IMG/VR virus record: IMGVR_UViG_3300027793_000064
Reading direction: 5' to 3' (one strand)
Length of the DNA stretch: 64,000 bases
Origin: an uncultured virus (IMG/VR IMGVR_UViG_3300027793_000064)
Lineage: Duplodnaviria; Heunggongvirae; Uroviricota; Caudoviricetes
The position numbers were made by a program, and so were the translations under genes. How positions within the stretch are numbered: position 1 is the stretch's first letter; every line of letters begins with the position of its first letter. Shown in pieces: positions 1-64,000 of this stretch. The notes beneath the pieces are model-generated. The model searched no databases, was not told the DNA's origin, and saw only the letters and a list, made by a program, of their open reading frames with translations.

Positions 1-465
1 CCAGAAGTTATAAATCCAACTACAGCATTATCAACATAACCTTCAGACGCTAGACCAACTAAAGAACCAGAAGTTATAAATCCAACTACAGCATTATCAA
101 CATAACCTTCAGACGCTAGACCAACTAAAGAACCAGAAGTTATAAATCCAACTACAGCATTATCAACATAACCTTCAGACGCTAGACCAACTATAGAAGG
201 AATAAGAGGTTTATTTGATAAGTCGTTATAATTTCCAGAGAATGTAGAAATAGCAACTAGATTATCAACATAACCTTCAGTAGCGTAACCAACTAAAGAA
301 CCAGAAGTTATAAATCCAACTAGATTATCAACATAACCTTCAGTAGCGTAACCAACTAAAGAACCAGAAGTTATAAATCCAACTACAGCATTATCAACAT
401 AACCTTCAGACGCTAGACCAACTACAGCATTATCAACATAACCTTCAGTAGCGTATCCAACTAAA
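1..465. repeat. Coding tandem repeat, 66-bp unit with shorter variants
   Basis: ccagaagttataaatccaactacagcattatcaacataaccttcagacgctagaccaactaaagaa repeats at 1, 67 and 133, with variant copies at ~255-465. Confidence 0.95.
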
Positions 466-1436
466 CTTTGGGGAGTATAAGTAAAAACTCCAGTTGTATT
501 ATCATAAGATAAATCTGAAATTCCAGGAGATGAAACACTAACAGATAAATCCGTTAGATCTATTCCTGTTTGATCTGTTATAGAAACAAATTCAAATTTT
601 TCAAGTGAATGATTATACTTGAGAAACTTTCCATTATAAGCACTTGCATTTGTAGCAATGCCAACAATATCATCAAGATACTTCAATCTTACTTCACCGC
701 CTCCCCCCACAGAGGCAAGTTGCTCTTGAAGTCTTCCTACAAGAAGTTGATAATGATTTTTTAATTGTTCAAAAGTTACAGGAGATTGTAGTAAAGGATC
801 ATTAGTATTTTTATCATTCAGATTTTCAGATAAAACTTTGTATTTATAGGCAAGATCTTGTAATTTATTTTCAATTGCAACTAAACCATTTGGTTTCTTC
901 TTAATTTCTTTGAATATTTCTTCTCTCAAAGATACAATGTCGTTAGAGTAAGTAGAAACATACTTTTCTACTGCAATCTGTATTTCACTATTATACAGAC
1001 TCTTAACAAAAGATCTGGCATTAAAAACTTCTTCAGTTATTACTTCTTTATATAACTCTTCTATTTTTTCTTTAGTATCTTTAACTTGATCCTCAAAATG
1101 TTCGCAAAGTTCCTTTTTTAAATTACTAATCCTAGTTTCAACACGAAGTTCCGAAGTATTTACTTGTTTCTTGTATTTTGGAATTTCATTTTCAATGAGA
1201 TCACCAACAACTTTATAAAGTTCTACTAAATCCTCTTTTACTTCGACGATTTGATTTTTACCAGATGTTAATAATTGCTCTTGAATATTTTTAAATACGC
1301 CGTCAATATTAGAAAAAGACAACGAAATATTCTCCTCAAGATCGCTACAATGATCTTGAGATATTTGTTCTACCTGTTCACTCAAGGTTGAAACTTTTTC
1401 TATTCCAAAAAAATCTGAAGGTTTTTTAAGCGCCAC
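1..1436 (-). CDS. Partial (3'-truncated by window edge) coiled-coil/fibre-like virion protein with tandem 22-aa repeats
   Basis: Not in ORF track (no stop in window). GTG at 1434-1436, MALKKPSDFFG...; coiled-coil region, then GGGGEVRLKYLDDIVG, then repeats SLVG(L/Y)A(S/T)EGYVDNAVVGFITSG in the same frame to the edge. Confidence 0.75.
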   Translation of the reverse strand, partial: MALKKPSDFFGIEKVSTLSEQVEQISQDHCSDLEENISLSFSNIDGVFKNIQEQLLTSGKNQIVEVKEDLVELYKVVGDLIENEIPKYKKQVNTSELRVETRISNLKKELCEHFEDQVKDTKEKIEELYKEVITEEVFNARSFVKSLYNSEIQIAVEKYVSTYSNDIVSLREEIFKEIKKKPNGLVAIENKLQDLAYKYKVLSENLNDKNTNDPLLQSPVTFEQLKNHYQLLVGRLQEQLASVGGGGEVRLKYLDDIVGIATNASAYNGKFLKYNHSLEKFEFVSITDQTGIDLTDLSVSVSSPGISDLSYDNTTGVFTYTPQSLVGYATEGYVDNAVVGLASEGYVDNAVVGFITSGSLVGYATEGYVDNLVGFITSGSLVGYATEGYVDNLVAISTFSGNYNDLSNKPLIPSIVGLASEGYVDNAVVGFITSGSLVGLASEGYVDNAVVGFITSGSLVGLASEGYVDNAVVGFITS

Positions 1437-1473
1437 TATTATTACAATATACCTATACAGATATTTATTCTAC

Positions 1474-1481
1474 TATAAATA
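1474..1481 (+). promoter_or_regulatory. T4-type late promoter TATAAATA
   Basis: Exact TATAAATA just upstream of the plus-strand small-gene cluster. Confidence 0.65.
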
Positions 1482-1500
1482 TCTAAATATGACAACTAAA

Positions 1501-1602
1501 ATGTCTAAGTCGCCAAACAAGAAATCCAACAAAGGAGCTTCAAAACAAAATCAAGGCAATGCGACTGCTAAAAAAGCAAAAAACGGCGGAAAGAAAAAGT
1601 GA
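1501..1602 (+). CDS. Small Lys-rich hypothetical protein (33 aa)
   Basis: MSKSPNKKSNKGASKQNQGNATAKKAKNGGKKK read manually; alternative in-frame ATG at 1489. Confidence 0.55.
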   Translation: MSKSPNKKSNKGASKQNQGNATAKKAKNGGKKK

Positions 1603-1611
1603 GGTGTCACC

Positions 1612-1803
1612 TTGCCAAGAGAATGGAATACTCCCAAAAGGGAACCTTGGAATGCTCCTATTCATAATATCCTAAAAGCAATAGATAATCATACTCAAGA
1701 ATATTTCAAGAGTGGTGATATTTGGCATCTAGAAAAAGCAGATATGTTGAGACAATACTTAAGAGAACTTAAGAGTTGGATACATAAGCAAGAAGGCAGA
1801 TAA
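1612..1803 (+). CDS. Hypothetical protein
   Basis: ORF track; GAGG RBS before TTG start. Confidence 0.7.
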   Translation: MPREWNTPKREPWNAPIHNILKAIDNHTQEYFKSGDIWHLEKADMLRQYLRELKSWIHKQEGR

Positions 1804-1805
1804 AA

Positions 1806-1949
1806 ATGGATGAGGTAGTTTGGAGCATTATTATTATGTTAGGTATTGGATTATCTGGAACTTTATGGATAATTTACTACATACTTAAGATGGCAAACGA
1901 CGAATCAAATGTATCAATACAAAATCAAAAAAATCACAAAGATAGTTGA
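1806..1949 (+). CDS. Small single-pass membrane protein (47 aa)
   Basis: MDEVVWSIIIMLGIGLSGTLWIIYYIL... read manually; fills the gap between neighbours. Confidence 0.5.
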   Translation: MDEVVWSIIIMLGIGLSGTLWIIYYILKMANDESNVSIQNQKNHKDS

Positions 1950-2253
1950 TGGCGATACTGTTGATTTAGATATTGATTTGGGGTTTTCATTGACAATTTC
2001 ACATAGAGTTCGTCTTAAAGGTGTCAATGCACCAGAAAGCAAAACAACAGACTTAAAAGAAAAAGAAAAAGGACTTACAGCTAAAGCGTGGTTAACAGAA
2101 CAACTATCTAAAAAGGGTGAATGGACTATTACAACACATAAAGAAGATAAATATGGAAGAATACTTGGTATTCTTCATCGTACAGAAGATACATTTACAA
2201 TAAACGAAAAAATGTTGATGGAAGGTATTGCCATACCTTACATGCAAGAATGA
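1909..2253 (+). CDS. Thermonuclease (SNase)-family nuclease
   Basis: Motifs VDGDT, RVRLKGVNAPE, DKYGRILG. Confidence 0.85.
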   Translation: MYQYKIKKITKIVDGDTVDLDIDLGFSLTISHRVRLKGVNAPESKTTDLKEKEKGLTAKAWLTEQLSKKGEWTITTHKEDKYGRILGILHRTEDTFTINEKMLMEGIAIPYMQE

Positions 2254-2420
2254 AAAGATTATTTCTTATTGGATTGTTGGTTATAAGACTCATCACCAAC
2301 GAAGGCGTATTCAATGAAGGAAGAAGACCTCAACCAAAAAGACAATTTCCAGAAATCATTCGATTCATCAGAAGACCCGCCAAGCGTGGTAGGAAAAAAG
2401 CACGGTTCATTATTGAATAA
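2250..2420 (+). CDS. Small basic hypothetical protein (56 aa)
   Basis: ATGA overlap with the SNase stop; MKRLFLIGLLVIRLITNEGVF... Confidence 0.5.
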   Translation: MKRLFLIGLLVIRLITNEGVFNEGRRPQPKRQFPEIIRFIRRPAKRGRKKARFIIE

Positions 2421-2640
2421 ACTTATTTTTGTAATCTGCTGTGCTGTAATTGGATTTGTTGGAATCAACTTCATTGCTTGCAATTTTATGGTCCCAGGTA
2501 CAATCAATAGTGCTAATGTAAAAGGAGACCTAAAAAATCCCCCTCCTTTGGACTGCAAAGAATCCGAAAGAAGAGGGTATGAAACACTCTTGACAATTTT
2601 AACTACAGTGATTGCATTGAGAACTAAAGTCGAAGATTGA
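2314..2640 (+). CDS. Hypothetical membrane protein (true start possibly GTG at ~2386)
   Basis: Hydrophobic segments LIFVICCAVIGFVGINFIAC and LLTILTTVIAL. Confidence 0.65.
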   Translation: MKEEDLNQKDNFQKSFDSSEDPPSVVGKKHGSLLNKLIFVICCAVIGFVGINFIACNFMVPGTINSANVKGDLKNPPPLDCKESERRGYETLLTILTTVIALRTKVED

Positions 2641-2641
2641 T

Positions 2642-2884
2642 ATGAAAAACATCAGTGCATTCACAATAGTTAGATTAGTAATCTTAGGATGGTCTGCTTC
2701 TTTACTAACCTTAGGTTACATGGATTATTTAAAAAAAATGGATGCTACTTTCATAGCATCCGTCTTTACTTCTACTTTGGCAACCTTTGGTGTTGATGCT
2801 GCTAACAGAAAATCAAAGACCAGCCTTAACAAATCTGTAGATTGTGATACCTGCAGATCCAAGAGTAGCGAAGAGAGCACCTAA
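2642..2884 (+). CDS. Two-TM membrane protein, holin candidate
   Basis: Two hydrophobic helices and a charged tail; close to endolysin genes. Confidence 0.55.
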   Translation: MKNISAFTIVRLVILGWSASLLTLGYMDYLKKMDATFIASVFTSTLATFGVDAANRKSKTSLNKSVDCDTCRSKSSEEST

Positions 2885-3592
2885 ACTACTAAAGAAACCT
2901 GATATCTTTTCTTCTAAAGGTTTTCTTTCTACATGGAATAATTCTCTATTTTCATAGATCCACTTCCACATAGGTATTCTCATATCTTCTGGGACTAAAG
3001 GATCAATCCAAGAACTTACTTCACTTTCCCTATCACCAACAAGAATACCACTCTTATTATAAGTGCGTATTCGTGCGATATTATACTCTCCAGTATAATC
3101 TACTTGTTTGTTAGCAATCTCATCAGCAACCCAGAAATCTATGTCTGCTTGAACTCGTTCATAATGAGTTTTCATGAAAGTTACATCTAACTCAACATCA
3201 CCATTTTCTGGGCGATAAGGATGTGATACGCCATTCACGCAAACTTCAAGTGTTCCTGGATGTAATTTATTTTGTGTTGGAAATACTTGACAGATTAATG
3301 GGTTTGGAATCAACCAAGATGTTTTTGTTAAAGCAAAATATGGAATACCAATAGCAAGTGTGATTGGTATTCCAAAAGCAAGTATTCTTTTTCTGTGACT
3401 ATTGATTAAAGTTGTTGCCGCTTCACCTAAGTCTTTTGTTCTAGCAGCGTGGATTACCAAAAGATTACGAAATGCTTGTAGTCTTTTACGAAATCCTAGG
3501 TCATATTTGGACTCTTCGGCAGCAAGTATCATTCTATCCAGCTTCTGTAACAAGACGACATGATCTGTGTCGTTACAGGTTGGTGATGACAT
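2813..3592 (-). CDS. Hypothetical membrane protein
   Basis: 259-aa ORF with an internal and a C-terminal hydrophobic helix; ATAAATA late-promoter-like motif at ~3617-3623. Confidence 0.75.
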   Translation of the reverse strand: MSSPTCNDTDHVVLLQKLDRMILAAEESKYDLGFRKRLQAFRNLLVIHAARTKDLGEAATTLINSHRKRILAFGIPITLAIGIPYFALTKTSWLIPNPLICQVFPTQNKLHPGTLEVCVNGVSHPYRPENGDVELDVTFMKTHYERVQADIDFWVADEIANKQVDYTGEYNIARIRTYNKSGILVGDRESEVSSWIDPLVPEDMRIPMWKWIYENRELFHVERKPLEEKISGFFSSLGALFATLGSAGITIYRFVKAGL

Positions 3593-3636
3593 TTATTGGG
3601 TATTGGACGATAATACTATTTATCTGATGTAACAAA

Positions 3637-4251
3637 TTATGAAGACCAAAGTTTACCTTCTGCTTTTCTTCTTCTTGCTAATCCTGCCTCTACATTACTT
3701 CCAGGATTTCTATAAAGATACAAGGCATCAGGAACTTTATTCCATTCCTTATTCTTCAAGACTTTTGTAATAGTATTGAAGTTAGTTCCACCATAAAAAC
3801 CTGCACCAAGATTATATGCAAAAGAAAGTAAAGCCCCTCTTTGGTTGTCATTCATCTCACTCCAGTAAGGTATTTTTTGCAGTGCAGGAAGAAACTCTCT
3901 ACGAAGTTGAAAATACAAAAGATCATCCGCTTCATCTTGAGTAATTTTATTCCCAATCATAAAACGAGTTCCATCTTTTCTACGAGTACTTCCCCATCCA
4001 ATAGTAATTGGAAGTCCGCCAGTAAGAGGATCATAATATGCTTTTAGATGACATCCTTCAAATTCTTTAATTAAATTCACTCCAGGAATTGGAAGACCAT
4101 CTAGAGTTGGTTCTATTTTTTGATTACGATATCTTCTGGCAAACTCATCTAAAATTTCTTTATGTACTGATGCCTGAAGAAATGCCCAGGCATCATTTTG
4201 ATGCGGCAAACCTTTATGGTTTTCCGCAGCATCGATAAATTTTATAGTCAT
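3637..4251 (-). CDS. Lysozyme (GH24 muramidase) endolysin with N-terminal extra domain
   Basis: Catalytic EFEG-x-YYD-x-TIGWG, FAYNLG, GLARRRKAE; ATG at 4251 overlaps the upstream stop (ATGA). Confidence 0.9.
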   Translation of the reverse strand: MTIKFIDAAENHKGLPHQNDAWAFLQASVHKEILDEFARRYRNQKIEPTLDGLPIPGVNLIKEFEGCHLKAYYDPLTGGLPITIGWGSTRRKDGTRFMIGNKITQDEADDLLYFQLRREFLPALQKIPYWSEMNDNQRGALLSFAYNLGAGFYGGTNFNTITKVLKNKEWNKVPDALYLYRNPGSNVEAGLARRRKAEGKLWSS

Positions 4252-4940
4252 GAGAATATTCTTCCCCACCCAGATTTAGGACCATCTGGAGTCCATCTTT
4301 TTTCCAAAACAGATCTTTTATAAATTGCACCTTTACCATTATAAACAGATCCAGTATATCCATCATTCAAAGATCCATACGGATCATTTACAACATAATC
4401 ACCAGATGGAGTCTTACCAACCACTACAACCATGTGCCCGCCAGTAGGTGCAGATAAAGAGCCCCTATGAAGAATCCCGATAACAACAGGTCTCCCAGCG
4501 GCAAGCTCAAGATCAAGATCATCAAAAGATAAACTGTAACTAAAGTGTGACTTAATACCATAAGACGCCAGAACTTTGGTTTGAACCAAATGATCTGTTG
4601 AGTCACCAAGTGAAAATACCTTTTGAATATAGGCATCATCGCCTTTTGGTCCCTTGAGTGTGCCAGGTTTGAAATATTCTAATACCATAGCACAAGCAGA
4701 TGAATTACAGGTTCTATTTGCATCTCTGTAATTATCTGTCTGTGGAAAATAAGGAACATCAAGAACTGATGATTTTGGTTTTTCGGGTTGAGTTCTATAG
4801 ATTCTAACCCAATTAGCAGAATCTTCCATTTCTTCTGGTGCTTTCTTGTCGAGCACCTTTTCGAACTCCTCTACAGCAGCAACATGTTTGGGATTATTGG
4901 AATCAAAATATTTGAAAAAATTATGGAGATCGATTTTCAT
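4248..4940 (-). CDS. C39-like cysteine peptidase (putative peptidoglycan hydrolase)
   Basis: VPYFPQ...TCNSSACAM (Cys), GGHMVVVVG (His), VNDPYG (Asp). Confidence 0.85.
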   Translation of the reverse strand: MKIDLHNFFKYFDSNNPKHVAAVEEFEKVLDKKAPEEMEDSANWVRIYRTQPEKPKSSVLDVPYFPQTDNYRDANRTCNSSACAMVLEYFKPGTLKGPKGDDAYIQKVFSLGDSTDHLVQTKVLASYGIKSHFSYSLSFDDLDLELAAGRPVVIGILHRGSLSAPTGGHMVVVVGKTPSGDYVVNDPYGSLNDGYTGSVYNGKGAIYKRSVLEKRWTPDGPKSGWGRIFS

Positions 4941-4942
4941 AT

Positions 4943-5101
4943 TTAATACCTAAATTCTTCTAATCTATCTAGTAACTCATTTAAGTGCCTATTTGCTAAT
5001 GCCTTTGGGTCACTAGTATAATATGATTCAGATATAAGTTTATGTTTTTGCTTCAATATTAAGACTTTAATTTCATCTTTTGTTATTTGATTTCTTGACA
5101 T
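4943..5101 (-). CDS. Hypothetical protein (52 aa)
   Basis: MSRNQITKDEIKVLILKQK...LEEFRY read manually. Confidence 0.55.
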   Translation of the reverse strand: MSRNQITKDEIKVLILKQKHKLISESYYTSDPKALANRHLNELLDRLEEFRY

Positions 5102-5106
5102 AAACA

Positions 5107-5142
5107 AAAAAAACTCTGCCACTTATTTAGAGGCAGAGTTTG
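5107..5142 (-). terminator. Intrinsic terminator
   Basis: aaactctgcc/ggcagagttt stem with A-tract; loop contains CTAAATA on the minus strand. Confidence 0.65.
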
Positions 5143-5163
5143 AAATTTTATGAAGGTTTGTGC

Positions 5164-5283
5164 TCAGAATACACCAGGAATTACTTGACCGGTAGTAAGA
5201 TATGTTCCAACTGCAATCACAAATCCAAGCATCGCAAGACGACCATTCCAACGCTCAGCAGTTTCAGTAAAAATTTTAGTCAT
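5164..5283 (-). CDS. hli: High-light-inducible protein (39 aa)
   Basis: MTKIFTETAERWNGRLAMLGF...TGQVIPGVF; AExxNGRxAMxGF chlorophyll-binding motif; below the ORF-track size cutoff. Confidence 0.92.
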   Translation of the reverse strand: MTKIFTETAERWNGRLAMLGFVIAVGTYLTTGQVIPGVF

Positions 5284-5288
5284 TGTTT

Positions 5289-5558
5289 TTATCCTTGATA
5301 AGGGTGTTGTTGTTTAAGTACAGAATTTGGTTGTGAAGGAACAACTGGGTTCCTTGATTTATTTTTAATAACGATGAAAGCATCGTTTTGATATGTTACT
5401 GTTCCAAATGGTTTTGCCCATTTTGGATTTGCCTCTGGGCTAGTAGGAGTTCCAGTAACTGCCACTCCACCAATTTCAACTGAGATATTATCATCTTTAT
5501 CCCATCCAAGTGTTTCAAGAGCAATTGCAAATTGCCCTAGCATACCAGCAGTGCTCAC
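5289..5558 (-). CDS. Hypothetical cyanophage protein
   Basis: ORF track 5289..5615; likely GTG start at 5558 overlapping the petF stop. Confidence 0.7.
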
Positions 5559-5848
5559 AGATTTTCTTCCTGTTCGGTAAGAATCACACAATCGCTGGTG
5601 GGATATGCTACACAAGTCAGGATAAACCCATCAGCAATCTGATCATCATCAAGGAATGATTGCTCCTCATTATCTACGGTACCAGAAACTAGTTTACCTG
5701 CGCAAGAACTACAGGCACCAGCTCGACAGGAATAAAGCATCTCCAGACCTGCCTCTTCGGCAGCTTCTAGGATATATTGGTCATCAGCACACTGAATTAC
5801 ATTCTCAGTGCCGTCAGGGTTTTGAAGAGTAATGTTAAAGGTTGTCAT
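5555..5848 (-). CDS. petF: Plant-type [2Fe-2S] ferredoxin
   Basis: [10 protein letters not shown]...LTCVAYP. Confidence 0.97.
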
Positions 5849-5934
5849 CAGTAAGTTTCAGATAGTTTGTTTACAGAGTGCGCCAATAGAACGAGAAAGG
5901 CGACACTAGTTATTGTAAAGATAATTGGTGCCAT
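5848..5934 (-). CDS. Small hydrophobic protein (28 aa)
   Basis: [28 protein letters not shown]; stop overlaps the petF start. Confidence 0.5.
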
Positions 5935-5947
5935 TGTCAATCAATTG

Positions 5948-6157
5948 TCAGAAGATGCCGAAGAAGAGATTGCCAGTGAGAGCGTAAGAAATAGCACCAG
6001 CAACAATACCGACCATAGCCCAGCGTCCATTCATTTTCTCCGCCTTCTCGGCATAAGGTTCGATACCATAACGATCAAGATCTTCTTTTGTCATATACAT
6101 CGATGGTTCTTTAGCAAACATATTCATTTGCCCAAACTCATTTTTTGTTACCGTCAT
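5948..6157 (-). CDS. hli: High-light-inducible protein
   Basis: AEKMNGRWAMVG motif and TM helix. Confidence 0.92.
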   Translation of the reverse strand: MTVTKNEFGQMNMFAKEPSMYMTKEDLDRYGIEPYAEKAEKMNGRWAMVGIVAGAISYALTGNLFFGIF

Positions 6158-6183
6158 TGTGTTTTGTAAAGATTTACAACAAT

Positions 6184-6212
6184 AGTATATAGTAAAGAAG
6201 AGAGCCTGTCAA
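6184..6212 (-). promoter_or_regulatory. Sigma70-type early promoter for hli-petF-hli
   Basis: TTGACA-N17-TATACT. Confidence 0.8.
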
Positions 6213-6243
6213 GACCCTCTTGTTGCAGTTTTCTAACTGTCTA

Positions 6244-7713
6244 TCAGAACTTAAAGGTCGTTTGTAGGACCCCACCCCAGTTAGAGGAGTTGCCAGCAAG
6301 GCGCTGATTGTCGCTACCATAGATGATAGCAGGAGTGACGCTGATGTTATCAGACACTTGGTACTTGTAGAAGATTTCGAGCATCGTTGCCTTCTCAAGG
6401 TTCTCACCAGTAGGTGCCTGACCGATAGCAACACCAGCAGAGTTACCATTAATAAATACATCATCCCAAGTCAGACCAGCAAACCAGGACTGACTGTTGG
6501 TAGCAGCACTTTCAGTACCACTTACAGTATTCCAACCATAACCACCAGAGATAGAGGGAACCCAACCAGATTGAGTAGGTTGCCAATATGCGTTGATGGC
6601 ATAACCATTAGAGGTTTGCCCAGGAACCAGAGAACCAGAAGCACCGTTCAGACCGTTGTAGGTGCGAACGCGAGTGCCTTCAGTACCATAACGATAACCG
6701 AATGCAGCACCCCAGTTATCACCACGGTAACCAACTTGTGCCAAAGTATTAAGAGCACCAGACTTATCAAACTCACCAGTAGAACTATCGGCACCATTCT
6801 GTGCCACATAGTTTACACCAGCAACAAGACCTTTCTTACCATACTGGATACCAAAACCAGAACCAGTTGCCTTGTTATAAACGCCAGGAGCACCTGCTAC
6901 TTGGAAGAAGTCAAGAATGTTTGACTTGTAAGCAGTAGGAATCCAAGCAATCTCAGTATTACGAACCAGAGCACCAGCAGTCAGGGTAGTGCTACCGTTA
7001 AATACAGGGAACTGATAGAACAGACGGTCGATAACTACATTGTTACCAACTTCACTAGTAGTGTTGTCTGCCTTGTCGAGCTTAAAAATTGATGAACTGG
7101 AACCAAAAGGATCACCACTGAAGTTAGAAGAACGCAGACGAGTGCGTAGAAGGTCAGCACCAGTAAACGAAGTATCCAGATTCAAACGCAGATCATAGTT
7201 GAATGCAGTGCGAGTGATGTCGCCAGTTTTGGTCTGGTAGTCATCAACACCGCCGATCACGAAGTTTGCTTCACCACGCAGTTTGGTTGTGGTGGAGAAC
7301 TGTTGCGCTTCAAGAATAGTAACCTGTGCTTCCAGTTTATCTACACGACCACGAAGAACAGCAAGTTCTTGTGCGAATTCTGCTTGAAGGCGCTTCAGTT
7401 CATCAGTAACTTCGGTTACACGATCGAGGCAAGCATTCAGAAGTGCTGCTGCTTCATATCGAGTCATTGCACTACCACCACGGAAGGTGCCGTTAGGATA
7501 ACCAGCAACGCAACCATAACGCTCTACTAGTTGCGAAAGTGCCTGATATGCCCAGTCAGTTGGTTGTACATCAGAGAATTGAGTAACACTCGTGACCTGT
7601 TCTGAAGAGTATTGGCTGACTGCTGCCATGTTCAAGTCTTTGGCACCCGCAGCAACAGGAGTAACCATTCCTAGAGCAACAGGTGCAAGAATCAGTCGTT
7701 GAAAAAATTTCAT
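6244..7713 (-). CDS. Cyanobacterial SLH-domain outer-membrane porin (SomA/SomB type)
   Basis: Signal peptide MKFFQRLILAP, SLH domain FSDVQPTDWAYQAL...TRYEAAA, coiled coil, FSTTTKLRGE, terminal TTFKF. Confidence 0.93.
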   Translation of the reverse strand: MKFFQRLILAPVALGMVTPVAAGAKDLNMAAVSQYSSEQVTSVTQFSDVQPTDWAYQALSQLVERYGCVAGYPNGTFRGGSAMTRYEAAALLNACLDRVTEVTDELKRLQAEFAQELAVLRGRVDKLEAQVTILEAQQFSTTTKLRGEANFVIGGVDDYQTKTGDITRTAFNYDLRLNLDTSFTGADLLRTRLRSSNFSGDPFGSSSSIFKLDKADNTTSEVGNNVVIDRLFYQFPVFNGSTTLTAGALVRNTEIAWIPTAYKSNILDFFQVAGAPGVYNKATGSGFGIQYGKKGLVAGVNYVAQNGADSSTGEFDKSGALNTLAQVGYRGDNWGAAFGYRYGTEGTRVRTYNGLNGASGSLVPGQTSNGYAINAYWQPTQSGWVPSISGGYGWNTVSGTESAATNSQSWFAGLTWDDVFINGNSAGVAIGQAPTGENLEKATMLEIFYKYQVSDNISVTPAIIYGSDNQRLAGNSSNWGGVLQTTFKF

Positions 7714-7782
7714 AAAATTGTTTTTGTTTGTACTATAGAACAAAGTGTTAAGAATCACAACAGAATTCTTAACTGAGTATTT

Positions 7783-7811
7783 AGTATAGACTACTTTCAA
7801 AAATTTGTCAA
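7783..7811 (-). promoter_or_regulatory. Sigma70-type promoter for the porin gene
   Basis: TTGACA-N17-TATACT. Confidence 0.75.
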
Positions 7812-8614
7812 GTAGCTTGATTTGATGGTTCGGTAATCCGACCAAGATATGGATCAAATGATGTAATTTGATCTATGGTAAAATTCGCTCCCATTTGCTG
7901 CCAAAAATTTAATATTCCATTATAACTATTTTTATGAAAAATGTCTATGTGTTCTGGGTGAATCGAGGATCCGAGTTCGATCTTATAAAGAAAAATTGGT
8001 GTGGCATAAGTACACCCAGAATTATAGATCAAATCATCAGCAACAGGACGAGGTTTAACTCCATTGTCTAGCTTATACTTATCCCCACGAATATGGTATT
8101 TGATAAGTTTTTCTGCATGATGTCTTGTAATCACATAACAAGCAGTAGAAAAGTCATTAACAAATCTAGTGTGAATGGGAACCACAATATCTCCGGTACA
8201 AATAATAGCAAGTTGAATTACATCCCAACAATAAGGAACACGAGCAATAAAATCTGCCCATGTAAAATTCCAATAATGGGCCGTGCTAATATCGCAATCA
8301 TCCTCCATAATAATAGCATATGGACTATCAGAGGTATGATACCAATGATTGATTGCTTTCAAATGGGAAGTCACGCAGCCGATTTCTCCCGATGTCATCA
8401 TATCAGGATACTTTCCTTTTATAATATCACTTAGATCGTCATTTCTACCATCATAAGCAGAAATGCGAGTATAATCTTCTATTTCCCAGTACTTAAACTG
8501 ATCTTCCATGTACTGCCATCTTTCTGGCTGTCCATCAAGATTAATGCAGTAGACTGGACCAAAGTTTCTTAATTTGTATACTGATTTGTTTCTATCCATC
8601 ACATTCTTGTCCAT
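7808..8614 (-). CDS. Glycosyltransferase family 25
   Basis: YCINLD, GEIGCVTSH, IIMEDD. Confidence 0.85.
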   Translation of the reverse strand: MDKNVMDRNKSVYKLRNFGPVYCINLDGQPERWQYMEDQFKYWEIEDYTRISAYDGRNDDLSDIIKGKYPDMMTSGEIGCVTSHLKAINHWYHTSDSPYAIIMEDDCDISTAHYWNFTWADFIARVPYCWDVIQLAIICTGDIVVPIHTRFVNDFSTACYVITRHHAEKLIKYHIRGDKYKLDNGVKPRPVADDLIYNSGCTYATPIFLYKIELGSSIHPEHIDIFHKNSYNGILNFWQQMGANFTIDQITSFDPYLGRITEPSNQAT

Positions 8615-9405
8615 TTTTCTGGAATTAAATCTTTAGTATTTTTATCCGAATTTCCTTCGCCAAACCATGTTTTTGGTGCAACAACTTTATTAGAATTGGC
8701 CAACCAGGCTCCCCACCAAGAAAAAGAAGAATTCGCAATAATATGATATTTACACAAAGTCATAAGACATAAATCAACATAATGATCTCCAGATTCTGAT
8801 ATCATAAATCTATCGGAATTGAATATGGATTGCTCTTTACACCATGCAATATCATCAGAAAAAATAATAACTGGAATACCAGGATCCAAAAGTTCCAGTG
8901 CTTCGATATAATAACCTAAATTCAATGGCGTGTGATTTAGATTGGTTAAGTAATCAGTGCGGCGAATATGAAGGCTAACTGCGTCTCCGACTGATTTTAT
9001 CATATCTTCGCAAGGTTTTAGAATTTCCTTTTTAAATGTAAAATCTTCTCTGATTTCTTTTTCTATATGTTTAAAGTATTTTTCTGATTGGAAAAATCCA
9101 GCAAGAGCAATTTCATCTGGACACATATTAAAAAGAACTTCGTCAAAATGAAAATGTCTTTCTTCTGCTATTGGGGCATATCCTCTGTCAAGCAACTTAA
9201 TATTTCTCTGTTGGACATGAAGCATTTCGAATGGATAAAATAATTCTATTTTCATATCAAATCCATAAGGATCTTTAATTATATGACTATGATTTGGAAT
9301 ACAAAAATCATAGCCACGATTACGAGCAATACCTCTTAATGAAGCATACTGAAACATTTGATTTCCAAGTCTGCCCAACTGCCCCAAATGATTAAACGCT
9401 AGCAT
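8599..9405 (-). CDS. Alpha-1,2-fucosyl/colitosyltransferase (GT11)
   Basis: GRLGNQMFQYA, HIRRTDY, FSDD, ANSSFSWWGAWL. Confidence 0.92.
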   Translation of the reverse strand: MLAFNHLGQLGRLGNQMFQYASLRGIARNRGYDFCIPNHSHIIKDPYGFDMKIELFYPFEMLHVQQRNIKLLDRGYAPIAEERHFHFDEVLFNMCPDEIALAGFFQSEKYFKHIEKEIREDFTFKKEILKPCEDMIKSVGDAVSLHIRRTDYLTNLNHTPLNLGYYIEALELLDPGIPVIIFSDDIAWCKEQSIFNSDRFMISESGDHYVDLCLMTLCKYHIIANSSFSWWGAWLANSNKVVAPKTWFGEGNSDKNTKDLIPEKWTRM

Positions 9406-10219
9406 TCAATTGGCTCCTTCTTTCTTTAATATAATTCTGCGACTCATAATATCTTGTTATTGTATCTCTATCCCATGTTCTGATGTTTTGCCAAAGATTG
9501 TGATTGTCCATAAACTTTGGATTATGGTAATGGGAATTAAAGGTCCTGGAATGTTCCAAGTGATACACAATGTCATTTACTCTACCGACCTTATATCCGA
9601 GTACCTGAAGTCGATAATAATATTCACAATCTTCTGCTCCCCAAGAAATAAAATTTTCATTCCACATATAAGAATCAATATAAACTTGGCGTCTAATCAT
9701 CTGGCCCCATCCCATAACAGATGGCTGGAGCTTTGATGTCGAATTCAATGCTCTCAAATCAAATCCAGATTCAATAAAAGACTCAAATGATGAAATTGGA
9801 TAATCTACTGCATATTGATATACTCCACATCCATATGGATAAACAGCATCAAATGTACCACTAGAAATCATTTCATATGCATTAACATAACTTGCAGTGG
9901 GATAAACAACATCAACATCATAATTATAGACAATCTCAGTATCAGATTCCATTAGAAGATCATTGAGAATCTTAGTCTTGTGAAAAAACTGATCGTCGGA
10001 TTTCTCAAATATATGAGTCAAATTATCAAGAGATTTACCAAAAATATTTTTAATTACTGGGATAGCACTGGAAGAAAATACAGATTCTTTGTCTACTTCT
10101 TTTACAATTATTTTACTTTGAGGAAAGTGGTGCGTAATATAAGAAACTGAAGTAATTATATTTCTTAGTCTATCTTCACTCTCGATTCTACATGGCATTA
10201 AAAATGTAAGACTATTCAT
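9392..10219 (-). CDS. Glycosyltransferase (GT2/GT7 C-terminal-like)
   Basis: DVD motif, WNENFISWGAED, YHLEH. Confidence 0.8.
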   Translation of the reverse strand: MNSLTFLMPCRIESEDRLRNIITSVSYITHHFPQSKIIVKEVDKESVFSSSAIPVIKNIFGKSLDNLTHIFEKSDDQFFHKTKILNDLLMESDTEIVYNYDVDVVYPTASYVNAYEMISSGTFDAVYPYGCGVYQYAVDYPISSFESFIESGFDLRALNSTSKLQPSVMGWGQMIRRQVYIDSYMWNENFISWGAEDCEYYYRLQVLGYKVGRVNDIVYHLEHSRTFNSHYHNPKFMDNHNLWQNIRTWDRDTITRYYESQNYIKERRSQLNASV

Positions 10220-11063
10220 AACTCACCTCAATCCAACTATCCAAAAGAAGATCATTCATATTATAATGACTATACATAGATCCAAACCAAGGTTTAGGAG
10301 CAACAATAGGTTGTGTTGGATTCCCAATCAACCAAGCACCCCACCAGCTCATTGTGCTGTTGGCAATAATTCCTCCGGTACAAAGAGACATCATACATAA
10401 ATCAAAATAAGGAATTAGTGCTTTTTGTCTTCCCTGAAGAGTGTCACAAGTTTGTGGGTACCTTTCTGTATATTCAGAAAGCATAAACCTATCATCCTGG
10501 AACAATTCTTGTTCTCTGCACCAATCAATATCGTCAGAAAATACAAGCACTAAAGAATTTTCATCAAAATGCTCTAGTGCTTTTTCATAATAAGAGATCG
10601 GACAAGCTGGATGTGCCTCTGGTTTAACCAAATAATCTCCTCGTCGCACATGAAGAAAGATTGGACCAGAAAGATCATCTACTATTTCTCTACAAGGATT
10701 TAAAATAACATCCTTAAAAGTATAATCTCCACGAATAATATCTTTCACATTTGAAAAATATTTTTCTGAGGTAAAATAATCATGAAGATTAACATTGTCT
10801 GGACAACTATCAAAAAATTCCTGGACGAAATGGAATTCCCCTGTGGAAATACTTTGTGTATTTAATATTCCAAAGTTACTTTCGACTACAGACTCCATTG
10901 TAAAGCAGTCAAACAATCCGTAGTTTGAGTCTCCGTAGCTATTTGGTGGAGGAATTGTCCAATCAAATCCACGATTTGCTGCAATACCACGAAGTGCAGC
11001 ATATTGAAACATTTGATTTCCCAAACGACCATTTGATCCTAGGTTATTATAACTTATCGTCAT
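10212..11063 (-). CDS. Alpha-1,2-fucosyl/colitosyltransferase (GT11)
   Basis: GRLGNQMFQYA, HVRRGDY, ANSTMSWWGAWL. Confidence 0.92.
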   Translation of the reverse strand: MTISYNNLGSNGRLGNQMFQYAALRGIAANRGFDWTIPPPNSYGDSNYGLFDCFTMESVVESNFGILNTQSISTGEFHFVQEFFDSCPDNVNLHDYFTSEKYFSNVKDIIRGDYTFKDVILNPCREIVDDLSGPIFLHVRRGDYLVKPEAHPACPISYYEKALEHFDENSLVLVFSDDIDWCREQELFQDDRFMLSEYTERYPQTCDTLQGRQKALIPYFDLCMMSLCTGGIIANSTMSWWGAWLIGNPTQPIVAPKPWFGSMYSHYNMNDLLLDSWIEVSYE

Positions 11064-11881
11064 TATTTTTCCAAGTAAGTTTTATAAATGTAATCTTCAT
11101 TGATAAGAAAGTTCTCAACAATTTCTAGATTTTCTTTTACCGCATCAAGTTTATCATAGTACAGTTCCTCTGTCAACTGAGAAAGATCAAAGTCATCAGT
11201 GAGTATGATGATGCCTTTTGGATTGAAAAACTTTCCAATATCGGGAGAACCATAATAAATTGGAATGGTCCCAGTAGCAAAACAATCTTGAATCTTTTCT
11301 GTAAAATAAGATTCATAAGAAGCATTTTCGATGGCCACAGAAAACATATAATCTACTAGACCCTCTTCCTTAGATTCAATTTCATTGAATCCCCTACCAT
11401 AAAAATCAACTTTACCTTGAAGTTTTTGTGCCCAAGCCAGACGATATTGATGTCCCTCACACATTACCTTGTTAGAGCAAATCATGGAGACTAATTTAGT
11501 TTTATCATATAGTTTTGGTTCGGCGATCCAACTTCCATACAAAGGAGCAAACTTAAACTTAGAATGTAATTTAAGTAAATCTTTATGATGCGTAAAAATT
11601 GCATCATAAACTCGAACATAATAGAGGTAATTTCTCTTCACATCTTCAATGACATCTGGACAAATATTTGCAGATTCTAATAACCAGGCATATTTCCTTT
11701 TGCTGTGCGTGTCATCAAAAGCAAGACTAATGTAGCGGTCTATATAAAAAGTTTCTTCTGCTCCAGAATCAACCCACTTTATGAACTTTGATTCTTGTCT
11801 ATGAATAGATGATGCTTTGTTGTTATTGTCGTAGTTGTTAAACCCACCACCAACTAAATTATATTTCTTTTTAATAGTCAT
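11063..11881 (-). CDS. GT10-like (alpha-1,3-fucosyltransferase-like) glycosyltransferase
   Basis: YMFSVAIEN...YFTEKI...GTIPIYYG signature. Confidence 0.85.
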   Translation of the reverse strand: MTIKKKYNLVGGGFNNYDNNNKASSIHRQESKFIKWVDSGAEETFYIDRYISLAFDDTHSKRKYAWLLESANICPDVIEDVKRNYLYYVRVYDAIFTHHKDLLKLHSKFKFAPLYGSWIAEPKLYDKTKLVSMICSNKVMCEGHQYRLAWAQKLQGKVDFYGRGFNEIESKEEGLVDYMFSVAIENASYESYFTEKIQDCFATGTIPIYYGSPDIGKFFNPKGIIILTDDFDLSQLTEELYYDKLDAVKENLEIVENFLINEDYIYKTYLEK

Positions 11882-11907
11882 ACATAAGATAATAAATTAC
11901 GAATTTT

Positions 11908-12591
11908 ATGAAAGTCATTTCTTTTTCATTATATGGAGATAATCCAAAATACACAATTGGTGCAATAAAAAATTCTAAACTGAGAGAAAAGTTTTATCCA
12001 GATTGGCAAATGAGAGTATATCACAACGACTCTGTGCCCAATTATATATTAGAAGAATTAGGTGCCAATAATGTCGTTTTGATCAATACCAAAATAGATC
12101 AAGGAGTTTGTAATGCAATGTGGCGCTTTGCTCCTGCATCAGAAGAAGGAGTAGAATGTTTTATTTCGAGAGATTGTGATTCTCGTTTATTTGAGAGGGA
12201 TGTTGCTGCTGTAGAAGAATGGCTAGAATCAGATAAAAAGTTTCACATCATTCGAGATCATCCTGGTGGACATGCATGGGAAATCAGTGCTGGTATGTGG
12301 GGATGTAGAAATAAGTTTATAGAAAACATACAAGAGAAAATAGAACAATATATTCAAACAAGTTCTTGGGTTACCGATAGAGCAGTAGACCAAAGATTTC
12401 TACAAGAGATAATTTATCCTCAAGCAATTACAAGTTTATTTCTCCACGACGAATACTTTAATTATGAGGAAATTGGCACTCCAATCAAAAGAGACCGTAA
12501 GTTAGATAACTTTGCCTTTATTGGAGAGCCATTTGACGAAGATGATAATCAATTAGAAAATCATCGTGACATGATTATTCAAAGATATTGA
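11908..12591 (+). CDS. Putative GT-A fold glycosyltransferase (inverted relative to the cluster)
   Basis: KVISFSLYG, MWRF, SRDCDSR, IIRDH, AGMWG, DQRFL. Confidence 0.7.
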   Translation: MKVISFSLYGDNPKYTIGAIKNSKLREKFYPDWQMRVYHNDSVPNYILEELGANNVVLINTKIDQGVCNAMWRFAPASEEGVECFISRDCDSRLFERDVAAVEEWLESDKKFHIIRDHPGGHAWEISAGMWGCRNKFIENIQEKIEQYIQTSSWVTDRAVDQRFLQEIIYPQAITSLFLHDEYFNYEEIGTPIKRDRKLDNFAFIGEPFDEDDNQLENHRDMIIQRY

Positions 12592-13286
12592 AGACTTTCT
12601 GGGAGAATCTTTTGCCTATAAAGTGAAAGATTTTTCTCATACAACATTTTATCAGATTGATAAGGAATAGCAACTTTATTTGCTGGCAAAGAACAAACCT
12701 TAATATGCCGTAAATCTTTGACCGTATATCCAAAAGAATATGCACGATAGGACATATCACCATCAGCATAATAATATTGGTACTCTGGATTATACATTCC
12801 AATTTCTCTGAATATCTTCTTACGATATAATCCATAATTCATCACAATTTCTCCACCAGAATCAGCAACATTACATAAACACCATCCAGATGTATGATCT
12901 ACACCATCCAACCAATCTGGATTTTTAGTTTCATTAAAAGATCCATACTTCCAATTAAAAAGATAAAAGTCGTGGTTTGATTGTGTTTCAATGACTACTT
13001 TTGACCAATCATTGCATAAAATCACATCATCGTTCCACTGACATACTATTTCATGAGTTGACGCACGAATGCCAATATTCATAAAATGTGGATAAGAACT
13101 TCTACCACCAATCTCAATCAATTTGATTTGAGGATGATTGAGTTGTTTAATATAATCTACTGTTCCATCAGTGCTTCCACCATCAACCAATACAAGTTCC
13201 AGTCTTTTATCAGAGAGAACTGTATTTGCAATTAGGTCAGGAAGCATCCTTACACGATTTAATGTGCCAGTTACGATACTAATCAT
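12579..13286 (-). CDS. Glycosyltransferase family 2
   Basis: MISIV, LVDGGSTDGT, WNDD. Confidence 0.88.
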   Translation of the reverse strand: MISIVTGTLNRVRMLPDLIANTVLSDKRLELVLVDGGSTDGTVDYIKQLNHPQIKLIEIGGRSSYPHFMNIGIRASTHEIVCQWNDDVILCNDWSKVVIETQSNHDFYLFNWKYGSFNETKNPDWLDGVDHTSGWCLCNVADSGGEIVMNYGLYRKKIFREIGMYNPEYQYYYADGDMSYRAYSFGYTVKDLRHIKVCSLPANKVAIPYQSDKMLYEKNLSLYRQKILPESLQYL

Positions 13287-14056
13287 CTGTTTAAGTAATC
13301 TATGAATTCAAAATCATTTATTCCAATTATCAATGCAAGCAAACTAACATTTGAAAAACTGTACAAAAAGTGACTACACTTTGAAAGCAAGTAAACGCTA
13401 GATAATACTTCCTCATTTACTTGAGAGCGATTTAAGCAATTGTGATGGATTGATTGAGACCCACTACTAATTTGAAGCGTGCTATCATAAATGATTCTAC
13501 TACCATATCTATCCAACAAATAATCCAAGTAATATTTGTCGTCTGTTGCAACAAATATTTTTTCTCTGTCATTGGAATCAATTAGTTCAAAGACCGTTTC
13601 AATTTCTATCTCAGGAAGTTCTTCTTTTTTGTCAGTGCCTCTTATTTGAACCCCAAGTGTATCTCCATCAATCCCCAATTTAACTCTCTTATTTTCAAAT
13701 TTCTCTACATACTCATCTTTAATCCTAAGAATATTATTATAAACTTTATTCTTAACTTTTAAATTGTCTATATTTGCCGGAGTATGGGCATTATATTGTC
13801 CTTGATAGATTTGATTCGAAAAATATCTTTCCAACCACCATGACCCGACATTATAAGATTGATTCGATTTCGGAGAAATGTTATCGAATAAATTCAATGT
13901 CTGACTTTCCACTACTTCGATATTAAAATTATCATTCACAATATAATGCTCCAAAGCCATATCAACAATTCCACAAACAATAGAACAAAATCCCTTGTAT
14001 GGGTAGTTAAATCTAGGATCAGAATATGATATGTAACCAGTTTCAGTCAATTCCAA
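13283..14056 (-). CDS. NodZ/O-fucosyltransferase-like protein
   Basis: GVQIRGTDK, IFVATDD, LSKC...SNVS. Confidence 0.75.
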   Translation of the reverse strand: MELTETGYISYSDPRFNYPYKGFCSIVCGIVDMALEHYIVNDNFNIEVVESQTLNLFDNISPKSNQSYNVGSWWLERYFSNQIYQGQYNAHTPANIDNLKVKNKVYNNILRIKDEYVEKFENKRVKLGIDGDTLGVQIRGTDKKEELPEIEIETVFELIDSNDREKIFVATDDKYYLDYLLDRYGSRIIYDSTLQISSGSQSIHHNCLNRSQVNEEVLSSVYLLSKCSHFLYSFSNVSLLALIIGINDFEFIDYLNR

Positions 14057-14744
14057 TTACCTCATTAAGACCTTTGGAATGAATTGATTCTGGATAATTT
14101 CTAACATAATTATGCCTATAGATTTTTGGTTTTTCCATCTTATAAGAATTGACCATATCCAAAAACCCAGTTTGCATCATGTGGATTTCTTCGGCATTTT
14201 CAAGTAGTTTAATATAATCAAACATCTTAAATTGGTAATCATTACGAATGATCTTATGTTCATCAGTAACTTTATCCATATCGATATTATATCCCCTCTT
14301 TAAATCATCCAAAACAAAGATATAATTTTCACCATTAGGATTTAAAGTCCTACAAACTTCATCTTCCTTTTCTAAATCTCTTTCAAAATAAAACTCATCA
14401 AATCTAATTTGAAAATCGAGACCAACAAGATAATAAAATGCCTCATCAAAAGTCATTTTTCCCAAACAGCCATCAAGATTTTCAAATCCAGGTTTGATGA
14501 GATTATTTTTGACCGTACTATTGTTTTCGACAAACCTTATAGCATCCTCCTCAACATCAAAATTAAAAATTTCTAGATTACTTAGGTCACGATACATATA
14601 ACTCACATTATCGTAATAATGAGTATAACAAAAAAGTACTACATTATCATATTTTTTGCAAAAATGGCGAACCATACCATTACAAATGATATGGTCACCA
14701 AGACCCAAGTGATGATGAATATACTTGAGCGACATATCACTCAA
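14043..14744 (-). CDS. Hypothetical GT-B-like protein
   Basis: HHHLGLGDHIICNG motif; located in the sugar cluster. Confidence 0.65.
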   Translation of the reverse strand: MSDMSLKYIHHHLGLGDHIICNGMVRHFCKKYDNVVLFCYTHYYDNVSYMYRDLSNLEIFNFDVEEDAIRFVENNSTVKNNLIKPGFENLDGCLGKMTFDEAFYYLVGLDFQIRFDEFYFERDLEKEDEVCRTLNPNGENYIFVLDDLKRGYNIDMDKVTDEHKIIRNDYQFKMFDYIKLLENAEEIHMMQTGFLDMVNSYKMEKPKIYRHNYVRNYPESIHSKGLNEVIGID

Positions 14745-15081
14745 CTCCCTTATATAGTTTTACAGAGTCCTCACGGAGAGTTCTTCCCGTTGCGATAGCA
14801 TTATCCACAAGAAGATTAACTGCTTGCACAAGACGAGGACGCTTTACTTTAAAGCAAATATCAATCTTACGCTTCAATTCGGCAATTTCCGTGTCAGTTT
14901 TTGCCTCTTGAATTGCATCTTCCAGCATCCACATACGAGTGTGAAGAATTGAAAGTTTTTCAATCACTTCTCCAAGATTGTCAGTTTCAATATATTCCAC
15001 ATCTGGAAGTTCTTTATGCGAAAGTACTCCATCAATAGTTTCTTTAATACATTCATCGATTAAGTCGCCCAACTTGCTCAT
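14737..15081 (-). CDS. Hypothetical helical protein (DUF4254-like)
   Basis: EKLSILHTRMWMLED...KRKID. Confidence 0.6.
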   Translation of the reverse strand: MSKLGDLIDECIKETIDGVLSHKELPDVEYIETDNLGEVIEKLSILHTRMWMLEDAIQEAKTDTEIAELKRKIDICFKVKRPRLVQAVNLLVDNAIATGRTLREDSVKLYKGVE

Positions 15082-16250
15082 AATTCTCCCAAAATAATTT
15101 CCAGTAAATCCATGTCTCTATTAGAGACAAATTGATTATTTCCGATGTAGATCCCATTTTCATGGATGATATCTACATTTAAATTTTCAGTCTTTCCACT
15201 GATGGAATAATTTTTAAGATAAGGTTGTCTCAAAAGATTTCCACCAACCACAGGTCTATATTCAATTTTATACTTATCCAACAATGAAATAAGTTTAGAT
15301 TTAATTTCTTTTGTTCTACAAATAAAAGGAAAGCAGAAACAACTGTTTCCTTCATTATACACCACTGGGTAAAAATTGTCTTTATTTTTTGGAGCAGACA
15401 TAATTTCTACAAACCTAGTATATGTCTTGTCTCTATTTTCGATGAACTTATCCAATCTTTTGAGTTGAGATAATCCTAACACTGCACCAAACTCAGTGTT
15501 CCTAAAGTTATATCCATCACTTACAAATAGAAAAGATTTTTCTATTTCTAGATTTTGATTCTGATAGTACTTAAACTGGTCGGATACTCTAGCAAGTCCA
15601 TGAGACCTTTTCATTTTCATCAAGTCATATAATTCCCAACTATCTGTAGAAATCATACCACCCTCTACGGTTGACATATGATGCCCAAAGTAAAAACTAA
15701 AGGTGGCACCAAGACTATTTTTACCTATCTTATTTTCACTCTTATCAAGACATCCATGAGATTCGCAAACATCATCAATAAACAAAGCATTAGGGAATAT
15801 TTTACGATACTCTTCAATTTCAGCAGGAATTCCCAATAGATGAGTCACAAATACCATTTTAATGTCTTGATGCAACTCAGAAATAATTTTTAAGTTGTCC
15901 AAATCAAAACTATAATTTTCAAGATTTACATCACAAAAAATTGGAGTAAGTCCCAATTGAATGATTGGATTAATATTTGTAACCCAAGTGCAAGATGGGA
16001 CTAATACTTTATCACCTTTTTCTAATCCATACTTTTCTATGATAGAAGAAACTAACAAAAAGTTTGCCGTGCTTCCAGAAGTTACAAATAAAGAATACTT
16101 ACATCCTAACCATTTTGACCACTCTTTCTCAAACCTCTCAACATTTTCTCCCTGAGTAAACTTATCGGAAGTTAAAACGAACTTAGCAAGTTGAACTCTA
16201 TCCCATAAAGAGATGGAGTTTTTCATAAGAGGCCACTTATAGTCTGACAT
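15078..16250 (-). CDS. DegT/DnrJ-family PLP enzyme, ColD-type GDP-4-keto-6-deoxymannose 3-dehydratase
   Basis: SGSTAN, DVCESHG, SFYFGHHMSTVEGG with His in place of the Schiff-base Lys. Confidence 0.8.
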   Translation of the reverse strand: MSDYKWPLMKNSISLWDRVQLAKFVLTSDKFTQGENVERFEKEWSKWLGCKYSLFVTSGSTANFLLVSSIIEKYGLEKGDKVLVPSCTWVTNINPIIQLGLTPIFCDVNLENYSFDLDNLKIISELHQDIKMVFVTHLLGIPAEIEEYRKIFPNALFIDDVCESHGCLDKSENKIGKNSLGATFSFYFGHHMSTVEGGMISTDSWELYDLMKMKRSHGLARVSDQFKYYQNQNLEIEKSFLFVSDGYNFRNTEFGAVLGLSQLKRLDKFIENRDKTYTRFVEIMSAPKNKDNFYPVVYNEGNSCFCFPFICRTKEIKSKLISLLDKYKIEYRPVVGGNLLRQPYLKNYSISGKTENLNVDIIHENGIYIGNNQFVSNRDMDLLEIILGEL

Positions 16251-17199
16251 AGTTACTCCTATTTTTTAGGAACCAATCAATAGTAATTTTCAGACCATCT
16301 TCAAGAGAAGTTTTTGCTTTCCATCCCAAAGAACTCATCTTTGAAGTATCAAGTGCTCTGCGTGGAGTGCCATTTGGTTTACTAGTATCCCAAATTAACT
16401 TACCATCATATCCAACAAGATTAGAAACAACCTCAGAAAGTTCTTTGATGCTTACTTCTCTTTCAGGACCAATATTAATAATTTCTGGATCTTCGTAGTT
16501 ATTCATCAGAAAAACAAGGCCATCTGCAAGATCATCAGAGAAAAGAAATTCTCTAGTTGGGCTACCATCACCAAAACAAACTACACTTTCAACTCCAGAA
16601 TCTTTTGCGGAAACAAACTTATTAATAAAACTTGGGATTACATGACACTGCTCAAGGATAAAATTATCATTAATCCCATAAAGATTATTAGGCATTACTG
16701 ATACAGTCGGAAATCCATACTGCTCAGTGTATTTTTTACACATCATGTATCCAGCAATTTTTGCCAGAGAATAAGAAATATTTGTTTCTTCAAGTGGTCC
16801 AGTCATCAAATACTCTTCTTTGATTGGCACTGGAGCATGTTTTGGATAGATACAAGCAGATCCTAAGAAGAGCAACTTCTTACATCCATTACGATACGCT
16901 GCATCAATTACATTTGTTTGAATCTGCAAATTTTCACGAATAAAATCAGCGGGAATTGCTTTATTGTATCCAATGCCCCCTACTTTTGCTGCGCCAAGAA
17001 AAACATACTCAGGTCTTTCCTCAGCAAAAAATTCATTAACATCTTTCTGAATTCTTAGATCTAATTGTGCTCTGGAGCGAGACAAAAGATTAGTATATCC
17101 ATTAGATGTCAGATGTCTAGAAATTGCAGAACCAACAAGTCCCCTATGCCCTGCAATAAAAATCTTAGATTCAAAGTTCATTTTTACACATGTCCTCAA
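16237..17199 (-). CDS. fcl: GDP-L-fucose/colitose synthase
   Basis: [33 protein letters not shown]. Confidence 0.93.
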
Positions 17200-18172
17200 C
17201 TAGTTCATCAAAAGAAATTTTTGGTTCCCAACCAAGTTTTTGTTTAGCTTTTGTGGCATCACCCAAAAGAGTTTCCACTTCTGCAGGTCGAAAATATTTA
17301 GGATTGACTGCAATGACTTGGTTACCACTAATTGTATCATATCCAACTTCTTCTAGACCTTCTCCCATCCATGCAATTTTCATCCCAAAATAAGGTGCTG
17401 ATTTTTCTACAAATTCCCTAACAGAATATTGTTCGCCGGTTGCAATCACATAATCATCAGGTTCGTTTTGTTGTAACATCATCCACATTGCTCTCACAAA
17501 GTCAGCGGCATGTCCCCAATCTCGTTTTGAGTTTAAATTCCCGAGATATAGTATATCTTGTTTTCCAGTTGAAATGCGTGATAATCCGCGAGTGATTTTT
17601 CTTGTGACAAAAGTTTCTCCTCTTCTAGGGGATTCGTGATTGAAAAGAATTCCAGAACTTGCATGTAGTCCATATGATTCTCTGTAATTTTTGACGATCC
17701 AATATCCATAAAGTTTTGCTACTCCATAAGGCGAACGAGGATAAAAAGGTGTAGTTTCTCTCTGTGGTATCTCTTGTACCAAACCATAAAGTTCGGATGT
17801 AGATGCCTGATAAATTTTAGTTTTCTTCTCCATGCCCAAAAGACGCACTGCTTCTAGAATGCGGAGTGTTCCCAAGGCATCGACTTGTCCAGTGTATTCT
17901 GGCGTCTCAAAAGAAACTTTTACATGGCTTTGAGCACCAAGATTATAAATTTCATCTGGTTGAACTTTTTGTATAATACTAATAAGATTAGTAGAATCAG
18001 TTAAATCTCCATAATGAAGATTAATAGAATCATAGATGTGATCGATGCGAGCAGTATTAATAAGAGATGATCGTCGAATTATACCATGTACTTCATAACC
18101 TTTTTCTAATAATAGTTCGGCAAGATATGATCCATCTTGGCCCGACGCTCCAGAAATTAAAGCTTTTTTCAC
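17171..18172 (-). CDS. gmd: GDP-mannose 4,6-dehydratase
   Basis: [36 protein letters not shown]. Confidence 0.97.
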
Positions 18173-18175
18173 AGA

Positions 18176-18526
18176 TCAAATCCTCCCATAAGAATCTTCA
18201 ATTCTAACAATGTCTTCTTCAATGCATTTTTCTCCAAGTTGAACTTCTATAATTATTATACCATTATTCCCTCCAGTAATACGATGTTTGGATAAAATTG
18301 GAACAAAAATATAATCTCCAACTTTTACATTTGTAGTTTCTTCATTTAATTCCAATTTGCCACTACCGCATACCACAACCCAATGTTCATCTCTTTGTTT
18401 ATGATATTGTAAGGATATTTTTTGAGTCGGCTGAATATATAGCCTCTTAACTTTATATCCATCGTCATCTTTTAGATTTTCATGCCAACCCCAAGGTTTA
18501 TGTATTCTTTCTATCATACTGCACAA
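18176..18526 (-). CDS. Mannose-6-phosphate isomerase type II cupin domain protein
   Basis: KPWG, SLQYH..RDEHW, IEVQLG, EEDIVRIEDSYGR. Confidence 0.88.
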   Translation of the reverse strand: MCSMIERIHKPWGWHENLKDDDGYKVKRLYIQPTQKISLQYHKQRDEHWVVVCGSGKLELNEETTNVKVGDYIFVPILSKHRITGGNNGIIIIEVQLGEKCIEEDIVRIEDSYGRI

Positions 18527-19338
18527 TTTGTAAAATCGACTTGTCCATTTCGAGTTGCCCAGATTGGATACTCTTTTCCATAATTATTCCAAATCCTAGC
18601 TTGTTCTGGTCCAACTGGAACTCCACTCATCCCAGCAGCATTCCAAATAGTTTCATAAGTATCATCCTCATGGAAAGTAAAATCATGTTCTTCAGACTTA
18701 ATTTTCAATAAAAGGGAGAGGATCGATTGATCGTGTCTATGTTCTCTGAAAATCTCATTATTTGTCAATTTCGATGGACTATCATCTAGATATCTCCCAT
18801 CATCTTTGACACAAATCGACATCCATTTTTCAACTAAATCTCGAACCATTTGAGTATTTTTCAAAAAGAAAATCCCAGAAATTATTTGTTTTGTCATAAA
18901 ATGTCCATCGTCATCTCCCATAATATGACAATAAGTATCCATTTTTGTCCATTGAATTTCGGGTAAATCCAAAGTAAAAAACACTCCTTCAGTATCAATG
19001 CATTCATCATAATACTGATTCAATTTCACCAATCCATTTTTATTCAATTCACAACCAGAATCAACATACAATAGAATATCATTTTCTGGGATACTTTTTA
19101 GAGCCTCCAAAACAAAATAGGGTTTACATGCATAATAGCCATAGTATCTCTGGTTCAATCCAGAACGAAGAGACATCATTGGTTTTATATGGTTGTCCCA
19201 AAAAGAGTTGTTCTCTAAGTCATCCTCCCCATATTCAAGTATTGACTTAAATATTCCAAAATTTTTTGCTTGGTTTTCAATTCTCTTCTTTCCTATAGAA
19301 AAATTATTATCCCCAAAATAAGTTAAGTGCAAATTCAT
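18514..19338 (-). CDS. Putative nucleotide-diphospho-sugar transferase
   Basis: CKPY, LLYVDSGC, EHRHDQSILS. Confidence 0.65.
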   Translation of the reverse strand: MNLHLTYFGDNNFSIGKKRIENQAKNFGIFKSILEYGEDDLENNSFWDNHIKPMMSLRSGLNQRYYGYYACKPYFVLEALKSIPENDILLYVDSGCELNKNGLVKLNQYYDECIDTEGVFFTLDLPEIQWTKMDTYCHIMGDDDGHFMTKQIISGIFFLKNTQMVRDLVEKWMSICVKDDGRYLDDSPSKLTNNEIFREHRHDQSILSLLLKIKSEEHDFTFHEDDTYETIWNAAGMSGVPVGPEQARIWNNYGKEYPIWATRNGQVDFTNCAV

Positions 19339-19364
19339 ATGGCAGTAATCACCGATTCATACGC

Positions 19365-19400
19365 ATTATACCAAAAAAGAGGAGTTGTTGTCAACTCCTC
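19365..19400 (-). promoter_or_regulatory. Terminator hairpin overlapping a sigma70 promoter for the sugar island
   Basis: GAGGAGTTG-ACAA-CAACTCCTC-TTTTTT containing TTGACA-N18-TATAAT. Confidence 0.7.
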
Positions 19401-19402
19401 CA

Positions 19403-19820
19403 TCAGGTCTGCCATGCACGCCACCAATTCTTTAACTGGAAATTGGAAACCAGGCGGGAGTAACCTCCACATCCGCACCAGTCGTCATATTTAATGTCCA
19501 TACGACGAGGACAATTTTGGGTCACAATTGGCTCCACCACTTAGTTTTGAGAAACTAAGAAAAGTTGTGCTAATTTACTCAATTCGATCATACTAAAGAA
19601 AACGCATAATAACAACATATCCCATAATCTAAATTTAATCACAAAAGGAACAATAAGTAGTCCCCCAATAAACTTCAATAATAGACCACTTTTGAAATCC
19701 CCCCATAACATAATTTGATAACCAATAATGAGAAAAAGATTTCCAAGGTACCTAAGAACACTAGTTTTAGACATAAGGGAAGCACTCCGACCAGGGCAAG
19801 TTTTAAGTCATTCCGAGACT
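19403..19820 (-). ncRNA. Multi-pseudoknot structured RNA (manA-motif-like), interrupted by an ORF
   Basis: Three H-type pseudoknots (19540-19582, 19482-19513, 19424-19453), each followed by UGGYG; separate 5' module at 19775-19820; followed by a terminator; near tRNAs and mannose genes. Family assignment from memory, not searched. Confidence 0.6.
19541..19774 (-). CDS. Small multi-TM membrane protein embedded in the structured RNA
   Basis: 77-aa hydrophobic ORF, LRYLGNLFLIIGY...LWDMLLL. Confidence 0.7.
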   Translation of the reverse strand: MSKTSVLRYLGNLFLIIGYQIMLWGDFKSGLLLKFIGGLLIVPFVIKFRLWDMLLLCVFFSMIELSKLAQLFLVSQN

Positions 19821-19825
19821 ATTTA

Positions 19826-20050
19826 CTATGCAGGAACATCGACTTGAAGATCTTCACAAAGAAGGCTCAAAATTAACTCATAATCAGCTTCCGATTCCTG
19901 ATAAAACTGAATTCCTTGCTCTTCATAAAATTTTTTAACCTTTTTGAAGAGTTTTGGTTGATCATATTCTAGATCAATTTCTCGGTTTGCGGCACGAGTA
20001 AGAGTATAAATTGATTTGCGAAACTTTGAATTGAAAGGATGATTAGACAT
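19826..20050 (-). CDS. Hypothetical protein
   Basis: ORF track; ATG at 20050 lies downstream of the promoter at 20073-20101. Confidence 0.7.
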   Translation of the reverse strand: MSNHPFNSKFRKSIYTLTRAANREIDLEYDQPKLFKKVKKFYEEQGIQFYQESEADYELILSLLCEDLQVDVPA

Positions 20051-20072
20051 TGGTTGAATTTGATTCGTTCCT

Positions 20073-20101
20073 ATTATAAGAGAGAATTGGTGAGATGTCA
20101 A
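20073..20101 (-). promoter_or_regulatory. Sigma70-type promoter
   Basis: TTGACA-N17-TATAAT, perfect consensus. Confidence 0.85.
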
Positions 20102-20124
20102 GGGGCACCAAGAATAAAATTTTC

Positions 20125-20703
20125 TTATCTAAGTTTTGGGCCACGCATCCAAGTAACTAACGATAATCTAGTCCCACTTAATACCTTTGAAACTCTATGT
20201 GGAAGCCTAGAATCGAAAATCGTTATAGATCCTTTAGTTCTAGAAATTGAAGTAATGTTTGCATGATAATCAATTAATTGCAATTCTCCGCCATCATATT
20301 CGGATTCATCTGAAATGAGTAGAGAAGCAGACAATTTTCTAGTATATGCTGAGTCATCTAGACCATAATCACAATGCCAATTATAGTGCCCATTTTGATC
20401 ATATTTACTAACTTGTATTGACTCTATTCCCGCCAAATCATATTCCCAACATTCTCTATTAGCTTTTTCGAAATAATGACGGAACATGGAGCATATCCAA
20501 TGATCGTCCTGTAGCCAGTATATAGTGGAATCTCTGATATTTTTCAAATTGGGGGAATCTTCTTCTTCGTTTGCTGTGGTGCCAACCAAAAAAGAATCTG
20601 GGTCAATGATTTTTATTTCTTTTATCATCATGTCAATCAATTCCGATGGTATTACCTCCGAATAATAAACATAAGATGATGCTTCTTTGTCGTAATATGT
20701 CAT
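20125..20703 (-). CDS. 2OG-Fe(II) oxygenase
   Basis: YNWHCD, RKLS, YDGGEL, PHRV, RLSLVTW. Confidence 0.92.
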   Translation of the reverse strand: MTYYDKEASSYVYYSEVIPSELIDMMIKEIKIIDPDSFLVGTTANEEEDSPNLKNIRDSTIYWLQDDHWICSMFRHYFEKANRECWEYDLAGIESIQVSKYDQNGHYNWHCDYGLDDSAYTRKLSASLLISDESEYDGGELQLIDYHANITSISRTKGSITIFDSRLPHRVSKVLSGTRLSLVTWMRGPKLR

Positions 20704-20719
20704 AAAAATATATTAAATA

Positions 20720-20932
20720 TCAGCTTCCTTCTTCATGATCGGTATGAATTCTGATAAGATCGTCATCAGAACAAGTTCCACCAAATACTTCTACCATTTC
20801 ATTATATGGAACCATAATTGCATTTCCATGCTCACTTGTTATAATTAATGATTCACCATTTTCTACTCTTTCCATCAAATAGTCAAAATCAGATTGAAAT
20901 TCTTCTACTGTAAATGATTGAAGTTCTGCCAT
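20720..20932 (-). CDS. Phd/YefM-like small protein
   Basis: FTVEEFQSDFDYLMERVENGESLIIT pattern. Confidence 0.55.
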   Translation of the reverse strand: MAELQSFTVEEFQSDFDYLMERVENGESLIITSEHGNAIMVPYNEMVEVFGGTCSDDDLIRIHTDHEEGS

Positions 20933-20976
20933 TTTTATGAAATTAAATTTACACAGATTAGGTAACAAATTCCTAA

Positions 20977-21052
20977 TCCGGATACTCAGATTTGAACTGA
21001 GATTATTCCTGCTCCCAAAGCAGGTGCCATGACCAAGTTAGGCGATATCCGG
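20977..21052 (-). tRNA. tRNA-Pro(UGG)
   Basis: Acceptor CCGGATA/TATCCGG; CCTGC-TTTGGGA-GCAGG; TTCAAAT T-loop. Confidence 0.92.
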
Positions 21053-21061
21053 GAATTTAAG

Positions 21062-21178
21062 CTATTTATTATTTGAGTGTATGACCATAATACCAAAGAT
21101 AGGAACCATTGTCAAGAGAAAACAGAGAGTCCCTAAAAATAGACTATTGTTTAATAGTGTTCCAATCAGATGTCCCAT
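21062..21178 (-). CDS. Small membrane protein (38 aa)
   Basis: MGHLIGTLLNNSLFLGTLCFLLTMVPIFGIMVIH; overlaps the upstream stop. Confidence 0.45.
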   Translation of the reverse strand: MGHLIGTLLNNSLFLGTLCFLLTMVPIFGIMVIHSNNK

Positions 21179-21288
21179 TCTTCTTTTTCGTCTTCATAAG
21201 TACATGGTTCTTCAAAGAGTTCAATCATTTTTTGCTGTAGAACTCTCTGTTGCAATTTTTCTATATCTTCTTCTGTTAATTCAATCAC
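21166..21288 (-). CDS. Small hypothetical protein (40 aa)
   Basis: GTG start with GGAG RBS; GTGA overlap; MIELTEEDIEKLQQRVL... Confidence 0.5.
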   Translation of the reverse strand: MIELTEEDIEKLQQRVLQQKMIELFEEPCTYEDEKEEWDI

Positions 21289-21443
21289 TTATATTTGCCT
21301 TCTCCTCCAAGAAATTTTTCTAGTGGATCTTTTCTTGTTTTTGATATTTCCACGGCTCTTTTATAAAACATATTATCCGTATTACCAGAAGCTTCGAATG
21401 TGGCTTTTATTTTTAACCAATTTTCGTATGTCCGTTGGTCCAT
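21285..21443 (-). CDS. Small hypothetical protein (52 aa)
   Basis: MDQRTYENWLKIKATFEASGNTDNMFYKRA... Confidence 0.55.
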   Translation of the reverse strand: MDQRTYENWLKIKATFEASGNTDNMFYKRAVEISKTRKDPLEKFLGGEGKYK

Positions 21444-21511
21444 TAGAATATATCATATTATCACTAATTATAATTGGTAAATTCTCAGTGTCAATCATAT
21501 GTCACGAAATC

Positions 21512-21883
21512 TTAATAACCGTGATTGATAATAGTTTTCGTGTACTTCCTTAAAATCTCTCCGGCTCTAGAATTTGCTTCATTTTCGCATTCACTTCCAG
21601 TTTCTCCGCTCATTTCTTTTCCACTTTGTTTTTGATGATAATGTACAAGTTCATGCGCAAGAGTTCTATAAACATCTAATGGATGTCTTTGTGCAGTCTG
21701 AATTTTAATCTCGTCCGTGCCAAGATTAAAACAACCAAAAGTTTTATTGTCAATTGAGAACTTGGGATCATCTATTACAATAACTTTTGGTAAAGTAGAT
21801 AACCCAAGTTCATCCTTGACAAAATTCATAAAATCTTTAACTTGAACCTTTTTTGATTCAGTAAGAAACTCTTTGAATCTCAT
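21512..21883 (-). CDS. HExxH metallopeptidase-like protein
   Basis: RTLAHELVHYHQ...ENEAN. Confidence 0.75.
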   Translation of the reverse strand: MRFKEFLTESKKVQVKDFMNFVKDELGLSTLPKVIVIDDPKFSIDNKTFGCFNLGTDEIKIQTAQRHPLDVYRTLAHELVHYHQKQSGKEMSGETGSECENEANSRAGEILRKYTKTIINHGY

Positions 21884-21898
21884 GAGTTTTTTATGTAT

Positions 21899-22150
21899 TT
21901 ATCTGACTTCAAAATCTAATCTACGAACCTTTCTTTGTCTTCTGGCCTCCTGCCACATAATGTCTTCATTTGTTAATACTTTTGTTGATTCTTTTTGTGC
22001 GGGAGAATTCAACATGACAATTTTCGATAAATCTACTGCAGATATTTTATCTTCTTTTATTGTTGCCATATTGGGACAACCACAAGACTTCGACTGGCCA
22101 GGTCTTGCCGTCACTTCAGTATTGCACTGTTTGCATCTTATCTTTAACAT
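21899..22150 (-). CDS. Zn-ribbon hypothetical protein
   Basis: CKQC...CGCPN. Confidence 0.7.
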   Translation of the reverse strand: MLKIRCKQCNTEVTARPGQSKSCGCPNMATIKEDKISAVDLSKIVMLNSPAQKESTKVLTNEDIMWQEARRQRKVRRLDFEVR

Positions 22151-22249
22151 TTCTATTCATTATGAATATTTGCGTTTGATTATTTATAATAAAAAAGCCC
22201 ACGCAATGTGAGCTTTTAAAGAATAGATATAAGATTTAACATATTTTAA

Positions 22250-22322
22250 CTCCCCCAGTCCGACTCGAACGAACAACCCCAGAGTTAACAGCTCCGTGCT
22301 CTGCCAATTGAGCTATAGGGGA
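22250..22322 (-). tRNA. tRNA-Asn(GUU)
   Basis: TCCCCTA/TGGGGGA acceptor; GGAG-CTGTTAA-CTCT; TTCGAGT. Confidence 0.92.
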
Positions 22323-22326
22323 ATGT

Positions 22327-22397
22327 AGGAAGTTACTGGACTTACACCAGTTCGAAGGGCATTGTCTGCTTGTCTCGATTCTTTGACTTAACTTCCT
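22327..22397 (-). ncRNA. tRNA-like structured RNA without a canonical anticodon arm
   Basis: AGGAAGTT/AACTTCCT terminal stem stacked on ACTGG-TGTAAGT-CCAGT; lies between tRNA-Gly and tRNA-Asn. Confidence 0.55.
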
Positions 22398-22436
22398 TTG
22401 GTCTTCAGTTAGGATACATACCTAACAAACACCAAA

Positions 22437-22507
22437 AGCGAAATACGGGATTCGAACCCGTGACACCAACTTGGAAGGATGGGATGTTACCACTACACCA
22501 ATTTCGC
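22437..22507 (-). tRNA. tRNA-Gly(UCC)
   Basis: GCGAAAT/ATTTCGC acceptor; CTTCCAA loop; TTCGAAT. Confidence 0.92.
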
Positions 22508-22550
22508 AATAAAACAATCATACCATATTTATGAATGACTGCCAAACTTA

Positions 22551-22745
22551 TCAAGAGTTTTTTTGTATTACTTCAAGATCAGTTCCAATAGCACGAAGCC
22601 ATGTATTTAAATTCTCCATAACAAATTCATCATCTGGATTTTCAAAATTGATACGAATATCACGGATTGTATCGTGGTTTTCATTCCTGGCGGAATAACC
22701 AAGATCATAGTTTGTGTTCACAACTTGTTTTTTGGGCATAATCAA
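22551..22745 (-). CDS. Hypothetical protein
   Basis: ORF track, 64 aa, within the tRNA island. Confidence 0.6.
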   Translation of the reverse strand: MIMPKKQVVNTNYDLGYSARNENHDTIRDIRINFENPDDEFVMENLNTWLRAIGTDLEVIQKNS

Positions 22746-22780
22746 TTAAGAATGTAATACGGAGATATTTCAGTATCTCA

Positions 22781-22860
22781 TGCTCGAAACAGGAGTCGAA
22801 CCTGCAAGCCGAAGCGGTTGATTTTGAGTCAACTGTGTATACCAATTCCACCATTCGAGC
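22781..22860 (-). tRNA. tRNA-Leu(CAA)
   Basis: GCTCGAA/TTCGAGC; GTTGA-CTCAAAA-TCAAC; long variable arm. Confidence 0.92.
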
Positions 22861-22900
22861 TGGCGTCTCAGGTTGGATTCGAACCAACGACCAACTGCTT
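22861..22900 (-). pseudogene. 3' half of split tRNA-Arg(UCU)
   Basis: AAGCAGTTGGTC-GTTGG-TTCGAAT-CCAAC-CTGAGAC-GCCA; the acceptor strand is complementary to 23499-23505. Confidence 0.85.
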
Positions 22901-23314
22901 ATCAGGAATACTAAGATAATCTTCAGCCAAGTTTATACCAATTTTTTGATTATTCTTGGGAGGAACTAATCTTAGGACAAATGTGTTACTACAATCATTT
23001 GGATTTATGTAGTAACACATATCTGTGTCTGGACAGTAGACGCACATTACATCAATTTCATTTTTATCATAATTTTGAGTATGTGTTCCATTTTTATCTG
23101 TCCAGCAAGTCCTGAATGGAACTTCTATTTTACCATCTTTTGATGCTCTATACTTGACTTGAACTCTTAAAAAGTTTCCATCTTTGTAGGCAACAAGATC
23201 AAAGGCAGAATGTTCTGTATGAGGAGTAAGAATTAAGTATCCTTTCTCATATAGATCAAGTTGTGCTTTTAGGACTCCAAGATCTCCTTTGTTTTTAGTA
23301 TGATGTTCCCTCAT
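22868..23314 (-). CDS. PD-(D/E)XK homing endonuclease (I-Ssp6803I/PDDEXK_5-like)
   Basis: HTKNKGDLG, FDLVAY, RVQVKY, YDKNEID..CVYCP. Confidence 0.85.
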   Translation of the reverse strand: MREHHTKNKGDLGVLKAQLDLYEKGYLILTPHTEHSAFDLVAYKDGNFLRVQVKYRASKDGKIEVPFRTCWTDKNGTHTQNYDKNEIDVMCVYCPDTDMCYYINPNDCSNTFVLRLVPPKNNQKIGINLAEDYLSIPDKQLVVGSNPT

Positions 23315-23328
23315 ACAAGTAACGATAT

Positions 23329-23347
23329 CTCTTATTATTTATAAGAG
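23329..23347 (-). promoter_or_regulatory. Late promoter TATAAATA within a hairpin upstream of the endonuclease
   Basis: CTCTTAT-AAATA-ATAAGAG. Confidence 0.7.
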
Positions 23348-23382
23348 TAGCAACTTACCAGTATGTTACTCAGAACAACCAA

Positions 23383-23454
23383 CAGGCTCACCTGGAATCG
23401 AACCAGGGACATTCGCTTAGAAGGCGAAGGTTATATCCGCTTAACTATGAGCCC
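23383..23454 (-). tRNA. tRNA-Arg(UCU), intact, nested inside the split tRNA-Arg
   Basis: GGGCTCA/TGAGCCT; TTCGC-CTTCTAA-GCGAA; CCTGG-TTCGATT-CCAGG. Confidence 0.92.
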
Positions 23455-23468
23455 AAGCGGTTGTTCTA

Positions 23469-23505
23469 AGAAATCAGATACTCTATCCAAGTGAGCTACT
23501 GAGAC
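23469..23505 (-). pseudogene. 5' half of split tRNA-Arg(UCU)
   Basis: GTCTCAG-TA-GCTC-ACTTGGATA-GAGT-A-TCTGA-TT-TCT, ending at the anticodon. Confidence 0.85.
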
Positions 23506-23543
23506 ATAAGACAATCATAAGACATTTATCTTAGATTGTCAAG
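23506..23543 (-). promoter_or_regulatory. tRNA promoter cassette 1
   Basis: CTTGACAAT-N14-TATGATTGTCTTAT. Confidence 0.8.
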
Positions 23544-23617
23544 TGGAAACACTGGGGATTGAACCCAGAACCTCACGCTTATAAGGCGTGTGCTCTAACC
23601 AGTTGAGCTATGTTTCC
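23544..23617 (-). tRNA. tRNA-Ile(UAU)
   Basis: GGAAACA/TGTTTCC; CACGC-CTTATAA-GCGTG. Confidence 0.88.
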
Positions 23618-23618
23618 G

Positions 23619-23656
23619 ATAAGACAATTATAAGGCAGAACCTTGGAATTGTCAAG
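23619..23656 (-). promoter_or_regulatory. tRNA promoter cassette 2
   Basis: CTTGACAAT-N14-TATAATTGTCTTAT. Confidence 0.85.
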
Positions 23657-23740
23657 TGCGAGTAGGGAGACTCGAACTCCCACGGGATTAACTCCCAACG
23701 GATTTTAAGTCCGGTGCGGCTACCATTACGCCATACTCGC
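23657..23740 (-). tRNA. tRNA-Leu(UAA)
   Basis: GCGAGTA/TACTCGC; CGGA-CTTAAAA-TCCG; long variable arm. Confidence 0.92.
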
Positions 23741-23742
23741 GG

Positions 23743-23780
23743 ATAAGACAATTATAGATCATAAGATCGAAATTGTCAAG
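23743..23780 (-). promoter_or_regulatory. tRNA promoter cassette 3
   Basis: CTTGACAAT-N14-TATAATTGTCTTAT. Confidence 0.85.
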
Positions 23781-23821
23781 TGTTAGAATCGGATCTCTCT
23801 CGAACCAACACATACATCATA

Positions 23822-24223
23822 TCACTCTTTGGGGCAGCTGTCAACCCATGGGGCACACAACCTGATTTCTCCTCCAAGTGACCGACACTCATCAGTATAG
23901 CACACAGAGGTGTCTACTGGTTTCTCTGAGAGTCGTGGTGGTGGAATTTTAACATGCCCACCATCTCCTGTCAAGCGTTCATAATCACTGATTGCTTTAT
24001 CCACGGTTCGCTCGACATCTCTTTCCAATATACCAGGATCTTTTTGAAGTTCTGGAATTAATGGAGAATCTGGTTGATATGTTTGGAGATATTCATAAAC
24101 AATATCCCAAATATGTTTTTGTTCTATCTTTAAGCAAGAGGAGAGTGATGCTATTATTAAAGATAGGACTACAATAGTTTTAATATGTGCTTTCTTTTTT
24201 CCTACCTGAAAATTAAATTTCAT
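23822..24223 (-). CDS. Hypothetical membrane-anchored protein
   Basis: N-terminal hydrophobic helix ending LSSC; Cys-rich C-terminus. Confidence 0.7.
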   Translation of the reverse strand: MKFNFQVGKKKAHIKTIVVLSLIIASLSSCLKIEQKHIWDIVYEYLQTYQPDSPLIPELQKDPGILERDVERTVDKAISDYERLTGDGGHVKIPPPRLSEKPVDTSVCYTDECRSLGGEIRLCAPWVDSCPKE

Positions 24224-24980
24224 TTAAAAAAATTTTATTGTATACTTCACTATATGCATAATTATTACTAAATTTTCTAATCGGCATATTTAAATAATCG
24301 AATTTTTTATTGGTGATTTCTTCTGCAGCGATCAAAAATAAAGAAAAATAGTGCCAATGACAGGGAGGAATATACTGAGGAGATAAACACACAAAAATAT
24401 AATCAAAATTATAATTATCGAAAATATATTGATCTCTAGTAAAATATTGAAATTTTGGTATGTGAGATTTTATAAAAGATTTTTTTGAATGAGAAAAATC
24501 AATACTTTTTTCATTCCCAATAAAACTATAAGAATTAAGTTTATTCTGAATGTTCAATAATGATATCCAGTTACCTTCATGTACTATACTATTATATTTT
24601 ATTTCATCGTAGCTACAAAACAAAGAATTCATCTCCGACTCATCTAAATCTTGGCTGTTTTCTGGTAAATCGGAAGGATATATTACATCATCATGATGAT
24701 CTATATTAATCAATTCGATATCATCGTAGCGAATTAAATCATCTAGTATAGAATCATGATTATATGAAAACGAAATATTATGGCAAGTGCGAATTGCTCT
24801 TAAAAAAATGGAAAAGCAGTATTGTAAATTTTTTTCGTTAATTGGAAAATCATTTATATTTTTATTTTCGTGAAAATAATTTTTCCATCTTTTTGATGGA
24901 TTATCGTCATACCCAATTTCATGGTATGTCTCAATAGATGGTTCCATAATATAATCTAGATCTATACTAAGAGCTCTCAT
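24213..24980 (-). CDS. Hypothetical metallohydrolase (UPF0489/arginase-fold-like)
   Basis: LSIDLDY, NHD, NIDHHDD, EGNW, CLSPQY. Confidence 0.6.
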   Translation of the reverse strand: MRALSIDLDYIMEPSIETYHEIGYDDNPSKRWKNYFHENKNINDFPINEKNLQYCFSIFLRAIRTCHNISFSYNHDSILDDLIRYDDIELINIDHHDDVIYPSDLPENSQDLDESEMNSLFCSYDEIKYNSIVHEGNWISLLNIQNKLNSYSFIGNEKSIDFSHSKKSFIKSHIPKFQYFTRDQYIFDNYNFDYIFVCLSPQYIPPCHWHYFSLFLIAAEEITNKKFDYLNMPIRKFSNNYAYSEVYNKIFLNEI

Positions 24981-25031
24981 AATACAAAAAAATAGAGGAA
25001 AGAGTTTTGCTTCCCTCTATTTATTGTCGAA

Positions 25032-25700
25032 TTAAACTTCTACCATGATTAGTCGGTTAGCATACTCATGTGCATAAGATGTGCGAGCACCATGATGCCC
25101 CCAACCAATCCAACTATACGCATAGTCCATGTAACGATTGATAGACTTACCAGGAGTTTTCATCCTGTCCTCAATTCGTTGCCATTGAACTTCAGTCGTT
25201 AGATAACGAAGTTGCGTGTGAAGTGATGATGGAGAACCACCATGCCTCTTGGCAAAATCGCCCAATCCATAATAACGATCAGCAGATGTCCATTGAATCA
25301 ATCCGTAACCACGACCGCAGTTACCCCAACTAGTTCTGCTACCACCTTCACAGATATTAGGCACGAAAGTGGATTCTTGTCTAATATTACCCATGATGGT
25401 AGCGAGGGCGTTTCTGTCTTTAACACCACGATCCTGGAAAAATGCCAGGGTAGCATTCTCATGTTCATTACACCCTTTACAAATTAGCCTTGTCTGTTTT
25501 GGCTTTGGTGATGCAACCTCTCGGATTGCTGTCTTCCTTTCATCTACAAGATCAAACTCTTTGATAATAACAAATGGTTTGGTTGTTGGGTCAACTGGGG
25601 GAGGAGGTCCCTGCATCTTGTAGTTGACGAATGGCAGTGATGCCGTACTGGTTGTAACCGCTGCCAAGATAGGCATGGCTACTGTAAAGAAATTTTGCAT
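25032..25700 (-). CDS. Phage tail-tip-type lysozyme (Phage_lysozyme2-like) with N-terminal signal-like region
   Basis: IMGNIRQES, GYGLIQWT..R, QLRYL; ATG at 25700 follows the structured leader. Confidence 0.8.
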   Translation of the reverse strand: MQNFFTVAMPILAAVTTSTASLPFVNYKMQGPPPPVDPTTKPFVIIKEFDLVDERKTAIREVASPKPKQTRLICKGCNEHENATLAFFQDRGVKDRNALATIMGNIRQESTFVPNICEGGSRTSWGNCGRGYGLIQWTSADRYYGLGDFAKRHGGSPSSLHTQLRYLTTEVQWQRIEDRMKTPGKSINRYMDYAYSWIGWGHHGARTSYAHEYANRLIMVEV

Positions 25701-25709
25701 TAAAATTAA

Positions 25710-25775
25710 TAGAACTCTACATCCGTATAGAAAGGGGGTACACCCTTTTCTCAAAGGGCACTTTCCACGGCTCTA
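25710..25775 (-). ncRNA. Structured 5' leader element
   Basis: Nested stems TAGAGC/GTTCTA, CGTGGAAAG/CTTTCTATACG, GCCCTTT-GAGA-AAAGGGT. Confidence 0.55.
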
Positions 25776-25830
25776 ATTGTCACGATCAAAATCTCATAAT
25801 AAAAAACCCTGCTCATAACAGGGATTTTAC

Positions 25831-25859
25831 ATTATAAGTGAATATTTATGATTTGTCAA
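25831..25859 (-). promoter_or_regulatory. Sigma70 promoter immediately followed by a terminator-like hairpin (25801-25825)
   Basis: TTGACA-N17-TATAAT; CCCTG-TTATGAG-CAGGG-TTTTTT. Confidence 0.7.
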
Positions 25860-26038
25860 TCAAGAGTCATGATTTCGATATCATCATCTAAATCAGAAGT
25901 AAGCCACTCAGAAAATTCTTCTTCTAGTGCAATGGCATTTTCAATTTGGTTTTTCTTCGTCAATTTAGAAAACCTATTAATACTCCAATCACGAATGTCT
26001 AGAATTAGATTTTCCATTGAGGTTTGGTCGTCAGTCAT
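25856..26038 (-). CDS. Hypothetical protein
   Basis: ATG at 26038 lies downstream of TTGACA-N17-TACTAT (26061-26089). Confidence 0.65.
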   Translation of the reverse strand: MTDDQTSMENLILDIRDWSINRFSKLTKKNQIENAIALEEEFSEWLTSDLDDDIEIMTLD

Positions 26039-26089
26039 AAATACTTGTTGATTCCAAATCATAGTAAACCATAGTGGTAGGTCTGTCAA

Positions 26090-26506
26090 GTGTGGAACAT
26101 AAAAGGAAAAGTTATTGATGAGGTGCCAGATGGCATGGAAGGATTTGTATATCTTATAACAAATCTGGAAAACGGGAAAAAATATATCGGAAAAAAGACT
26201 TTTTGGGAAAGAAGAAAGGACAGAAAAACCGGAAGAAGAAAAAAGAAAGAAGGCAATTGGAAAAATTACTTTGGATCTTGTGATGAATTGATTGCTGATG
26301 TGAAATTATTGGGGGAAGACAAATTTCTCCGCGAGATATTATATCTCTGTCCACATAAAAAATCCATGAGTTTCTATGAAACCATGGAGCAATTTAAAAG
26401 AGATGTAATTTTAAGAGAAGATTATTACAATACGAATGTAGAAGGTAAATTCTTTAGTTCAGAAAAAGACAAAATCTATGACATTGTAATTAAATCCGAA
26501 GACTAA
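26090..26506 (+). CDS. GIY-YIG family endonuclease
   Basis: GFVYLITN..GKKYIGKK, YFGS, YYN. Confidence 0.85.
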   Translation: MWNIKGKVIDEVPDGMEGFVYLITNLENGKKYIGKKTFWERRKDRKTGRRKKKEGNWKNYFGSCDELIADVKLLGEDKFLREILYLCPHKKSMSFYETMEQFKRDVILREDYYNTNVEGKFFSSEKDKIYDIVIKSED

Positions 26507-26531
26507 AAAAGGGAGCTTTTGGCTCCCTTTT
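26505..26531. terminator. Bidirectional intrinsic terminator
   Basis: aaaaaagggagc-tttt-ggctccctttt between convergent genes. Confidence 0.8.
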
Positions 26532-26540
26532 AGTTTATGA

Positions 26541-27884
26541 TCAGCCTTCTAGATACATTTCAGTGAGTTCTAGAATTGACTCTTCTGAGAGATTTTCTAG
26601 AATTTCAAATGCATCCTCATAATTATCAGCATAACCTTCATTGATGAAATCTTCCATGATATATTGTGCTAGGAGTTCGAATTCTTCTCTTTGTGTGCGT
26701 GCTAAACGAATTTGTTTTCCTCTCTCGGCTTTAACTGTAGTAGGAGCAGTGGATGCTTTTCCACTCTTGTCTGGTCCCTTATTCCAAGGAGTCAAAGGAG
26801 TCGAAGGAGGAAGATTTCCACCTGTTCTTCTTCTTTCGCTACGATTTGCTGCAGCTGGATTGTAAACTGGTTTTTTGCCAGAAGCTTCTAGTGTTCTTAA
26901 ACCTAGTCCCGCTGGCTTTGGTTTTGGAGTGGAACCACCGGAAGTAGCTCTACGAGGTCCCTGTGCTGCTGGAGCCTTAGGACCTTGTGGCCTAGTTGTA
27001 CTTTGTTGGTGTGGTCCATGTGGACGACCAGAAGATGTAGCACTAAATGGTTCACCTACTGCGGATCTTGCAGCTGCTGATCTACCAGCTTTTCTTTCTT
27101 CATAATCGGATCTACTCATGCCTGTAGATTTGGACTGTAGTCCTCTAGCTAATTTTTTGCCCGCTCTCGCCAATAAACTACCAATTGCTCTACGCTTGGC
27201 ACCACCAGATTTCTCAACTGTAGTTTGAGTTGATGGTGCAGCATCACGACCACCACCAGAAGTAGTTGTAGTAGTTACTCTAGTTCTTTCTGCTTCTCTG
27301 CCGGCTCTTTCTGTGCTTCTACCTGCTTTATATGCAGATGCGACACCTTTACGAACTCCTTTACGAACAACCCCTCTAAGGGCAGCCATGGCCTCTCCTG
27401 CTTTGCCCTTAGCACGATCATAAGCACCAGCAGCAGCTTGTTTGCCAGCTCTCATGGCACCCATAGCAGCAGATCCAACACCAGTTGCCGCACCCTGCAC
27501 TGCCTTACCTGCCGATCTGAGAGCACCAGTTACAGCAGCTTTTCTTGCTTCTTTTCTTGCTTGTGCCTTTTCTCCAGAAACTTGCTGTAGAGTTGCTTGT
27601 CTTTCTGCTTGTCTTTGTGCCATCCTTTGAGGAGACATTCTAACGGCTTCAAATAGAGCCTCTTCTAGAATCACATCATCAGAAAATACACTCTCAATTA
27701 AATTATAAGACTCATCAAGAGTATTACCATAATCCATAAACTCCCAAAGAAGAGATTCCATGACCTCTTCAATTTCCTCTTGCATGAGATAGTCTACGAA
27801 TCTAAGATTCTCATAGAATGTCTCATCCGCTTTTCTTGGGTTGTATAGGTTACCGTAGGCTTCGGTTAAATAGTATTTCGACAT
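26541..27884 (-). CDS. Hypothetical late protein with acidic ends and a basic low-complexity middle (probable internal virion protein)
   Basis: 447-aa ORF; TATAAATA at 27918-27925. Confidence 0.8.
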   Translation of the reverse strand: MSKYYLTEAYGNLYNPRKADETFYENLRFVDYLMQEEIEEVMESLLWEFMDYGNTLDESYNLIESVFSDDVILEEALFEAVRMSPQRMAQRQAERQATLQQVSGEKAQARKEARKAAVTGALRSAGKAVQGAATGVGSAAMGAMRAGKQAAAGAYDRAKGKAGEAMAALRGVVRKGVRKGVASAYKAGRSTERAGREAERTRVTTTTTSGGGRDAAPSTQTTVEKSGGAKRRAIGSLLARAGKKLARGLQSKSTGMSRSDYEERKAGRSAAARSAVGEPFSATSSGRPHGPHQQSTTRPQGPKAPAAQGPRRATSGGSTPKPKPAGLGLRTLEASGKKPVYNPAAANRSERRRTGGNLPPSTPLTPWNKGPDKSGKASTAPTTVKAERGKQIRLARTQREEFELLAQYIMEDFINEGYADNYEDAFEILENLSEESILELTEMYLEG

Positions 27885-27917
27885 TTGTATAAAAAAAATT
27901 CTTATTTGTCTTTATGT

Positions 27918-27948
27918 ATTTATAAAAAAAGGGAGCTTATGCTCCCTT
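27918..27948 (-). terminator. nrdB terminator fused to a late promoter
   Basis: GGGAGC-ATAA-GCTCCC-TTTTTT-TATAAATA. Confidence 0.8.
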
Positions 27949-27952
27949 AAAA

Positions 27953-29146
27953 TTAAAGTTTAAATCCGCTAAAAGTATCAGTTTTCATATCTTGTTTGAT
28001 GCCACCAATTAAGTATTGCTCTGCTTCCACTTCTTGTGGGGCCACTTGAAGACCTTTAGACTCAATCCAATGGGAAGTCCAAGGAAGTGGATTATTATTT
28101 GCAGCAATATTGTATTGTGGTTTTAATCCTATTGATTTCAATCTACGATTCGCAATCCATTCAACATATTGCTGAAGAAGTTTATCATTAAGTCCGATCA
28201 TGCTACCATCTTTGAACAGATAATCTGCCCATTTCTTTTCTTCATTTACAGCACGATCAAACATTTTATAGACCCATGCCTCTTCTTCTTTAGCAATTTG
28301 CTTCATTTCCGGATCATCGCCATCACGCCATTTGTTCAATATATTTTGAGTAATAACTAGATGTTGATTTTCGTCTCTGGCAATTAAAGAGATGATCTTT
28401 GCTGATCCTTCCATGAGCTTAAGTTCGCCGAATGCGAAACTACAAGCAAAACTAACGTAGAACCTAATACCTTCAAGAATGTTAACATTTGCGATTGCTC
28501 TATAGAGTTTTCTCTTAACATCGTTGAGTGTTTCCTTTGCGTATGTGACTCCCTCAAGATTATGCATCCAAGTATCAGATACACCATATTGTTGTGCGGA
28601 TTGAATAAAGTCATCATAAGATTCTGTAACGCTCTTAGCACGCTCTAGAATGCGATCATCAGTAATAATAGTATCAAACACCTCAGATGGATCCGAATAA
28701 ACATTTTTGATGATGTAAGTATATGAGCGACTATGAATCATTTCCATGAACCCCCACACTTCCATACATGCTTCCAGTTCAGGAAGTGAGCAATATGGAA
28801 TAAATGCCATACCAGGGCCTCGACCTTGGATGGAATCAAGCATAATTTGATATTTCAAATTAGAAGTAAAAATATGCTTTTGTTCTGGTCTTAGAGTTTG
28901 ATAATCCCCACGATCTTTTTGTAGTGAAACTTCTTCTGGTCTCCAGAAATAACTCAACTGCTGTTGAGTCAGTTTATCGAAAATTGGATACTTATATGAA
29001 TCATACCTTTGAACCCCCAGCGGCTTACCAAAAAACATAGGTTGTTTCTTGGTATTAACTTGTTCGGTGTTAAAGACTGTCATTCCTTTAATTTTCGTTT
29101 GAGTATCTTCAGTAGAAGAAATTTTAAATTGCATGTTAGTCCCCAT
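27953..29146 (-). CDS. nrdB: Ribonucleotide reductase class Ia beta subunit
   Basis: FWRPEEV, EMIHSRSY, LEGIRFYVSF, RDENQH. Confidence 0.97.
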   Translation of the reverse strand: MGTNMQFKISSTEDTQTKIKGMTVFNTEQVNTKKQPMFFGKPLGVQRYDSYKYPIFDKLTQQQLSYFWRPEEVSLQKDRGDYQTLRPEQKHIFTSNLKYQIMLDSIQGRGPGMAFIPYCSLPELEACMEVWGFMEMIHSRSYTYIIKNVYSDPSEVFDTIITDDRILERAKSVTESYDDFIQSAQQYGVSDTWMHNLEGVTYAKETLNDVKRKLYRAIANVNILEGIRFYVSFACSFAFGELKLMEGSAKIISLIARDENQHLVITQNILNKWRDGDDPEMKQIAKEEEAWVYKMFDRAVNEEKKWADYLFKDGSMIGLNDKLLQQYVEWIANRRLKSIGLKPQYNIAANNNPLPWTSHWIESKGLQVAPQEVEAEQYLIGGIKQDMKTDTFSGFKL

Positions 29147-29168
29147 TCACATTGAATATTTAAGCAAA

Positions 29169-31484
29169 TCAAATAGTACAACTTTCACAATCACTTTCTT
29201 GCGATTCCAAGATGTCATCCAATAATGATTGTAATTCTTGTTTTGGTTCTTCTGCTACCTCATCAGTTTTAATGTCATAAGTGTTTTGGTAGTATGCCGT
29301 CTTATGTCCGTACTTATATGTGGTAAGAAAATCATTTGCCATCACTGAAACTGGCACCTCATTATCTGGATAGTTTTCTGGATTATAAGACCAATTCCCA
29401 GAGATTGCCTGATCGAAGAACTTTTGCATCACAGCAACAATATTAATATAACCACGATTGGACCCCATATCCCAAAGAAGCGTATAATTGTTCTTAAGAG
29501 TGTGATATTGAGGAACAATCTGTTTGAGTGGGCCTTTCTTGGATTTTTTAATGGACAAGTACCCTCTAGGAGGTTCAATTCCGTTGGTTGCATTTGACAC
29601 AACGGAACTGCTCTCCGATGGCATTTGTGCGGACAATGTTGAGTGCCGAAGTCCATACTCCAAGATAGATGCTCTAAGAGTTTCCCAATCATGTTCCAAA
29701 CCAATAGAAGAAATTTCGTCTACATCTTTTTTGTAAGTATCAACTGGAAGAATTCCATCAGCATACTTGGTACGACCAAAGTATTCACAATATCCTTTTT
29801 CTTTGGCAAGTTGATTTGATGCCTTTAGAAGGTAATATTGGAATGACTCAGAAAGACCATGGACCGCATCCCATGCTTCCTGAGAATCATAATTGAATCC
29901 AAGTTTTGCCAAATAATGAGCGAGACCAATATACCCAATTCCCAATGATCTACGACGCTTTGTGAAGTTTTCTGCCGCTTTTACTGGATATTCCTGATAA
30001 TCTATCAATTCATCCAAAGAACGAACGGTAAGATCACAGAGTTCTTCTAGTTCTTCATCAGATTTCACTTTACCAACATTGATAGCAGATAGAATGCAGG
30101 TAGCAATTTCAGCATAATTATCATCGTCGATGTGCTGAATAGGTGTTGTCGGCTCAGTGATTTCTTGGCACAAATTACTCATGGTAATTTGATCTTTATA
30201 AGAACTATGAGAATTACAATGATCTATATTCATTATGTAAATTCGACCAGTTTCTGCTCGTTCTTTTAAGACATTCAATATTAATTCTTGTGCCTTAACT
30301 TTTTTCTTTGGGATCGAAGGATTGTTTTCATAAGATACATAGAGATCATCGAATGTGGGTAGTCCAAAGTTATCATAGAGTCCAGGCACATCGTTTGGAG
30401 AGAAGAGCGTGATTTCTTCATTTTTGATGAACCTTTCATAAAATATCTTACTAAATTGAATGGAATAATCTAGTTTACGAACACGATTATCTTCTGTTCC
30501 TTTATTGTTTTTAAGAACAATAATATCTTCTATTTCTTGGTGCCAGATTGGGAAGTGGACTGTCGCGGATCCACCTCGTATGCCATTTTGCGTGCAACAT
30601 CTGACAGTTGCTTCAAACTTCTTGAGAAATGGTACAACACCAGTATGTTGAACTTCTCCCCCTCTGATTTTGCCGTTGATGCCACGGATCCGACCAGCGT
30701 TGATGCCGATTCCCGCCCTCTGTGCAACATATCTACCAATAGCCATATCACTGCTAAAGATAGAATCGAGGGTGTCATCAACATCAACAAGAACACAACT
30801 AGCAAATTGTCTAAGTGGCGTTCTAACTCCTGCCATGATGGGAGTTGGGATGTTGATTTTGTGCTTTGAGATTGCGTCATAATACCTCTTTATATAAGAA
30901 AGACGAGTTTCTTTTGGGTACCTAGAAAACATCGTAAGAGCAATCATAATGTACATAAATTGTGGGGTTTCGTACAATTTGCCAGTACTACGATCTTGTA
31001 CCAAATACTTATCTACGACTTGCCGTAATCCAGCATATGTAAACAAAAAGTCTCTGTCATGATCAATGTAAGAATTTACTTTATCAATATCTTCTTTTGA
31101 GTAATAGTCATAAATCTGATGATCATATATCTTCAAAGAAACGCAATTATTAATATGATCTTCCAAATGAGGAATATCTATTGTCCCACCAAAGATTTTT
31201 TTACGAATAGAAAATAAAAGAAGTCGTGCCGCAACATACTGATAATTGGGAGCTTCTAGAGAAATCAAATCGGAAGCAGATCTGATGAGTATTTCTTGGA
31301 TTTCATCCGTGGTAATTCCATCATAAAATTGAATACCAGATGTCATTTCTACTTGAGATGCAGAAACGCCGGAGAGCCCCCTACAAGCCTCACCAACCAT
31401 CAGGTGCATCTTATCCAGAGCCAAACCCTCGATCCTTCCATTTCTTTTTTGGACTTTAATTCCGTTGGTCATACTTTTTTCCAT
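29169..31484 (-). CDS. nrdA: Ribonucleotide reductase class Ia alpha subunit
   Basis: ATP cone, PTPIMAG, FASCVL, SNLCQEI, C-terminal CESC. Confidence 0.97.
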   Translation of the reverse strand: MEKSMTNGIKVQKRNGRIEGLALDKMHLMVGEACRGLSGVSASQVEMTSGIQFYDGITTDEIQEILIRSASDLISLEAPNYQYVAARLLLFSIRKKIFGGTIDIPHLEDHINNCVSLKIYDHQIYDYYSKEDIDKVNSYIDHDRDFLFTYAGLRQVVDKYLVQDRSTGKLYETPQFMYIMIALTMFSRYPKETRLSYIKRYYDAISKHKINIPTPIMAGVRTPLRQFASCVLVDVDDTLDSIFSSDMAIGRYVAQRAGIGINAGRIRGINGKIRGGEVQHTGVVPFLKKFEATVRCCTQNGIRGGSATVHFPIWHQEIEDIIVLKNNKGTEDNRVRKLDYSIQFSKIFYERFIKNEEITLFSPNDVPGLYDNFGLPTFDDLYVSYENNPSIPKKKVKAQELILNVLKERAETGRIYIMNIDHCNSHSSYKDQITMSNLCQEITEPTTPIQHIDDDNYAEIATCILSAINVGKVKSDEELEELCDLTVRSLDELIDYQEYPVKAAENFTKRRRSLGIGYIGLAHYLAKLGFNYDSQEAWDAVHGLSESFQYYLLKASNQLAKEKGYCEYFGRTKYADGILPVDTYKKDVDEISSIGLEHDWETLRASILEYGLRHSTLSAQMPSESSSVVSNATNGIEPPRGYLSIKKSKKGPLKQIVPQYHTLKNNYTLLWDMGSNRGYINIVAVMQKFFDQAISGNWSYNPENYPDNEVPVSVMANDFLTTYKYGHKTAYYQNTYDIKTDEVAEEPKQELQSLLDDILESQESDCESCTI

Positions 31485-32443
31485 TCGTTAAACTTAAGTT
31501 TTGCTTCTAAGCCAGAGTAAGTATTTAATTCTATCATGGATTGGACATTATGTCCAGACAGAAACATTTCATTTACATCTTTTTCTTTAATCGTAATTGG
31601 CCATATTACAATTGAATCGCCAGACTGAATTTTAGAATCCATTCTTTTATGAATTTCTATATTCCTCGGCTCATTATCATAAACATAAACTGGACGAGAA
31701 ATATTTAGATCTACTAAGTTCAAATCGGATCCACACATTGCAATTGAATTTTTAATAAATGTAGAATCGAATGGACCTTCTAGTACATAAACGAATTGGT
31801 CCAAATCCACATCATCATAACCATAAAGTTTTGGAGAGTCTTTATCTAACATTATGGTAATATATTTTATTGGACTTGGGTCCAACGATCTTCCCTGGAA
31901 TCCAACTAATTCTTTTTTATAATACAATGGAATTATTATTCTAGGTTCTTCATATTTTAAACTTTTTTCATCAAATGTATGGATTAAAGAATTAGTCCAT
32001 TCTTTAAATTTTTCTGCGTAATAAAATTTAGATGCGTCCAATTTTCTATATTCTAGATACCTCTTTGACCTTTCGTTTTCTGAAGCTTTAGGTAAATTTA
32101 ATCTAGTTTTAAATTTAGGTTTTTGAAACTTAAATTTTGGAGCCTCTGCTGTGAAGTTCTTTCCAGTAAATCCGGAGGAATATTTTTCCAAACAATATTC
32201 TTGATGCAGAACTGGATCAAATGTTTTTAAGAAATTATTGAGTGACACATTAATTCCACAATTATGGCACTTATAATTTGTATTATTTTTCACAGAGTAA
32301 AAATATCCCCTTGCTCTGGATTTGTTCTTCCTAGAATCTCCACAAATTGGACACCTGCAGTTGTATAGATTCTGGTTCTTTTTCGCAAATTTATCTACTC
32401 TTGAAGATATAAGATTGATGTACTTATCATCAATTAGATCCAT
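31469..32443 (-). CDS. gp61: DNA primase (T4 gp61)
   Basis: CPICGDS...CHNC zinc finger; EGPFDS; YDNE TOPRIM. Confidence 0.95.
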   Translation of the reverse strand: MDLIDDKYINLISSRVDKFAKKNQNLYNCRCPICGDSRKNKSRARGYFYSVKNNTNYKCHNCGINVSLNNFLKTFDPVLHQEYCLEKYSSGFTGKNFTAEAPKFKFQKPKFKTRLNLPKASENERSKRYLEYRKLDASKFYYAEKFKEWTNSLIHTFDEKSLKYEEPRIIIPLYYKKELVGFQGRSLDPSPIKYITIMLDKDSPKLYGYDDVDLDQFVYVLEGPFDSTFIKNSIAMCGSDLNLVDLNISRPVYVYDNEPRNIEIHKRMDSKIQSGDSIVIWPITIKEKDVNEMFLSGHNVQSMIELNTYSGLEAKLKFNEWKKV

Positions 32444-32469
32444 AATCTAAAATTAACCTTTGGTTCTTT

Positions 32470-32498
32470 AGTATACCACCAATAGCCCAGAGCGTCAA
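32470..32498 (-). promoter_or_regulatory. Sigma70-type promoter for primase-nrdAB
   Basis: TTGACG-N17-TATACT. Confidence 0.7.
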
Positions 32499-32502
32499 GC
32501 CC

Positions 32503-32916
32503 TCACTTGAATGGTCTGTTTAATTGGTGGTGCTGTTGCATCTCTGATGGAGTCCACCAACCGGATGCCAAAGAAGACAATGCTCCAGTCAGTACTACAA
32601 GAAGAACACCACAACCAACAGTCATCCATTTAATTTTATTAATTTCTTGTACTTTTTCTTCTATTGATTCTATTCTTCTTATGACTTGGGTATGATCTTT
32701 GTGGTTATCTGATTTAACATCATCTATCATCTTCACAATGATATTATCAGATTTATTACATTGTTCTATTCTTTCATCGTGCACAGCTAACATTTTCATT
32801 ATATTAGAATTGACTTCACTTAATTTTTCAATGGCGTCATCTAACTTATGTACTATATTAGAAAAGTCTAATAACTTTTGCTCTAGAACTGCTAACTTTA
32901 CTGCTTCTTCTGACAT
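32503..32916 (-). CDS. Coiled-coil protein with C-terminal TM helix
   Basis: LAVHDERIE; KWMTVGCGVLLVVL. Confidence 0.75.
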   Translation of the reverse strand: MSEEAVKLAVLEQKLLDFSNIVHKLDDAIEKLSEVNSNIMKMLAVHDERIEQCNKSDNIIVKMIDDVKSDNHKDHTQVIRRIESIEEKVQEINKIKWMTVGCGVLLVVLTGALSSLASGWWTPSEMQQHHQLNRPFK

Positions 32917-32983
32917 GTTAGTGAATTTTAATTTTTCTCTGTCTTTAATCCACCAACAAATGAATTATACTAATATTTATATT

Positions 32984-33217
32984 TTACAAGAGTCCCATTG
33001 ACTTTAACCACTTTTCGTATTTCTGGTGATATTGTTTTGTTCTCTTATCAACTAAACCACCTATAGTTCTGCGAAACATTCCCAATTCTGCTTTTGGGTC
33101 GAACCCGGCTGTTGGTCCTTCATTTGGTGAACTTCCGCTAAATGCTCCTCCCTGTCCTGGAGCATTTGCTACCATGTTTTCTCTTACAATTTGGATTACT
33201 CTGTCTAACTTACTCAT
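32984..33217 (-). CDS. Hypothetical protein
   Basis: ORF track; GPTAGFDP. Confidence 0.7.
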   Translation of the reverse strand: MSKLDRVIQIVRENMVANAPGQGGAFSGSSPNEGPTAGFDPKAELGMFRRTIGGLVDKRTKQYHQKYEKWLKSMGLL

Positions 33218-33590
33218 TTGTAATTTTTTCCAATTCTTGTGCGCAAAAAATATCTATTGGAATGTCATGTATATACCCTCTTGGATACTCAGGCAATTTA
33301 TTCAAAAAGACCACAAAAGTTTTCATGTAAGGCCATAAATCATTATCAATTTTAAAAAACAACATTGGAGTAGTTGCTTCCCCAAATATATTATAAAGAA
33401 TCACAAAATGGTTAATTAACAGGTGCGTTTTTAACACACCTGTATTTTTATACCTTCTGAATAATCTTTTTATATATTTAAAATGATTTAAATCTCTATC
33501 AAAATCTTCTTTGGTCACTGCCTGAGGATTTTCATAATTTTTAATCGCAAATAAGAGAAAATTTTCCTCATTCAGTTCAGTAAACAGCAT
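33210..33590 (-). CDS. Conserved T4-like hypothetical protein
   Basis: FAIKNYENP...HLLINHF..LYNIF. Confidence 0.8.
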   Translation of the reverse strand: MLFTELNEENFLLFAIKNYENPQAVTKEDFDRDLNHFKYIKRLFRRYKNTGVLKTHLLINHFVILYNIFGEATTPMLFFKIDNDLWPYMKTFVVFLNKLPEYPRGYIHDIPIDIFCAQELEKITNE

Positions 33591-33596
33591 GTAATA

Positions 33597-34358
33597 TCAA
33601 GCTAATGGATTTGAATCGTATAATGGGGTATTTCCAGTTTGAATTCCAGACATTGCCACTAGGGTCTCAGTTTTAACTCTAAGACTACCAGATGCGTCAA
33701 TATATGTAGTCATCCCAACCCAACCAGCATGTGTTAGTGCATATGAAGTTGTTTGCGCAGAATCTAGTCCTGCACCAGCAACACCATAGACTGAAGAATT
33801 CTGCTCTCCTGTCAATCTTGTAACAGTCACTTGAGCGCCAGATGCAATTGCAACATTAATTGTAGATGCAAGAGAAACAATAGAGCCAGTAACTGAAGCT
33901 ACTGATCTTGATACGGTACCACTAGCTAATGTATCTCCAGTCTGTATACCAGAAACTGAAACTAGAGTTACTTTATCTGAGCCAATACCAGAAGTAGCTG
34001 CAGCTGATGTTCTAACAACTAGTGTCGTTTCTGCTGCTGATTGTGTTTTTTGAGTATATACACTGTCCCAAGTAGTATATTTTGGCAATTCACTTATATC
34101 AAATTGAACTCCAGAAATACTTGCACCACTAAGAGCAGAAGTAGAAGCAATGGAAAGTTGAGTAGTACTAGCAATCCCAACAATAATCGCATCACCAAAA
34201 TAACTGTTAGGTCTTGTACCAAAACGAATTATATCTCCAATTGCAGCAGCACCAACTTGACCAAAAGTAGTTCCGCTACCGGTTACAACAAGAGTAGCGT
34301 AATCTAAAGATACTGTACCACCAGATCCTTTAGCATCATTATTTCCCCAGAGTGCCAT
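33597..34358 (-). CDS. Putative virion structural protein
   Basis: MALWG N-terminus, S/T/G-rich, HAGWV...ETLVAM; late promoter at ~34392. Confidence 0.75.
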   Translation of the reverse strand: MALWGNNDAKGSGGTVSLDYATLVVTGSGTTFGQVGAAAIGDIIRFGTRPNSYFGDAIIVGIASTTQLSIASTSALSGASISGVQFDISELPKYTTWDSVYTQKTQSAAETTLVVRTSAAATSGIGSDKVTLVSVSGIQTGDTLASGTVSRSVASVTGSIVSLASTINVAIASGAQVTVTRLTGEQNSSVYGVAGAGLDSAQTTSYALTHAGWVGMTTYIDASGSLRVKTETLVAMSGIQTGNTPLYDSNPLA

Positions 34359-34391
34359 GTCTTTTTTCCGTAAAGATTATTTTATATGAAT

Positions 34392-34430
34392 ATTTATAAA
34401 AAAAGAGACCTACTAACAAGGTCTCTTTTT
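34392..34430 (-). terminator. Terminator fused to a late promoter
   Basis: AAGAGACC...GGTCTC-TTTTTT-TATAAATA. Confidence 0.75.
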
Positions 34431-34449
34431 AATTTATGTTAGCAAAAAA

Positions 34450-34620
34450 TCAGCAATTTTTTAGGAGTGCAGTTCTTACTGTTCCGGCAATTACATCATC
34501 AATATCGTTATCTGTAGTCTTAACATAACGATCAAGTAACTCAACTACAAGACGCTTTGTGTGACAAGAATTTAATGCAGCAAAAATGAGTGGCTTTACA
34601 ACTTCTACTAGTACTCCCAT
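34450..34620 (-). CDS. Small hypothetical protein (56 aa)
   Basis: AGGAGG RBS; MGVLVEVVKPLIF...TDNDIDD. Confidence 0.7.
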   Translation of the reverse strand: MGVLVEVVKPLIFAALNSCHTKRLVVELLDRYVKTTDNDIDDVIAGTVRTALLKNC

Positions 34621-34666
34621 AATGTCCTCCTTTTTAATTTTTTTGGATAATATCCGGAACTATTTA

Positions 34667-35122
34667 TCAATCGATGATGCTTTGTCGGTAAAGATTTATA
34701 AACTCTTTTAGTTTTAGTGTAAGTTGTCTAGTTCTTGGCTTTGGTGTTTTTGGTCTTTTTTCTGGTTTTTTCAACTTTGGCTTCTTATATGGTTTTACCT
34801 TTAGATCTTTATGTGCCGGAATGCCAGGAATCCATGGTTCGAGGACACGCTGTGGTTTTGGAGTTTCTTTTTTTTGTGGAGGTTCTGGTTTTTCTATTTC
34901 TGGAGCAACCGTCATATAAGAAACTCCACCACCAGGTTTTTGTGGCTTTGGTTCTTTTTTGGTTGGTTCTGATGCTCTCCAATCTAAAGTTGGACCAGTT
35001 CTCCCTCTGGTTCTGCTTCTTGGTGAAAGTTGTCCAGTTGGTTTATCTCTTCTTGGAGAAGACCCCCAAGTAGGAAATGCCTCATCAATCCTAGAAAGAA
35101 ATTGATTGAATGTAATGGACAT
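34667..35122 (-). CDS. Basic Pro/Lys-rich hypothetical protein
   Basis: ORF track; N-terminus ITFNQFLSRIDE. Confidence 0.7.
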   Translation of the reverse strand: MSITFNQFLSRIDEAFPTWGSSPRRDKPTGQLSPRSRTRGRTGPTLDWRASEPTKKEPKPQKPGGGVSYMTVAPEIEKPEPPQKKETPKPQRVLEPWIPGIPAHKDLKVKPYKKPKLKKPEKRPKTPKPRTRQLTLKLKEFINLYRQSIID

Positions 35123-35124
35123 AA

Positions 35125-36462
35125 TCAGCCCTCTTTCTTTCTGGGAAGTCCTTCGTGCTTAGTTTTTGCAAACTTACGAATTTTGGCTTCGGACATACCA
35201 TCGACAATTTCTAGAACTTGCTTACTTACTTCAGACCTTGGAGTTTCGCCTCTTTTAACTGAAAGTGCTAAACCAAAAATCTTCTGCTGTTGCTCACTTT
35301 CTGCTTTTTCTAAAAGAAATGATTCAATTTCCTCTCTGACTCCAACTCTTCTTTTTGCGGTTTCTTTTGCAGCCGCAGTTACAGCAGCTTTAGTAACTCG
35401 TTTTGCACCTTTAATTAAAGCAGCCTGGACATTCCTACCCGCTTTAGTTTCCATTGGTGCTCTCATACCAGATCCAATTTCAGATGCTGCTTTTGTTGCA
35501 GTTGAAGCCGCTTTTCTGACAGTTTGTGCTGTTTGACGAGCACCAGAAACGGCTTGACGGTGCCTTTGCATTCCTTGCTGATATTGAGTGGAAACAGTTT
35601 TTGCTGCTCCCATTATTCCCCTAGCAAGTGCATCTAAGGCTGGTCTAGCTTTTGGTTGAGTTGCTACTGCTTTTTTTACTAACTCATTACCTCTAGAGAC
35701 TGTAACTTTTCGTGCTACAGTTCGCATCTTTTTGGCTGCTTCTCTATCATCAATTCCTGCTTTTATTTTTGCTATTTTTCGAGCTTTCTCTTCTGGAGTT
35801 GTTGGTACTCGTTTTGCTTTCCTTGCTTCAGTTAATATAAGATCTTCAGAAATACAGAAGACATACTCAAGGAACTTATCGACTCCAAGGTCTTCAATAA
35901 CCATTTCGAGTCCTTCTTCATTCAAACCCTGCTCATAAAAATACTCGGCAGCAATGTCGATAATTTGATCAATATATTCTTCAGTCAACTCTACACTTTC
36001 GCCTATATTAACATTAGGGTTAATATCTACTTTATTGACAATACCAGAACGCTCTTTGATTTGTCTCTGTTTTGCATCTTCGATATCTGCTTCGACATCT
36101 CCTACTTTTTCATATAAATCATACCTCCAATCAGAATAAGATTCATCCATTTTTTTCTTTTTTCTTTTTGGTGGATCTCCGTCTGGGGTACGTCCCATAG
36201 CTCTTTGTATTGCATTATGCCTTGATCCAAGAAATTCGTCTTCTCCACTTTCTACTTTGCCATCTTCATCATAATCAGCGTCTGCTTCATCGCCATCGTC
36301 ATCATCATTATCTTTCTCATCTTCATCGTCATTCTTCATCTTCTTATTCTTTTCTTCAATATACTGAAGATATTCATCTCTTTCTGAGATTACCATACCA
36401 GAAACAGATTCCAAATAAATCTGTTTCATTTCATTTAGACTTTCTACGATACGATCAGACAT
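35125..36462 (-). CDS. Hypothetical (probable internal virion) protein
   Basis: D-x-D-x-DG motif, acidic and basic blocks, C-terminal AESEQQQKIFGLAL...FAKTKHEGLP. Confidence 0.8.
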   Translation of the reverse strand: MSDRIVESLNEMKQIYLESVSGMVISERDEYLQYIEEKNKKMKNDDEDEKDNDDDDGDEADADYDEDGKVESGEDEFLGSRHNAIQRAMGRTPDGDPPKRKKKKMDESYSDWRYDLYEKVGDVEADIEDAKQRQIKERSGIVNKVDINPNVNIGESVELTEEYIDQIIDIAAEYFYEQGLNEEGLEMVIEDLGVDKFLEYVFCISEDLILTEARKAKRVPTTPEEKARKIAKIKAGIDDREAAKKMRTVARKVTVSRGNELVKKAVATQPKARPALDALARGIMGAAKTVSTQYQQGMQRHRQAVSGARQTAQTVRKAASTATKAASEIGSGMRAPMETKAGRNVQAALIKGAKRVTKAAVTAAAKETAKRRVGVREEIESFLLEKAESEQQQKIFGLALSVKRGETPRSEVSKQVLEIVDGMSEAKIRKFAKTKHEGLPRKKEG

Positions 36463-36489
36463 CTGTATAAATTCTTAAAACCTATACAT

Positions 36490-37713
36490 TTATTTATTGT
36501 TTAAACTCTTTCTATATTTCTTAATAAAATTTTTAATTTTTTTAGTATCACTCATACGCATTGCATATTCTCTATATGGATCGGTTCCTACTAGTCTTTG
36601 ATCTGCAGGAACTCCGGAGATATTAGTCCATTCTGCCAAATCTTTTATCCAAGACTTAAACATAATCCCATCTTCAGTCACACAAATCAAATAGTTAGGA
36701 CCACGACGAGTGACTTTACCAACTAAACCGGTGTTTAGATTTTCTACTACATCATCAACTTTAAATATCTTTTCTTGGTAATATTGTTCTCTCAGTCCCA
36801 ATAAATCTAATTTTGGCGCATATTCCCAGACTTCTTGTACTTCTTTTGGTGCTTTCTTTCCAAGCATAGTTCGCTGGACCGCAAAGAACATTGCCTGAGA
36901 ATCTTTATCTTTCATTCTTTTTGGCACTCCAGTTCTAAATAGCTGGAAATTGTCATCAACTGCAGCTTTTCTAAGTTTAGATGCCGACATACCAGAAACT
37001 CCATCGGCATCTGGATCTCTCGGACCAGCAGGAACTACATTAATCTCATCAAAAGAATATATCTGCCCATTATATTGGCCTGCCAATCTTTCAAATTCTG
37101 GTAATCTTTCTGATCCAACAACAATATTGACTTTTTTATATCCATCTTCATTTGCGGCAACTAAGACATCAAATATTGTTTTCATTTTGTCATCGTTAAC
37201 GATGTTTTCCTTGAAGTCCGGAAACATCTTTTTCATATATTTTACTTTGGATGCCGGATCCAATGGATTCTTTTTTGTGTCTTGTGTTCTTGAAGGATAG
37301 ATCTTAAAATCGCCGCCGGTAGCAATTTCTTTTGCTTTTTTGATAAGCTTTTCGTGACCAATTGTTGGTGGATTGAATCTACCAAAAACTACAGTTAAAG
37401 GAACTTCTTTATCTATTTCAGGTGGTGCTGGTTCTTGTTTTGGTGGTTTTATTCCTAGTCTTTCTTTTGGTGAAGGGGGTGGTTCTATGGCTCTTTCTGC
37501 AGTTCTTGGGCCTTTTGGTTCTGGCTCTGGTTTTTCTGGAGATGGACTCTTTTTACGAAGCATCTCCAAATCGCCACCAACTGTTTGTGCTATTACCTTT
37601 CCACTTCTGTCCACCCAGTTCCCATGTCCATCAGAAGTCAAGCCAAGGCGATATGCCTTTTCTGATGCTCTGGATCCTCGAAATTCTAATATAAATTGCG
37701 AAAACTTTTTCAT
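36490..37713 (-). CDS. Cytidylyltransferase-like nucleotidyltransferase
   Basis: FGRFNPPTIGH (HIGH-like), VVGSER, MSASKLR. Confidence 0.85.
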   Translation of the reverse strand: MKKFSQFILEFRGSRASEKAYRLGLTSDGHGNWVDRSGKVIAQTVGGDLEMLRKKSPSPEKPEPEPKGPRTAERAIEPPPSPKERLGIKPPKQEPAPPEIDKEVPLTVVFGRFNPPTIGHEKLIKKAKEIATGGDFKIYPSRTQDTKKNPLDPASKVKYMKKMFPDFKENIVNDDKMKTIFDVLVAANEDGYKKVNIVVGSERLPEFERLAGQYNGQIYSFDEINVVPAGPRDPDADGVSGMSASKLRKAAVDDNFQLFRTGVPKRMKDKDSQAMFFAVQRTMLGKKAPKEVQEVWEYAPKLDLLGLREQYYQEKIFKVDDVVENLNTGLVGKVTRRGPNYLICVTEDGIMFKSWIKDLAEWTNISGVPADQRLVGTDPYREYAMRMSDTKKIKNFIKKYRKSLNNK

Positions 37714-37752
37714 TCTTGTGTGGAATTCCTTATTTATTTATTTTGTTTACAA

Positions 37753-38382
37753 TCAACCTCTTGGTGGATTACTATCATCACTATATCTTGTAGATCTTCT
37801 TCTTGTGGATCTAGTTCCGGGAGCAACTGCCCTATTTCGGTCATCTGTAGTTTGAATTACAGATTTTCCTGGTTTTATTTGATCACCTTTTCTAAGAATA
37901 TCATAAGTTAATGGTTTTCCTTGTGAAGCTAATGGCTGTCTTCCACCTGGACCAACAAATGTTGGAGAGGCAGTTGGTCTTTTTGCTTCTGATTCTCTAC
38001 CTGCTCCCGTTGATCTATTCCTTCTCAAAATAGCATCTGCTTGTTGTCCAGTTCTTTGTTGTGCTGTAGTTTCCCTTCCTTGTCCTGGAGTAGATAAATT
38101 CATAGTTCTAGATTGTACTCTACCCCCAGAAGACGATGCTCCTCTACTTCTTATTCCAGCTCTGATTTCAGCAGATGTATCTACATTATTTTGTGGTATT
38201 CCCAACATTCTTCTTCTTTCTTGTGATGCTGCTCTTTTTGCGGCTTTCTCTTCTGGAGTTAATACTTCGTTTATAAGTTCATTATACCAATCATCACTAA
38301 CTACCTTTAATATTTTTAATGCCGATACTATATCATCAGCAAATCTATTTTCTACTAGGTATTCAGCGATGTATAATTCCAT
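37753..38382 (-). CDS. Hypothetical late protein with acidic N-domain and Arg-rich tail
   Basis: ORF track; TATAAATA at 38408-38415. Confidence 0.75.
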   Translation of the reverse strand: MELYIAEYLVENRFADDIVSALKILKVVSDDWYNELINEVLTPEEKAAKRAASQERRRMLGIPQNNVDTSAEIRAGIRSRGASSSGGRVQSRTMNLSTPGQGRETTAQQRTGQQADAILRRNRSTGAGRESEAKRPTASPTFVGPGGRQPLASQGKPLTYDILRKGDQIKPGKSVIQTTDDRNRAVAPGTRSTRRRSTRYSDDSNPPRG

Positions 38383-38407
38383 TATTTTAATATTAGAACT
38401 TTTTTAC

Positions 38408-38439
38408 TATTTATAAAAAAAACCTCCCGAAGGAGGTTC
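38408..38439 (-). terminator. Terminator fused to a late promoter
   Basis: AACCTCC-TTCG-GGAGGTT-TTTTT-TATAAATA. Confidence 0.85.
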
Positions 38440-38442
38440 AAA

Positions 38443-38619
38443 TCAAACAATAATTTTTTCCAATTCTTGATCTAATTGTACTAAGAGAGATCGAAGTCTT
38501 TCAATTCGTTCTGGAACGAATTCTTTACTATATCCCGCAGTTGATGCATCTAGGACTTGTAGGAGTTCTAGTCCGGTTTTTGCGTCAATTTTTAATGTTA
38601 GTTGTTTTTGTTTTGCCAT
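38443..38619 (-). CDS. Small hypothetical protein (58 aa)
   Basis: MAKQKQLTLKIDAK...PERIERLR read manually. Confidence 0.6.
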   Translation of the reverse strand: MAKQKQLTLKIDAKTGLELLQVLDASTAGYSKEFVPERIERLRSLLVQLDQELEKIIV

Positions 38620-39036
38620 TCAAACATCTCCTTCTTTGCGATTTTCAGAACGATATACATCAAATGTTCCTTCCGGATAACGAGCACTCAACTTTTCGTA
38701 ATTCATTTGAAGAATCTCATCAAATGTAGTATCAAGTGCCATACATGCTTGAGCAAGATACCAACAAAGGTCTCCTAATTCTCGTTTCATATGAAAAACA
38801 TTTTCTTCGTTATATGGTTTTCCTTGTAGAAAAATTTTCTTTACCACTTCAGTAAATTCACCTGCTTCGGCACTCAGTCCATAAGCAGCGGTCATAAGAC
38901 GAGGGATATCGGCATCTTGTGCTTCCAACTCTGATAACCTAGAAAGAAGAGCAGAAAAGTCAGAACTAGCAGAACTTGTAGTTTGGCGAACAAAATCAAT
39001 GTACTTGTCATTATCAATTTTTTGATCATTTTTCAT
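38620..39036 (-). CDS. mazG: MazG-like nucleoside triphosphate pyrophosphohydrolase
   Basis: GLSAEAGEF, RELGDLCWY, KLSARYP. Confidence 0.9.
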   Translation of the reverse strand: MKNDQKIDNDKYIDFVRQTTSSASSDFSALLSRLSELEAQDADIPRLMTAAYGLSAEAGEFTEVVKKIFLQGKPYNEENVFHMKRELGDLCWYLAQACMALDTTFDEILQMNYEKLSARYPEGTFDVYRSENRKEGDV

Positions 39037-40418
39037 CAGAAAGTAAAGCTCCTAAATTTTTGTTTGAAATCAGATTGGTGTTCCTCGTCATTATACTCTT
39101 CTTCCTGTCCGGAGTCAAGTATGTCCTTTTGTGCTGATTGATCAACATCATAAAGACGCATCTTTGACCTATCGATACCAATGACAAATTTTTTATAGGT
39201 TGATTTGTCACTATATCTATTTTTTAGTTGCTTGACCAAAATTTGATTTAATTGCTCTAATTCATCAGTTGATATCAAAGCAAAAAGAAAATCGGCAGTC
39301 GCTGGGAGACCAAAAGACTCAGAGGTATCGGTCAATTCTGGATCAGAGGAAGCAAATCCAGATCTAGTAGTTTGTGTGGCACTCATAATTGGAACATTAA
39401 ATTCTACCGCAAGACCCCTAAGTTCTTCTGCAATAGATTTTACATATGAGTATGAGTTCACAGAAATATTCCCTTTGTACCTACTAGATGAGCATATGTT
39501 CAAATAATCAATAAAAATCACATCAGGTTTAAATGATTTTTTAAGTGCTAGCTCATTTAATAGTGCTTTAAAGTGCCCAGCATGGGCAGATGCAGTCGGA
39601 TATTCTTTAATAATCAAAGATCCCTGAGTCTTCTTTGAAATGTTATTAATTTTACTTTCAAATGTAGATTTAGTTAGATCTTTAATATCTTTAATGTTTA
39701 CATTCATTTGATTTGCATCAATTCGCTCAGCAATTTTTTCCTCTGCCATTTCAAGCGTAATGTATAGTACATTCCGTCCTTGGAGCAAGTAGGAGCCAGC
39801 CACATGGCACATGAATAAAGATTTGCCGACATTTGTACCAGCAAGTGCGATGTTAAGAGTTTTAGGAGAGAGCCCACCATTCGTAATTTTGTTAAAGTAA
39901 TCCAGATCAAATTCAAGTTTATTCTCCTTTCTATTATAATACTCATAGCGTTGATCATAATCTTGAAGGTAATCATGACCAACATGATTATCAAAACTTA
40001 CCGATAATGCATCTGATAAAATTGATGGTATGGAATCTCTGTTTTTATCTTCATTTTTACCGTCAGCAATTTGAATAGACTCCATAAGTGCAAGATAAAT
40101 TGCCCTATCTCTACACCATTTTTCAGTAGTGTCAATCAACCACTGAAGTTCTGCTGGAGAATTGTCAAAAGAATCTATAATTGATACTATCTCTTTATAA
40201 AAAGTTTCATTTAGATCTGTTCTTTTGTCTACCTCAATTAATAATGCTTCCTTAGTGGCTGGTTTATTATATTCATTAATGAAAGAGTATATCTCATCAA
40301 AAATAATTTTTAGGTTATAATCTTGAAAATAATCCTTCCGTAAAAAAGGAAGTACTTTCCTAATGTAGTCTTCATTGTAAATTAGATTCCTTAAAATTAA
40401 AAGCTCAATTTTTTCCAT
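39036..40418 (-). CDS. gp41: Replicative DNA helicase (T4 gp41)
   Basis: AGTNVGKS, IDYLNI, SATQTTR, QLKNRY. Confidence 0.95.
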   Translation of the reverse strand: MEKIELLILRNLIYNEDYIRKVLPFLRKDYFQDYNLKIIFDEIYSFINEYNKPATKEALLIEVDKRTDLNETFYKEIVSIIDSFDNSPAELQWLIDTTEKWCRDRAIYLALMESIQIADGKNEDKNRDSIPSILSDALSVSFDNHVGHDYLQDYDQRYEYYNRKENKLEFDLDYFNKITNGGLSPKTLNIALAGTNVGKSLFMCHVAGSYLLQGRNVLYITLEMAEEKIAERIDANQMNVNIKDIKDLTKSTFESKINNISKKTQGSLIIKEYPTASAHAGHFKALLNELALKKSFKPDVIFIDYLNICSSSRYKGNISVNSYSYVKSIAEELRGLAVEFNVPIMSATQTTRSGFASSDPELTDTSESFGLPATADFLFALISTDELEQLNQILVKQLKNRYSDKSTYKKFVIGIDRSKMRLYDVDQSAQKDILDSGQEEEYNDEEHQSDFKQKFRSFTF

Positions 40419-41422
40419 TAATTACCATAACTAAATTGTGACTTTGCAATTTCATCAAGCTTTTGCATTATTTCATCAGTGAAATATTCTTCTGGATTTG
40501 CTAATATTTGCTTACCATATATCTTCTTTCCATTGATTTCATAACGACCTGCTTTGTTTTCCCAAAGTCCACCAAGTTCTCCAAGTTCGAGAAGCCCATA
40601 ATATCTGTCCAAACCACGCTCATCATAAAACAAACGAACCTCCACATCTTTGTTTTCTTTACTCAAACGAGACTTGGCAGTTTTTGCTTTAATAATGTTT
40701 CCGACAATTTCTGTCCCATCTTTTTCTTTTTTCTTGCTGAGATATACGATAGTGGAAGCGGCATACTTAAGACCACTACCACCACCCATCTCTTTAGTAG
40801 GAACATAAGCACCAATGACATCATAAGTATGATTAGTAACAATCATTGGAATTTTTGCTTGTCCAAGTTTCAATGTAAGCATACGAAATGCTCCTTTAAT
40901 CAATTGAGATTTGGTCATGTCCCGAACTTCCTTATCATTCAGTGCATCATTAATCTCCTTACTTGTGGAAAGCATTCCCAAAGAGTCTAACACAAACATA
41001 CAAGGATTGCGTTCCCCTTCAGGTTTTTTCATATACATATCTACTGCCTTGAGTGCCGTTCCACGAAACTCTTCAACAGTAACAACATTGACAACCACAA
41101 GACGAGAAGTATCAATTCCACGAGATTCTAGGAGAGATTTGGTAATAGCAGCTTCAGTATCAAAGTAGAGGCAATAACCATTGGGATTATTATCGAGGAA
41201 ATTCTTAACAACGGCGAGACTGAAGAAAGTTTTTCCAGTACTAGACTCTCCAGCAATAGCAGTAATCTTATTCCCAGATACGCCGCCAAATATACTACCT
41301 GAAACCAGTGCATTAAAAATATATGAACCCGTGTCAACATAAGTCTCAGTCTCATCAATTTCGGAAGCAAGTTGCGTATACTCGCCACCGATTTCTTTTA
41401 CAATGTCCTTTAAAAAATCCAT
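40418..41422 (-). CDS. uvsX: RecA-like recombinase
   Basis: GESSTGKT, VLDSLG, MGGGSGL. Confidence 0.95.
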   Translation of the reverse strand: MDFLKDIVKEIGGEYTQLASEIDETETYVDTGSYIFNALVSGSIFGGVSGNKITAIAGESSTGKTFFSLAVVKNFLDNNPNGYCLYFDTEAAITKSLLESRGIDTSRLVVVNVVTVEEFRGTALKAVDMYMKKPEGERNPCMFVLDSLGMLSTSKEINDALNDKEVRDMTKSQLIKGAFRMLTLKLGQAKIPMIVTNHTYDVIGAYVPTKEMGGGSGLKYAASTIVYLSKKKEKDGTEIVGNIIKAKTAKSRLSKENKDVEVRLFYDERGLDRYYGLLELGELGGLWENKAGRYEINGKKIYGKQILANPEEYFTDEIMQKLDEIAKSQFSYGN

Positions 41423-41452
41423 AAGTTTCTCCTTAGTAATTCCAATATACCA

Positions 41453-43957
41453 CTAAACAAAAAAAGAATCAAGTGTTGTTTTTTTCTCAATATTCCAACC
41501 AATAATATCTAGAATCGCTCTCAATGGTTTGAGGAAGGTCTTTTCAAACTGCATTTCATAATCTACATATTTTTTTAGTTCAAACTCTGGAGGCAAAGTT
41601 TGAATAAAAGCAATTACATTTTCGTGAATTGGATTTGGTAATTTGAGATAACAAAACTTAATTTTTTCTCCATTTTTAATCATTGAATATTTTTTCTGTA
41701 GCTTATATTCTTTGATGTAATGATTATAGAGAATTGATCCTCTAACATGAATTGGCGTAGACTTGACATACATAGTCAAATTAGATTTAAATTTTGTCAA
41801 TTCATTTACTGACTTGGGAAAAGAAACTTCTTCCGGAGTCAATTCGAAAAAATCTCTTCTTGCAGTCGAAATGAAATCAATCAATTCATCTTCAGTCGAT
41901 GTCATAATAAGCTTAATTGCTTTTTTAATCCTATCTCGACAGAAAGCAGGAGTAGAAGATCTAATAGCTTCGATTCCAGTCATAGCCAGCTCTGGCTCTG
42001 AATATCTTACTCCCTCATTGTCCCAAACATTAGCAATGTATCTTTTTTTAGAAATAAAAACTGCTCGATCAGTTATCTTTTCTCGTTTCATATGCAATTT
42101 GTGTGCATATGCATTCAGATATTCTGCTAGTTCTTTATAAGAACAATCAACATATTCTTGAATTTTTGTAGAGAAAATTTGATCCAGAAAATCAATAATT
42201 TCCAATTTGGATGGATTTTTGTTTTTATAAATCATGTCCACTAATGGCTTCATGTTCAAAAATGCAGAATCAGTGTCACAATACACAACATAATCAGTAT
42301 CTTCAGTTTTCAAAATTTTATTGAGATACTGATTGAATTTCATTTCAATCCAACGAATTGCTAGCTGTCCAGTGTAAGTTACTGCCTCTGCGTTTCTCAG
42401 ATCATAAAACCTAAAATATGGATTCCCAGTTGCACCATAGCAAGAATTCAAACAAACTTTAATTGATTGCTCCTTAACACTATACATCGAAATTTGCTTC
42501 TTGAGTTTAACTTCATGAGTTTTTTCATACTCCTTTTTCAACTCTTTCATCTTATCTTTGTATAGTTTCCTTTTCTGGAACATCTTATCAAGAAGTTCAG
42601 GAAGAAATCCCATTTTATCTTTTTTATACATTGATCCATTTGGACAAACAGAATATTGACAATCTGTTGGTATCCGTGTGGTTTTATCCAAGATAGAATC
42701 AATTGATATATTAGAAAATCGTTTCTCAACTAATGTGTCTGGACTTATATTCAATCCCATCATAATATGAGGATAAAGAGAAGTTAAGTCCATGCTTACA
42801 ACATAATCATAAGAACCAGGAATCGGCTCTTTTACAAATGCACCCACAAATTTGTCTGACTTCTCTTTCCCCTCGCCTTTCAATGGGATCACAATATTTT
42901 TACGACGAAGGTAGTTGTAAATGATAGTATCCCACATTCTAACCTGATAGAAAACATCTTCAAAATTAGTTTTAGAATCATATGCGAGCATGATTGCCAA
43001 TTCAACCATGTGAAGCTTATCTTCTAGTTTGTTGACGAGTTCAGTGTCAATGACATTATATTCTACGAATGTGTCCCAATCACTATCATAAAAATCCTTA
43101 AAAGTTTCATATTGACTATGATCCAATTTATTTTGACCTAGCTCATTAAATGCAATCGTATCTAGTCTAAAGTTTTCAGGTTTTTTGAATGAATATTTTT
43201 TATATAGATCGAAATAATCTATAATAGATACTCCAAAAATATCATAGATTGTTTGTTTTTCGCCTATTCTAACTTCAACTTGCTTATCGGAAATCCAGTT
43301 ATAAGGAGACAACTTTCTCGTTTCTTTTTCTCCTATTAATCTGTACATCCTACCAATGATGTAAGCAAAGTCATAGTATAGACAATTCCAACCAGTAACG
43401 ATCTCTGGTGTATTGTTTTGCCAAAAATCAAGAAAAGAATAAATTAGAGCAGTTTCATCTACACAATAAAAATACTTATGATTTTCTAGTTTTTTTCCGA
43501 ATTTCCTGGTTCCCCAAGTATAGATTTTTTTCGATACATAATCTTGGATTGTAATCAGTAAAATTTCTTCATCACAAGTTTTTGGGTCAGGGAATCCATT
43601 TTCAGAAGAAACCTCAATATCTATTGCCCAAATAGAAATTCTAGAAATGTCATAATCAATTTGTTCTTCCGAATAATTGTCTGAAATATACTGATAGATT
43701 GGAGTTTCATTTCCATAAATTTTAAATCCCTCTACATCTTTATACTTATCAACATATTCTCTAGATTCTTTGATCGTTCCTGGTTGAATTGGTTTTACAC
43801 ATTTTCCATCTAATGTCTTATATTCTGTTTTTACATTAGATGAAACATAAAAGGTAGGATGATAATCTACCGTTTGAGTGAATTTTTCTCCATTTTCATA
43901 CCCTCGAACATAGATCTTATTCCCGAGTTGTTTGACATTTGTGTACCAACGCATCAC
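41453..43957 (-). CDS. gp43: Family B DNA polymerase (T4 gp43)
   Basis: DIE exonuclease motif, DLTSLYP, KVCLNSCYG, YCDTDS. Confidence 0.97.
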   Translation of the reverse strand: MMRWYTNVKQLGNKIYVRGYENGEKFTQTVDYHPTFYVSSNVKTEYKTLDGKCVKPIQPGTIKESREYVDKYKDVEGFKIYGNETPIYQYISDNYSEEQIDYDISRISIWAIDIEVSSENGFPDPKTCDEEILLITIQDYVSKKIYTWGTRKFGKKLENHKYFYCVDETALIYSFLDFWQNNTPEIVTGWNCLYYDFAYIIGRMYRLIGEKETRKLSPYNWISDKQVEVRIGEKQTIYDIFGVSIIDYFDLYKKYSFKKPENFRLDTIAFNELGQNKLDHSQYETFKDFYDSDWDTFVEYNVIDTELVNKLEDKLHMVELAIMLAYDSKTNFEDVFYQVRMWDTIIYNYLRRKNIVIPLKGEGKEKSDKFVGAFVKEPIPGSYDYVVSMDLTSLYPHIMMGLNISPDTLVEKRFSNISIDSILDKTTRIPTDCQYSVCPNGSMYKKDKMGFLPELLDKMFQKRKLYKDKMKELKKEYEKTHEVKLKKQISMYSVKEQSIKVCLNSCYGATGNPYFRFYDLRNAEAVTYTGQLAIRWIEMKFNQYLNKILKTEDTDYVVYCDTDSAFLNMKPLVDMIYKNKNPSKLEIIDFLDQIFSTKIQEYVDCSYKELAEYLNAYAHKLHMKREKITDRAVFISKKRYIANVWDNEGVRYSEPELAMTGIEAIRSSTPAFCRDRIKKAIKLIMTSTEDELIDFISTARRDFFELTPEEVSFPKSVNELTKFKSNLTMYVKSTPIHVRGSILYNHYIKEYKLQKKYSMIKNGEKIKFCYLKLPNPIHENVIAFIQTLPPEFELKKYVDYEMQFEKTFLKPLRAILDIIGWNIEKKTTLDSFFV

Positions 43958-44250
43958 TTTCTAATTAGAATTTTGTATTTATCGAGAATTGAAGTTTTTG
44001 GGTCAATGATTGTAAGTATTTTATCTGAGCTCATTAAAAATACTTTTTGTTCTGTTACTTCCATTAGCCATGGTCTTAGCGTAATTGTTTCCAAAAGTTT
44101 ATCAGTAACAATTAGATATGGGTCAGAAAGTTTACAATTTGGTTCTCCTATATCTGCTACCACTTCTTCAATTTTAGCTATTAGTCTTTGCCCATTTTCT
44201 AAGACTAACAATTTTACAAATTCATTAGACTCAATGGCTGCCTCTTCCAT
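43954..44250 (-). CDS. Hypothetical protein
   Basis: ORF track; between hsp20 and gp43. Confidence 0.75.
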   Translation of the reverse strand: MEEAAIESNEFVKLLVLENGQRLIAKIEEVVADIGEPNCKLSDPYLIVTDKLLETITLRPWLMEVTEQKVFLMSSDKILTIIDPKTSILDKYKILIRK

Positions 44251-44271
44251 GGTAATGCCTCAACAGCCCCC

Positions 44272-44322
44272 ATTATAGCACAAAAAAATGGGGGAGTCAA
44301 CTGGATTTTGCCAGTTCTCCCC
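44272..44322 (-). promoter_or_regulatory. hsp20 terminator overlapping a sigma70 promoter for the gp43 operon
   Basis: GGGGAG-AACTGG...CCAGTT-GACTCCCC-ATTTTTTT containing TTGACT-N17-TATAAT. Confidence 0.7.
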
Positions 44323-44349
44323 TTTGCGCCGACGATATTCAATTACTAT

Positions 44350-44781
44350 TTAGAACCAAATTTTTTTCTTTTGGTGCTCTGGTACTATCTTTACTAATTT
44401 AACAGAAAGAAGTCCATCATCAAATGTCACTTCTTTAACTTCAACATCATCAGATATAGTCCAAGATCTGGTGAATGCTCTTTGTGCCAAGCCATGATGG
44501 ACATATTCTTTTCCGGAATCTAATTCCTTTTCACCTTCAATGAATAATTTATTGTTCTCTGTGTATACCGTAATTTGATTTTTCTTGAATCCGGCAAGAG
44601 CAAGTTCTAACCTAAATTCTGTGTTGCTTTCTTTAATGACATTGTATGGAGGGTAGTTTGATTCTGTCTGATGTAATGCACCAAACCTGTGGAACCATTC
44701 GTCCATTCCAATAGAATATTTTTCAACATCATTTAAAAATTTTTCAATATTTCCAGTATTATATTGAACTAATGCGTTCAT
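44350..44781 (-). CDS. hsp20: Small heat-shock protein (IbpA-like)
   Basis: NYPPYN, LAGF, HHGLAQRAF, DGLL. Confidence 0.95.
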   Translation of the reverse strand: MNALVQYNTGNIEKFLNDVEKYSIGMDEWFHRFGALHQTESNYPPYNVIKESNTEFRLELALAGFKKNQITVYTENNKLFIEGEKELDSGKEYVHHGLAQRAFTRSWTISDDVEVKEVTFDDGLLSVKLVKIVPEHQKKKIWF

Positions 44782-44788
44782 TTGTTGT

Positions 44789-44834
44789 CTCCTTTAAAAG
44801 CGAGTGTAGATGTCAAACCCGAAGCATTTGACAT
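44789..44834 (-). promoter_or_regulatory. ROSE-like RNA thermometer candidate
   Basis: CUCGCU pairs with the SD AGGAG with a bulged G; upstream hairpin ATGTCAAA/TTTGACAT. Confidence 0.55.
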
Positions 44835-44887
44835 TACTATTTTATAAGAGGACATAAAAAAAGGGAAGTTCGGAACTCCCCACAATT

Positions 44888-45325
44888 TTATTCGGTTTCC
44901 ATTACTTTTTTCTTAGATCCTATCGAGTATTTCGCCTCAAGAATCCAATCGTCCTTTTCTTTATATGGAAGAACTTTAATTTGATTTAATGGTGCAATAT
45001 CAGAAACTTTATCTGGGTTTACTACCGTGACTAATCCCCAGTCAGATAGAAGTTTAATGATGCGATTGCGACGCTGAACATCATTAACTGTCAGATTAGC
45101 GTGTTTGCCGTCAAGGGCAAAAAGCTCTTTAAAACTCACCAAATAATATTTCCCTTGTTTATGTAAAATATGCACAGATTGGTATAGCTTTTTTTCTTTT
45201 CTGGAAGCAACACCAATTCTAGTTAGAGTTTCTCTTACTTTGAGAAAGTCATCAGGTTCAGATAAAATTATCTCAACCATCATGTCAGGTGTCCATTTTA
45301 CCTGAGGTTCATTAATACTAGTCAT
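44888..45325 (-). CDS. regA: Translational repressor RegA
   Basis: DDFLKVRETLTRIG, HILHKQG, FKELF. Confidence 0.95.
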   Translation of the reverse strand: MTSINEPQVKWTPDMMVEIILSEPDDFLKVRETLTRIGVASRKEKKLYQSVHILHKQGKYYLVSFKELFALDGKHANLTVNDVQRRNRIIKLLSDWGLVTVVNPDKVSDIAPLNQIKVLPYKEKDDWILEAKYSIGSKKKVMETE

Positions 45326-45714
45326 CTCGTTCCACCAATATCAAGTTTAGATTTAATAAAGTTAATTTGATCTTCAGACAGAATTTTCAAAATTTGAGAG
45401 GCTTTCTCGTCATTATATCCATAATATTGTTTTATGTATTCTAAATTCTGTATTTTATCTTTTGTGATCCAAGAAGAAAATCTCTTCTTTTTTCTTATAC
45501 TATTTAGATAAAACAAATATTGCATATCTTTATTAAGACTGCAATTAATATTCATTTCATTTGCAAACAAGATAGTATCAATGTGTGCAGAAAGACATCT
45601 ATTGATAATATATGGTGGATACGATTTGATGTTATCCGAATCACTAAGTATTAGATTTTCTTTTGTCGAATTTATAGAATTCAACCAATCTTTTAATTCA
45701 TATTTTATTTCCAT
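45322..45714 (-). CDS. gp62: Clamp loader small subunit (gp62)
   Basis: YIINRCLS, ANEMN; synteny. Confidence 0.9.
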   Translation of the reverse strand: MEIKYELKDWLNSINSTKENLILSDSDNIKSYPPYIINRCLSAHIDTILFANEMNINCSLNKDMQYLFYLNSIRKKKRFSSWITKDKIQNLEYIKQYYGYNDEKASQILKILSEDQINFIKSKLDIGGTR

Positions 45715-46643
45715 TCTACTTCACACATAATTTCAGTAAGACACGCAAGAAGATTTATTTCGTTATCTGCAACAAAAGCACTCCTATACTGATACTTAGA
45801 AATGACCAGAATTGCTGCTGGTATAGTTGATTCTACAGCAGAATCATATAAACAATCATATACTTTTCTAAGAACAATATTTGGATCATTATCCATATTT
45901 TGGATGACCCATTTGCGGACTTCTGTAAAATTCCTATCTTTTAAGAATTTTACCAATCCCGAAATCTTTACCTCATATACATTTGCTAGTATGCCAGAAT
46001 CGACTTTTCCTCCAGAAGAATATCTCTGTATCTCGTTAAGAGTTCGCCTAAAATCGGGAAAATATTTATTAATCAACCCAACAATAGCTGCAGTCTCGTA
46101 TTCAATTTTTTCTTTGCTGAGAATATCAACAATCCTCTTCATAAAATCTGCTGCTAGTTTTGGCTTTTCTTTTGGTGGAATGGAAAAGTCAATAACTGCA
46201 GCACGAGAATGTAGTGGTGGAATTAATTTATTTTTATAATTACATGTGAAAATAAAAGTACAATTTGTCTGTAGTTCTTCTATCGAAGCCCTCAATGCAA
46301 GCTGTGCATCATTTGTTAAATTATCTGCCTCATCAATTAGTAGTATCTTTTTTCCAGTATTAGAAAGAGATAAAGTAGAAGCATAATTTTTAACTTTATT
46401 TCGAATGACATCAATGGATCTCTCATCAGAGCCATTGATAACCATAAAATCCCTATCTAATTCATTGGCCAAAGCTTTAATAGTAGAAGTTTTCCCAATC
46501 CCAGGCGGACCAGAAAGAATCATGTTTGGAACTTTACCAGAATCTCTAGTCTCAGTAAAAAATTTTTTTATTGATTCTGGTAAAATGCACTGCTCCACTG
46601 CTTGTGGGGCATATTTTTCTACAAAAATAAAATCACGGTTCAT
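45705..46643 (-). CDS. gp44: Clamp loader large subunit (gp44)
   Basis: EKYAP, GPPGIGKT, IDEAD, FPDFR. Confidence 0.95.
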   Translation of the reverse strand: MNRDFIFVEKYAPQAVEQCILPESIKKFFTETRDSGKVPNMILSGPPGIGKTSTIKALANELDRDFMVINGSDERSIDVIRNKVKNYASTLSLSNTGKKILLIDEADNLTNDAQLALRASIEELQTNCTFIFTCNYKNKLIPPLHSRAAVIDFSIPPKEKPKLAADFMKRIVDILSKEKIEYETAAIVGLINKYFPDFRRTLNEIQRYSSGGKVDSGILANVYEVKISGLVKFLKDRNFTEVRKWVIQNMDNDPNIVLRKVYDCLYDSAVESTIPAAILVISKYQYRSAFVADNEINLLACLTEIMCEVEWK

Positions 46644-46665
46644 AATTAATCAATTCAAATTTTAT

Positions 46666-47178
46666 TTAAATCCAATCGGGTTTTCGCTCTGGCATACGAA
46701 GATAATTGTCCTTCGCCCAAGGTTTAGATGCAATGTACATCTTGTAAGCAGTAAAAGTGTCAATGCTTGTGTCGAGTTTATACTCATCTGGCATCGCTCT
46801 AGTAAATGATTTTACTTCAGTGATCTTTCCTTTAGGAAAAAGGTAATAAGCATCAACCAATGTCTTATAACAAGAGTGAATTTTATTATACCTCAAAGTA
46901 TATTCATCACATAAGTTAAGTCCATGCTTAATCAACCAATAAGCATTATTGGCGTTTTCCATTGCCCACTTGGTGCAGGGATGGTTGCGGAAAGCTCCTT
47001 TGTCTGTTTTGTAAGGAGTCTCATCCGCTTTAAAAAGATGACCATATCCATGTCCCCATTTGTCAGAAGCAACAATAGAGAGCATTTGGCAGCACTCCAA
47101 AGGCATCTTGACAATGTGTTTATCTGGGAGGCAAATAGCACTCTCAGCTGGCCATGGAGATGTCACAAAGATGTTCAT
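46666..47178 (-). CDS. Pyrimidine-dimer DNA glycosylase/DenV-like protein
   Basis: MNIF...DKHIVKMPLECCQML, NHPCT.W, AMPD. Confidence 0.75.
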   Translation of the reverse strand: MNIFVTSPWPAESAICLPDKHIVKMPLECCQMLSIVASDKWGHGYGHLFKADETPYKTDKGAFRNHPCTKWAMENANNAYWLIKHGLNLCDEYTLRYNKIHSCYKTLVDAYYLFPKGKITEVKSFTRAMPDEYKLDTSIDTFTAYKMYIASKPWAKDNYLRMPERKPDWI

Positions 47179-47198
47179 AATAAAAAAAAAGAAATCAA

Positions 47199-47867
47199 TT
47201 AATCATTAAAAACAGAATCAGGCTCAAGTGCAATATGATACTTAAGTTTCCTTGATTTACTATCAAACCTAGCTAGAAGTCGCTTAGAAATTGTAACATC
47301 ATAAGATCCTGGAACAATTTTAATGTTTTCTACTTTGAAATTCATAGTGAACTCATTTTCAGTTTCACCAACAATAATAGAAAATTCATTTGATGTGTCA
47401 TTCTTTTTATCCCTGACCACCATACTAATAACACCGTTTTCGCCAACAGCTGCCAAATCCGGAAGCTGATAGATATTTGATGCTTTAAGTAGTTTTTCTA
47501 GCTGAGAGTGATCCAATTGAAACTGGATATCATCACTTGGAACTACAATTTCCTTTTCTGGTGGAGAAACAATCACAGAAGGATCAGCAAAAAAGTATTT
47601 TACTTTACGCTTACCTTCACGGATCGTAAGATATGAATCATTAGAAAAATCTAATTCTGGATTGTCATGTAATCCAATACCATTCAGAAATTGATTCAGA
47701 TCGTAAATAGCGAAGTTTTTTGGGAATTCTTCTTGTACTGTTGCCTCGGCAAGAACATTCTTCATCACCGACATTGTTTTCAGTACATTTCCTTCTTTAA
47801 CAAAAATAGATTGATTAATAGAAGCGAAATTTTTAAGAATAATCAGGGTATCACTGGAAAGATTCAT
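47199..47867 (-). CDS. gp45: Sliding clamp (gp45)
   Basis: LKNFASINQS, FAIYDLNQFL. Confidence 0.95.
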   Translation of the reverse strand: MNLSSDTLIILKNFASINQSIFVKEGNVLKTMSVMKNVLAEATVQEEFPKNFAIYDLNQFLNGIGLHDNPELDFSNDSYLTIREGKRKVKYFFADPSVIVSPPEKEIVVPSDDIQFQLDHSQLEKLLKASNIYQLPDLAAVGENGVISMVVRDKKNDTSNEFSIIVGETENEFTMNFKVENIKIVPGSYDVTISKRLLARFDSKSRKLKYHIALEPDSVFND

Positions 47868-48259
47868 TTGTTTTCAATAAGATTCAGGTGGTTAATTAGG
47901 AGAATAGTATAGTGCAAGACTTTAAACAGATCTGCGCGAGGGGTTCCCTTTGTGTCGTACCGATCAATATATTTTGTTACATTACCTGCACAAAATCCTT
48001 CACGACGATTGTGCTTGATTTTGTCTAGAGTTTGTTCCGTCCCACCACCAGTTCGGTCAACATAATGTTGACTATATGTGCTAGAAATATATTGCTCTAA
48101 TTGCTTTAGGATCTTGTCTTCATTGTATTTCCAAAATCCATTGGAATTAGTTTGATCATTCATGAGTAAAATGGTCTTTTCAAGGTTAATTGTGTCATCA
48201 GCATTTACCGAAAATTTATACTGATGTTGTAAATTTCTTTCGTCTTCCGGCCCAAACAT
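47864..48259 (-). CDS. DUF3310-like protein
   Basis: GFCAGNVTKYIDRY..KG...DLFK..HY. Confidence 0.7.
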   Translation of the reverse strand: MFGPEDERNLQHQYKFSVNADDTINLEKTILLMNDQTNSNGFWKYNEDKILKQLEQYISSTYSQHYVDRTGGGTEQTLDKIKHNRREGFCAGNVTKYIDRYDTKGTPRADLFKVLHYTILLINHLNLIENK

Positions 48260-48284
48260 AATAATATATCAAATTACAATAATA

Positions 48285-49397
48285 TCATGCTTCTTCTGAT
48301 TTGTCAATCTGCTGATCTTCATCTTTATTAAATTCTTCATCAATTTTATCATATAGTTCAATGAAAGAAGACTTTGTGTCATCATCAAATCGTGCAATTG
48401 ATAGTTTAATAGCTTTTGCTTTGTTTTTGAAAATTGCATATGCCTTTAGTAGATGAATCAAACGACGAGTAGAAATCAATTCATCAATGCCGCCATCATA
48501 AAATGTCTTGCGAATTGTATCACTCCAATTTACCAGTTTTTTAATAAACTCGTCTTCTCCCTCAAGTCCGATAGATTTTGCTAGTTTAGTCAGAATTTTA
48601 ATTTCAATGGAATTTGCAGGATAATTTTGCTCAAATGTGACACTGAACCTTTCTAAGAATGCTTCATTAAGTACATTAGTGCCAATAAATCGTCCATCAT
48701 CAGATCCTTTTCCTTTTGTATTGGCAGTTGCAATGATATTAAATCCTGGTTTCGGGTAGATGACTTTACCAATTTTTTTAAGAAATAGTGGTTTCCCTTC
48801 TAGAACAGATTGTAAGACCATGATCTTATTCGATGCCAAATCGCATTCATCAAGAAGAAGAATGGCACCTCGCTCCATCGCCTCTACTACTGGGCCATTA
48901 TGCCAAACTGTGTCACCATTCTGTAGTCGAAACCCACCAATAAGATCATCGGAGTCAGTTTCGACAGTAACATTAAAACGAATCAACTCACGCTTCAATT
49001 GTGCACAAGCTTGCTCCACACACATTGTTTTTCCATTACCAGAAAGACCAGTAATAAAAACTGGATAAAAAATTCCAGAAGAGATAATTTTTTTAACATC
49101 AGAAAAACAACCAAAAGAAACAAATCCAGAATCTTTTTCTGGAACTAGATCTTTTTCCGTGTCTGGAATCACAGAAGGAGCATTATATGAATTTTCAATT
49201 GCAGCGACTGCTTCTGTTGTCACTTCAAGATTCCACTTACCATGGCCAGTTTTATATCCATCTAAACGACGAGTTACAGTCGGATAAGAAACATTTTTCA
49301 TAGCACAATAAGCACGAACATCAGCAGAAGTGATATTGGCACCAAACATGTCCATTAGATCGGAGATGATGTTTTGTTCTGTCATTTTTTTGTACAT
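48285..49397 (-). CDS. cobS: CobS/MoxR-like AAA+ ATPase
   Basis: GLSGNGKT, LLDECD, TANTKG, FLERF. Confidence 0.9.
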   Translation of the reverse strand: MYKKMTEQNIISDLMDMFGANITSADVRAYCAMKNVSYPTVTRRLDGYKTGHGKWNLEVTTEAVAAIENSYNAPSVIPDTEKDLVPEKDSGFVSFGCFSDVKKIISSGIFYPVFITGLSGNGKTMCVEQACAQLKRELIRFNVTVETDSDDLIGGFRLQNGDTVWHNGPVVEAMERGAILLLDECDLASNKIMVLQSVLEGKPLFLKKIGKVIYPKPGFNIIATANTKGKGSDDGRFIGTNVLNEAFLERFSVTFEQNYPANSIEIKILTKLAKSIGLEGEDEFIKKLVNWSDTIRKTFYDGGIDELISTRRLIHLLKAYAIFKNKAKAIKLSIARFDDDTKSSFIELYDKIDEEFNKDEDQQIDKSEEA

Positions 49398-49475
49398 GGT
49401 CTGAGGGATGAACAGATATATTATACCAGGCCCAAAGACACTATGTGCTCATGATGGGCCAGTTTAAAAATTGGT

Positions 49476-51587
49476 CTACGCAATAAGATCTATAAATTGC
49501 GATAGAATCTTCTTATTCATTTTTTTAGACTGTAATGATTTTTTAAATGCATTTCTAATATCAGTAACAGATGATGATTCCTCAACATTAAAATCGCTAG
49601 AACTATTCAGGGCACCAGAATATATCCCAAAATACGAATCATATCCAGTACATTTAAGCATACATGATTTGTTCTTTTTCCATTCCTCCATAATTTTATT
49701 ATAAGAATCAGAATAATTATTATTCTCTAAATGACCACGAACAAAGCCTGTTATTTCTCCACCACTAAGAAGTCGAATTCCAATAAAATTGACATGAGGA
49801 TATACATCTTTAAGATGTCGTAAAAGCACATCACTGAATCTATGCGTTGCATAATAAGAATATTTTGGAAACCTATATGTTGTTTTTAGTTTATCGTCCT
49901 TCAAGAAACAATTGTCTCCGATTGGCAACACACCAGAACTAGTACATCTAGGCAATGCACTTGCTTCGCCATCTGTTAAGATGACACATTGAATTTTTTG
50001 TACTTTAGTTTTCTTTTGAAATTCTGGGATGATGTGATGTAAAGTTACTAATGATTCATTCAATGGGGTACCAGAAAGATTCAATTGATTTGGACAAGAG
50101 TAAGAACAAATTCTACTTTTGTTATAGTATGCTAAACGATACAAGTTTTTCATGTGAATGTCCAAGGTAGAAGAATTTACCTTACTCGAAATCACATTGA
50201 GCAAATTGAAACCACCATCAATAGAAATCGAATTATTGTCTGATTGACTATTTTTCCCATAAGAATATGACCAATTATTAGTAAATGCATAGACTTCAAA
50301 TGGAATAGAAACTTTTTTACAGAACCAAACCAGATTGAATAGTTGGCGACATGTATCTAGAATTACTGTATCCATTGAGCCGGACCAATCTAAAATAAAA
50401 ATCAGCCCATGATTTTTTCCATCAGCAACTGTAATAATTTTTTTAAAAATATCATCGTTAAATTTATAAGAGGGTAGAGAACTACAATCTAAAATACCAG
50501 TTTTAGACTCTGAAGAACGAGCATATGACTCTGCTGCTTTTTTGCATTCAAATTCTTTGACCAAATAATTTACTTCTTTTTTAGCGGACGATTTAAATGA
50601 CGAATAATCAGAATCAACTAAAAAGAAATCTTCTTGGCTATTATGCGTATTCCAATAGCGTTTACATAGAGAATGTATAGATTTAGTATCAACAATAATT
50701 TTGTCCAAATCTAATTTTGGAATACGGACATAATTAATTTGTTCCGTTTTTGACGCTGACAATTTGTTAATTGCCTTTTCAAATGAGGAAAATGTTTTTA
50801 CATAATCTGAATTAGATGCCGGATCGTAGTCATCTGCATTTTTCTTTTGTTCATCTAATTTTTGTCCATTATCAGTAGAATTTTGTGAATTATTGCCTTC
50901 TACATTTTGTTCTTTATCTGATTGTCCATTATTGTTTTTATTGTAATTTTCTTCTGGTTGCTGATTGGTGGCAATTTGTTGTTCAGAACTAATTCCAGAA
51001 CCAGATTCAAATGAAATAGAATCAATAGTCTTCTGCTGTTCTACATCTTTACAATATTCATATAATTTTTCTGCGCAGCGAACTGCATCTATAAATGTTT
51101 CTGCTGCTCCAATCTCATCGAGAATAACTTTTTCCTCATCATCAAAATCAATACCAATGAAGTTACCGATTTTAAAATAGAGATTAATCCTATCCGCTAA
51201 ATTATACTTGCTAATATCTTCCCCACTAATGGCAAAAAAATCTTCTTCATGCAATTCTTTATATCCACCAAAAAATGTCTTTTTAAGTCCAGGGTAACGA
51301 CGCTTCATCAATTTCTCGATTCTAACATCTTCTGTCACATTTAGAAACTGCATAGGAACACTAGTGAGTTCCGTCCAATCTTGATTTGGAGTGTAAATTG
51401 CATGTGCTGATTCGTGACTCAAAAGTAACTGATATACGATATCAGATGCCTTCTCCCAAATAGGAAGAGTAAGAGTCCTAGTTTCTACATTAAAGCAGGC
51501 AGTATCAACATTTGAATGTTCAATATTAAGATTTTCAGTTGAAAGAAGGCGAGCCAGATTTCCGTGAATTTCGTGGTTGTGCCGCAT
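49476..51587 (-). CDS. CobT-like VWA-domain protein with N-terminal HExxH domain
   Basis: HESAH, MIDAS DWSGS, GTPL, LTDGE. Confidence 0.85.
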   Translation of the reverse strand: MRHNHEIHGNLARLLSTENLNIEHSNVDTACFNVETRTLTLPIWEKASDIVYQLLLSHESAHAIYTPNQDWTELTSVPMQFLNVTEDVRIEKLMKRRYPGLKKTFFGGYKELHEEDFFAISGEDISKYNLADRINLYFKIGNFIGIDFDDEEKVILDEIGAAETFIDAVRCAEKLYEYCKDVEQQKTIDSISFESGSGISSEQQIATNQQPEENYNKNNNGQSDKEQNVEGNNSQNSTDNGQKLDEQKKNADDYDPASNSDYVKTFSSFEKAINKLSASKTEQINYVRIPKLDLDKIIVDTKSIHSLCKRYWNTHNSQEDFFLVDSDYSSFKSSAKKEVNYLVKEFECKKAAESYARSSESKTGILDCSSLPSYKFNDDIFKKIITVADGKNHGLIFILDWSGSMDTVILDTCRQLFNLVWFCKKVSIPFEVYAFTNNWSYSYGKNSQSDNNSISIDGGFNLLNVISSKVNSSTLDIHMKNLYRLAYYNKSRICSYSCPNQLNLSGTPLNESLVTLHHIIPEFQKKTKVQKIQCVILTDGEASALPRCTSSGVLPIGDNCFLKDDKLKTTYRFPKYSYYATHRFSDVLLRHLKDVYPHVNFIGIRLLSGGEITGFVRGHLENNNYSDSYNKIMEEWKKNKSCMLKCTGYDSYFGIYSGALNSSSDFNVEESSSVTDIRNAFKKSLQSKKMNKKILSQFIDLIA

Positions 51588-51663
51588 GAGGAGAAATTTG
51601 AACTTCTATAATTATACACAAAAAAACCACCTAATGGTGGCCAAGTAGACAGTATTCTATCTG

Positions 51664-53379
51664 TCACACTGTTTGCAGAATAGAAAAATTTCCTCTCTTT
51701 TCAAATTCTATAATACTGTCAAATTTATCTTGGACCCCATCTTTATGAGAGATCACAAATATATTAAAATCCTTCACTACATATCTAATAATTTTTAGAA
51801 AGTCATCAATACCAGAAGAATCCAAAGAAGAGTCGAATATCTCATCTAAAATTAATAAATTAACATTTGTCGAATTCTTTATTTTGGCTAATTCTCTCCA
51901 AGAAAAAAGAAGAGCTAAATTGATTCTTTGTTTTTGTCCCTCCGAGAAACTACCATAACTAAAATCTTCGTATATTGGTGTTTTTATGTGTTCATTAAAT
52001 TCTTCATCCAAATTGAAGTTGATATAAAAATCCATCATTTGAAGATACTTATTCACATTTTGATTAATTAATGGAAGATATTTTTTAATTATTTTTGACT
52101 TAACTCCATTATCTTTTAGTAAAGAGTGGATACATTCATAGTATTGAATTTTTTCTTTTTTATCTACAAATTGATTTTTTATATCCAGAAGGCTTACTTC
52201 GAGAATTTTTAGTTTATCGTGTTCTATATTTTTATTTTTTATCTTTTCTTGAATTTTTTGTATCTCCAATTCAAGTTCTTTGATTTGATTTTTGGATTGC
52301 TGAACTTTAAGATTATTATTCGATATTTTATGGTTAGTATCTAGTAATTCCTTTGATATACTTGCGAATTGAGTTTCTCGCTCCTCCTCTTCCCTGATCG
52401 TATCTTTCAATTTTTCATACGCATCTTCCAATTCTTTTATAGAGGACTCATACTCAGAACATTTTTTAAGTTTCAACTCGGAATCTATGTGTTGTGTGCA
52501 TGTAGGACAGATTGAATTATCAAGAAAGAAATCACGATCATCAACAACTGTGGATAACTTTTGAGATAACTTCCCCTTCAAAGTTCCCAACTTTTTCAGC
52601 TTATTTGGACTTTCATTAAGAGAAGTCAAACTAGAATTCAATTCTTCCGTCTTCTTCAATAAAATTCTATTCTCTTCATCCGTATCTCTAAAAAATACAT
52701 TTAATTTTTGTATTTTTTGTCTTCTCTGTTCAATTTGGAAATTACTTTCTTTTTCTATTTCTTCTATGAAGTTAGATTGCATCTTCACTTTGTCAGACAA
52801 AGAGTCCTTCTTTATCTCCAATAATTTAACTTCGTCTTTTATAGTTTTTATTTTATCCTTTACGACAATATTCATTGAAGAAAATATTTTAATGTCCAAT
52901 AAGTCTTCAATGACCTCTCGTCTACTCGCTGCAGTAAGTTGCATAAACGGAACAAAGTTACTATTTCCCAATATAACAATTTGAGTAAAAGACTTATAAT
53001 TCATCTTTAAGACTGTCTGCTCAAACCATTTTTGCTGATCAATAGCAGAAGAACTCTGGTCTAATAAACTGTCATTTTTATAGATTTCAAATATAGTAGG
53101 TTTTTGTCCCCTTCTTACTTTCCAATCAATATTACCAATTGAGAATTCTATTTCTACCAAGCAATCTTTTTCATTTACTGAATTAATTAATTGCGGCTTA
53201 TTAATAGGACGATATGACTTATTAAACAAAGCATATGTAATTGCGTCCATGAAGGAACTTTTTCCACTTCCATTTTTTCCAATAATACAAGTATTGTGAT
53301 GTGTATCTAAACTTATTTCAGTGAATTTATTTCCAAAAGAAAGAAAGTTCTTAAATCTTACTTTTTTAAAAGTTATCAT
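51664..53379 (-). CDS. gp46: Recombination endonuclease subunit (gp46, Rad50-like)
   Basis: GKNGSGKS, CPTC hook, FSEGQ, LDEIFD. Confidence 0.95.
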   Translation of the reverse strand: MITFKKVRFKNFLSFGNKFTEISLDTHHNTCIIGKNGSGKSSFMDAITYALFNKSYRPINKPQLINSVNEKDCLVEIEFSIGNIDWKVRRGQKPTIFEIYKNDSLLDQSSSAIDQQKWFEQTVLKMNYKSFTQIVILGNSNFVPFMQLTAASRREVIEDLLDIKIFSSMNIVVKDKIKTIKDEVKLLEIKKDSLSDKVKMQSNFIEEIEKESNFQIEQRRQKIQKLNVFFRDTDEENRILLKKTEELNSSLTSLNESPNKLKKLGTLKGKLSQKLSTVVDDRDFFLDNSICPTCTQHIDSELKLKKCSEYESSIKELEDAYEKLKDTIREEEERETQFASISKELLDTNHKISNNNLKVQQSKNQIKELELEIQKIQEKIKNKNIEHDKLKILEVSLLDIKNQFVDKKEKIQYYECIHSLLKDNGVKSKIIKKYLPLINQNVNKYLQMMDFYINFNLDEEFNEHIKTPIYEDFSYGSFSEGQKQRINLALLFSWRELAKIKNSTNVNLLILDEIFDSSLDSSGIDDFLKIIRYVVKDFNIFVISHKDGVQDKFDSIIEFEKRGNFSILQTV

Positions 53380-53638
53380 AATGTATTTTTGGTGGAACTA
53401 CGATATCATTAGGGGTTATAACAGCATATAAATTACCAGTAACTTCACATGTTTTTATGAGTATATCATCATCATATTCAATTACATGAGTTTCTGGCAT
53501 ACCCTGCTCTTCTAGCATTATTGCATATCTGACGGCATCATCTTCCTCCTGAAAAAAGAAAATTACTTTTTTTCCATCTTGATTTAGTACTGAATATGCA
53601 CCTTCATCTTCTTTTCCATCAAGAGTTATCAAAAACAT
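53366..53638 (-). CDS. Hypothetical protein
   Basis: ORF between gp47 and gp46; EDDAVRYA. Confidence 0.8.
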   Translation of the reverse strand: MFLITLDGKEDEGAYSVLNQDGKKVIFFFQEEDDAVRYAIMLEEQGMPETHVIEYDDDILIKTCEVTGNLYAVITPNDIVVPPKIHYDNF

Positions 53639-54675
53639 TATACTAACTCACATGCCTCCGAATATGTCTCTTTTAAAATATTTTTTAACATATTTTTATT
53701 CAATGTGGAATCACTTTCTTCTACAAATTTTTGAAGTAGAGAAAAAGTATCTTCATTCTCTAACGAAATGTCCAAATCTTGATCATCAAAAAACGAATAA
53801 TTTTCTATAATTTTTAATTCTGCAATATTAGCGTTATATAACTTATCAACGAAATCTTCAAATAATTTAACTTTGGTTTTTTTTCTAACTACAAGTTTTA
53901 CTATTTTATTTTCTAATTCGGTCACATTTAATAATTGATTTGGTGTATCATCGTAATAAAGATTGTAGTGCATTTTATATGGATTATCGACATAAAAATG
54001 CTCTAAACTTTCAGTGTCAAATATTACAAATCCTCTAGTTTCATCTATATCATTAAAGTATATTTCATATGGATTTCCCATATAGAATATCGTTCCATTG
54101 TCAGATCTATTATGGAAATGGCCAGAAAATACTTTTTTAAAATTATTGAATATTTTAGGATCTCTACCATCCTCCATAGTATGTCCTTTATGTGCTTCAA
54201 ATCCGTTTAATTCTAAATGTCCCATTACAACATTAGAACTTGTTCTTTTCAATAATTTGTAAGTATCATGTTCATTTTCTTGATTAATCCAAGGAACAAA
54301 AACCAAATCAAGACCACCAATATTTACTTCCGTTGGTTCTGAATATACTTGTATATTTGGATATTCTTGGAGCAACAGATCTGGTGAATTTATTCTATTA
54401 GTGGATTTAAAATATACATCGTGATTTCCACTTATCAAATGTACTTTATATTTTGAGAGTGGATCTAATACTACTCGTTTTGTCCATTCTAAACCAAAAA
54501 AATCTATAGACTTTCTATTGTCAAATGCATCTCCCAAATGAATGACAGTATCAATTTTTAGTTCTTCTAATTTAGGAAAGAAAATATTTTTATAAAAAAG
54601 TTCAAAATAATCTTGAAAGAGTTTTGATGACTTTCTTGCGGACCAATGGGTGTCTGTAAGCAATGCAACGAGCAT
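53638..54675 (-). CDS. gp47: Recombination endonuclease subunit (gp47, Mre11-like)
   Basis: DTH, GDAFD, GNHD, SGHFH. Confidence 0.95.
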   Translation of the reverse strand: MLVALLTDTHWSARKSSKLFQDYFELFYKNIFFPKLEELKIDTVIHLGDAFDNRKSIDFFGLEWTKRVVLDPLSKYKVHLISGNHDVYFKSTNRINSPDLLLQEYPNIQVYSEPTEVNIGGLDLVFVPWINQENEHDTYKLLKRTSSNVVMGHLELNGFEAHKGHTMEDGRDPKIFNNFKKVFSGHFHNRSDNGTIFYMGNPYEIYFNDIDETRGFVIFDTESLEHFYVDNPYKMHYNLYYDDTPNQLLNVTELENKIVKLVVRKKTKVKLFEDFVDKLYNANIAELKIIENYSFFDDQDLDISLENEDTFSLLQKFVEESDSTLNKNMLKNILKETYSEACELV

Positions 54676-54679
54676 TATG

Positions 54680-55177
54680 TCAATTCCTTAATTTACTGTG
54701 AACTGCATCTTTAATACTATTATAGTCGGAATAGTTTCCTCCGTCAAGTGTGTTGTCATCAACAAACACTTCATCAAACCCAGATCTTTCCAGTATTTTT
54801 CCCTTAATTTCTAATTGCCTTTTTTCTTTGGTTATTCTTCGTATAAAAGCATAGTGAATTACCTGAGTAAAATAAGCAAAAGGATTTGTTGATTTTTGGG
54901 GATCAAAATTTAAAATATATTGAACGCAATTTTCAATTCCGTCAGAAATCATATCTTCTTTGAACATATAATTGACAAAATTTGGTTTAAATGACAAATG
55001 CGTCGCTATCTTTAAAAAACATTCTCCTATGTAATTTGGAATTACTGGCTGCGGTAAATCTTTATCTTTTGCAATTTTAACCAAATGCCGATAATCGATC
55101 AGGGCAGCCAAGAACTCTTTATTATTAACATAGTGAACACTACGCTTTCTTTTAGTCATGACGGCTGTTGTAATCAT
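54680..55177 (-). CDS. gp55: Late transcription sigma factor (gp55)
   Basis: HYVNNKEF, NPFAYFTQ..YAF.RRI. Confidence 0.95.
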   Translation of the reverse strand: MITTAVMTKRKRSVHYVNNKEFLAALIDYRHLVKIAKDKDLPQPVIPNYIGECFLKIATHLSFKPNFVNYMFKEDMISDGIENCVQYILNFDPQKSTNPFAYFTQVIHYAFIRRITKEKRQLEIKGKILERSGFDEVFVDDNTLDGGNYSDYNSIKDAVHSKLRN

Positions 55178-55237
55178 AATACCTTACAAATAATATATAT
55201 TGATATTATAACACAAAGAAATTGATTTGACAAGGGG

Positions 55238-55266
55238 TTGACACGCCCATCAAAAGTGAGTATAAT
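55238..55266 (+). promoter_or_regulatory. Perfect sigma70 promoter, plus strand, with no downstream ORF
   Basis: TTGACA-N17-TATAAT. Confidence 0.75.
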
Positions 55267-55389
55267 CAGCTTTGTCAGCGATGAAACTCATTTTATTACT
55301 TAATAATACTAGATACATTAATAAACAATAAAGATAAACATATAGGTAATTTCCGAAGGAAATGTTCCCGAAGGGAACTAATAAAGTAC

Positions 55390-55791
55390 TTAATAATCCT
55401 TAAATAACTTTTCTAATGATTTTTTTGCTTCTTCTATATTTGAAATATATCCCATTTCTTTAGTAAGTTCAAAATGGTTCATTCCAAAATTTGAATTGTT
55501 CTTTTCTTTTTGTTTGACAAATTTATCATATACTGATATGATTTCTAAATCACTTGTTTCCGTCATCGTCATGATATTTTTCATATCAATAATAAAAATA
55601 TCATCTTTTGTTGTTTTCATCCATGGCTCTACTTTATAAGCAAATCCATATCTAGTTTTTACTTCAGTGATAATTATTGGATCGCAAACCAATAATACCA
55701 AATTTCCATGTTCCTCAGAAGAAATAACCTTTGCAAATATCTCTTCTCCACTTATCAATTTTAAACTTGCATAAAAATCTTCTTCCATCAT
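55390..55791 (-). CDS. Conserved hypothetical protein
   Basis: KLISGEEIFA; follows uvsW. Confidence 0.8.
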   Translation of the reverse strand: MMEEDFYASLKLISGEEIFAKVISSEEHGNLVLLVCDPIIITEVKTRYGFAYKVEPWMKTTKDDIFIIDMKNIMTMTETSDLEIISVYDKFVKQKEKNNSNFGMNHFELTKEMGYISNIEEAKKSLEKLFKDY

Positions 55792-57263
55792 TTGTTTAAA
55801 TTTACTGGTATAATTTCGTAATTGAATTCCTCTTCATTATATAATTTTATTCTTTCTATAAAGTGATTTAAGGTGTAATTTTTTTTATTTTTATAAGTAC
55901 AGTCATCAGAAATATCGTACAATATTGCTTTATCTTTGTTTTTTCCCTTTCTCAGTACTCTTCCTATGCTCTGTAAATTTCTGATTTTCGATTTACTTGG
56001 AGAAGCAAATATAACATTATGTAAATTTCTGATAGATATTCCAGTACTAAAAACTCCATAACTTGCAACTATAATTGCATTTGACTCTCTTTCAGTTATT
56101 TCTCGTACTTCTTCCCTTTGGTTAACATCTACTCCTCCATGAACAAAAAATATTTTTCTGTTCTTTTCGCTGTTACTATTTATTAATTCGTATAATGGCT
56201 TACCATGTGTATCTACTCTAGAAAATAACACTAAGGTATTTCCTTTTAAATCTAGAGCAAGGTTTTTTATGAAGTTGTTTCTTTTTTCGTTTGATATTAA
56301 AAATTGAATTTCATCTTCGTATTTATCGAATTGTTGTGATGTATGTTTCAATATCAAACAATGAATATCTAATTGGGATGCTCTTCCCTTTTCAATCATT
56401 TCTTTTGTGTTGATTGTTTTGTATGTTGGACCAAAAAGCCCTGATATTACCCATTCGTGTGTCTGTGAGTCTTTTCCTCCATTTGAAAGAGTACCAGTAA
56501 AACCAAATCTATACTTTGCATGATGGCATTTTTTCATAATATCAATTAAAGATTTTGATTTTGCTTGATGGCTTTCGTCAACTATCACGCAATCAAATTC
56601 TTCAAAAAACGATTTCTCCATTTTAAAAATAGATTGCCAAGTCGAAAGAGTGACTGGAAGATCTGTATTTTTTTCTCTTCCTGAATATATCATGTGGCAA
56701 TTATTCTCTGGACTCCACCCATACTCAGAAAAATCTTTATGCATTTGATGAATCAAAGAAGTAGTAGGAAAAATAATCAGGGTTTTCAGACCCTTATTTG
56801 TGTAATATCTTGCTAGTGCATAAATGATTAAAGATTTTCCAGAAGCAGTTGGAGAAATGATAGTTTTCCTATTGTATCTAAGGCACTCATAAACTGCATT
56901 TATTTGATAGTCGTATGGCTCATATGAACATATTGCATTCATATAGCCTTTTACCCCATCCAGTGAAATCTCTTCGTTTATCTCAAAAGGAAGTCCATAA
57001 TATTTGTTTTCTTTAAATTCGTATGTATAATTATGTGACTTTATTTTTGCTATTACTTTATCTAGAAGTCCAGCATATATTTCTCCAGTAGAAACCGACA
57101 ATAGATGAATCGTTCCATCCCACCCAGTTTTTCTAAACTGAGGCATAAATTTTGCGCTATCTACTTCAAATGTAAAATGTGGTTGAAGTTCATATAAAAT
57201 ATGGGGTTCGCATTGTAATTTAATAAAAACTTCATTTTTCTTTATAATTGTTATGTCAGCCAT
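55788..57263 (-). CDS. uvsW: SF2 helicase UvsW
   Basis: PTASGKS, DESH, TGT, QSIGRVLR. Confidence 0.95.
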   Translation of the reverse strand: MADITIIKKNEVFIKLQCEPHILYELQPHFTFEVDSAKFMPQFRKTGWDGTIHLLSVSTGEIYAGLLDKVIAKIKSHNYTYEFKENKYYGLPFEINEEISLDGVKGYMNAICSYEPYDYQINAVYECLRYNRKTIISPTASGKSLIIYALARYYTNKGLKTLIIFPTTSLIHQMHKDFSEYGWSPENNCHMIYSGREKNTDLPVTLSTWQSIFKMEKSFFEEFDCVIVDESHQAKSKSLIDIMKKCHHAKYRFGFTGTLSNGGKDSQTHEWVISGLFGPTYKTINTKEMIEKGRASQLDIHCLILKHTSQQFDKYEDEIQFLISNEKRNNFIKNLALDLKGNTLVLFSRVDTHGKPLYELINSNSEKNRKIFFVHGGVDVNQREEVREITERESNAIIVASYGVFSTGISIRNLHNVIFASPSKSKIRNLQSIGRVLRKGKNKDKAILYDISDDCTYKNKKNYTLNHFIERIKLYNEEEFNYEIIPVNLNK

Positions 57264-57684
57264 ATCCAGAAATATATTTTTGGTACTCGATACTATTTTT
57301 TACTTGATAAGTTCTACTATGTATCATTTTGAGGATATCGCTCAAATAATTTAACATAGCATCGTAATATTCAATTTTTAATGATGCATTTGATATGTCT
57401 TCATCTGCATTCATGCAATTCTGTAAGTGCTCTTTATCTCTTATTTTTTTCTGATATATTTCTTTGTATTCCTCTGGATCTGCTTTTCCAGTATAATATT
57501 CGTATTTTTTGAGTCTTATTTTGTTCTTATCTTCTAATGCTTTTTTCTTTAATAATAAAATATTATTAAATATCTCATAATATTTTGAGTGTAATTGAGG
57601 TATCTTTAGAGATTCTAGATGTAAATTATCTGGATCTATGAAAGAATCTTCTTTCCACATTGATTGTATTTCATTGATATTCAT
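57256..57684 (-). CDS. uvsY: Recombination mediator UvsY
   Basis: IPQLHSKY, YYTGK; synteny gp3-uvsY-uvsW. Confidence 0.88.
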   Translation of the reverse strand: MNINEIQSMWKEDSFIDPDNLHLESLKIPQLHSKYYEIFNNILLLKKKALEDKNKIRLKKYEYYTGKADPEEYKEIYQKKIRDKEHLQNCMNADEDISNASLKIEYYDAMLNYLSDILKMIHSRTYQVKNSIEYQKYISGYG

Positions 57685-58243
57685 ATAGTAAATTTCCCTT
57701 ATTGTCAGTTATTTCATAGTAAGTATATTTAAACTTTACTTCGGCAGTAAAGTATTCGGCATCATTATCAGTAGCATCAAATAATAGTGTAGTTAAATCA
57801 TATGGAAACAAATCGTAAAACTTTACTTGAAAATTTGGTCTTTGACTACTGGTTAAAACTTGTAGAGTCCCATCTGAATATAAATTTAATGTGGAGTTTA
57901 TTTTTGTATCTATTTTTTGATTTTGTCTCTGTAATGTGTATATTTGGTCCAATGATTCTGGATAGCCAAGACCTCTGATCCAATTTTGAATTTCCATGTA
58001 ATTTTCTAATCCTTCATCTACTAAAAAGCGTAGATTAAAATCTTCAAATTTTATCTTATCTCCTGGTTGAGCAATATCTTTTAGATATGTAGGTTGATTT
58101 GCTATTCCCAAACTCAAAGAAGGTATATTAGCAGTATTCGAAAAAAATGCTACTTTTGGCGATCTCGTGATAGTGAATCTAAATTGTGTTGGAGATAGAA
58201 AATTTCTATTCTGTATTTGATTACTAAATGCGTTTCCAGCCAT
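57671..58243 (-). CDS. gp3: Tail completion/sheath stabiliser (gp3-like)
   Basis: NFLSP, PGDK, FLVDE.LENY.EI.NW; late promoter at 58253-58260. Confidence 0.85.
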   Translation of the reverse strand: MAGNAFSNQIQNRNFLSPTQFRFTITRSPKVAFFSNTANIPSLSLGIANQPTYLKDIAQPGDKIKFEDFNLRFLVDEGLENYMEIQNWIRGLGYPESLDQIYTLQRQNQKIDTKINSTLNLYSDGTLQVLTSSQRPNFQVKFYDLFPYDLTTLLFDATDNDAEYFTAEVKFKYTYYEITDNKGNLLYEYQ

Positions 58244-58269
58244 TTTTTCTACTATTTATACTTGGTAAT

Positions 58270-58295
58270 AAAAAAGGGACCCGAAGGTCCCTTTT
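58270..58295 (-). terminator. gp23 terminator
   Basis: AAAAGGGACC-TTCG-GGTCCCTTTTTT. Confidence 0.88.
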
Positions 58296-58314
58296 GGAAT
58301 TTATACAAGAAGAA

Positions 58315-59748
58315 TCACATTAGGTTCTTAACTTGTACTCTACGATAGTAGCGGTTTGAATTGATTTGTAGACGACCCAAACCTTGTGCAGTTGCATCAC
58401 CTTCAGCAAATGGATTCGCTACCATTCCGTAGCGAGTCTTGAATCCAATTTTTGGCTGGAAGGTGTTCTCGCCAACGGCACGAACCATCTGGAGAGGAAC
58501 ATAAGGGCAGTAGAATAGACCAGCATCATAAGGGGAAGTACCCTTATAGCCGACAACATAATACTGACCACCATCAGCGCCAGGATTGGTACCACCAGAA
58601 TAAGGATCGATATAAACACGATACTTACCCATTAGAACACCAGCAAAAGTATTACCAGTGTCATCTACATTTAGGTTAGCATTTAGTGCAGGGGTGTAGT
58701 CGAGTACGCCTGCCATGGTTAGAGCAGAAGCAACATCAGAGGAGCACATGATCACATTACCCTTTCCTCTACGAGTTCTGATTGCAATTGCGTTTGCATC
58801 ACGCTCGATTTGGAAAAGTAGACCCTTGAACTTCTCAACAGACCAACGACCATTGGAGTCGATATCTAGGTCAAATACACCTGCGGTAGCAACATTAGTT
58901 GCAGCGCCTTGCTCAGCTACCTTGTAGATAGTTCTGATTACTTCGCGGTTGATTTCAGCAAGAATCTCGGTGGAGAGAATATTTGCGAGTTCTGCTTCTG
59001 CGTTTAGACCATGGATAGCCTTTAGATCTTGTGCAAGCTCTAAGCTATACTCGGCCTTTAGTGCTCTAGACTTTGCTTCAACTAGGATTTTCTCGATAGA
59101 GAAAGCCATTTCGTTGAACTGGCCACCATTAGAAGCGCCGAGAGCCTCAGCATCACCAGTCTTCATTGCCTGGCCAACATTATAGCCAAGTGAAGATGCG
59201 GTACCAACTGGGTTTAGAATTCCAGGATTGCTTCCAGTTTGGGTTCCACCTGTAGTACCTAGACCAGCAATAGCATCAGTTGCATTGGTTGCACTGTTGT
59301 TTGCATTGGTACCAGAGAATGCAGTATTTACTTCATTATAGAAGGCTTCGGTTCCGCTCTGGTCGTTGTAGCGTGAACGCATTGCGAAAATGAGTCCAGT
59401 AGGACCAGTCATTGGTTGTACGCCAGCTAGGTCATATGCGACCAAGTTAGGCATGGAACGACGAATTAGGCTGATTAGTACAGGGTCAAAACCAGCTACA
59501 GGACCACCAGCAGCGGCACCACTACCTACACTGCTATATGCACCATAACCACCAGGAGCATTACCTGAGTTGGTTGGTGATTCCATTAATACACCATTAG
59601 AGAATGCTTGTTCTTCTCTTAGGAATTTTTCTTGGTTTTCGAGCAAGACAGCGGTTACTGCTTTACGATGAGAATCTCTGATTGGATCAAGACCATCATA
59701 GTTGAGAAGCGGTGCCCACTTTTCTTGCAGATGCTCGGATTGGAACAT
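58315..59748 (-). CDS. gp23: Major capsid protein
   Basis: LIRRSMPNL, QPMTGPTGLIFAMR, ELAQDLKAIHGL, YCPYVPL, GFKTRYG. Confidence 0.98.
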   Translation of the reverse strand: MFQSEHLQEKWAPLLNYDGLDPIRDSHRKAVTAVLLENQEKFLREEQAFSNGVLMESPTNSGNAPGGYGAYSSVGSGAAAGGPVAGFDPVLISLIRRSMPNLVAYDLAGVQPMTGPTGLIFAMRSRYNDQSGTEAFYNEVNTAFSGTNANNSATNATDAIAGLGTTGGTQTGSNPGILNPVGTASSLGYNVGQAMKTGDAEALGASNGGQFNEMAFSIEKILVEAKSRALKAEYSLELAQDLKAIHGLNAEAELANILSTEILAEINREVIRTIYKVAEQGAATNVATAGVFDLDIDSNGRWSVEKFKGLLFQIERDANAIAIRTRRGKGNVIMCSSDVASALTMAGVLDYTPALNANLNVDDTGNTFAGVLMGKYRVYIDPYSGGTNPGADGGQYYVVGYKGTSPYDAGLFYCPYVPLQMVRAVGENTFQPKIGFKTRYGMVANPFAEGDATAQGLGRLQINSNRYYRRVQVKNLM

Positions 59749-59801
59749 TTGCTTTTACCTCTTAAAAAATGTGTTTGTTTTTGTTTGATTTAATGTTAAA
59801 A

Positions 59802-60974
59802 TCAGTTGTTAGCCAACATAGAAAGGGCTTTCATATATGTATTCATCGATGGGGAATAATCCTCAACAGATGAAATTACACCTTCTGAAAGGGTTTCAGG
59901 TTGAGCAGTTGGAGATGTAGTTCTGGATGGAAAATATGATTCCTTCAAGGTCTCCAATTTTTCACGATATTCTTCTTCACTTTCAAACTCAACACTTTCG
60001 GCAAGTGAAGCGAGCTTTTCTTTCTGAGTGATGGCTAGACCATCAGATACTACATCAAAAATTCTATCAGCAACCGACTCTGAGAGTCTTCTGTTGAGTT
60101 GAATGTTTCTCTCAATTTGCTCGTTGAGTTTTGTCTCCATTTCATCAAGTTTTTCTACCATATTCTCAAGTACATCATATTTTTCTTCAGGGAGTTGTAC
60201 ATAATGATCTTCAAAAAGATTCTTGAGATTGCTCAAGAATGATTCACTTAGTTGCTCTTTAATTCCATATTCAATAGCAAGATTGTTTTCTTGCATCCAC
60301 TCATCAGCAACATATTCTAGATAAGAATCTACGCGCTCTTGTAGTTCTTCTTTCATAGAACCTACTTCTTCGTATAATCTTTCTTCATATGCTTGCTGAT
60401 ATTGCTCGTCAAGCACTTCACGAATTTCATTTACTTTACTGCGAAGAGCAGCTTCAAAAATTACTTTAGCTTTATCTTTGAACTCTTCAGAAAGATCTTC
60501 TCCTTCGACGAGAGCTTGTACATCTTCTTCGATGTCAAACTCTTCTTCTAATTCTTCATCTTCTTCATCTTCTTCATCTTCGTCATCATCTTCGTCGTCA
60601 CTATAATCTTCTAGATCTTCGTCGTCTTCTTGCTCTTCACTGAGTTCATCTTCATCAATTTCTTCTTCTTCCTCGGCCTCTTCTTTTACTGCCATTGTCT
60701 GCATGGCTTCTGCAGCTTTTGCTTTAGAGTTTACTACATCATTTACACTCTTAAGTGTTGCAGCAGGATCTTTTATTTTTGCTGATTCGTCGTCAGACTT
60801 GTAATTTTCTGGAGTTGGACCACCAAGATCTTCCCAACCAGTGGCACTCTGGCCATCAGGAATACCAGTTGTTAGATGTGGCATTGGCTCTGCTGGTTTT
60901 GCGGTTGCATTTACAGCAGATTTGGATTGCTTTGTGCCTACTTCCATTTCTTGTAAGTTTTTTCCACGAGACAT
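59802..60974 (-). CDS. gp22: Prohead core scaffold protein
   Basis: Acidic coiled coil, IFEAA, DSYLEYV; between gp21 and gp23. Confidence 0.92.
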   Translation of the reverse strand: MSRGKNLQEMEVGTKQSKSAVNATAKPAEPMPHLTTGIPDGQSATGWEDLGGPTPENYKSDDESAKIKDPAATLKSVNDVVNSKAKAAEAMQTMAVKEEAEEEEEIDEDELSEEQEDDEDLEDYSDDEDDDEDEEDEEDEELEEEFDIEEDVQALVEGEDLSEEFKDKAKVIFEAALRSKVNEIREVLDEQYQQAYEERLYEEVGSMKEELQERVDSYLEYVADEWMQENNLAIEYGIKEQLSESFLSNLKNLFEDHYVQLPEEKYDVLENMVEKLDEMETKLNEQIERNIQLNRRLSESVADRIFDVVSDGLAITQKEKLASLAESVEFESEEEYREKLETLKESYFPSRTTSPTAQPETLSEGVISSVEDYSPSMNTYMKALSMLANN

Positions 60975-61030
60975 TTGAACTCTCCGATTTAGCTATGTAT
61001 TAAATCTATATTTATTTATAATTTATGAAA

Positions 61031-61675
61031 TTACAAAGAATTTAAAAATTCATTGAATAATTCAATTTTCCTTTCTTCTAGTTGTTTTGTGTCAACTAGA
61101 TGATTTATTTTTTTCTTAGCATTTTCTAGTAACCAAGAATTTCTTGATACATCATATATCCACTCAACTCCTTCCATGATCCCATTTACAAATGCATCAG
61201 GAGCGGAAGGATCTGCAACTATGTCAGCAGCAGTAGCCAACATAAAATCATTAGAGACATAACGAACACCATTTCTTTCTACTAGTGAACCAATTCCACG
61301 AGAAGAAACTCCCAGTTTCACTCCTTCCGAAATCAAAGAAGAAGCTATTTTACCCATTGGAGTATCTAGAATTTTTGCTTTACCGACAAAGTTATTTCCA
61401 TCTTCTCTCAAAGATGTGATCATATGAGAAACTCTATCTAGATTTACTGTTGGCCCATCTGGGTGGCCCAACTCACCTAAAGCTCTTCCTTTTGAAATAT
61501 AATTATCAGTATATCTAGTTACTTCTCTGGCAAGAGTTTCCATCGGATAACATCTACCATTACGATTTTTTATATCAGCCTGAAGGAAAATTCCCTCTAT
61601 ATAAAGAGATTTTTTTCCGTTTTTTTCTTCGGTGATGAATTTTACCTTAGAAATTTCTTCTGTGATTAGTTTCAT
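61031..61675 (-). CDS. gp21: Prohead protease
   Basis: GELGHP, VSSRGIGS, DIVADPSAPDA. Confidence 0.96.
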   Translation of the reverse strand: MKLITEEISKVKFITEEKNGKKSLYIEGIFLQADIKNRNGRCYPMETLAREVTRYTDNYISKGRALGELGHPDGPTVNLDRVSHMITSLREDGNNFVGKAKILDTPMGKIASSLISEGVKLGVSSRGIGSLVERNGVRYVSNDFMLATAADIVADPSAPDAFVNGIMEGVEWIYDVSRNSWLLENAKKKINHLVDTKQLEERKIELFNEFLNSL

Positions 61676-61679
61676 TTTA

Positions 61680-61946
61680 CTAGTTGGTAAATCCTACTTT
61701 TGTCGCTTTAATTGCTGAAGAGGTCCAAATTACATCTGTTGGAAGTTTTTCTAAAAATTCAACTGAATTTCCCGGCATTGAGAAATAATTAGTTGTTGCT
61801 GCTCCAACAATAGTCGAAACACCAACTGTAACTATTCCAGAAGTTATATTATGGAGACGAACACAAGTTGCATTCGAAATGCTAGATGCTGCTCCAGCAG
61901 CTGTTGCTGTGGAAATTTCAGTTTCAACTATTTTGGTTCTTTGCAT
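61680..61946 (-). CDS. Hypothetical small virion protein
   Basis: ORF track, in the head module. Confidence 0.75.
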   Translation of the reverse strand: MQRTKIVETEISTATAAGAASSISNATCVRLHNITSGIVTVGVSTIVGAATTNYFSMPGNSVEFLEKLPTDVIWTSSAIKATKVGFTN

Positions 61947-61990
61947 TTTTTATAATAAAGATCTTATTAGTTATTTATTATTTAATAAAA

Positions 61991-63265
61991 TTACCTCTGT
62001 TCCAACCAGTTTAAAACTGCAAGTGCTGCCTTGTTAGCATTGGGTGAAGCACATACAAGAGTATAAATGTCACTAATTGTTCCAATACCACTTCTACCAA
62101 TTTGTAGTTGTGCTTTATCATCAATAATTACTGATTGTCCTCCACCACCAACAACAAATCCACTCAAAAGAACCTTACCACCAGTAAAAGAAGTTGCAGT
62201 GGTATCATATTGAGTAATTGCATCTGAGTTTGCATGGTTAGTAAATACTGCACCAGTTAAGGTTGGGTTCTCAATCAACCTCCAAAAAATGTTAGTGTTA
62301 TCATTCGTGGATACTTGAAGTGATCTTGGAATAACCACTCCAGATAATGAATTTGATTTGAGACGAAGACTTAGAATTGGATAATAAGTATTTGCAGATG
62401 CCATCGTGGTTCCAGTGATAGCATTACCTTGACTGACGAGAGTTCCAAGTTTCTCTGGTTCACCTTCTTGAATAAGAGAATTCGAACCCTGATACATGTA
62501 ATGAGTTCCTGCAACACCCGTTACATTTTCTATCTCAAGTCTAATTGGTAAGAATGGAGTAGAACACCAAACATATGGATTAGTATTTGAGTTATCAAAA
62601 GTGTGACTATGAATTGTTTCATTCTTCATCAACCAATTGAACTGGACGATACCTGCACCATACCATTCATAATTGATAGAAATCATTTGTTGTTTGGTTG
62701 CATCTGCAGTTACTCCAGTCCAACCATTCCCATCAAACTTCTCACCATTCCAATTTTCTCTGGTTACTCTAGTTTCTGTAACAATTCCTGATGTGCTACT
62801 ACGGATTACATACGAATAAACACCACCATTATCTTCAAAATAAGCACCATTATTATCATCAAACAATCCAAATCTTCTGCGAATACCTACCTGCGGTATA
62901 TCAAGACGAATTGCAAATGCAAGAGTTGCACCCCTACCAGGGATGTATCTCATTACCGCTCTAGTTTGACGAGTGACTTTACTTCCCGCAGTAGAACCAA
63001 CTTGCATCACAACATTACTGGATGATGCATTAAATGTTGCAGTTCCAACTCCAACTACTCTTTCGTCCCATACATCAGTTTCCTTTCCATACTGGAAAGT
63101 ATTAAAGAAAACTGTTTGGTAAGGAGAAACCTTAAATCTGTTGTTGTTAGTGAATTGAGGTCTCCAGTCCGTCTGGTTTCCCCAATGATCTGCAATATTA
63201 TAAACCTCAAAGAGACTTCTCTCTTGATTGAGATAATCTTGTCTATTTTTATTCCACTGAGCCAT
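61991..63265 (-). CDS. Putative virion structural protein (beta-rich)
   Basis: 424-aa ORF, YEWYGAG; in the head module. Confidence 0.75.
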   Translation of the reverse strand: MAQWNKNRQDYLNQERSLFEVYNIADHWGNQTDWRPQFTNNNRFKVSPYQTVFFNTFQYGKETDVWDERVVGVGTATFNASSSNVVMQVGSTAGSKVTRQTRAVMRYIPGRGATLAFAIRLDIPQVGIRRRFGLFDDNNGAYFEDNGGVYSYVIRSSTSGIVTETRVTRENWNGEKFDGNGWTGVTADATKQQMISINYEWYGAGIVQFNWLMKNETIHSHTFDNSNTNPYVWCSTPFLPIRLEIENVTGVAGTHYMYQGSNSLIQEGEPEKLGTLVSQGNAITGTTMASANTYYPILSLRLKSNSLSGVVIPRSLQVSTNDNTNIFWRLIENPTLTGAVFTNHANSDAITQYDTTATSFTGGKVLLSGFVVGGGGQSVIIDDKAQLQIGRSGIGTISDIYTLVCASPNANKAALAVLNWLEQR

Positions 63266-63268
63266 AAA

Positions 63269-63589
63269 TTAATCAATCCACTCTAACTTTGATGGGTGAT
63301 ATCTTTGTATATTTTTAATATTAAAATTATTTTCCTGTGCTGGATATATGTTATGGACTATTGCTCCAGGATATTTGTCCTGGAGTTGTTCGCCAAGATC
63401 TTGCCTAGATGGGACTCCAGTTTTGGTTACCAATTCCAACCTATAAATATTACCTTGCCACATTACATCAGCAACATAACTTTCACCAACCTGTTGTTGT
63501 GATTCTGGTTGAGAATTTATATAAAGATTTCCAGTAAAATCACCAGCAATATTAACTGATTCAGATATAAATTGCCTGAATGATTTCAT
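63269..63589 (-). CDS. Hypothetical head-module protein
   Basis: ATG at 63589, MKSFRQFISE... Confidence 0.75.
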   Translation of the reverse strand: MKSFRQFISESVNIAGDFTGNLYINSQPESQQQVGESYVADVMWQGNIYRLELVTKTGVPSRQDLGEQLQDKYPGAIVHNIYPAQENNFNIKNIQRYHPSKLEWID

Positions 63590-63593
63590 TTGT

Positions 63594-63746
63594 TCATTCC
63601 TCTTCGCTACCAAATAATGAAGCAGCAACTGCGGGTCTAAATTCGTTTATTTTATCTGATGATTTTTGATAAAGAACATCTTTGATTTTATCGCTGATCT
63701 GAGAAGGAGATTCGTCCGAAGCGATCATATCCATTAAGTCTTCCAT
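63594..63746 (-). CDS. Small prohead-core-like protein (50 aa)
   Basis: MEDLMDMIASDESPSQISDKIKDVLY...; occupies the position of gp67 after the portal. Confidence 0.65.
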   Translation of the reverse strand: MEDLMDMIASDESPSQISDKIKDVLYQKSSDKINEFRPAVAASLFGSEEE

Positions 63747-63779
63747 AAAATTAAAATTGTGTATTTGTATTATTTAGAT

Positions 63780-64000
63780 TTATATTTCTCCACCTTTAGG
63801 TAGTTTTGGTGGTTCTACTATTTTTTCATTTGCTTGTGGTTCTATGGGAATTTTTCCCATTTCTCCTTGTATATTATTACCAATTTCTAATGGCATTCCA
63901 GTATTTGGGTCTATTGGAATACTGGGATCTGGTATTATTCCTTCTTCTATTTCTTTTTTGATTAATTCATCTTGCTCTACTATTTCTTGGTCGGTTTGTC
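63780..64000 (-). CDS. gp20: Portal protein, C-terminal fragment
   Basis: QTDQEIVEQDELIKKEIEEGIIPDP...KGGEI*; synteny. Confidence 0.8.
   Translation of the reverse strand, partial: QTDQEIVEQDELIKKEIEEGIIPDPSIPIDPNTGMPLEIGNNIQGEMGKIPIEPQANEKIVEPPKLPKGGEI

Follow-up and report, generated by a model that had tools for sequence, protein, structure and literature searches.

The locus lies on the minus strand of a 64,000-nucleotide stretch (hereafter, the window) of an uncultured member of the Caudoviricetes (IMG/VR record IMGVR_UViG_3300027793_000064), a freshwater cyanophage whose blastn matches were all to Synechococcus phages (51 of 51). Read along that strand (Table 1), a candidate promoter precedes gene X, whose TAG stop codon lies 5 nt upstream of the first of four RNA blocks (M0), and M0 is followed by a 77-codon gene (ORF77) and by the blocks M1, M2 and M3. 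The array runs into an intrinsic terminator, whose hairpin (loop and part of the stem) holds the TTGACA -35 element of a second predicted promoter, with the extended -10 element TG-TATAAT after the T-run. Behind it lies an operon whose first gene (274 aa) has a weak Glyco_transf_34 match and an S-SRM01 homologue annotated as a glycosyltransferase; the operon also encodes a mannose-6-phosphate isomerase-type cupin, a GDP-mannose 4,6-dehydratase and a GDP-fucose synthase-like epimerase. The sequence elements listed for this strand by an earlier, sequence-only reading are all present, as are the terminator that it placed at the end of the unit and the separate promoter that it assigned to the downstream genes, the activity of the latter being predicted from a 12/12 match to the sigma-70 consensus. 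Such a combination of terminator and promoter occurs at only three sites in the window, and the other two (22217-22193 and 2761-2740) are weaker.

Table 1. Features of the wcaG locus, in order of transcription along the minus strand.
Feature	Position	Strand	Basis
Candidate sigma-70-type promoter (TTGACA, 17 nt spacer, TATAAT; 12/12)	20073..20101	-	consensus scan only
Gene X, 74 aa from ATG 20050 (PHROG 552)	19826..20050	-	ORF + PHROG
M0 (5' module of the sequence-only reading)	19778..19820	-	sequence + 46-relative alignment
M0 hairpin AGTC / GACT, A-rich spacer after	19820-19817 / 19809-19806	-	
M0 CTGGTCGG	19794-19787	-	
M0 closing mini-hairpin GGAG..TTCC, containing the likely ORF77 Shine-Dalgarno	19788-19778	-	
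ORF77, conserved 77-aa protein (PHROG 2318), three predicted helices	19541..19774	-	tblastn, PHROG, predicted structure
M1 (unit 1 of the sequence-only reading): hairpin, then TGGTGGAG (19539-19532)	19532..19559	-	relatives' alignment
M1 hairpin arms	19559-19553 / 19546-19540	-	covariation
Linker CCAATTGTGACCC	19519..19531	-	read from alignments
RF01761 match	19410..19514	-	Rfam
M2 (wcaG P1, 'type II' pseudoknot), ending in TGGTGCGGAT	19471..19513	-	Rfam + relatives' alignment
M2 knot stem	19512-19509 / 19499-19496	-	Rfam + alignment
M2 second stem	19506-19502 / 19485-19481	-	Rfam + alignment
wcaG P2 hairpin GGAG..CTCC, flanking GCGG/CCGC bases	19453..19470	-	Rfam alignment
M3 (wcaG P3 + pseudoknot), ending in TGGCGTGC	19416..19453	-	Rfam + relatives' alignment
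M3 knot CTGG / CCAG	19453-19450 / 19439-19436	-	Rfam + alignment
M3 stem	19446-19441 / 19429-19424	-	Rfam + alignment
Intrinsic terminator: 10-bp stem, 4-nt loop, T-run (stem-loop 19401-19378)	19372..19401	-	sequence scan
Predicted sigma-70 promoter overlapping the terminator (TTGACA, 18 nt spacer, TG-TATAAT; 12/12)	19365..19394	-	consensus scan
Downstream sugar-nucleotide operon	16237..19338	-	annotation + domain matches

The array almost certainly belongs to a known family, the wcaG RNAs of T4-like cyanophages. An Rfam scan matched RF01761 (wcaG RNA) at 68.4 bits (gathering score 42; E 1.3e-10) over model positions 1-98 of 98, and the whole 79-kb record gave the identical match. The sequence-only reading had named manA instead and had proposed an Rfam search to check this; with the ORF retained, that search placed wcaG above its gathering score, whereas for manA nothing in the window reached the gathering score and nothing within positions 19200-20000 came up at E <= 10. 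The match comprises the second and third pseudoknots of that reading, and both the UGGUGCGGAUG single strand after P1 and the GUGGCG after P3 are present in the Rfam alignment and in the sequence. More generally, wcaG RNAs are chains of a repeated block, each with a single-stranded UGGYG after a small H-type pseudoknot or hairpin: the Rfam model holds two such blocks joined by hairpin P2, and the present phage holds four, M0 to M3, with ORF77 between M0 and M1. The family is thus known and its arrangement here is new, a four-block chain that encloses a conserved membrane-protein gene. A 7-bp hairpin directly 5' of TGGYG occurs at only three sites in the window, the three units of the sequence-only reading, and relaxing the stem to at least 6 bp yields 11 matches, against 3.35 +/- 2.2 in shuffled sequence. 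The single sequence does not fold with unusual energy, either in the 3' array (z -1.54) or in the 5' module (z +0.21).

Compensatory changes among relatives support M2, M3 and the hairpins of M1 and M0, and together with the Rfam match they bear out the proposed modular chain of pseudoknots. Unit 3 (M3) stands as first drawn: in its knot CTGG/CCAG, 96.9% of cells are paired and two of four pairs have changed on both sides; in its stem CCAATT/AATTGG, 99.8% are paired and five of seven pairs are compensatory (72 distinct sequences). The M3 covariation score was reached by 0 of 500 shuffles. In unit 2 (M2), the knot stem GTCC/GGAC is conserved (93.3% paired, 3 of 5 pairs compensatory; 15 sequences), as is the second stem, in a register shifted by 3 from that first drawn: the family register is paired in 100% of cells (4 of 5 pairs compensatory; 15 sequences) and the original one in 70.8%. 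Only the first of the three tandem H-type pseudoknots fails, its knot TTGAG/CTCAA being paired in just 41.7% of cells and not conserved. The M1 hairpin CTTAGTT/AACTAAG is paired in 100% of cells, and four of its seven pairs are compensatory (48 distinct sequences). Each of the three units is followed by TGGYG, as had been noted, in the sequence as well as in the Rfam alignment. The linker between M1 and M2 is the counterpart of a conserved GTCA..TGACCC mini-hairpin that relatives carry in the P2 position, a correspondence read from the alignments.

At the other end of the chain, the M0 hairpin is Watson-Crick paired in 100% of 46 sequences and includes two covarying pairs (AU in 40 and CG in 6; UA in 32 and AU in 14), and the CTGGTCG of M0 is invariant among them. 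A mutual-information scan for a second M0 stem gave no consistent helix, the pairs that it returned being 24-44 (CG 43, UA 3) and 29-39 (UA 16, GC 18, AA 11). The closing mini-hairpin covers the purines ahead of the ORF77 ATG. This variant of the block is already among the rows of the 2010 wcaG seed alignment. The TAAATA that had been counted as part of the unit precedes the 5' hairpin in just 14 of 46 relatives; as a conserved late promoter it was rejected on the same count, a TATAAATA-like octamer occurring in 0 of 46.

Judging from its conservation and predicted structure, ORF77 is a real, conserved gene for a three-helix membrane protein. It has 93 relatives by tblastn, matches PHROG 2318 (E 3.8e-19), varies at 39, 27 and 64 of 70 sites in the first, second and third codon positions, and is predicted to form helices at residues 3-23, 27-47 and 51-76 (pLDDT 85.5). 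We found no Pfam family at E <= 0.01 and, with Foldseek against the PDB, nothing at E <= 0.001; VIA-align returned only generic three-helix bundles, the best (Z 10.4) being a designed repeat protein. A SemiSWEET-like sugar carrier, guessed from three helices in 77 aa, was dropped for want of a supporting match, and DUF6552, carried by Atlas neighbours, serves as a lead only. The gene runs into the RNA: its stop codon TAA (19543-19541) lies in the 3' arm of M1 here and in the loop in most relatives, and the earlier claim that unit 1 overlaps the last codons and stop of the ORF therefore holds for the covarying M1 hairpin. At one locus (L059) the M1 hairpin is itself wcaG P1, and the Rfam match starts inside the ORF. 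Coding sequence and RNA structure thus overlap at the end of ORF77, and whichever RNA block the ORF reads into determines the C-terminal residues of this conserved membrane protein. Because in related phages the same blocks form a single chain without the ORF, the description of a membrane-protein gene nested inside an RNA, here between M0 and M1, is a fair one.

The same layout is found in S-SRM01 and S-CAM7, and the number of blocks per chain varies among relatives; two loci (L019 and L083) carry extra ORFs between M1 and the core. M0 is absent, with the rest kept, in 6 of 62 ORF77 relatives, and is therefore dispensable, so that the two ends of the chain are not one obligate fold. Blocks tend to follow the ends of other genes: at 49 of 52 loci an ORF of 50 codons or more lies upstream and terminates between -18 and +18 nt from the first base of the M0 hairpin, and at two loci (L104 and L160) an M0-type block begins 1-2 nt past a tRNA 3' end. 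No wcaG-type block was detected behind the window's seven tRNA genes by a scan for hairpins of at least 6 bp plus TGGYG, which misses the 4-bp M0 type. On the downstream side, the chain directly adjoins a start codon at three loci (L104, L157 and L158), and at two others (L087 and L112) the downstream ATG lies 7 nt past the terminator stem and no promoter was found, so that the downstream gene would be expressed by read-through alone; where a chain directly meets a start codon, or meets a terminator that leaves no space for a promoter, a cis-regulatory role may therefore apply. The genes downstream of wcaG RNAs are consistently sugar-nucleotide enzymes, and the first of them differs among loci (a gene with an S-SRM01 homologue annotated as a glycosyltransferase, a GDP-mannose dehydratase-like start, or other, unrelated N-termini).

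How often the RNA is separated from these genes was counted in an unbiased sample obtained by an exact 14-mer scan (78 distinct loci: 24 chance matches, 2 too short and 52 true wcaG RNAs). A terminator starts within 60 nt of the RNA in 37 of the 52, and 33 of these 37 terminators, hence 33 of 52 wcaG RNAs, have a TTGNNN -35 element in the terminator loop with a TATAAT-like -10 element. Among the ORF77-linked cores, 50 of 52 are followed by a terminator and 46 of those 50 by the promoter. Published accounts treat wcaG as a 5'-UTR element, which would stand between a promoter and a start codon, but at the present locus the terminator and the predicted 12/12 promoter intervene, as they do in those 33 relatives. 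Nor did any antiterminator pairing covary with the terminator: over 79 combinations (50 distinct arms), the predicted duplex energy of the terminator's 5' arm was -9.97 kcal/mol with its own core versus -9.91 kcal/mol with the cores of other loci (permutation p = 0.35). Overall, the wcaG chain resembles an element at the end of a transcript more than it does a riboswitch in a 5' UTR.

Freshwater metatranscriptomes from three studies contain contigs that span the 5' module, ORF77 and wcaG together (X1, two overlapping contigs, 19398-19813; X2, 19417-19804; X3, 19415-19821). The 5' and 3' modules had been proposed to share one transcript, and these contigs place them on one, within the limits of assembled contigs, which are blind to starts, ends, strand and level. 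Another contig (X4, 19348-19777) crosses the terminator. Cover has gaps at about 19822-19860 (X1 and X3) and at 20068-20124, although contig gaps prove nothing.

We consider it possible, with a probability of roughly 0.4, that the chain is the tail of the upstream transcript and consists of end-of-unit elements acting in cis, rather than a ligand switch for the downstream genes. Transcription would likely start at the candidate promoter near 20100, to judge by its consensus match, and proceed through gene X and ORF77 into the chain, which would then be the tail of this transcript and not the leader of the sugar genes. The chain would run into the strong terminator, and the consensus promoter buried there would restart transcription for the sugar operon. 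The blocks would be portable, self-folding elements that follow stop codons and, in relatives, also the 3' ends of tRNAs, where they may set the stability or processing of the ends of the RNA that carries them and perhaps tune how much transcription leaks past the terminator, without together forming one ligand pocket that switches downstream genes. Several observations weigh against reading the chain as a transcript end: X4 crosses the terminator, two loci need read-through, and three have chains adjoining the start codon. The sugar-nucleotide genes behind wcaG are what a metabolite sensor predicts, the unremarkable folding energy also counts against a transcript-end role, and the placement of blocks behind stop codons may merely reflect the tight packing of phage genes.

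A bolder version, which we regard as doubtful, would make the blocks portable RNA 'end caps', and not aptamers, that mark, process or protect the pieces of long early transcripts. Pseudoknots plus UGGYG would immediately follow stop codons and the 3' ends of tRNAs and precede terminators, and protein genes could have arisen or been inserted between two caps, their reading frames running on into a cap as far as its conserved UAA. Because most mature tRNAs end in C-R-C-C-A, to which UGGYG is complementary, the blocks might even touch tRNA ends, in the way that the UGGN of T-boxes pairs with them.

The chief alternative to a transcript tail is the riboswitch proposed in 2010, in which binding of a small molecule, such as a sugar nucleotide, would control read-through of the terminator into the sugar operon or translation of the adjacent ORFs, with the buried promoter supplying only a basal, unregulated level; we consider it unlikely. 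The 2010 survey graded wcaG 'probably' for both cis-regulation and riboswitch function, on the grounds that it precedes non-homologous genes and folds in a complex way, and the wcaG row of its summary table carries no terminator code (Weinberg et al. 2010, Genome Biol 11:R31, PMC2864571). That rating is joined by the sugar-nucleotide enzymes downstream, here and in relatives, by the terminators that begin within 60 nt of the RNA at 37 of 52 loci, by the five loci that lack room for a promoter or adjoin a start codon, and by the mini-hairpin of M0 that covers the purines before the ORF77 ATG. However, a near-consensus promoter separates the RNA from the genes at 33 of 52 loci, no alternative pairing covaries with the terminator (p = 0.35), and a variable number and order of blocks, inserted ORFs and a dispensable M0 would be unusual for a single ligand pocket. 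Our literature search found no report of a wcaG ligand, and wcaG is absent from the main text of a 2020 review of orphan riboswitches.

A free-standing architectural RNA, as the sequence-only reading proposed, or a trans-acting one, which would persist after termination or processing and multimerise or bind proteins or tRNA ends, is distinctly improbable. A 2026 preprint reports by cryo-EM that manA RNAs form decamers and a 60-mer cage in vitro, but its main text has no occurrence of wcaG. The chain is predicted to lie at the 3' end of its transcript, and its several copies of single-stranded UGGYG would lend themselves to multivalent binding; against this, half of the RNA unit is given over to a translated ORF, and conserved self-complementary loops were not noticed in an unsystematic look. 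That RNA contigs from three studies start at M0 and end just past M3 is a weak hint only, as contigs are blind to abundance and ends.

Processive antitermination, by which the nascent chain would modify polymerases arriving from upstream so that they ignore the terminator and others further on in the sugar cluster, is more improbable still. HK022 put and the Bacillus eps-associated EAR RNA act in this way. The chain immediately precedes a terminator, with polysaccharide-type genes beyond it, the mechanism needs no overlap with the terminator and so fits the null antiterminator test, and X4 crosses the terminator. Yet the downstream operon has its own strong predicted promoter at 33 of 52 loci, other chains precede tRNA genes, or adjoin a start codon without an intervening terminator, and Rfam finds no likeness to epsC/EAR or put within 19200-20000 at E <= 10. 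Last, a DNA-level recombination linker, a homology patch like the PeSLs reported to mediate modular shuffling in T4-like phages (PMC2839356, PMC4122927), would account for the differing first genes behind a conserved chain as swapped sugar-gene cassettes, but is very improbable given that compensatory changes keep stems and knots paired, which points to selection on RNA and not on DNA alone, and that the terminator/promoter composite is nearly unique in the window and not repeated around many ORFs.

Among known systems, the composite at the 3' end of the chain resembles PeSLs, which combine a strong sigma-70-like promoter with a stem-loop terminator (Arbiol et al. 2010, PMC2839356; Comeau et al. 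2014, PMC4122927). Both are promoter/stem-loop composites between genes in the variable region of T4-like phages, and here too a sigma-70 promoter and a stem-loop terminator are predicted from sequence within one short intergenic element. As described in those papers, PeSLs of coliphages and vibriophages are densely repeated on the flanks of ORFans, with the stem-loop mostly between the -35 and -10 elements or over the -10, whereas the present composite is tied to the 3' end of a wcaG chain, has its -35 element in the terminator loop and occurs at three sites in the window. The epsC motif, or EAR (RF01735), shares with wcaG a pseudoknot, a link to exopolysaccharide genes and a listing among the riboswitch candidates of 2010; it differs in its fold and hosts, lacks modular UGGYG blocks and has no Rfam match in 19200-20000 at E <= 10. 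EAR RNA was later assigned to processive antitermination. The sister cyanophage motif manA (RF01745) is, like wcaG, an orphan structured RNA found in T4-like cyanophages and in marine metagenomes; it has two similar halves in tandem, contains pseudoknots and lies near mannose genes. The 2026 cage and decamer structures, as reported, are of manA only, and the window has no manA match at gathering score.

Closest is wcaG itself, an orphan riboswitch candidate since 2010 that is routinely annotated in cyanophages as a cis-regulator of exopolysaccharide genes. That a terminator and a fresh promoter cut off 33 of 52 sampled copies from the sugar genes, and that the RNA consists of independent blocks in a row, which sit at stop codons and tRNA ends and can enclose a protein gene, are reasons to test other roles, among them transcript-end stability, processing and read-through, for which S-SRM01 and S-CAM7 offer cultured phages with the same layout. 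The present RNA matches the model over its full length, shares P1, P2 and P3, the pseudoknot with which the family was already drawn, and the UGGUGCGGAUG and GUGGCG strands, and has the same hosts (T4-like cyanophages and aquatic metagenomes) and neighbourhood of GDP-sugar genes. Rows of the 2010 seed already include the variant of the 5' module, a P1 lying over an ORF stop codon, and tandem matches on one scaffold. The catalogued unit, however, has two blocks, whereas the chain described here has four, with a conserved gene between M0 and M1.

An Rfam scan of the whole window at curated cut-offs returned seven tRNAs and one wcaG RNA, and nothing else (Table). The sequence-only reading had assigned the element to manA, with wcaG as its named alternative: manA is absent from the window at these cut-offs and from 19200-20000 even at E <= 10, the wcaG model matches, and membership of the RNA in the wcaG family is secure. 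The sole additional wcaG signal at E <= 10 in 19200-20000 lies at 19526-19617 (15 bits, E 4.7). The parent record is a 79-kb uncultivated virus, and all blastn matches of the region (51/51) are to Synechococcus T4-like cyanophages. As an RNA family the element is not new, its block variants being already among the seed rows of the first description (Weinberg et al., 2010; PMC2864571), which draws the RNA as a pseudoknot plus three hairpins. The supplementary seed alignment of that paper holds a first-block variant of the form AGUC..GACU..CCCUGGUCGG, some rows with P1 followed by UGGUGGAGUCA..GACCC, one row that starts with CAACUUUUCCUAGUUUCGUAA (the end of an ORF77 homologue, see below), and pairs of neighbouring hits that share a scaffold, where the 5'-module type runs straight into a unit-1-type hairpin. 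The family is known; the arrangement is new and informative.

Table. Coordinates of the wcaG chain, of related features and of RNA-library contigs (X1-X4, metatranscriptome runs; L-numbers, related viral loci)
Feature	Position	Strand	Details
5' block (M0)	19778-19820	minus	
ORF77	19541-19774	minus	77 aa
wcaG RNA (RF01761)	19410-19514	minus	Rfam full model, 68.4 bits vs cut-off 42
tRNA-trailing M0-type block	L104:469-560 and L160:735-640	minus (L160)	AGTC..GACT hairpin, then CCCTGGTGGAG or CCCTGGTCGGG
Weak promoter-like pair	22217-22193	minus	TTGCGT, 16 nt, AATAAT, over terminator-like hairpin
Weak promoter-like pair	2761-2740	minus	ATGAAA, 19 nt, AATAAT, over terminator-like hairpin
X1 contig cover	19398-19567 plus 19538-19813		
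X2 contig cover	19417-19804		
X3 contig cover	19415-19821		
X4 contig cover	19348-19777		

Because single-sequence folding energies are unremarkable (z -1.54 and +0.21), the case for structure rests on covariation across homologues. Three tandem H-type pseudoknots had been proposed (units 1-3), of which units 2 and 3 covary in both helices. In unit 3 (wcaG P3; 72 distinct sequences out of 77 after removal of one chance match and four length variants, the window standing in for the identical copy L004), 99.8% of stem cells are paired with both-sided changes in five of seven pairs, 96.9% of cells in the knot CUGG/CCAG are paired with two of four pairs compensatory, and score and percentage paired were both reached by 0/500 shuffles. 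Among 15 distinct copies of the window's variant of unit 2 (wcaG P1), the proposed knot stem is 93.3% paired (3/5 compensatory pairs), and the second stem is 100% paired (4/5 compensatory) in the family register, three bases away from the proposed one, which reaches 70.8%. The unit 1 hairpin is fully paired, with compensatory changes in four of seven pairs, in 48 distinct sequences out of 55 (set aside were two copies identical or near-identical to the window, and six with an ORF that runs out in a different type of block); the knot proposed for it is paired in just 41.7% of cells and does not stand. The 4-bp hairpin of M0 is Watson-Crick in all 46 sequences, with two covarying pairs and an invariant CUGGUCG 3' of it, and UGGYG, as had been noticed after each pseudoknot, closes every block. 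Two versions of the tail 3' of the last block (19416-19403, minus strand, and relatives) are conserved, one reading GAGCCTGAGTTAC.. and the other GTGCATGAAAGACC.., the former resembling the linker plus the start of a next block (GCCTGGTTTC), as if a further repeat had decayed.

ORF77, the 77-aa three-helix ORF between M0 and unit 1, is conserved as a gene. Tblastn found 93 relatives in viral contigs (at 65-100% identity for the 80 retained loci), and homologues also occur in the cyanophage isolates S-CAM7 and S-SRM01. Across 58 distinct ORFs, 39, 27 and 64 of 70 sites vary at the three codon positions, synonymous differences (31,412) exceed non-synonymous ones (22,422), and the alternative two frames carry means of 3.8 to 5.0 stops. 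The protein matches PHROG 2318, which has no assigned function, and no Pfam family; its AlphaFold model has three helices (pLDDT 85.5), for which structure searches returned generic three-helix bundles only. Among 63 distinct ORF77-linked loci, M0 is present at 56/62, a hairpin across the ORF77 stop followed by UGGUGG at 60/63 (one further locus uses the hairpin as wcaG P1), and the wcaG core, i.e., the Rfam match, at 52 of the 59 with enough sequence. For a sample free of ORF bias we used an exact 14-mer scan, which gave at least 78 distinct loci; the 78 among the matches listed comprise 24 chance hits in unrelated GC-rich DNA, two that are too short and 52 true wcaG RNAs. In this sample, 24/54 wcaG RNAs among the matches listed have an M0-type block <=200 nt upstream and no ORF77, and in the rows read the ORF77-free loci form a single uninterrupted chain from that block to wcaG. 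The window's gene therefore lies inside an RNA that is contiguous elsewhere, which upholds the proposed nesting.

The ORF77 C-terminus tracks the type of RNA block entered: it reads ..FLVS(QN) at the unit-1 hairpin and ..SPGMT at four loci (L075, L077, L080, L082) where the frame enters an M0-type hairpin instead. At L059:1681-1805 the stop hairpin is P1 of a full Rfam wcaG match (1708-1805, 76.5 bits), and with the ORF stop at 1728, ~20 nt of catalogued wcaG RNA are coding. A second gene can also occupy the chain, since L019, L023, L082 and L083 carry an additional small ORF 3' of the stop-spanning hairpin and GTGGTGGAGTC..GACCC linker. Downstream of it lies a wcaG core in L019 and L083 and a degenerate one in L023; L082 has no core pattern within 700 nt but a type-II block further downstream. 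In L028 the linker is truncated and followed by another ORF, with a type-II block ~580 nt downstream.

Assembled contigs from four freshwater metatranscriptome runs (three studies) contain the stretch (Table), so that 5' block, ORF and wcaG core share RNA-library contigs; those of three runs end just before the terminator and one crosses it. Such contigs are blind to true ends, strand and level and may include DNA carry-over, and their cover is a weak hint, short of proof. Two of the contigs from RNA libraries match the chain over just 36-43 nt (loose ends at 19573 and 19461) before passing into sequence of other variants, in one case a different ORF77 allele and in the other a different wcaG P1; these libraries seem to include related phages that carry this element.

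Blocks lie where coding or tRNA units end. An ORF of >=50 codons upstream of M0 stops <=18 nt from the 5' base of the M0 hairpin in 49/52 distinct loci, and 11/54 wcaG RNAs (14-mer sample, among the matches listed) have a tRNA gene <=600 nt away. An M0-type block starts 1-2 nt past the 3' end of tRNA-Arg (L104) and tRNA-Ile (L160), followed by further blocks and a full wcaG RNA. The window's own tRNAs showed no trailing wcaG-type block in a hairpin scan blind to M0-type blocks; its seven tRNA genes form a same-strand cluster (20977-23740, minus) that lies ~1.2 kb upstream of the chain. In L088, L114, L116 and L137 a GC-rich hairpin without T-run follows the wcaG 3' end and tRNA genes come next, the chain therefore fronting a tRNA cluster; in L137 the hairpin's loop holds TTGACA, with TATAAT 17 nt on.

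A terminator and an own promoter for the downstream genes had both been proposed, and the sequence bears both out: ~ten nt 3' of the Rfam match lies a 10-bp terminator hairpin with T-run, overlapped by a predicted sigma-70 promoter matching 12 of 12 consensus positions (TTGACA in the hairpin, TG-TATAAT past the T-run). In the 14-mer sample (among the matches listed), a terminator starts <=60 nt after wcaG at 37/52 loci, 33/37 of these carrying a TTGNNN -35 in the terminator loop and, after a gap of 16-18 nt, a TATAAT-like -10; the other 15 have further blocks, a T-run-less hairpin then tRNA genes, or an immediate start codon. The ORF77 set has terminators at 50/52 and promoters at 46/50. At L087 and L112, in the stretch ~20-50 nt past the 3' end of wcaG, the terminator stem is followed 7 nt later by the ATG of the next gene, which is homologous to the window's 274-aa gene (a glycosyltransferase by its S-SRM01 annotation); no promoter was found, and this gene seems to depend on read-through. 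Pairing of the terminator 5' arm, as in an antiterminator, was no stronger with its own core than with other loci's cores (-9.97 vs -9.91 kcal/mol; permutation p = 0.35).

The mechanism of the wcaG chain is not secure. Tentatively, at a probability of about 40%, the blocks would be self-contained boundary elements acting on their own transcript. We prefer boundary elements over a riboswitch, in which the chain is a single ligand pocket switching sugar genes, because the blocks behave like beads and are placed at coding/tRNA unit ends, a terminator and fresh promoter follow most chains, and no antiterminator with covariation was found; steady association with sugar-nucleotide genes and some loci without a promoter behind the chain speak for a riboswitch, which we nevertheless consider doubtful. 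The free-standing RNA of the sequence-only reading is improbable, put/EAR-like antitermination slightly more so, and a linker acting purely at the DNA level highly implausible. The terminator/promoter composite is nearly unique within the 64-kb window, where the only other promoter-like hexamer pairs over terminator-like hairpins are two weak ones (Table). Although it lacks the high copy number of the promoter-early stem-loop (PeSL) cassettes of T4-like phages, the window's composite resembles them as described in the PeSL papers (PMC2839356, PMC4122927).

Follow-up and report, generated by a model that had tools for sequence, protein, structure and literature searches.

A putative intron-less homing cassette that carries its own tRNA-Arg(UCU) inside a tRNA-Arg(UCU) gene of a lake cyanophage

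The window analyzed here, a stretch of 64,000 nucleotides from an uncultured lake cyanophage, carries on its minus strand a resident tRNA-Arg(UCU) gene that is interrupted between nt 36 and nt 37 by an insert of 568 bp. The parts of this insert follow in the order clamp arm, tRNA-Arg(UCU), clamp arm, spacer and PDDEXK_5 endonuclease gene, and we consider it probable that the insert is a mobile, intron-less homing cassette that occupies this position of a resident phage tRNA gene. The initial annotation of this DNA had described an endonuclease element that dispenses with splicing and provides a tRNA-Arg(UCU) of its own, and this description is supported by the same junction in at least seven alleles, the existence of intact alleles, the lack of a group I core and the status of the nested tRNA as the sole tRNA-Arg. 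The reading is thus supported by the recurrence of the cassette, a series of decaying copies, the missing intron core and purifying selection on the nuclease.

Read along the minus strand, the locus opens with a promoter-like site of the resident tRNA-Arg gene (23514..23542; TTGACA, 17 nt, TATGAT; 11 of 12 consensus matches). This is the sole promoter-like site upstream of the cassette, with the same kind of promoter present at intact alleles of relatives, and no other minus-strand promoter-like site was found from there to where the nuclease ORF ends. The outer 5' half (nt 1-36 of the resident gene; 23505..23469, 37 nt, 3' end ...TTTCT) differs at four positions from the nearest intact 5' half. 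It is followed by the insert (23468..22901), the outer 3' half (nt 37-73; 22900..22864) and a CCA at 22863..22861. As had been pointed out earlier, this CCA directly abuts tRNA-Leu(CAA) (22860..22781, minus strand), a neighbour outside the cassette, and directly abutting next tRNAs are common at intact alleles too. The acceptor strands of the outer halves, GTCTCAG and CTGAGAC, pair at all seven positions, in agreement with the perfect 7-bp pairing claimed in the initial annotation, and every coordinate of the nested layout described there holds on the minus strand.

The nested arrangement was confirmed to be real. The same layout is present in two other viral contigs (L002 and L003), and all sampled words of the stretch occur in 14 DNA runs from six studies, which rules out a misassembly; in the raw-read DNA run X21, the only read on the stretch lay at tRNA-Ile. 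Uninterrupted alleles (...CTGCCTTCT|AAGCAGT...) with the same acceptor and D stem as the window were found in at least 120 viral contigs, and a chance juxtaposition of the two halves is thereby ruled out as well. Such relatives, which the initial annotation had suggested looking for, are known for three invaded acceptor types (GTCTCAG, GCCCCTG and GCTTCAG) and are common in other phage contigs; the intact set among the loci fetched comprised 200 genes with 82 unique sequences. The exact empty site of the window, i.e., tRNA-Ile(TAT), intact tRNA-Arg and tRNA-Leu(CAA) in succession, was not found among the matches listed (120 loci) or in cultured phages, the nearest being the cultured phage S-CAM4, in which an intact GACTCAG-type tRNA-Arg abuts tRNA-Leu(TAG).

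The nested tRNA-Arg(UCU) extends from G1 to the discriminator G73 (23454..23383, minus strand), scores 62.5 bits with the Rfam tRNA model (gathering score 29) and is also called by ARAGORN; its CCA is not encoded. A free-standing gene identical to it at 72 of 72 positions was found in two contigs (L262 and L319). The nested copy is the sole tRNA-Arg in the 79-kb record to which the window belongs (41% complete) and in the complete 196-kb genome of Synechococcus phage Sf-FR1, and all three contigs with the free-standing form likewise have a single tRNA-Arg. The tRNA is enclosed by a clamp whose 5' arm, CTTAGAACAACC (23470..23459, minus strand), pairs with the 3' arm, GGTTGTTCTGAG (23380..23369, minus strand), over 12 bp including one G-U. 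The first two bases of the 5' arm are positions 35-36 of the outer anticodon, and the earlier description of a complete tRNA with the same anticodon in a 12-bp stem overlapping the old anticodon is therefore accurate. The clamp helix lies within the minimum-free-energy fold, and none of 200 shuffled sequences folds as well; the flank-to-flank duplex, at -18.6 kcal/mol, falls in the first percentile of 915 tRNA contexts. The 3' arm is absent from free-standing relatives, and an enclosing helix of different sequence is present in an Acinetobacter phage relative. Between clamp and nuclease start lies a conserved spacer (23315..23368, minus strand) that is common to the free-standing cassettes L006-L013 and contains a hairpin, CTCTTAT..ATAAGAG (23329-23347, minus strand). 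The origin and role of the clamp fall outside what the homing-cassette model explains.

The endonuclease gene (23314..22868, minus strand) encodes a PD-(D/E)XK protein of 148 aa. It matches PF11645 (PDDEXK_5) with 130.8 bits (cut-off 26.1; E 4.6e-38) over residues 4-134 and profile positions 1-136 of 138, and I-Ssp6803I (PDB 2OST) with E 7.8e-6, so the family assignment made in the initial annotation is upheld. In the latter alignment, FDLV of the query corresponds to YDLV, and VQVK to VQVK. Both stretches are invariant in all seven cassette nucleases, and we take them to be the conserved acidic residue and the (E/Q)xK of the nuclease core, presumably catalytic. Conservation of the protein extends to residue 137 (..SIP), and the final 11 codons, with the stop codon, are supplied by the outer 3' half, i.e., the C-terminus is indeed read from the old tRNA, as had been noticed earlier. 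An alignment-based search for distant nuclease relatives gained close ones only. The nuclease is under purifying selection, with dN/dS values of 0.12-0.16 in comparisons with other nested copies and of 0.05-0.08 in comparisons with free-standing copies.

The insert recurs in different outer genes. Exactly the insert span is shared, at 92.4% identity, with Sf-FR1, and the boundaries of this homology are the boundaries of the insert. Inserts of exactly 568 bp are also present in L004, L005, L256, L547 and L553. The junction ...TTCT|TAGAACAACC... is identical in at least seven distinct outer 5' halves, and the inserts are 92-99.5% identical to each other; a scan for the junction with a 14-mer returned mostly chance matches (four real among 114 loci). 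The 5' acceptor strands of these halves are GTCTCAG in the window, GCCCCTG in L004, L005 and L541, GCCCCGT in L256, L557 and L558, GCTTCAG in L324, GACTCAG in L546, GACTCAA in L551, and GTCTCAG with a different body, together with CTAAGTC, in L547 and L553. Where both halves are present, they mostly pair through compensated changes (GTCTCAG/CTGAGAC, GCCCCTG/CAGGGGT, GCTTCAG/CTGAAGC and GACTCAG/TTGAGTC). The genes that flank the copies differ, being tRNA-Leu, tRNA-Thr, tRNA-Val, tRNA-Asn, tRNA-Gly or an ORF. In L004 and L005, the upstream leader and the downstream tRNA-Thr are common to contigs with intact genes (e.g., L064 and L079), and these two copies have inserts of 99.5% identity and 5' halves that differ at 5 of 37 positions. 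Such chimeric outer halves (L004 versus L005, L547 and L553, and L256) appear consistent with co-conversion.

The same pattern might be explained by one ancient illegitimate rearrangement that was inherited vertically, with a nuclease that is not, or no longer, mobile and outer halves that differ by drift. The nuclease dS between the window and other copies (about 0.32) is indeed comparable in magnitude to the difference between the outer halves of the window and those of the other copies (9-13 of 37 positions), and all copies share one clamp and one junction, from which it follows that the cassette itself arose once. However, drift would not preserve acceptor complementarity over three compensated pair changes (GTCTCAG/CTGAGAC versus GCCCCTG/CAGGGGT), and each outer gene matches a separate family of intact alleles, including a family-specific TGCAAAT T loop. 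Since the flanking genes also differ between copies and the nuclease is under purifying selection, we regard vertical inheritance as very improbable. Repeated invasion of resident genes by a mobile cassette is the reading that we retain.

It was also considered whether the insert is a new type of intron, such that the outer tRNA-Arg would still be made once proteins, or a ribozyme of unrecognised type, had removed the 568 nt from the RNA. The base before the insert is U36, and group I introns typically have U at position -1 and G as their last base; in addition, the halves in the window pair at 7 of 7 acceptor positions, the 3' half has no rare state, and RNA-level joining at the nested tRNA occurs, or at least appears in RNA libraries. 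On the other hand, Intron_gpI (RF00028) has no match at E<=1 in the window region, L324, L005, L256 or L001, in line with the initial claim that there is no room for a ribozyme core. The insert ends with ...CCTGAT, or with ...CCTGA if the cut is slid by one, and therefore has no omega G at its end, and the nuclease-less insert of L324 is only 130 nt long, 72 of which are tRNA. A group I intron was rejected. The free-standing relatives L006, L008 and L559 have no group I intron at tRNA-Arg either, and Acinetobacter phage Herod has one sub-threshold partial group I match, elsewhere than at tRNA-Arg. Contigs in all three RNA runs cross the 3' junction (22900/22901) unbroken, and no joint of the outer exons was listed, with the proviso that contigs can drop rare forms. 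Moreover, the halves are non-complementary or lost in relatives, and parts of the cassette also occur outside any tRNA. Taken with these observations, an intron of any kind that restores the outer tRNA is extremely improbable, and the cassette is best read as never being spliced out.

The outer halves themselves give a graded picture of decay. In the window, the 5' half has two rare D-arm states, C15 and T25, which occur in 1 and 2, respectively, of 36 unique intact 5' halves of equal length, so the D arm, called intact in the initial annotation, is not fully standard; the 3' half has a rare state at no position when compared with 32 unique intact 3' halves. The anticodon stem had been described as mismatched, which holds in so far as A31-G39 is its only unusual pair (a standard pair is present at 31-39 in 80 of 82 unique intact alleles), but three of the five pairs still form, and U27-U43 is native to intact alleles of the same type. 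As the window's own halves are only mildly deviant, decay is shown mainly by the relatives. In L256, the 3' acceptor strand (ATCTTCC) is non-complementary to the 5' strand (GCCCCGT), in L547 and L553 only five of seven acceptor positions pair (GTCTCAG versus CTAAGTC), and in Sf-FR1 the outer halves are almost entirely gone, with a 12-nt remnant retained. These chimeric, non-complementary or lost halves lend no support to the earlier proposal that the outer shell may persist as a processing scaffold for RNase P and RNase Z. In L004 and L005, the T loop TGCAAAT was rejected as a sign of decay, since it is native to their family of alleles. Annotation errors arise because standard tools detect the inner tRNA alone and overlook the dead shell.

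Decay also affects the nuclease. L546 has a 262-bp insert in which the 5' part of the nuclease gene is deleted, and L324 has a 130-bp insert in which the nuclease is gone and the clamp and tRNA (72 nt) are kept. Besides these, free-standing nuclease relatives with 80-83% identity (L006-L013) lie just downstream of an ordinary tRNA-Arg, without outer halves and without the clamp; the nested cassette is not the ancestral state of the nuclease. Homologues were also found in Herod, on the 3' side of tRNA-Arg(UCU) (41% identity), and in Mycobacterium phage Wilder, adjoining tRNA-Gly. The natural sequences thus show a full life cycle, from the free-standing pair through the nested cassette to the truncated nuclease, the lost nuclease and the lost outer halves.

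Among free-standing copies, the nuclease has dN/dS values of 0.03-0.07, although synonymous sites are near saturation (dS 0.65-1.36). Such very strong purifying selection could point to a function that is useful to the phage rather than to pure selfishness, and it might be asked whether the nuclease is kept for the benefit of the phage, for instance because it cuts the tRNA-Arg gene in co-infecting competitors (marker exclusion), with nesting as a by-product. The pair of tRNA-Arg and nuclease is conserved from cyanophages to the Acinetobacter phage, and T4 SegB is reported to cause the loss of a rival phage's tRNA-region markers. The deleted and truncated nucleases of L324 and L546, by contrast, indicate that it is dispensable once fixed, and nested-type tRNA-Arg genes have no adjoining nuclease at 94 of 119 loci, a further eight being too short to tell. 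We consider maintenance for phage benefit unlikely as the explanation of the cassette; it overlaps with homing and does not exclude it.

In the homing cycle that we favour, the nuclease would, during co-infection, cut uninterrupted resident-type tRNA-Arg genes in their anticodon-arm DNA, as the family prototype does at tRNA-fMet. We infer this target from the insertion site and the family prototype, and the fixed insertion point is a candidate cleavage site. The break would be repaired from the cassette-bearing genome, with the tRNA halves and the neighbouring DNA as homology, and the repair would copy the cassette in and co-convert nearby exon sequence. The resident gene would be destroyed and never spliced, and AGA decoding would pass to the cassette's own tRNA, an ordinary cyanophage allele. 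The promoter of the resident gene would drive its transcription, RNase P and RNase Z would free it from the transcript, and CCA would then be added. At a later stage the nuclease gene would decay, while the nested tRNA would have to stay. How the nested gene would escape cleavage is constrained by its sequence: the central 11 bp, GCCTTCTAAGC, are common to the nested tRNA and the resident alleles that form the presumed target, so any immunity would have to depend on positions farther out in the stem. The possibility that a distinct anticodon arm confers immunity was considered and is unsupported, since nuclease-linked and nuclease-free tRNAs have common anticodon arms; for example, one and the same 17-nt anticodon arm is present in the tRNA beside the free-standing nuclease of L008 and in the allele invaded in L004. 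On this account the free-standing relatives may cut elsewhere.

A separate observation, which the homing-cassette model does not predict, concerns the RNA. In contigs from RNA libraries of two runs from two lake studies, the flanks of the nested tRNA are joined exactly, with the 72 nt from G1 to G73 skipped, so that 23455 is followed by 23382. The joint could be a real re-ligation or a reverse-transcription artefact. For the former, the nested tRNA might act as a protein-spliced intron of the cassette transcript: RNase P and RNase Z would excise it at G1 and after G73, and the clamp-held leader (3'-OH) and trailer (5'-phosphate) would be re-ligated in the infected cell by a putative ligase, closing a 12-bp hairpin ahead of the nuclease mRNA. 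We put this forward tentatively, as possible but rather doubtful. A real joint, in combination with a clamp whose structure but not sequence is conserved, would point to an undescribed cut-and-rejoin step of RNA in bacteria or phages.

For the RNA joint only, the alternative is that reverse transcriptase skipped the 72 nt across the clamp-held folded tRNA and that the joined form is absent from cells. Skipping of hairpin-structured regions by reverse transcriptase is documented, and the clamp and the tRNA fold bring positions -1 and 74 side by side; moreover, the phage-encoded ligase families PF09414, PF01139 and PF01068 have no match in the 41%-complete record or the complete Sf-FR1 genome. 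However, the same account of such artefacts describes them as rare and with inconsistent ends (PMC10628436). The joint is identical in the two runs, has no shared letters ('both' = 0) and has ends that are the canonical RNase P and RNase Z sites. In addition, the clamp-less tRNA-Leu(CAA) is not skipped in the same contig. No DNA variant without the nested tRNA was found among the clamp-bearing records (at least eight viral contigs, five real ones of 15 metagenome matches, Sf-FR1 and the window's record). Overall, an artefact has a little less than an even chance of being the explanation of the joint.

Homing endonucleases usually spare their host by residing in self-splicing introns, inteins or intergenic sites. 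A spare copy of the broken gene would be a ribozyme-free way to occupy a tRNA gene, and this strategy would help to explain how phage tRNA genes are invaded despite the noted absence of introns from them. No description of a nuclease-plus-tRNA cassette nested in a tRNA gene was found in a literature search that was conducted mostly without full texts.

The closest known system is I-Ssp6803I, encoded in the group I intron of Synechocystis tRNA-fMet, which belongs to the same family (PF11645) as the cassette nuclease. Its home, as Bonocora and Shub reportedly described in 2001, is the anticodon region of a tRNA gene, which is also the home of the cassette. I-Ssp6803I is a tetramer recognising a 23-bp pseudo-palindromic site, which would fit the palindromic DNA of the anticodon arm. 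In contrast to I-Ssp6803I, the cassette nuclease lies outside any group I intron, splicing does not restore the interrupted tRNA, another complete tRNA gene is carried along, the element resides in a phage and in tRNA-Arg(UCU), and cleavage is putative. T4 SegB, a GIY-YIG nuclease, recognises sequence within a tRNA gene and, through gene conversion, carries adjacent tRNA genes with it (PMC2330249). Its gene stands free among the tRNA genes of the phage, a layout that resembles that of L006-L013 and Herod, and the cassette nuclease gene, too, lies in neither an intron nor an intein; the region around it is otherwise common to nuclease-less relatives. The site of SegB matches the T stem-loop and its gene lies between intact genes, whereas the cassette nuclease and its tRNA are inserted, in the manner of an intron, at one fixed nucleotide of a target gene, of which two dead halves are left. 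Group I introns in tRNA anticodon loops occupy the same position after U, and some carry a homing nuclease gene; according to a review, all phage introns known by 2014 interrupted protein-coding genes, although phages have many tRNA genes (PMC3984707). Unlike anticodon-loop group I introns, the cassette has no ribozyme core and no omega G, and no exon ligation was seen. Elements that bring a replacement are also known, namely integrases whose attP restores the 3' end of a tRNA and mitochondrial endonuclease ORFs that carry a substitute gene end; a phage attB overlapping a tRNA gene has also been reported. They follow the same logic as the cassette, in that the insertion is tolerated because the destroyed part is supplied, but they replace a gene segment in register, whereas the cassette supplies a whole separate tRNA gene and leaves the two halves of the old one behind.

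On the minus strand of the window, a section of a 79-kb viral record with an estimated completeness of 41%, one member of a tRNA array, tRNA-Arg(UCU), is broken: its 5' part, up to the anticodon (23505..23469), and its 3' part with CCA (22900..22861) are separated by 568 bp. Relatives of the window are Synechococcus phages, and the runs containing it are lake-water metagenomes. The insert opens with the 12-nt 5' arm of a clamp helix (CTTAGAACAACC), followed by 4 bases, a complete nested tRNA-Arg(UCU) that encodes no CCA (23454..23383; Rfam, 62.5 bits), 2 bases, the complementary 3' clamp arm (GGTTGTTCTGAG), a 54-nt spacer and a 148-codon ORF for a clear PDDEXK_5 nuclease (PF11645, E 4.6e-38; PDB 2OST, E 7.8e-6). 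These results confirm the layout described in the initial annotation, a tRNA-Arg(UCU) split by a nested UCU tRNA, a 12-bp clamp and a PD-(D/E)XK gene. Its statement that the last residues of the nuclease come from the old tRNA was also borne out, as the conserved part of the ORF stops at residue 137 and the outer 3' half supplies the tail and stop codon. This overlap is incidental; the tails of relatives run into tRNA-Val (Synechococcus phage Sf-FR1) or a promoter (copies in which the nuclease is free-standing, downstream of an ordinary tRNA-Arg).

The outer gene was once whole. A gene of ordinary length with this acceptor and D stem is present in at least 120 viral contigs, and nearly all of the matches listed are tRNA-Arg(TCT) genes reading ...CTGCCTTCT|AAGCAGT..., which places the insertion point between nucleotides 36 and 37. 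In the cultured phage S-CAM4, too, a gene of this kind is intact, and its CCA is followed immediately by a tRNA-Leu; finding uninterrupted alleles in relatives was a check proposed in the initial annotation. Compared with the closest intact halves, those of the window show four (5' half) and two (3' half) differences, and the only rare states are C15, T25 and the A31-G39 mismatch. Judged from these sequences, the outer gene is a real, formerly intact tRNA gene.

Megablast against phage genomes returned a match to exactly the 568 bp, with no flanks, in Sf-FR1 (92.4% identity), where the cassette is flanked by a promoter and tRNA-Val and the outer 5' half is reduced to 12 nt (CAACTGCCTTCT). In viral and metagenome contigs, the layout of half-tRNA, tRNA, endonuclease and half-tRNA recurs at the same junction (e.g., L004, L005, and L256) within different tRNA-Arg alleles. 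Their outer 5' acceptors and 3' strands are GCCCCTG and CAGGGGT (L004, L005, L541), GCCCCGT and the non-complementary ATCTTCC (L256, L557, L558), GCTTCAG and CTGAAGC (L324, nuclease deleted), GACTCAG and TTGAGTC (L546, nuclease truncated), GTCTCAG and CTAAGTC (L547, L553; 5/7 pairs), and GACTCAA with no 3' strand seen before the contig ends (L551). Complete inserts are always 568 bp long and 92-99.5% identical, and the outer halves of other copies differ from those of the window at 9-13 of 37 positions. Simple drift following a single insertion is argued against as the source of these different halves, since acceptor pairs are compensated and outer types are matched by families of intact alleles; intact GCCCCTG-type alleles, with their peculiar TGCAAAT T loop, and intact GCTTCAG-type alleles both exist. 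The chimeric outer halves look like co-conversion tracts, and L004 and L005 share their upstream leader and downstream tRNA-Thr with contigs that have an intact tRNA-Arg at that place. The insert thus appears to be a unit that moves.

Parts of the cassette also occur separately. In the free-standing copies (L006-L013 and L559), nucleases of 80-83% identity directly follow an ordinary '...GCCTGTT'-type tRNA-Arg(UCU), with the same spacer as in the cassette and with clamp and outer halves absent. Among the matches listed, 94 of the 119 loci with this tRNA type have no nuclease, six have a free-standing nuclease, five have clamp and nuclease and one has a clamp without nuclease (eight are too short; five show other tRNAs or no call), and a free-standing gene in L262 and L319 is identical to the nested tRNA (72/72). 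Based on these clampless copies, nuclease-free tRNAs and the identical free gene, the nested cassette is a derived composite in which a new clamp is combined with a nuclease module of the free-standing kind and a tRNA-Arg allele that is ordinary among phages. More distantly, tRNA-Arg(UCU) is followed by a nuclease of 41% protein identity in Acinetobacter phage Herod. Two other nuclease relatives (L576 and L578, both from position 801; 42-44% identity) extend into a long additional C-terminal region; in L578 the gene follows tRNA-Arg(TCT) with no clear clamp. A permuted tmRNA called by ARAGORN just past one free-standing nuclease (L011:1924-2224) overlaps tRNA-Thr and is probably a false call.

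The initial annotation held that the element lacks a ribozyme core and does not splice, and the data support this. No group I core was detected at E≤1 in five cassette copies using Rfam, the last base of the insert is not G, contrary to the group I criterion, the nuclease-less insert of L324 has only 130 nt, 72 of them tRNA, and RNA contigs read through the 3' junction unspliced. On these grounds the candidate intron was rejected, and the insert is, as far as can be told, not an intron. Separately, Herod has a partial Intron_gpI match, cut by the locus end, 3' of a gene for an HNH endonuclease (L560:3267-3429); at 30.9 bits it does not reach the gathering score of 50. The claim that the element supplies a replacement agrees with the nested tRNA being the only tRNA-Arg in both the 79-kb record (41% complete) and the complete Sf-FR1 genome; the nuclease-linked tRNA-Arg is likewise the sole one in 3/3 contigs with the free-standing form. 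The nuclease is maintained (dN/dS 0.12-0.16 when the window is compared with other nested copies, 0.03-0.12 when free-standing copies are involved), and the truncated (L546) and deleted (L324) nucleases, both with nested tRNA and clamp retained, represent the decay that usually follows fixation.

With -18.5 to -18.7 kcal/mol, the duplex formed by the two flanks in the cassette is at the first percentile among 915 distinct tRNA contexts (median -4.9), and the clamp belongs to the predicted minimum-free-energy fold. Its two variable positions among cyanophage copies give one G-U and one mismatch and are not informative. In Herod, the nuclease-linked tRNA-Arg (L560:1375-1500) is enclosed by an interrupted 15-bp helix whose inner sequence differs and whose outer part, beginning ...CCTTCTTAG, pairs with the AGGAGG ribosome-binding stretch of the nuclease. 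This clamp, in which CCUUCUUAG pairs with UUAGGAGG, therefore sequesters the Shine-Dalgarno-like site of the nuclease gene, which suggests coupling between tRNA processing and nuclease translation. A Herod-like locus (L575, 88% nuclease identity) has yet another helix (CAAAAGC/GCTTTG plus AATCT/AGATT). One enclosing structure is thus built from three different sequences. In the predicted fold of 23340-23505 (-), the outer 5' half also pairs, through its D-arm region, with the post-clamp spacer in three blocks (AGUAU/AUACU, ACUUG/UAAGU, and AGUAGC/GCUACU); this may be chance, since free-standing copies have the spacer without the outer half.

Metatranscriptome data (three runs, each from a different study) and a single DNA run of raw reads were aligned to 22700-23700. 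The nuclease gene and outer 3' half are covered by contigs in all three RNA runs with 0 mismatches. In run X17, a single 673-nt contig joins 22740-23382 to 23455-23484, omitting exactly the nested tRNA from G1 to G73 (23383..23454), with 0 letters common to both sides and tRNA-Leu(CAA) retained. A 567-nt contig of run X15 stops at 23382 and continues with 16 loose letters equal to 23455-23470, the same joint, and the contig of run X16 enters the nested tRNA by 46 nt (to 23429) with no joint. Such contigs are not informative about transcript level, strand or termini, and DNA may be present in RNA libraries. We consider it somewhat more probable that reverse transcriptase skipped the folded nested tRNA than that the flanks were re-ligated after its excision. 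Skipping of folded regions is documented, but the available part of that source (PMC10628436) describes the artefacts as rare and ragged-ended. Re-ligation, with the clamp holding the flanks together, ranks below skipping; the joint ends coincide with canonical RNase P and RNase Z sites, and none of three ligase families (PF09414, PF01139, and PF01068) was found in the 79-kb record (41% complete) or in Sf-FR1. The remaining reading is a rare DNA deletion variant; all clamp-bearing DNA records examined contain the nested tRNA.

Three successive tRNA genes of the array each have a near-consensus TTGACA-17-TATAAT/TATGAT promoter (23514-23542, 23627-23655, and 23751-23779, minus strand) with a shared ...TGTCTTAT tail, a pattern that recurs in many related arrays. 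A 133-aa ORF ending in ...CAPWVDSCPKE (23822-24223, minus strand) directly precedes the array; because similar ORF endings precede the arrays of L010, L011, L013 and several loci with intact tRNA-Arg, it marks a conserved array boundary. A wcaG RNA motif (68.4 bits; gathering score 42) lies at 19410-19514 (-) and also in Sf-FR1 (L001:6374-6473). The abiF RNA motif (RF03085; 46-51 bits, gathering score 37), absent from the window, is located 5-7 nt 5' of tRNA-Arg(UCU) where this gene heads the tRNA array, as in many cyanophages with or without nuclease (L032:1159-1195, L060:1159-1195, L006:1325-1361, and L008:944-980), and about 10 more loci among the matches listed have the same leader sequence before an intact tRNA-Arg.

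Overall, the main interpretation of the initial annotation, a splicing-free homing cassette with its own replacement tRNA, is supported by independent comparative evidence, namely the same junction in different alleles and intact alleles elsewhere. Two features add to its interest, namely the conservation of the clamp and the exact joint seen in RNA libraries at the nested tRNA. In the portions of the literature available to our search, no description was found of a tRNA gene interrupted by a cassette of nuclease gene and tRNA, and by 2014 all known phage introns were in protein genes, although phage tRNA genes are numerous (PMC3984707, in part). The family prototype, I-Ssp6803I, is described in the accessible text as a tetramer that binds a 23-bp pseudo-palindrome. 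The cassette is a new form of homing-endonuclease mobility rather than a new category, and among behaviours studied in tRNA clusters the nearest, as far as the available part of that article describes it, is that of SegB (PMC2330249).
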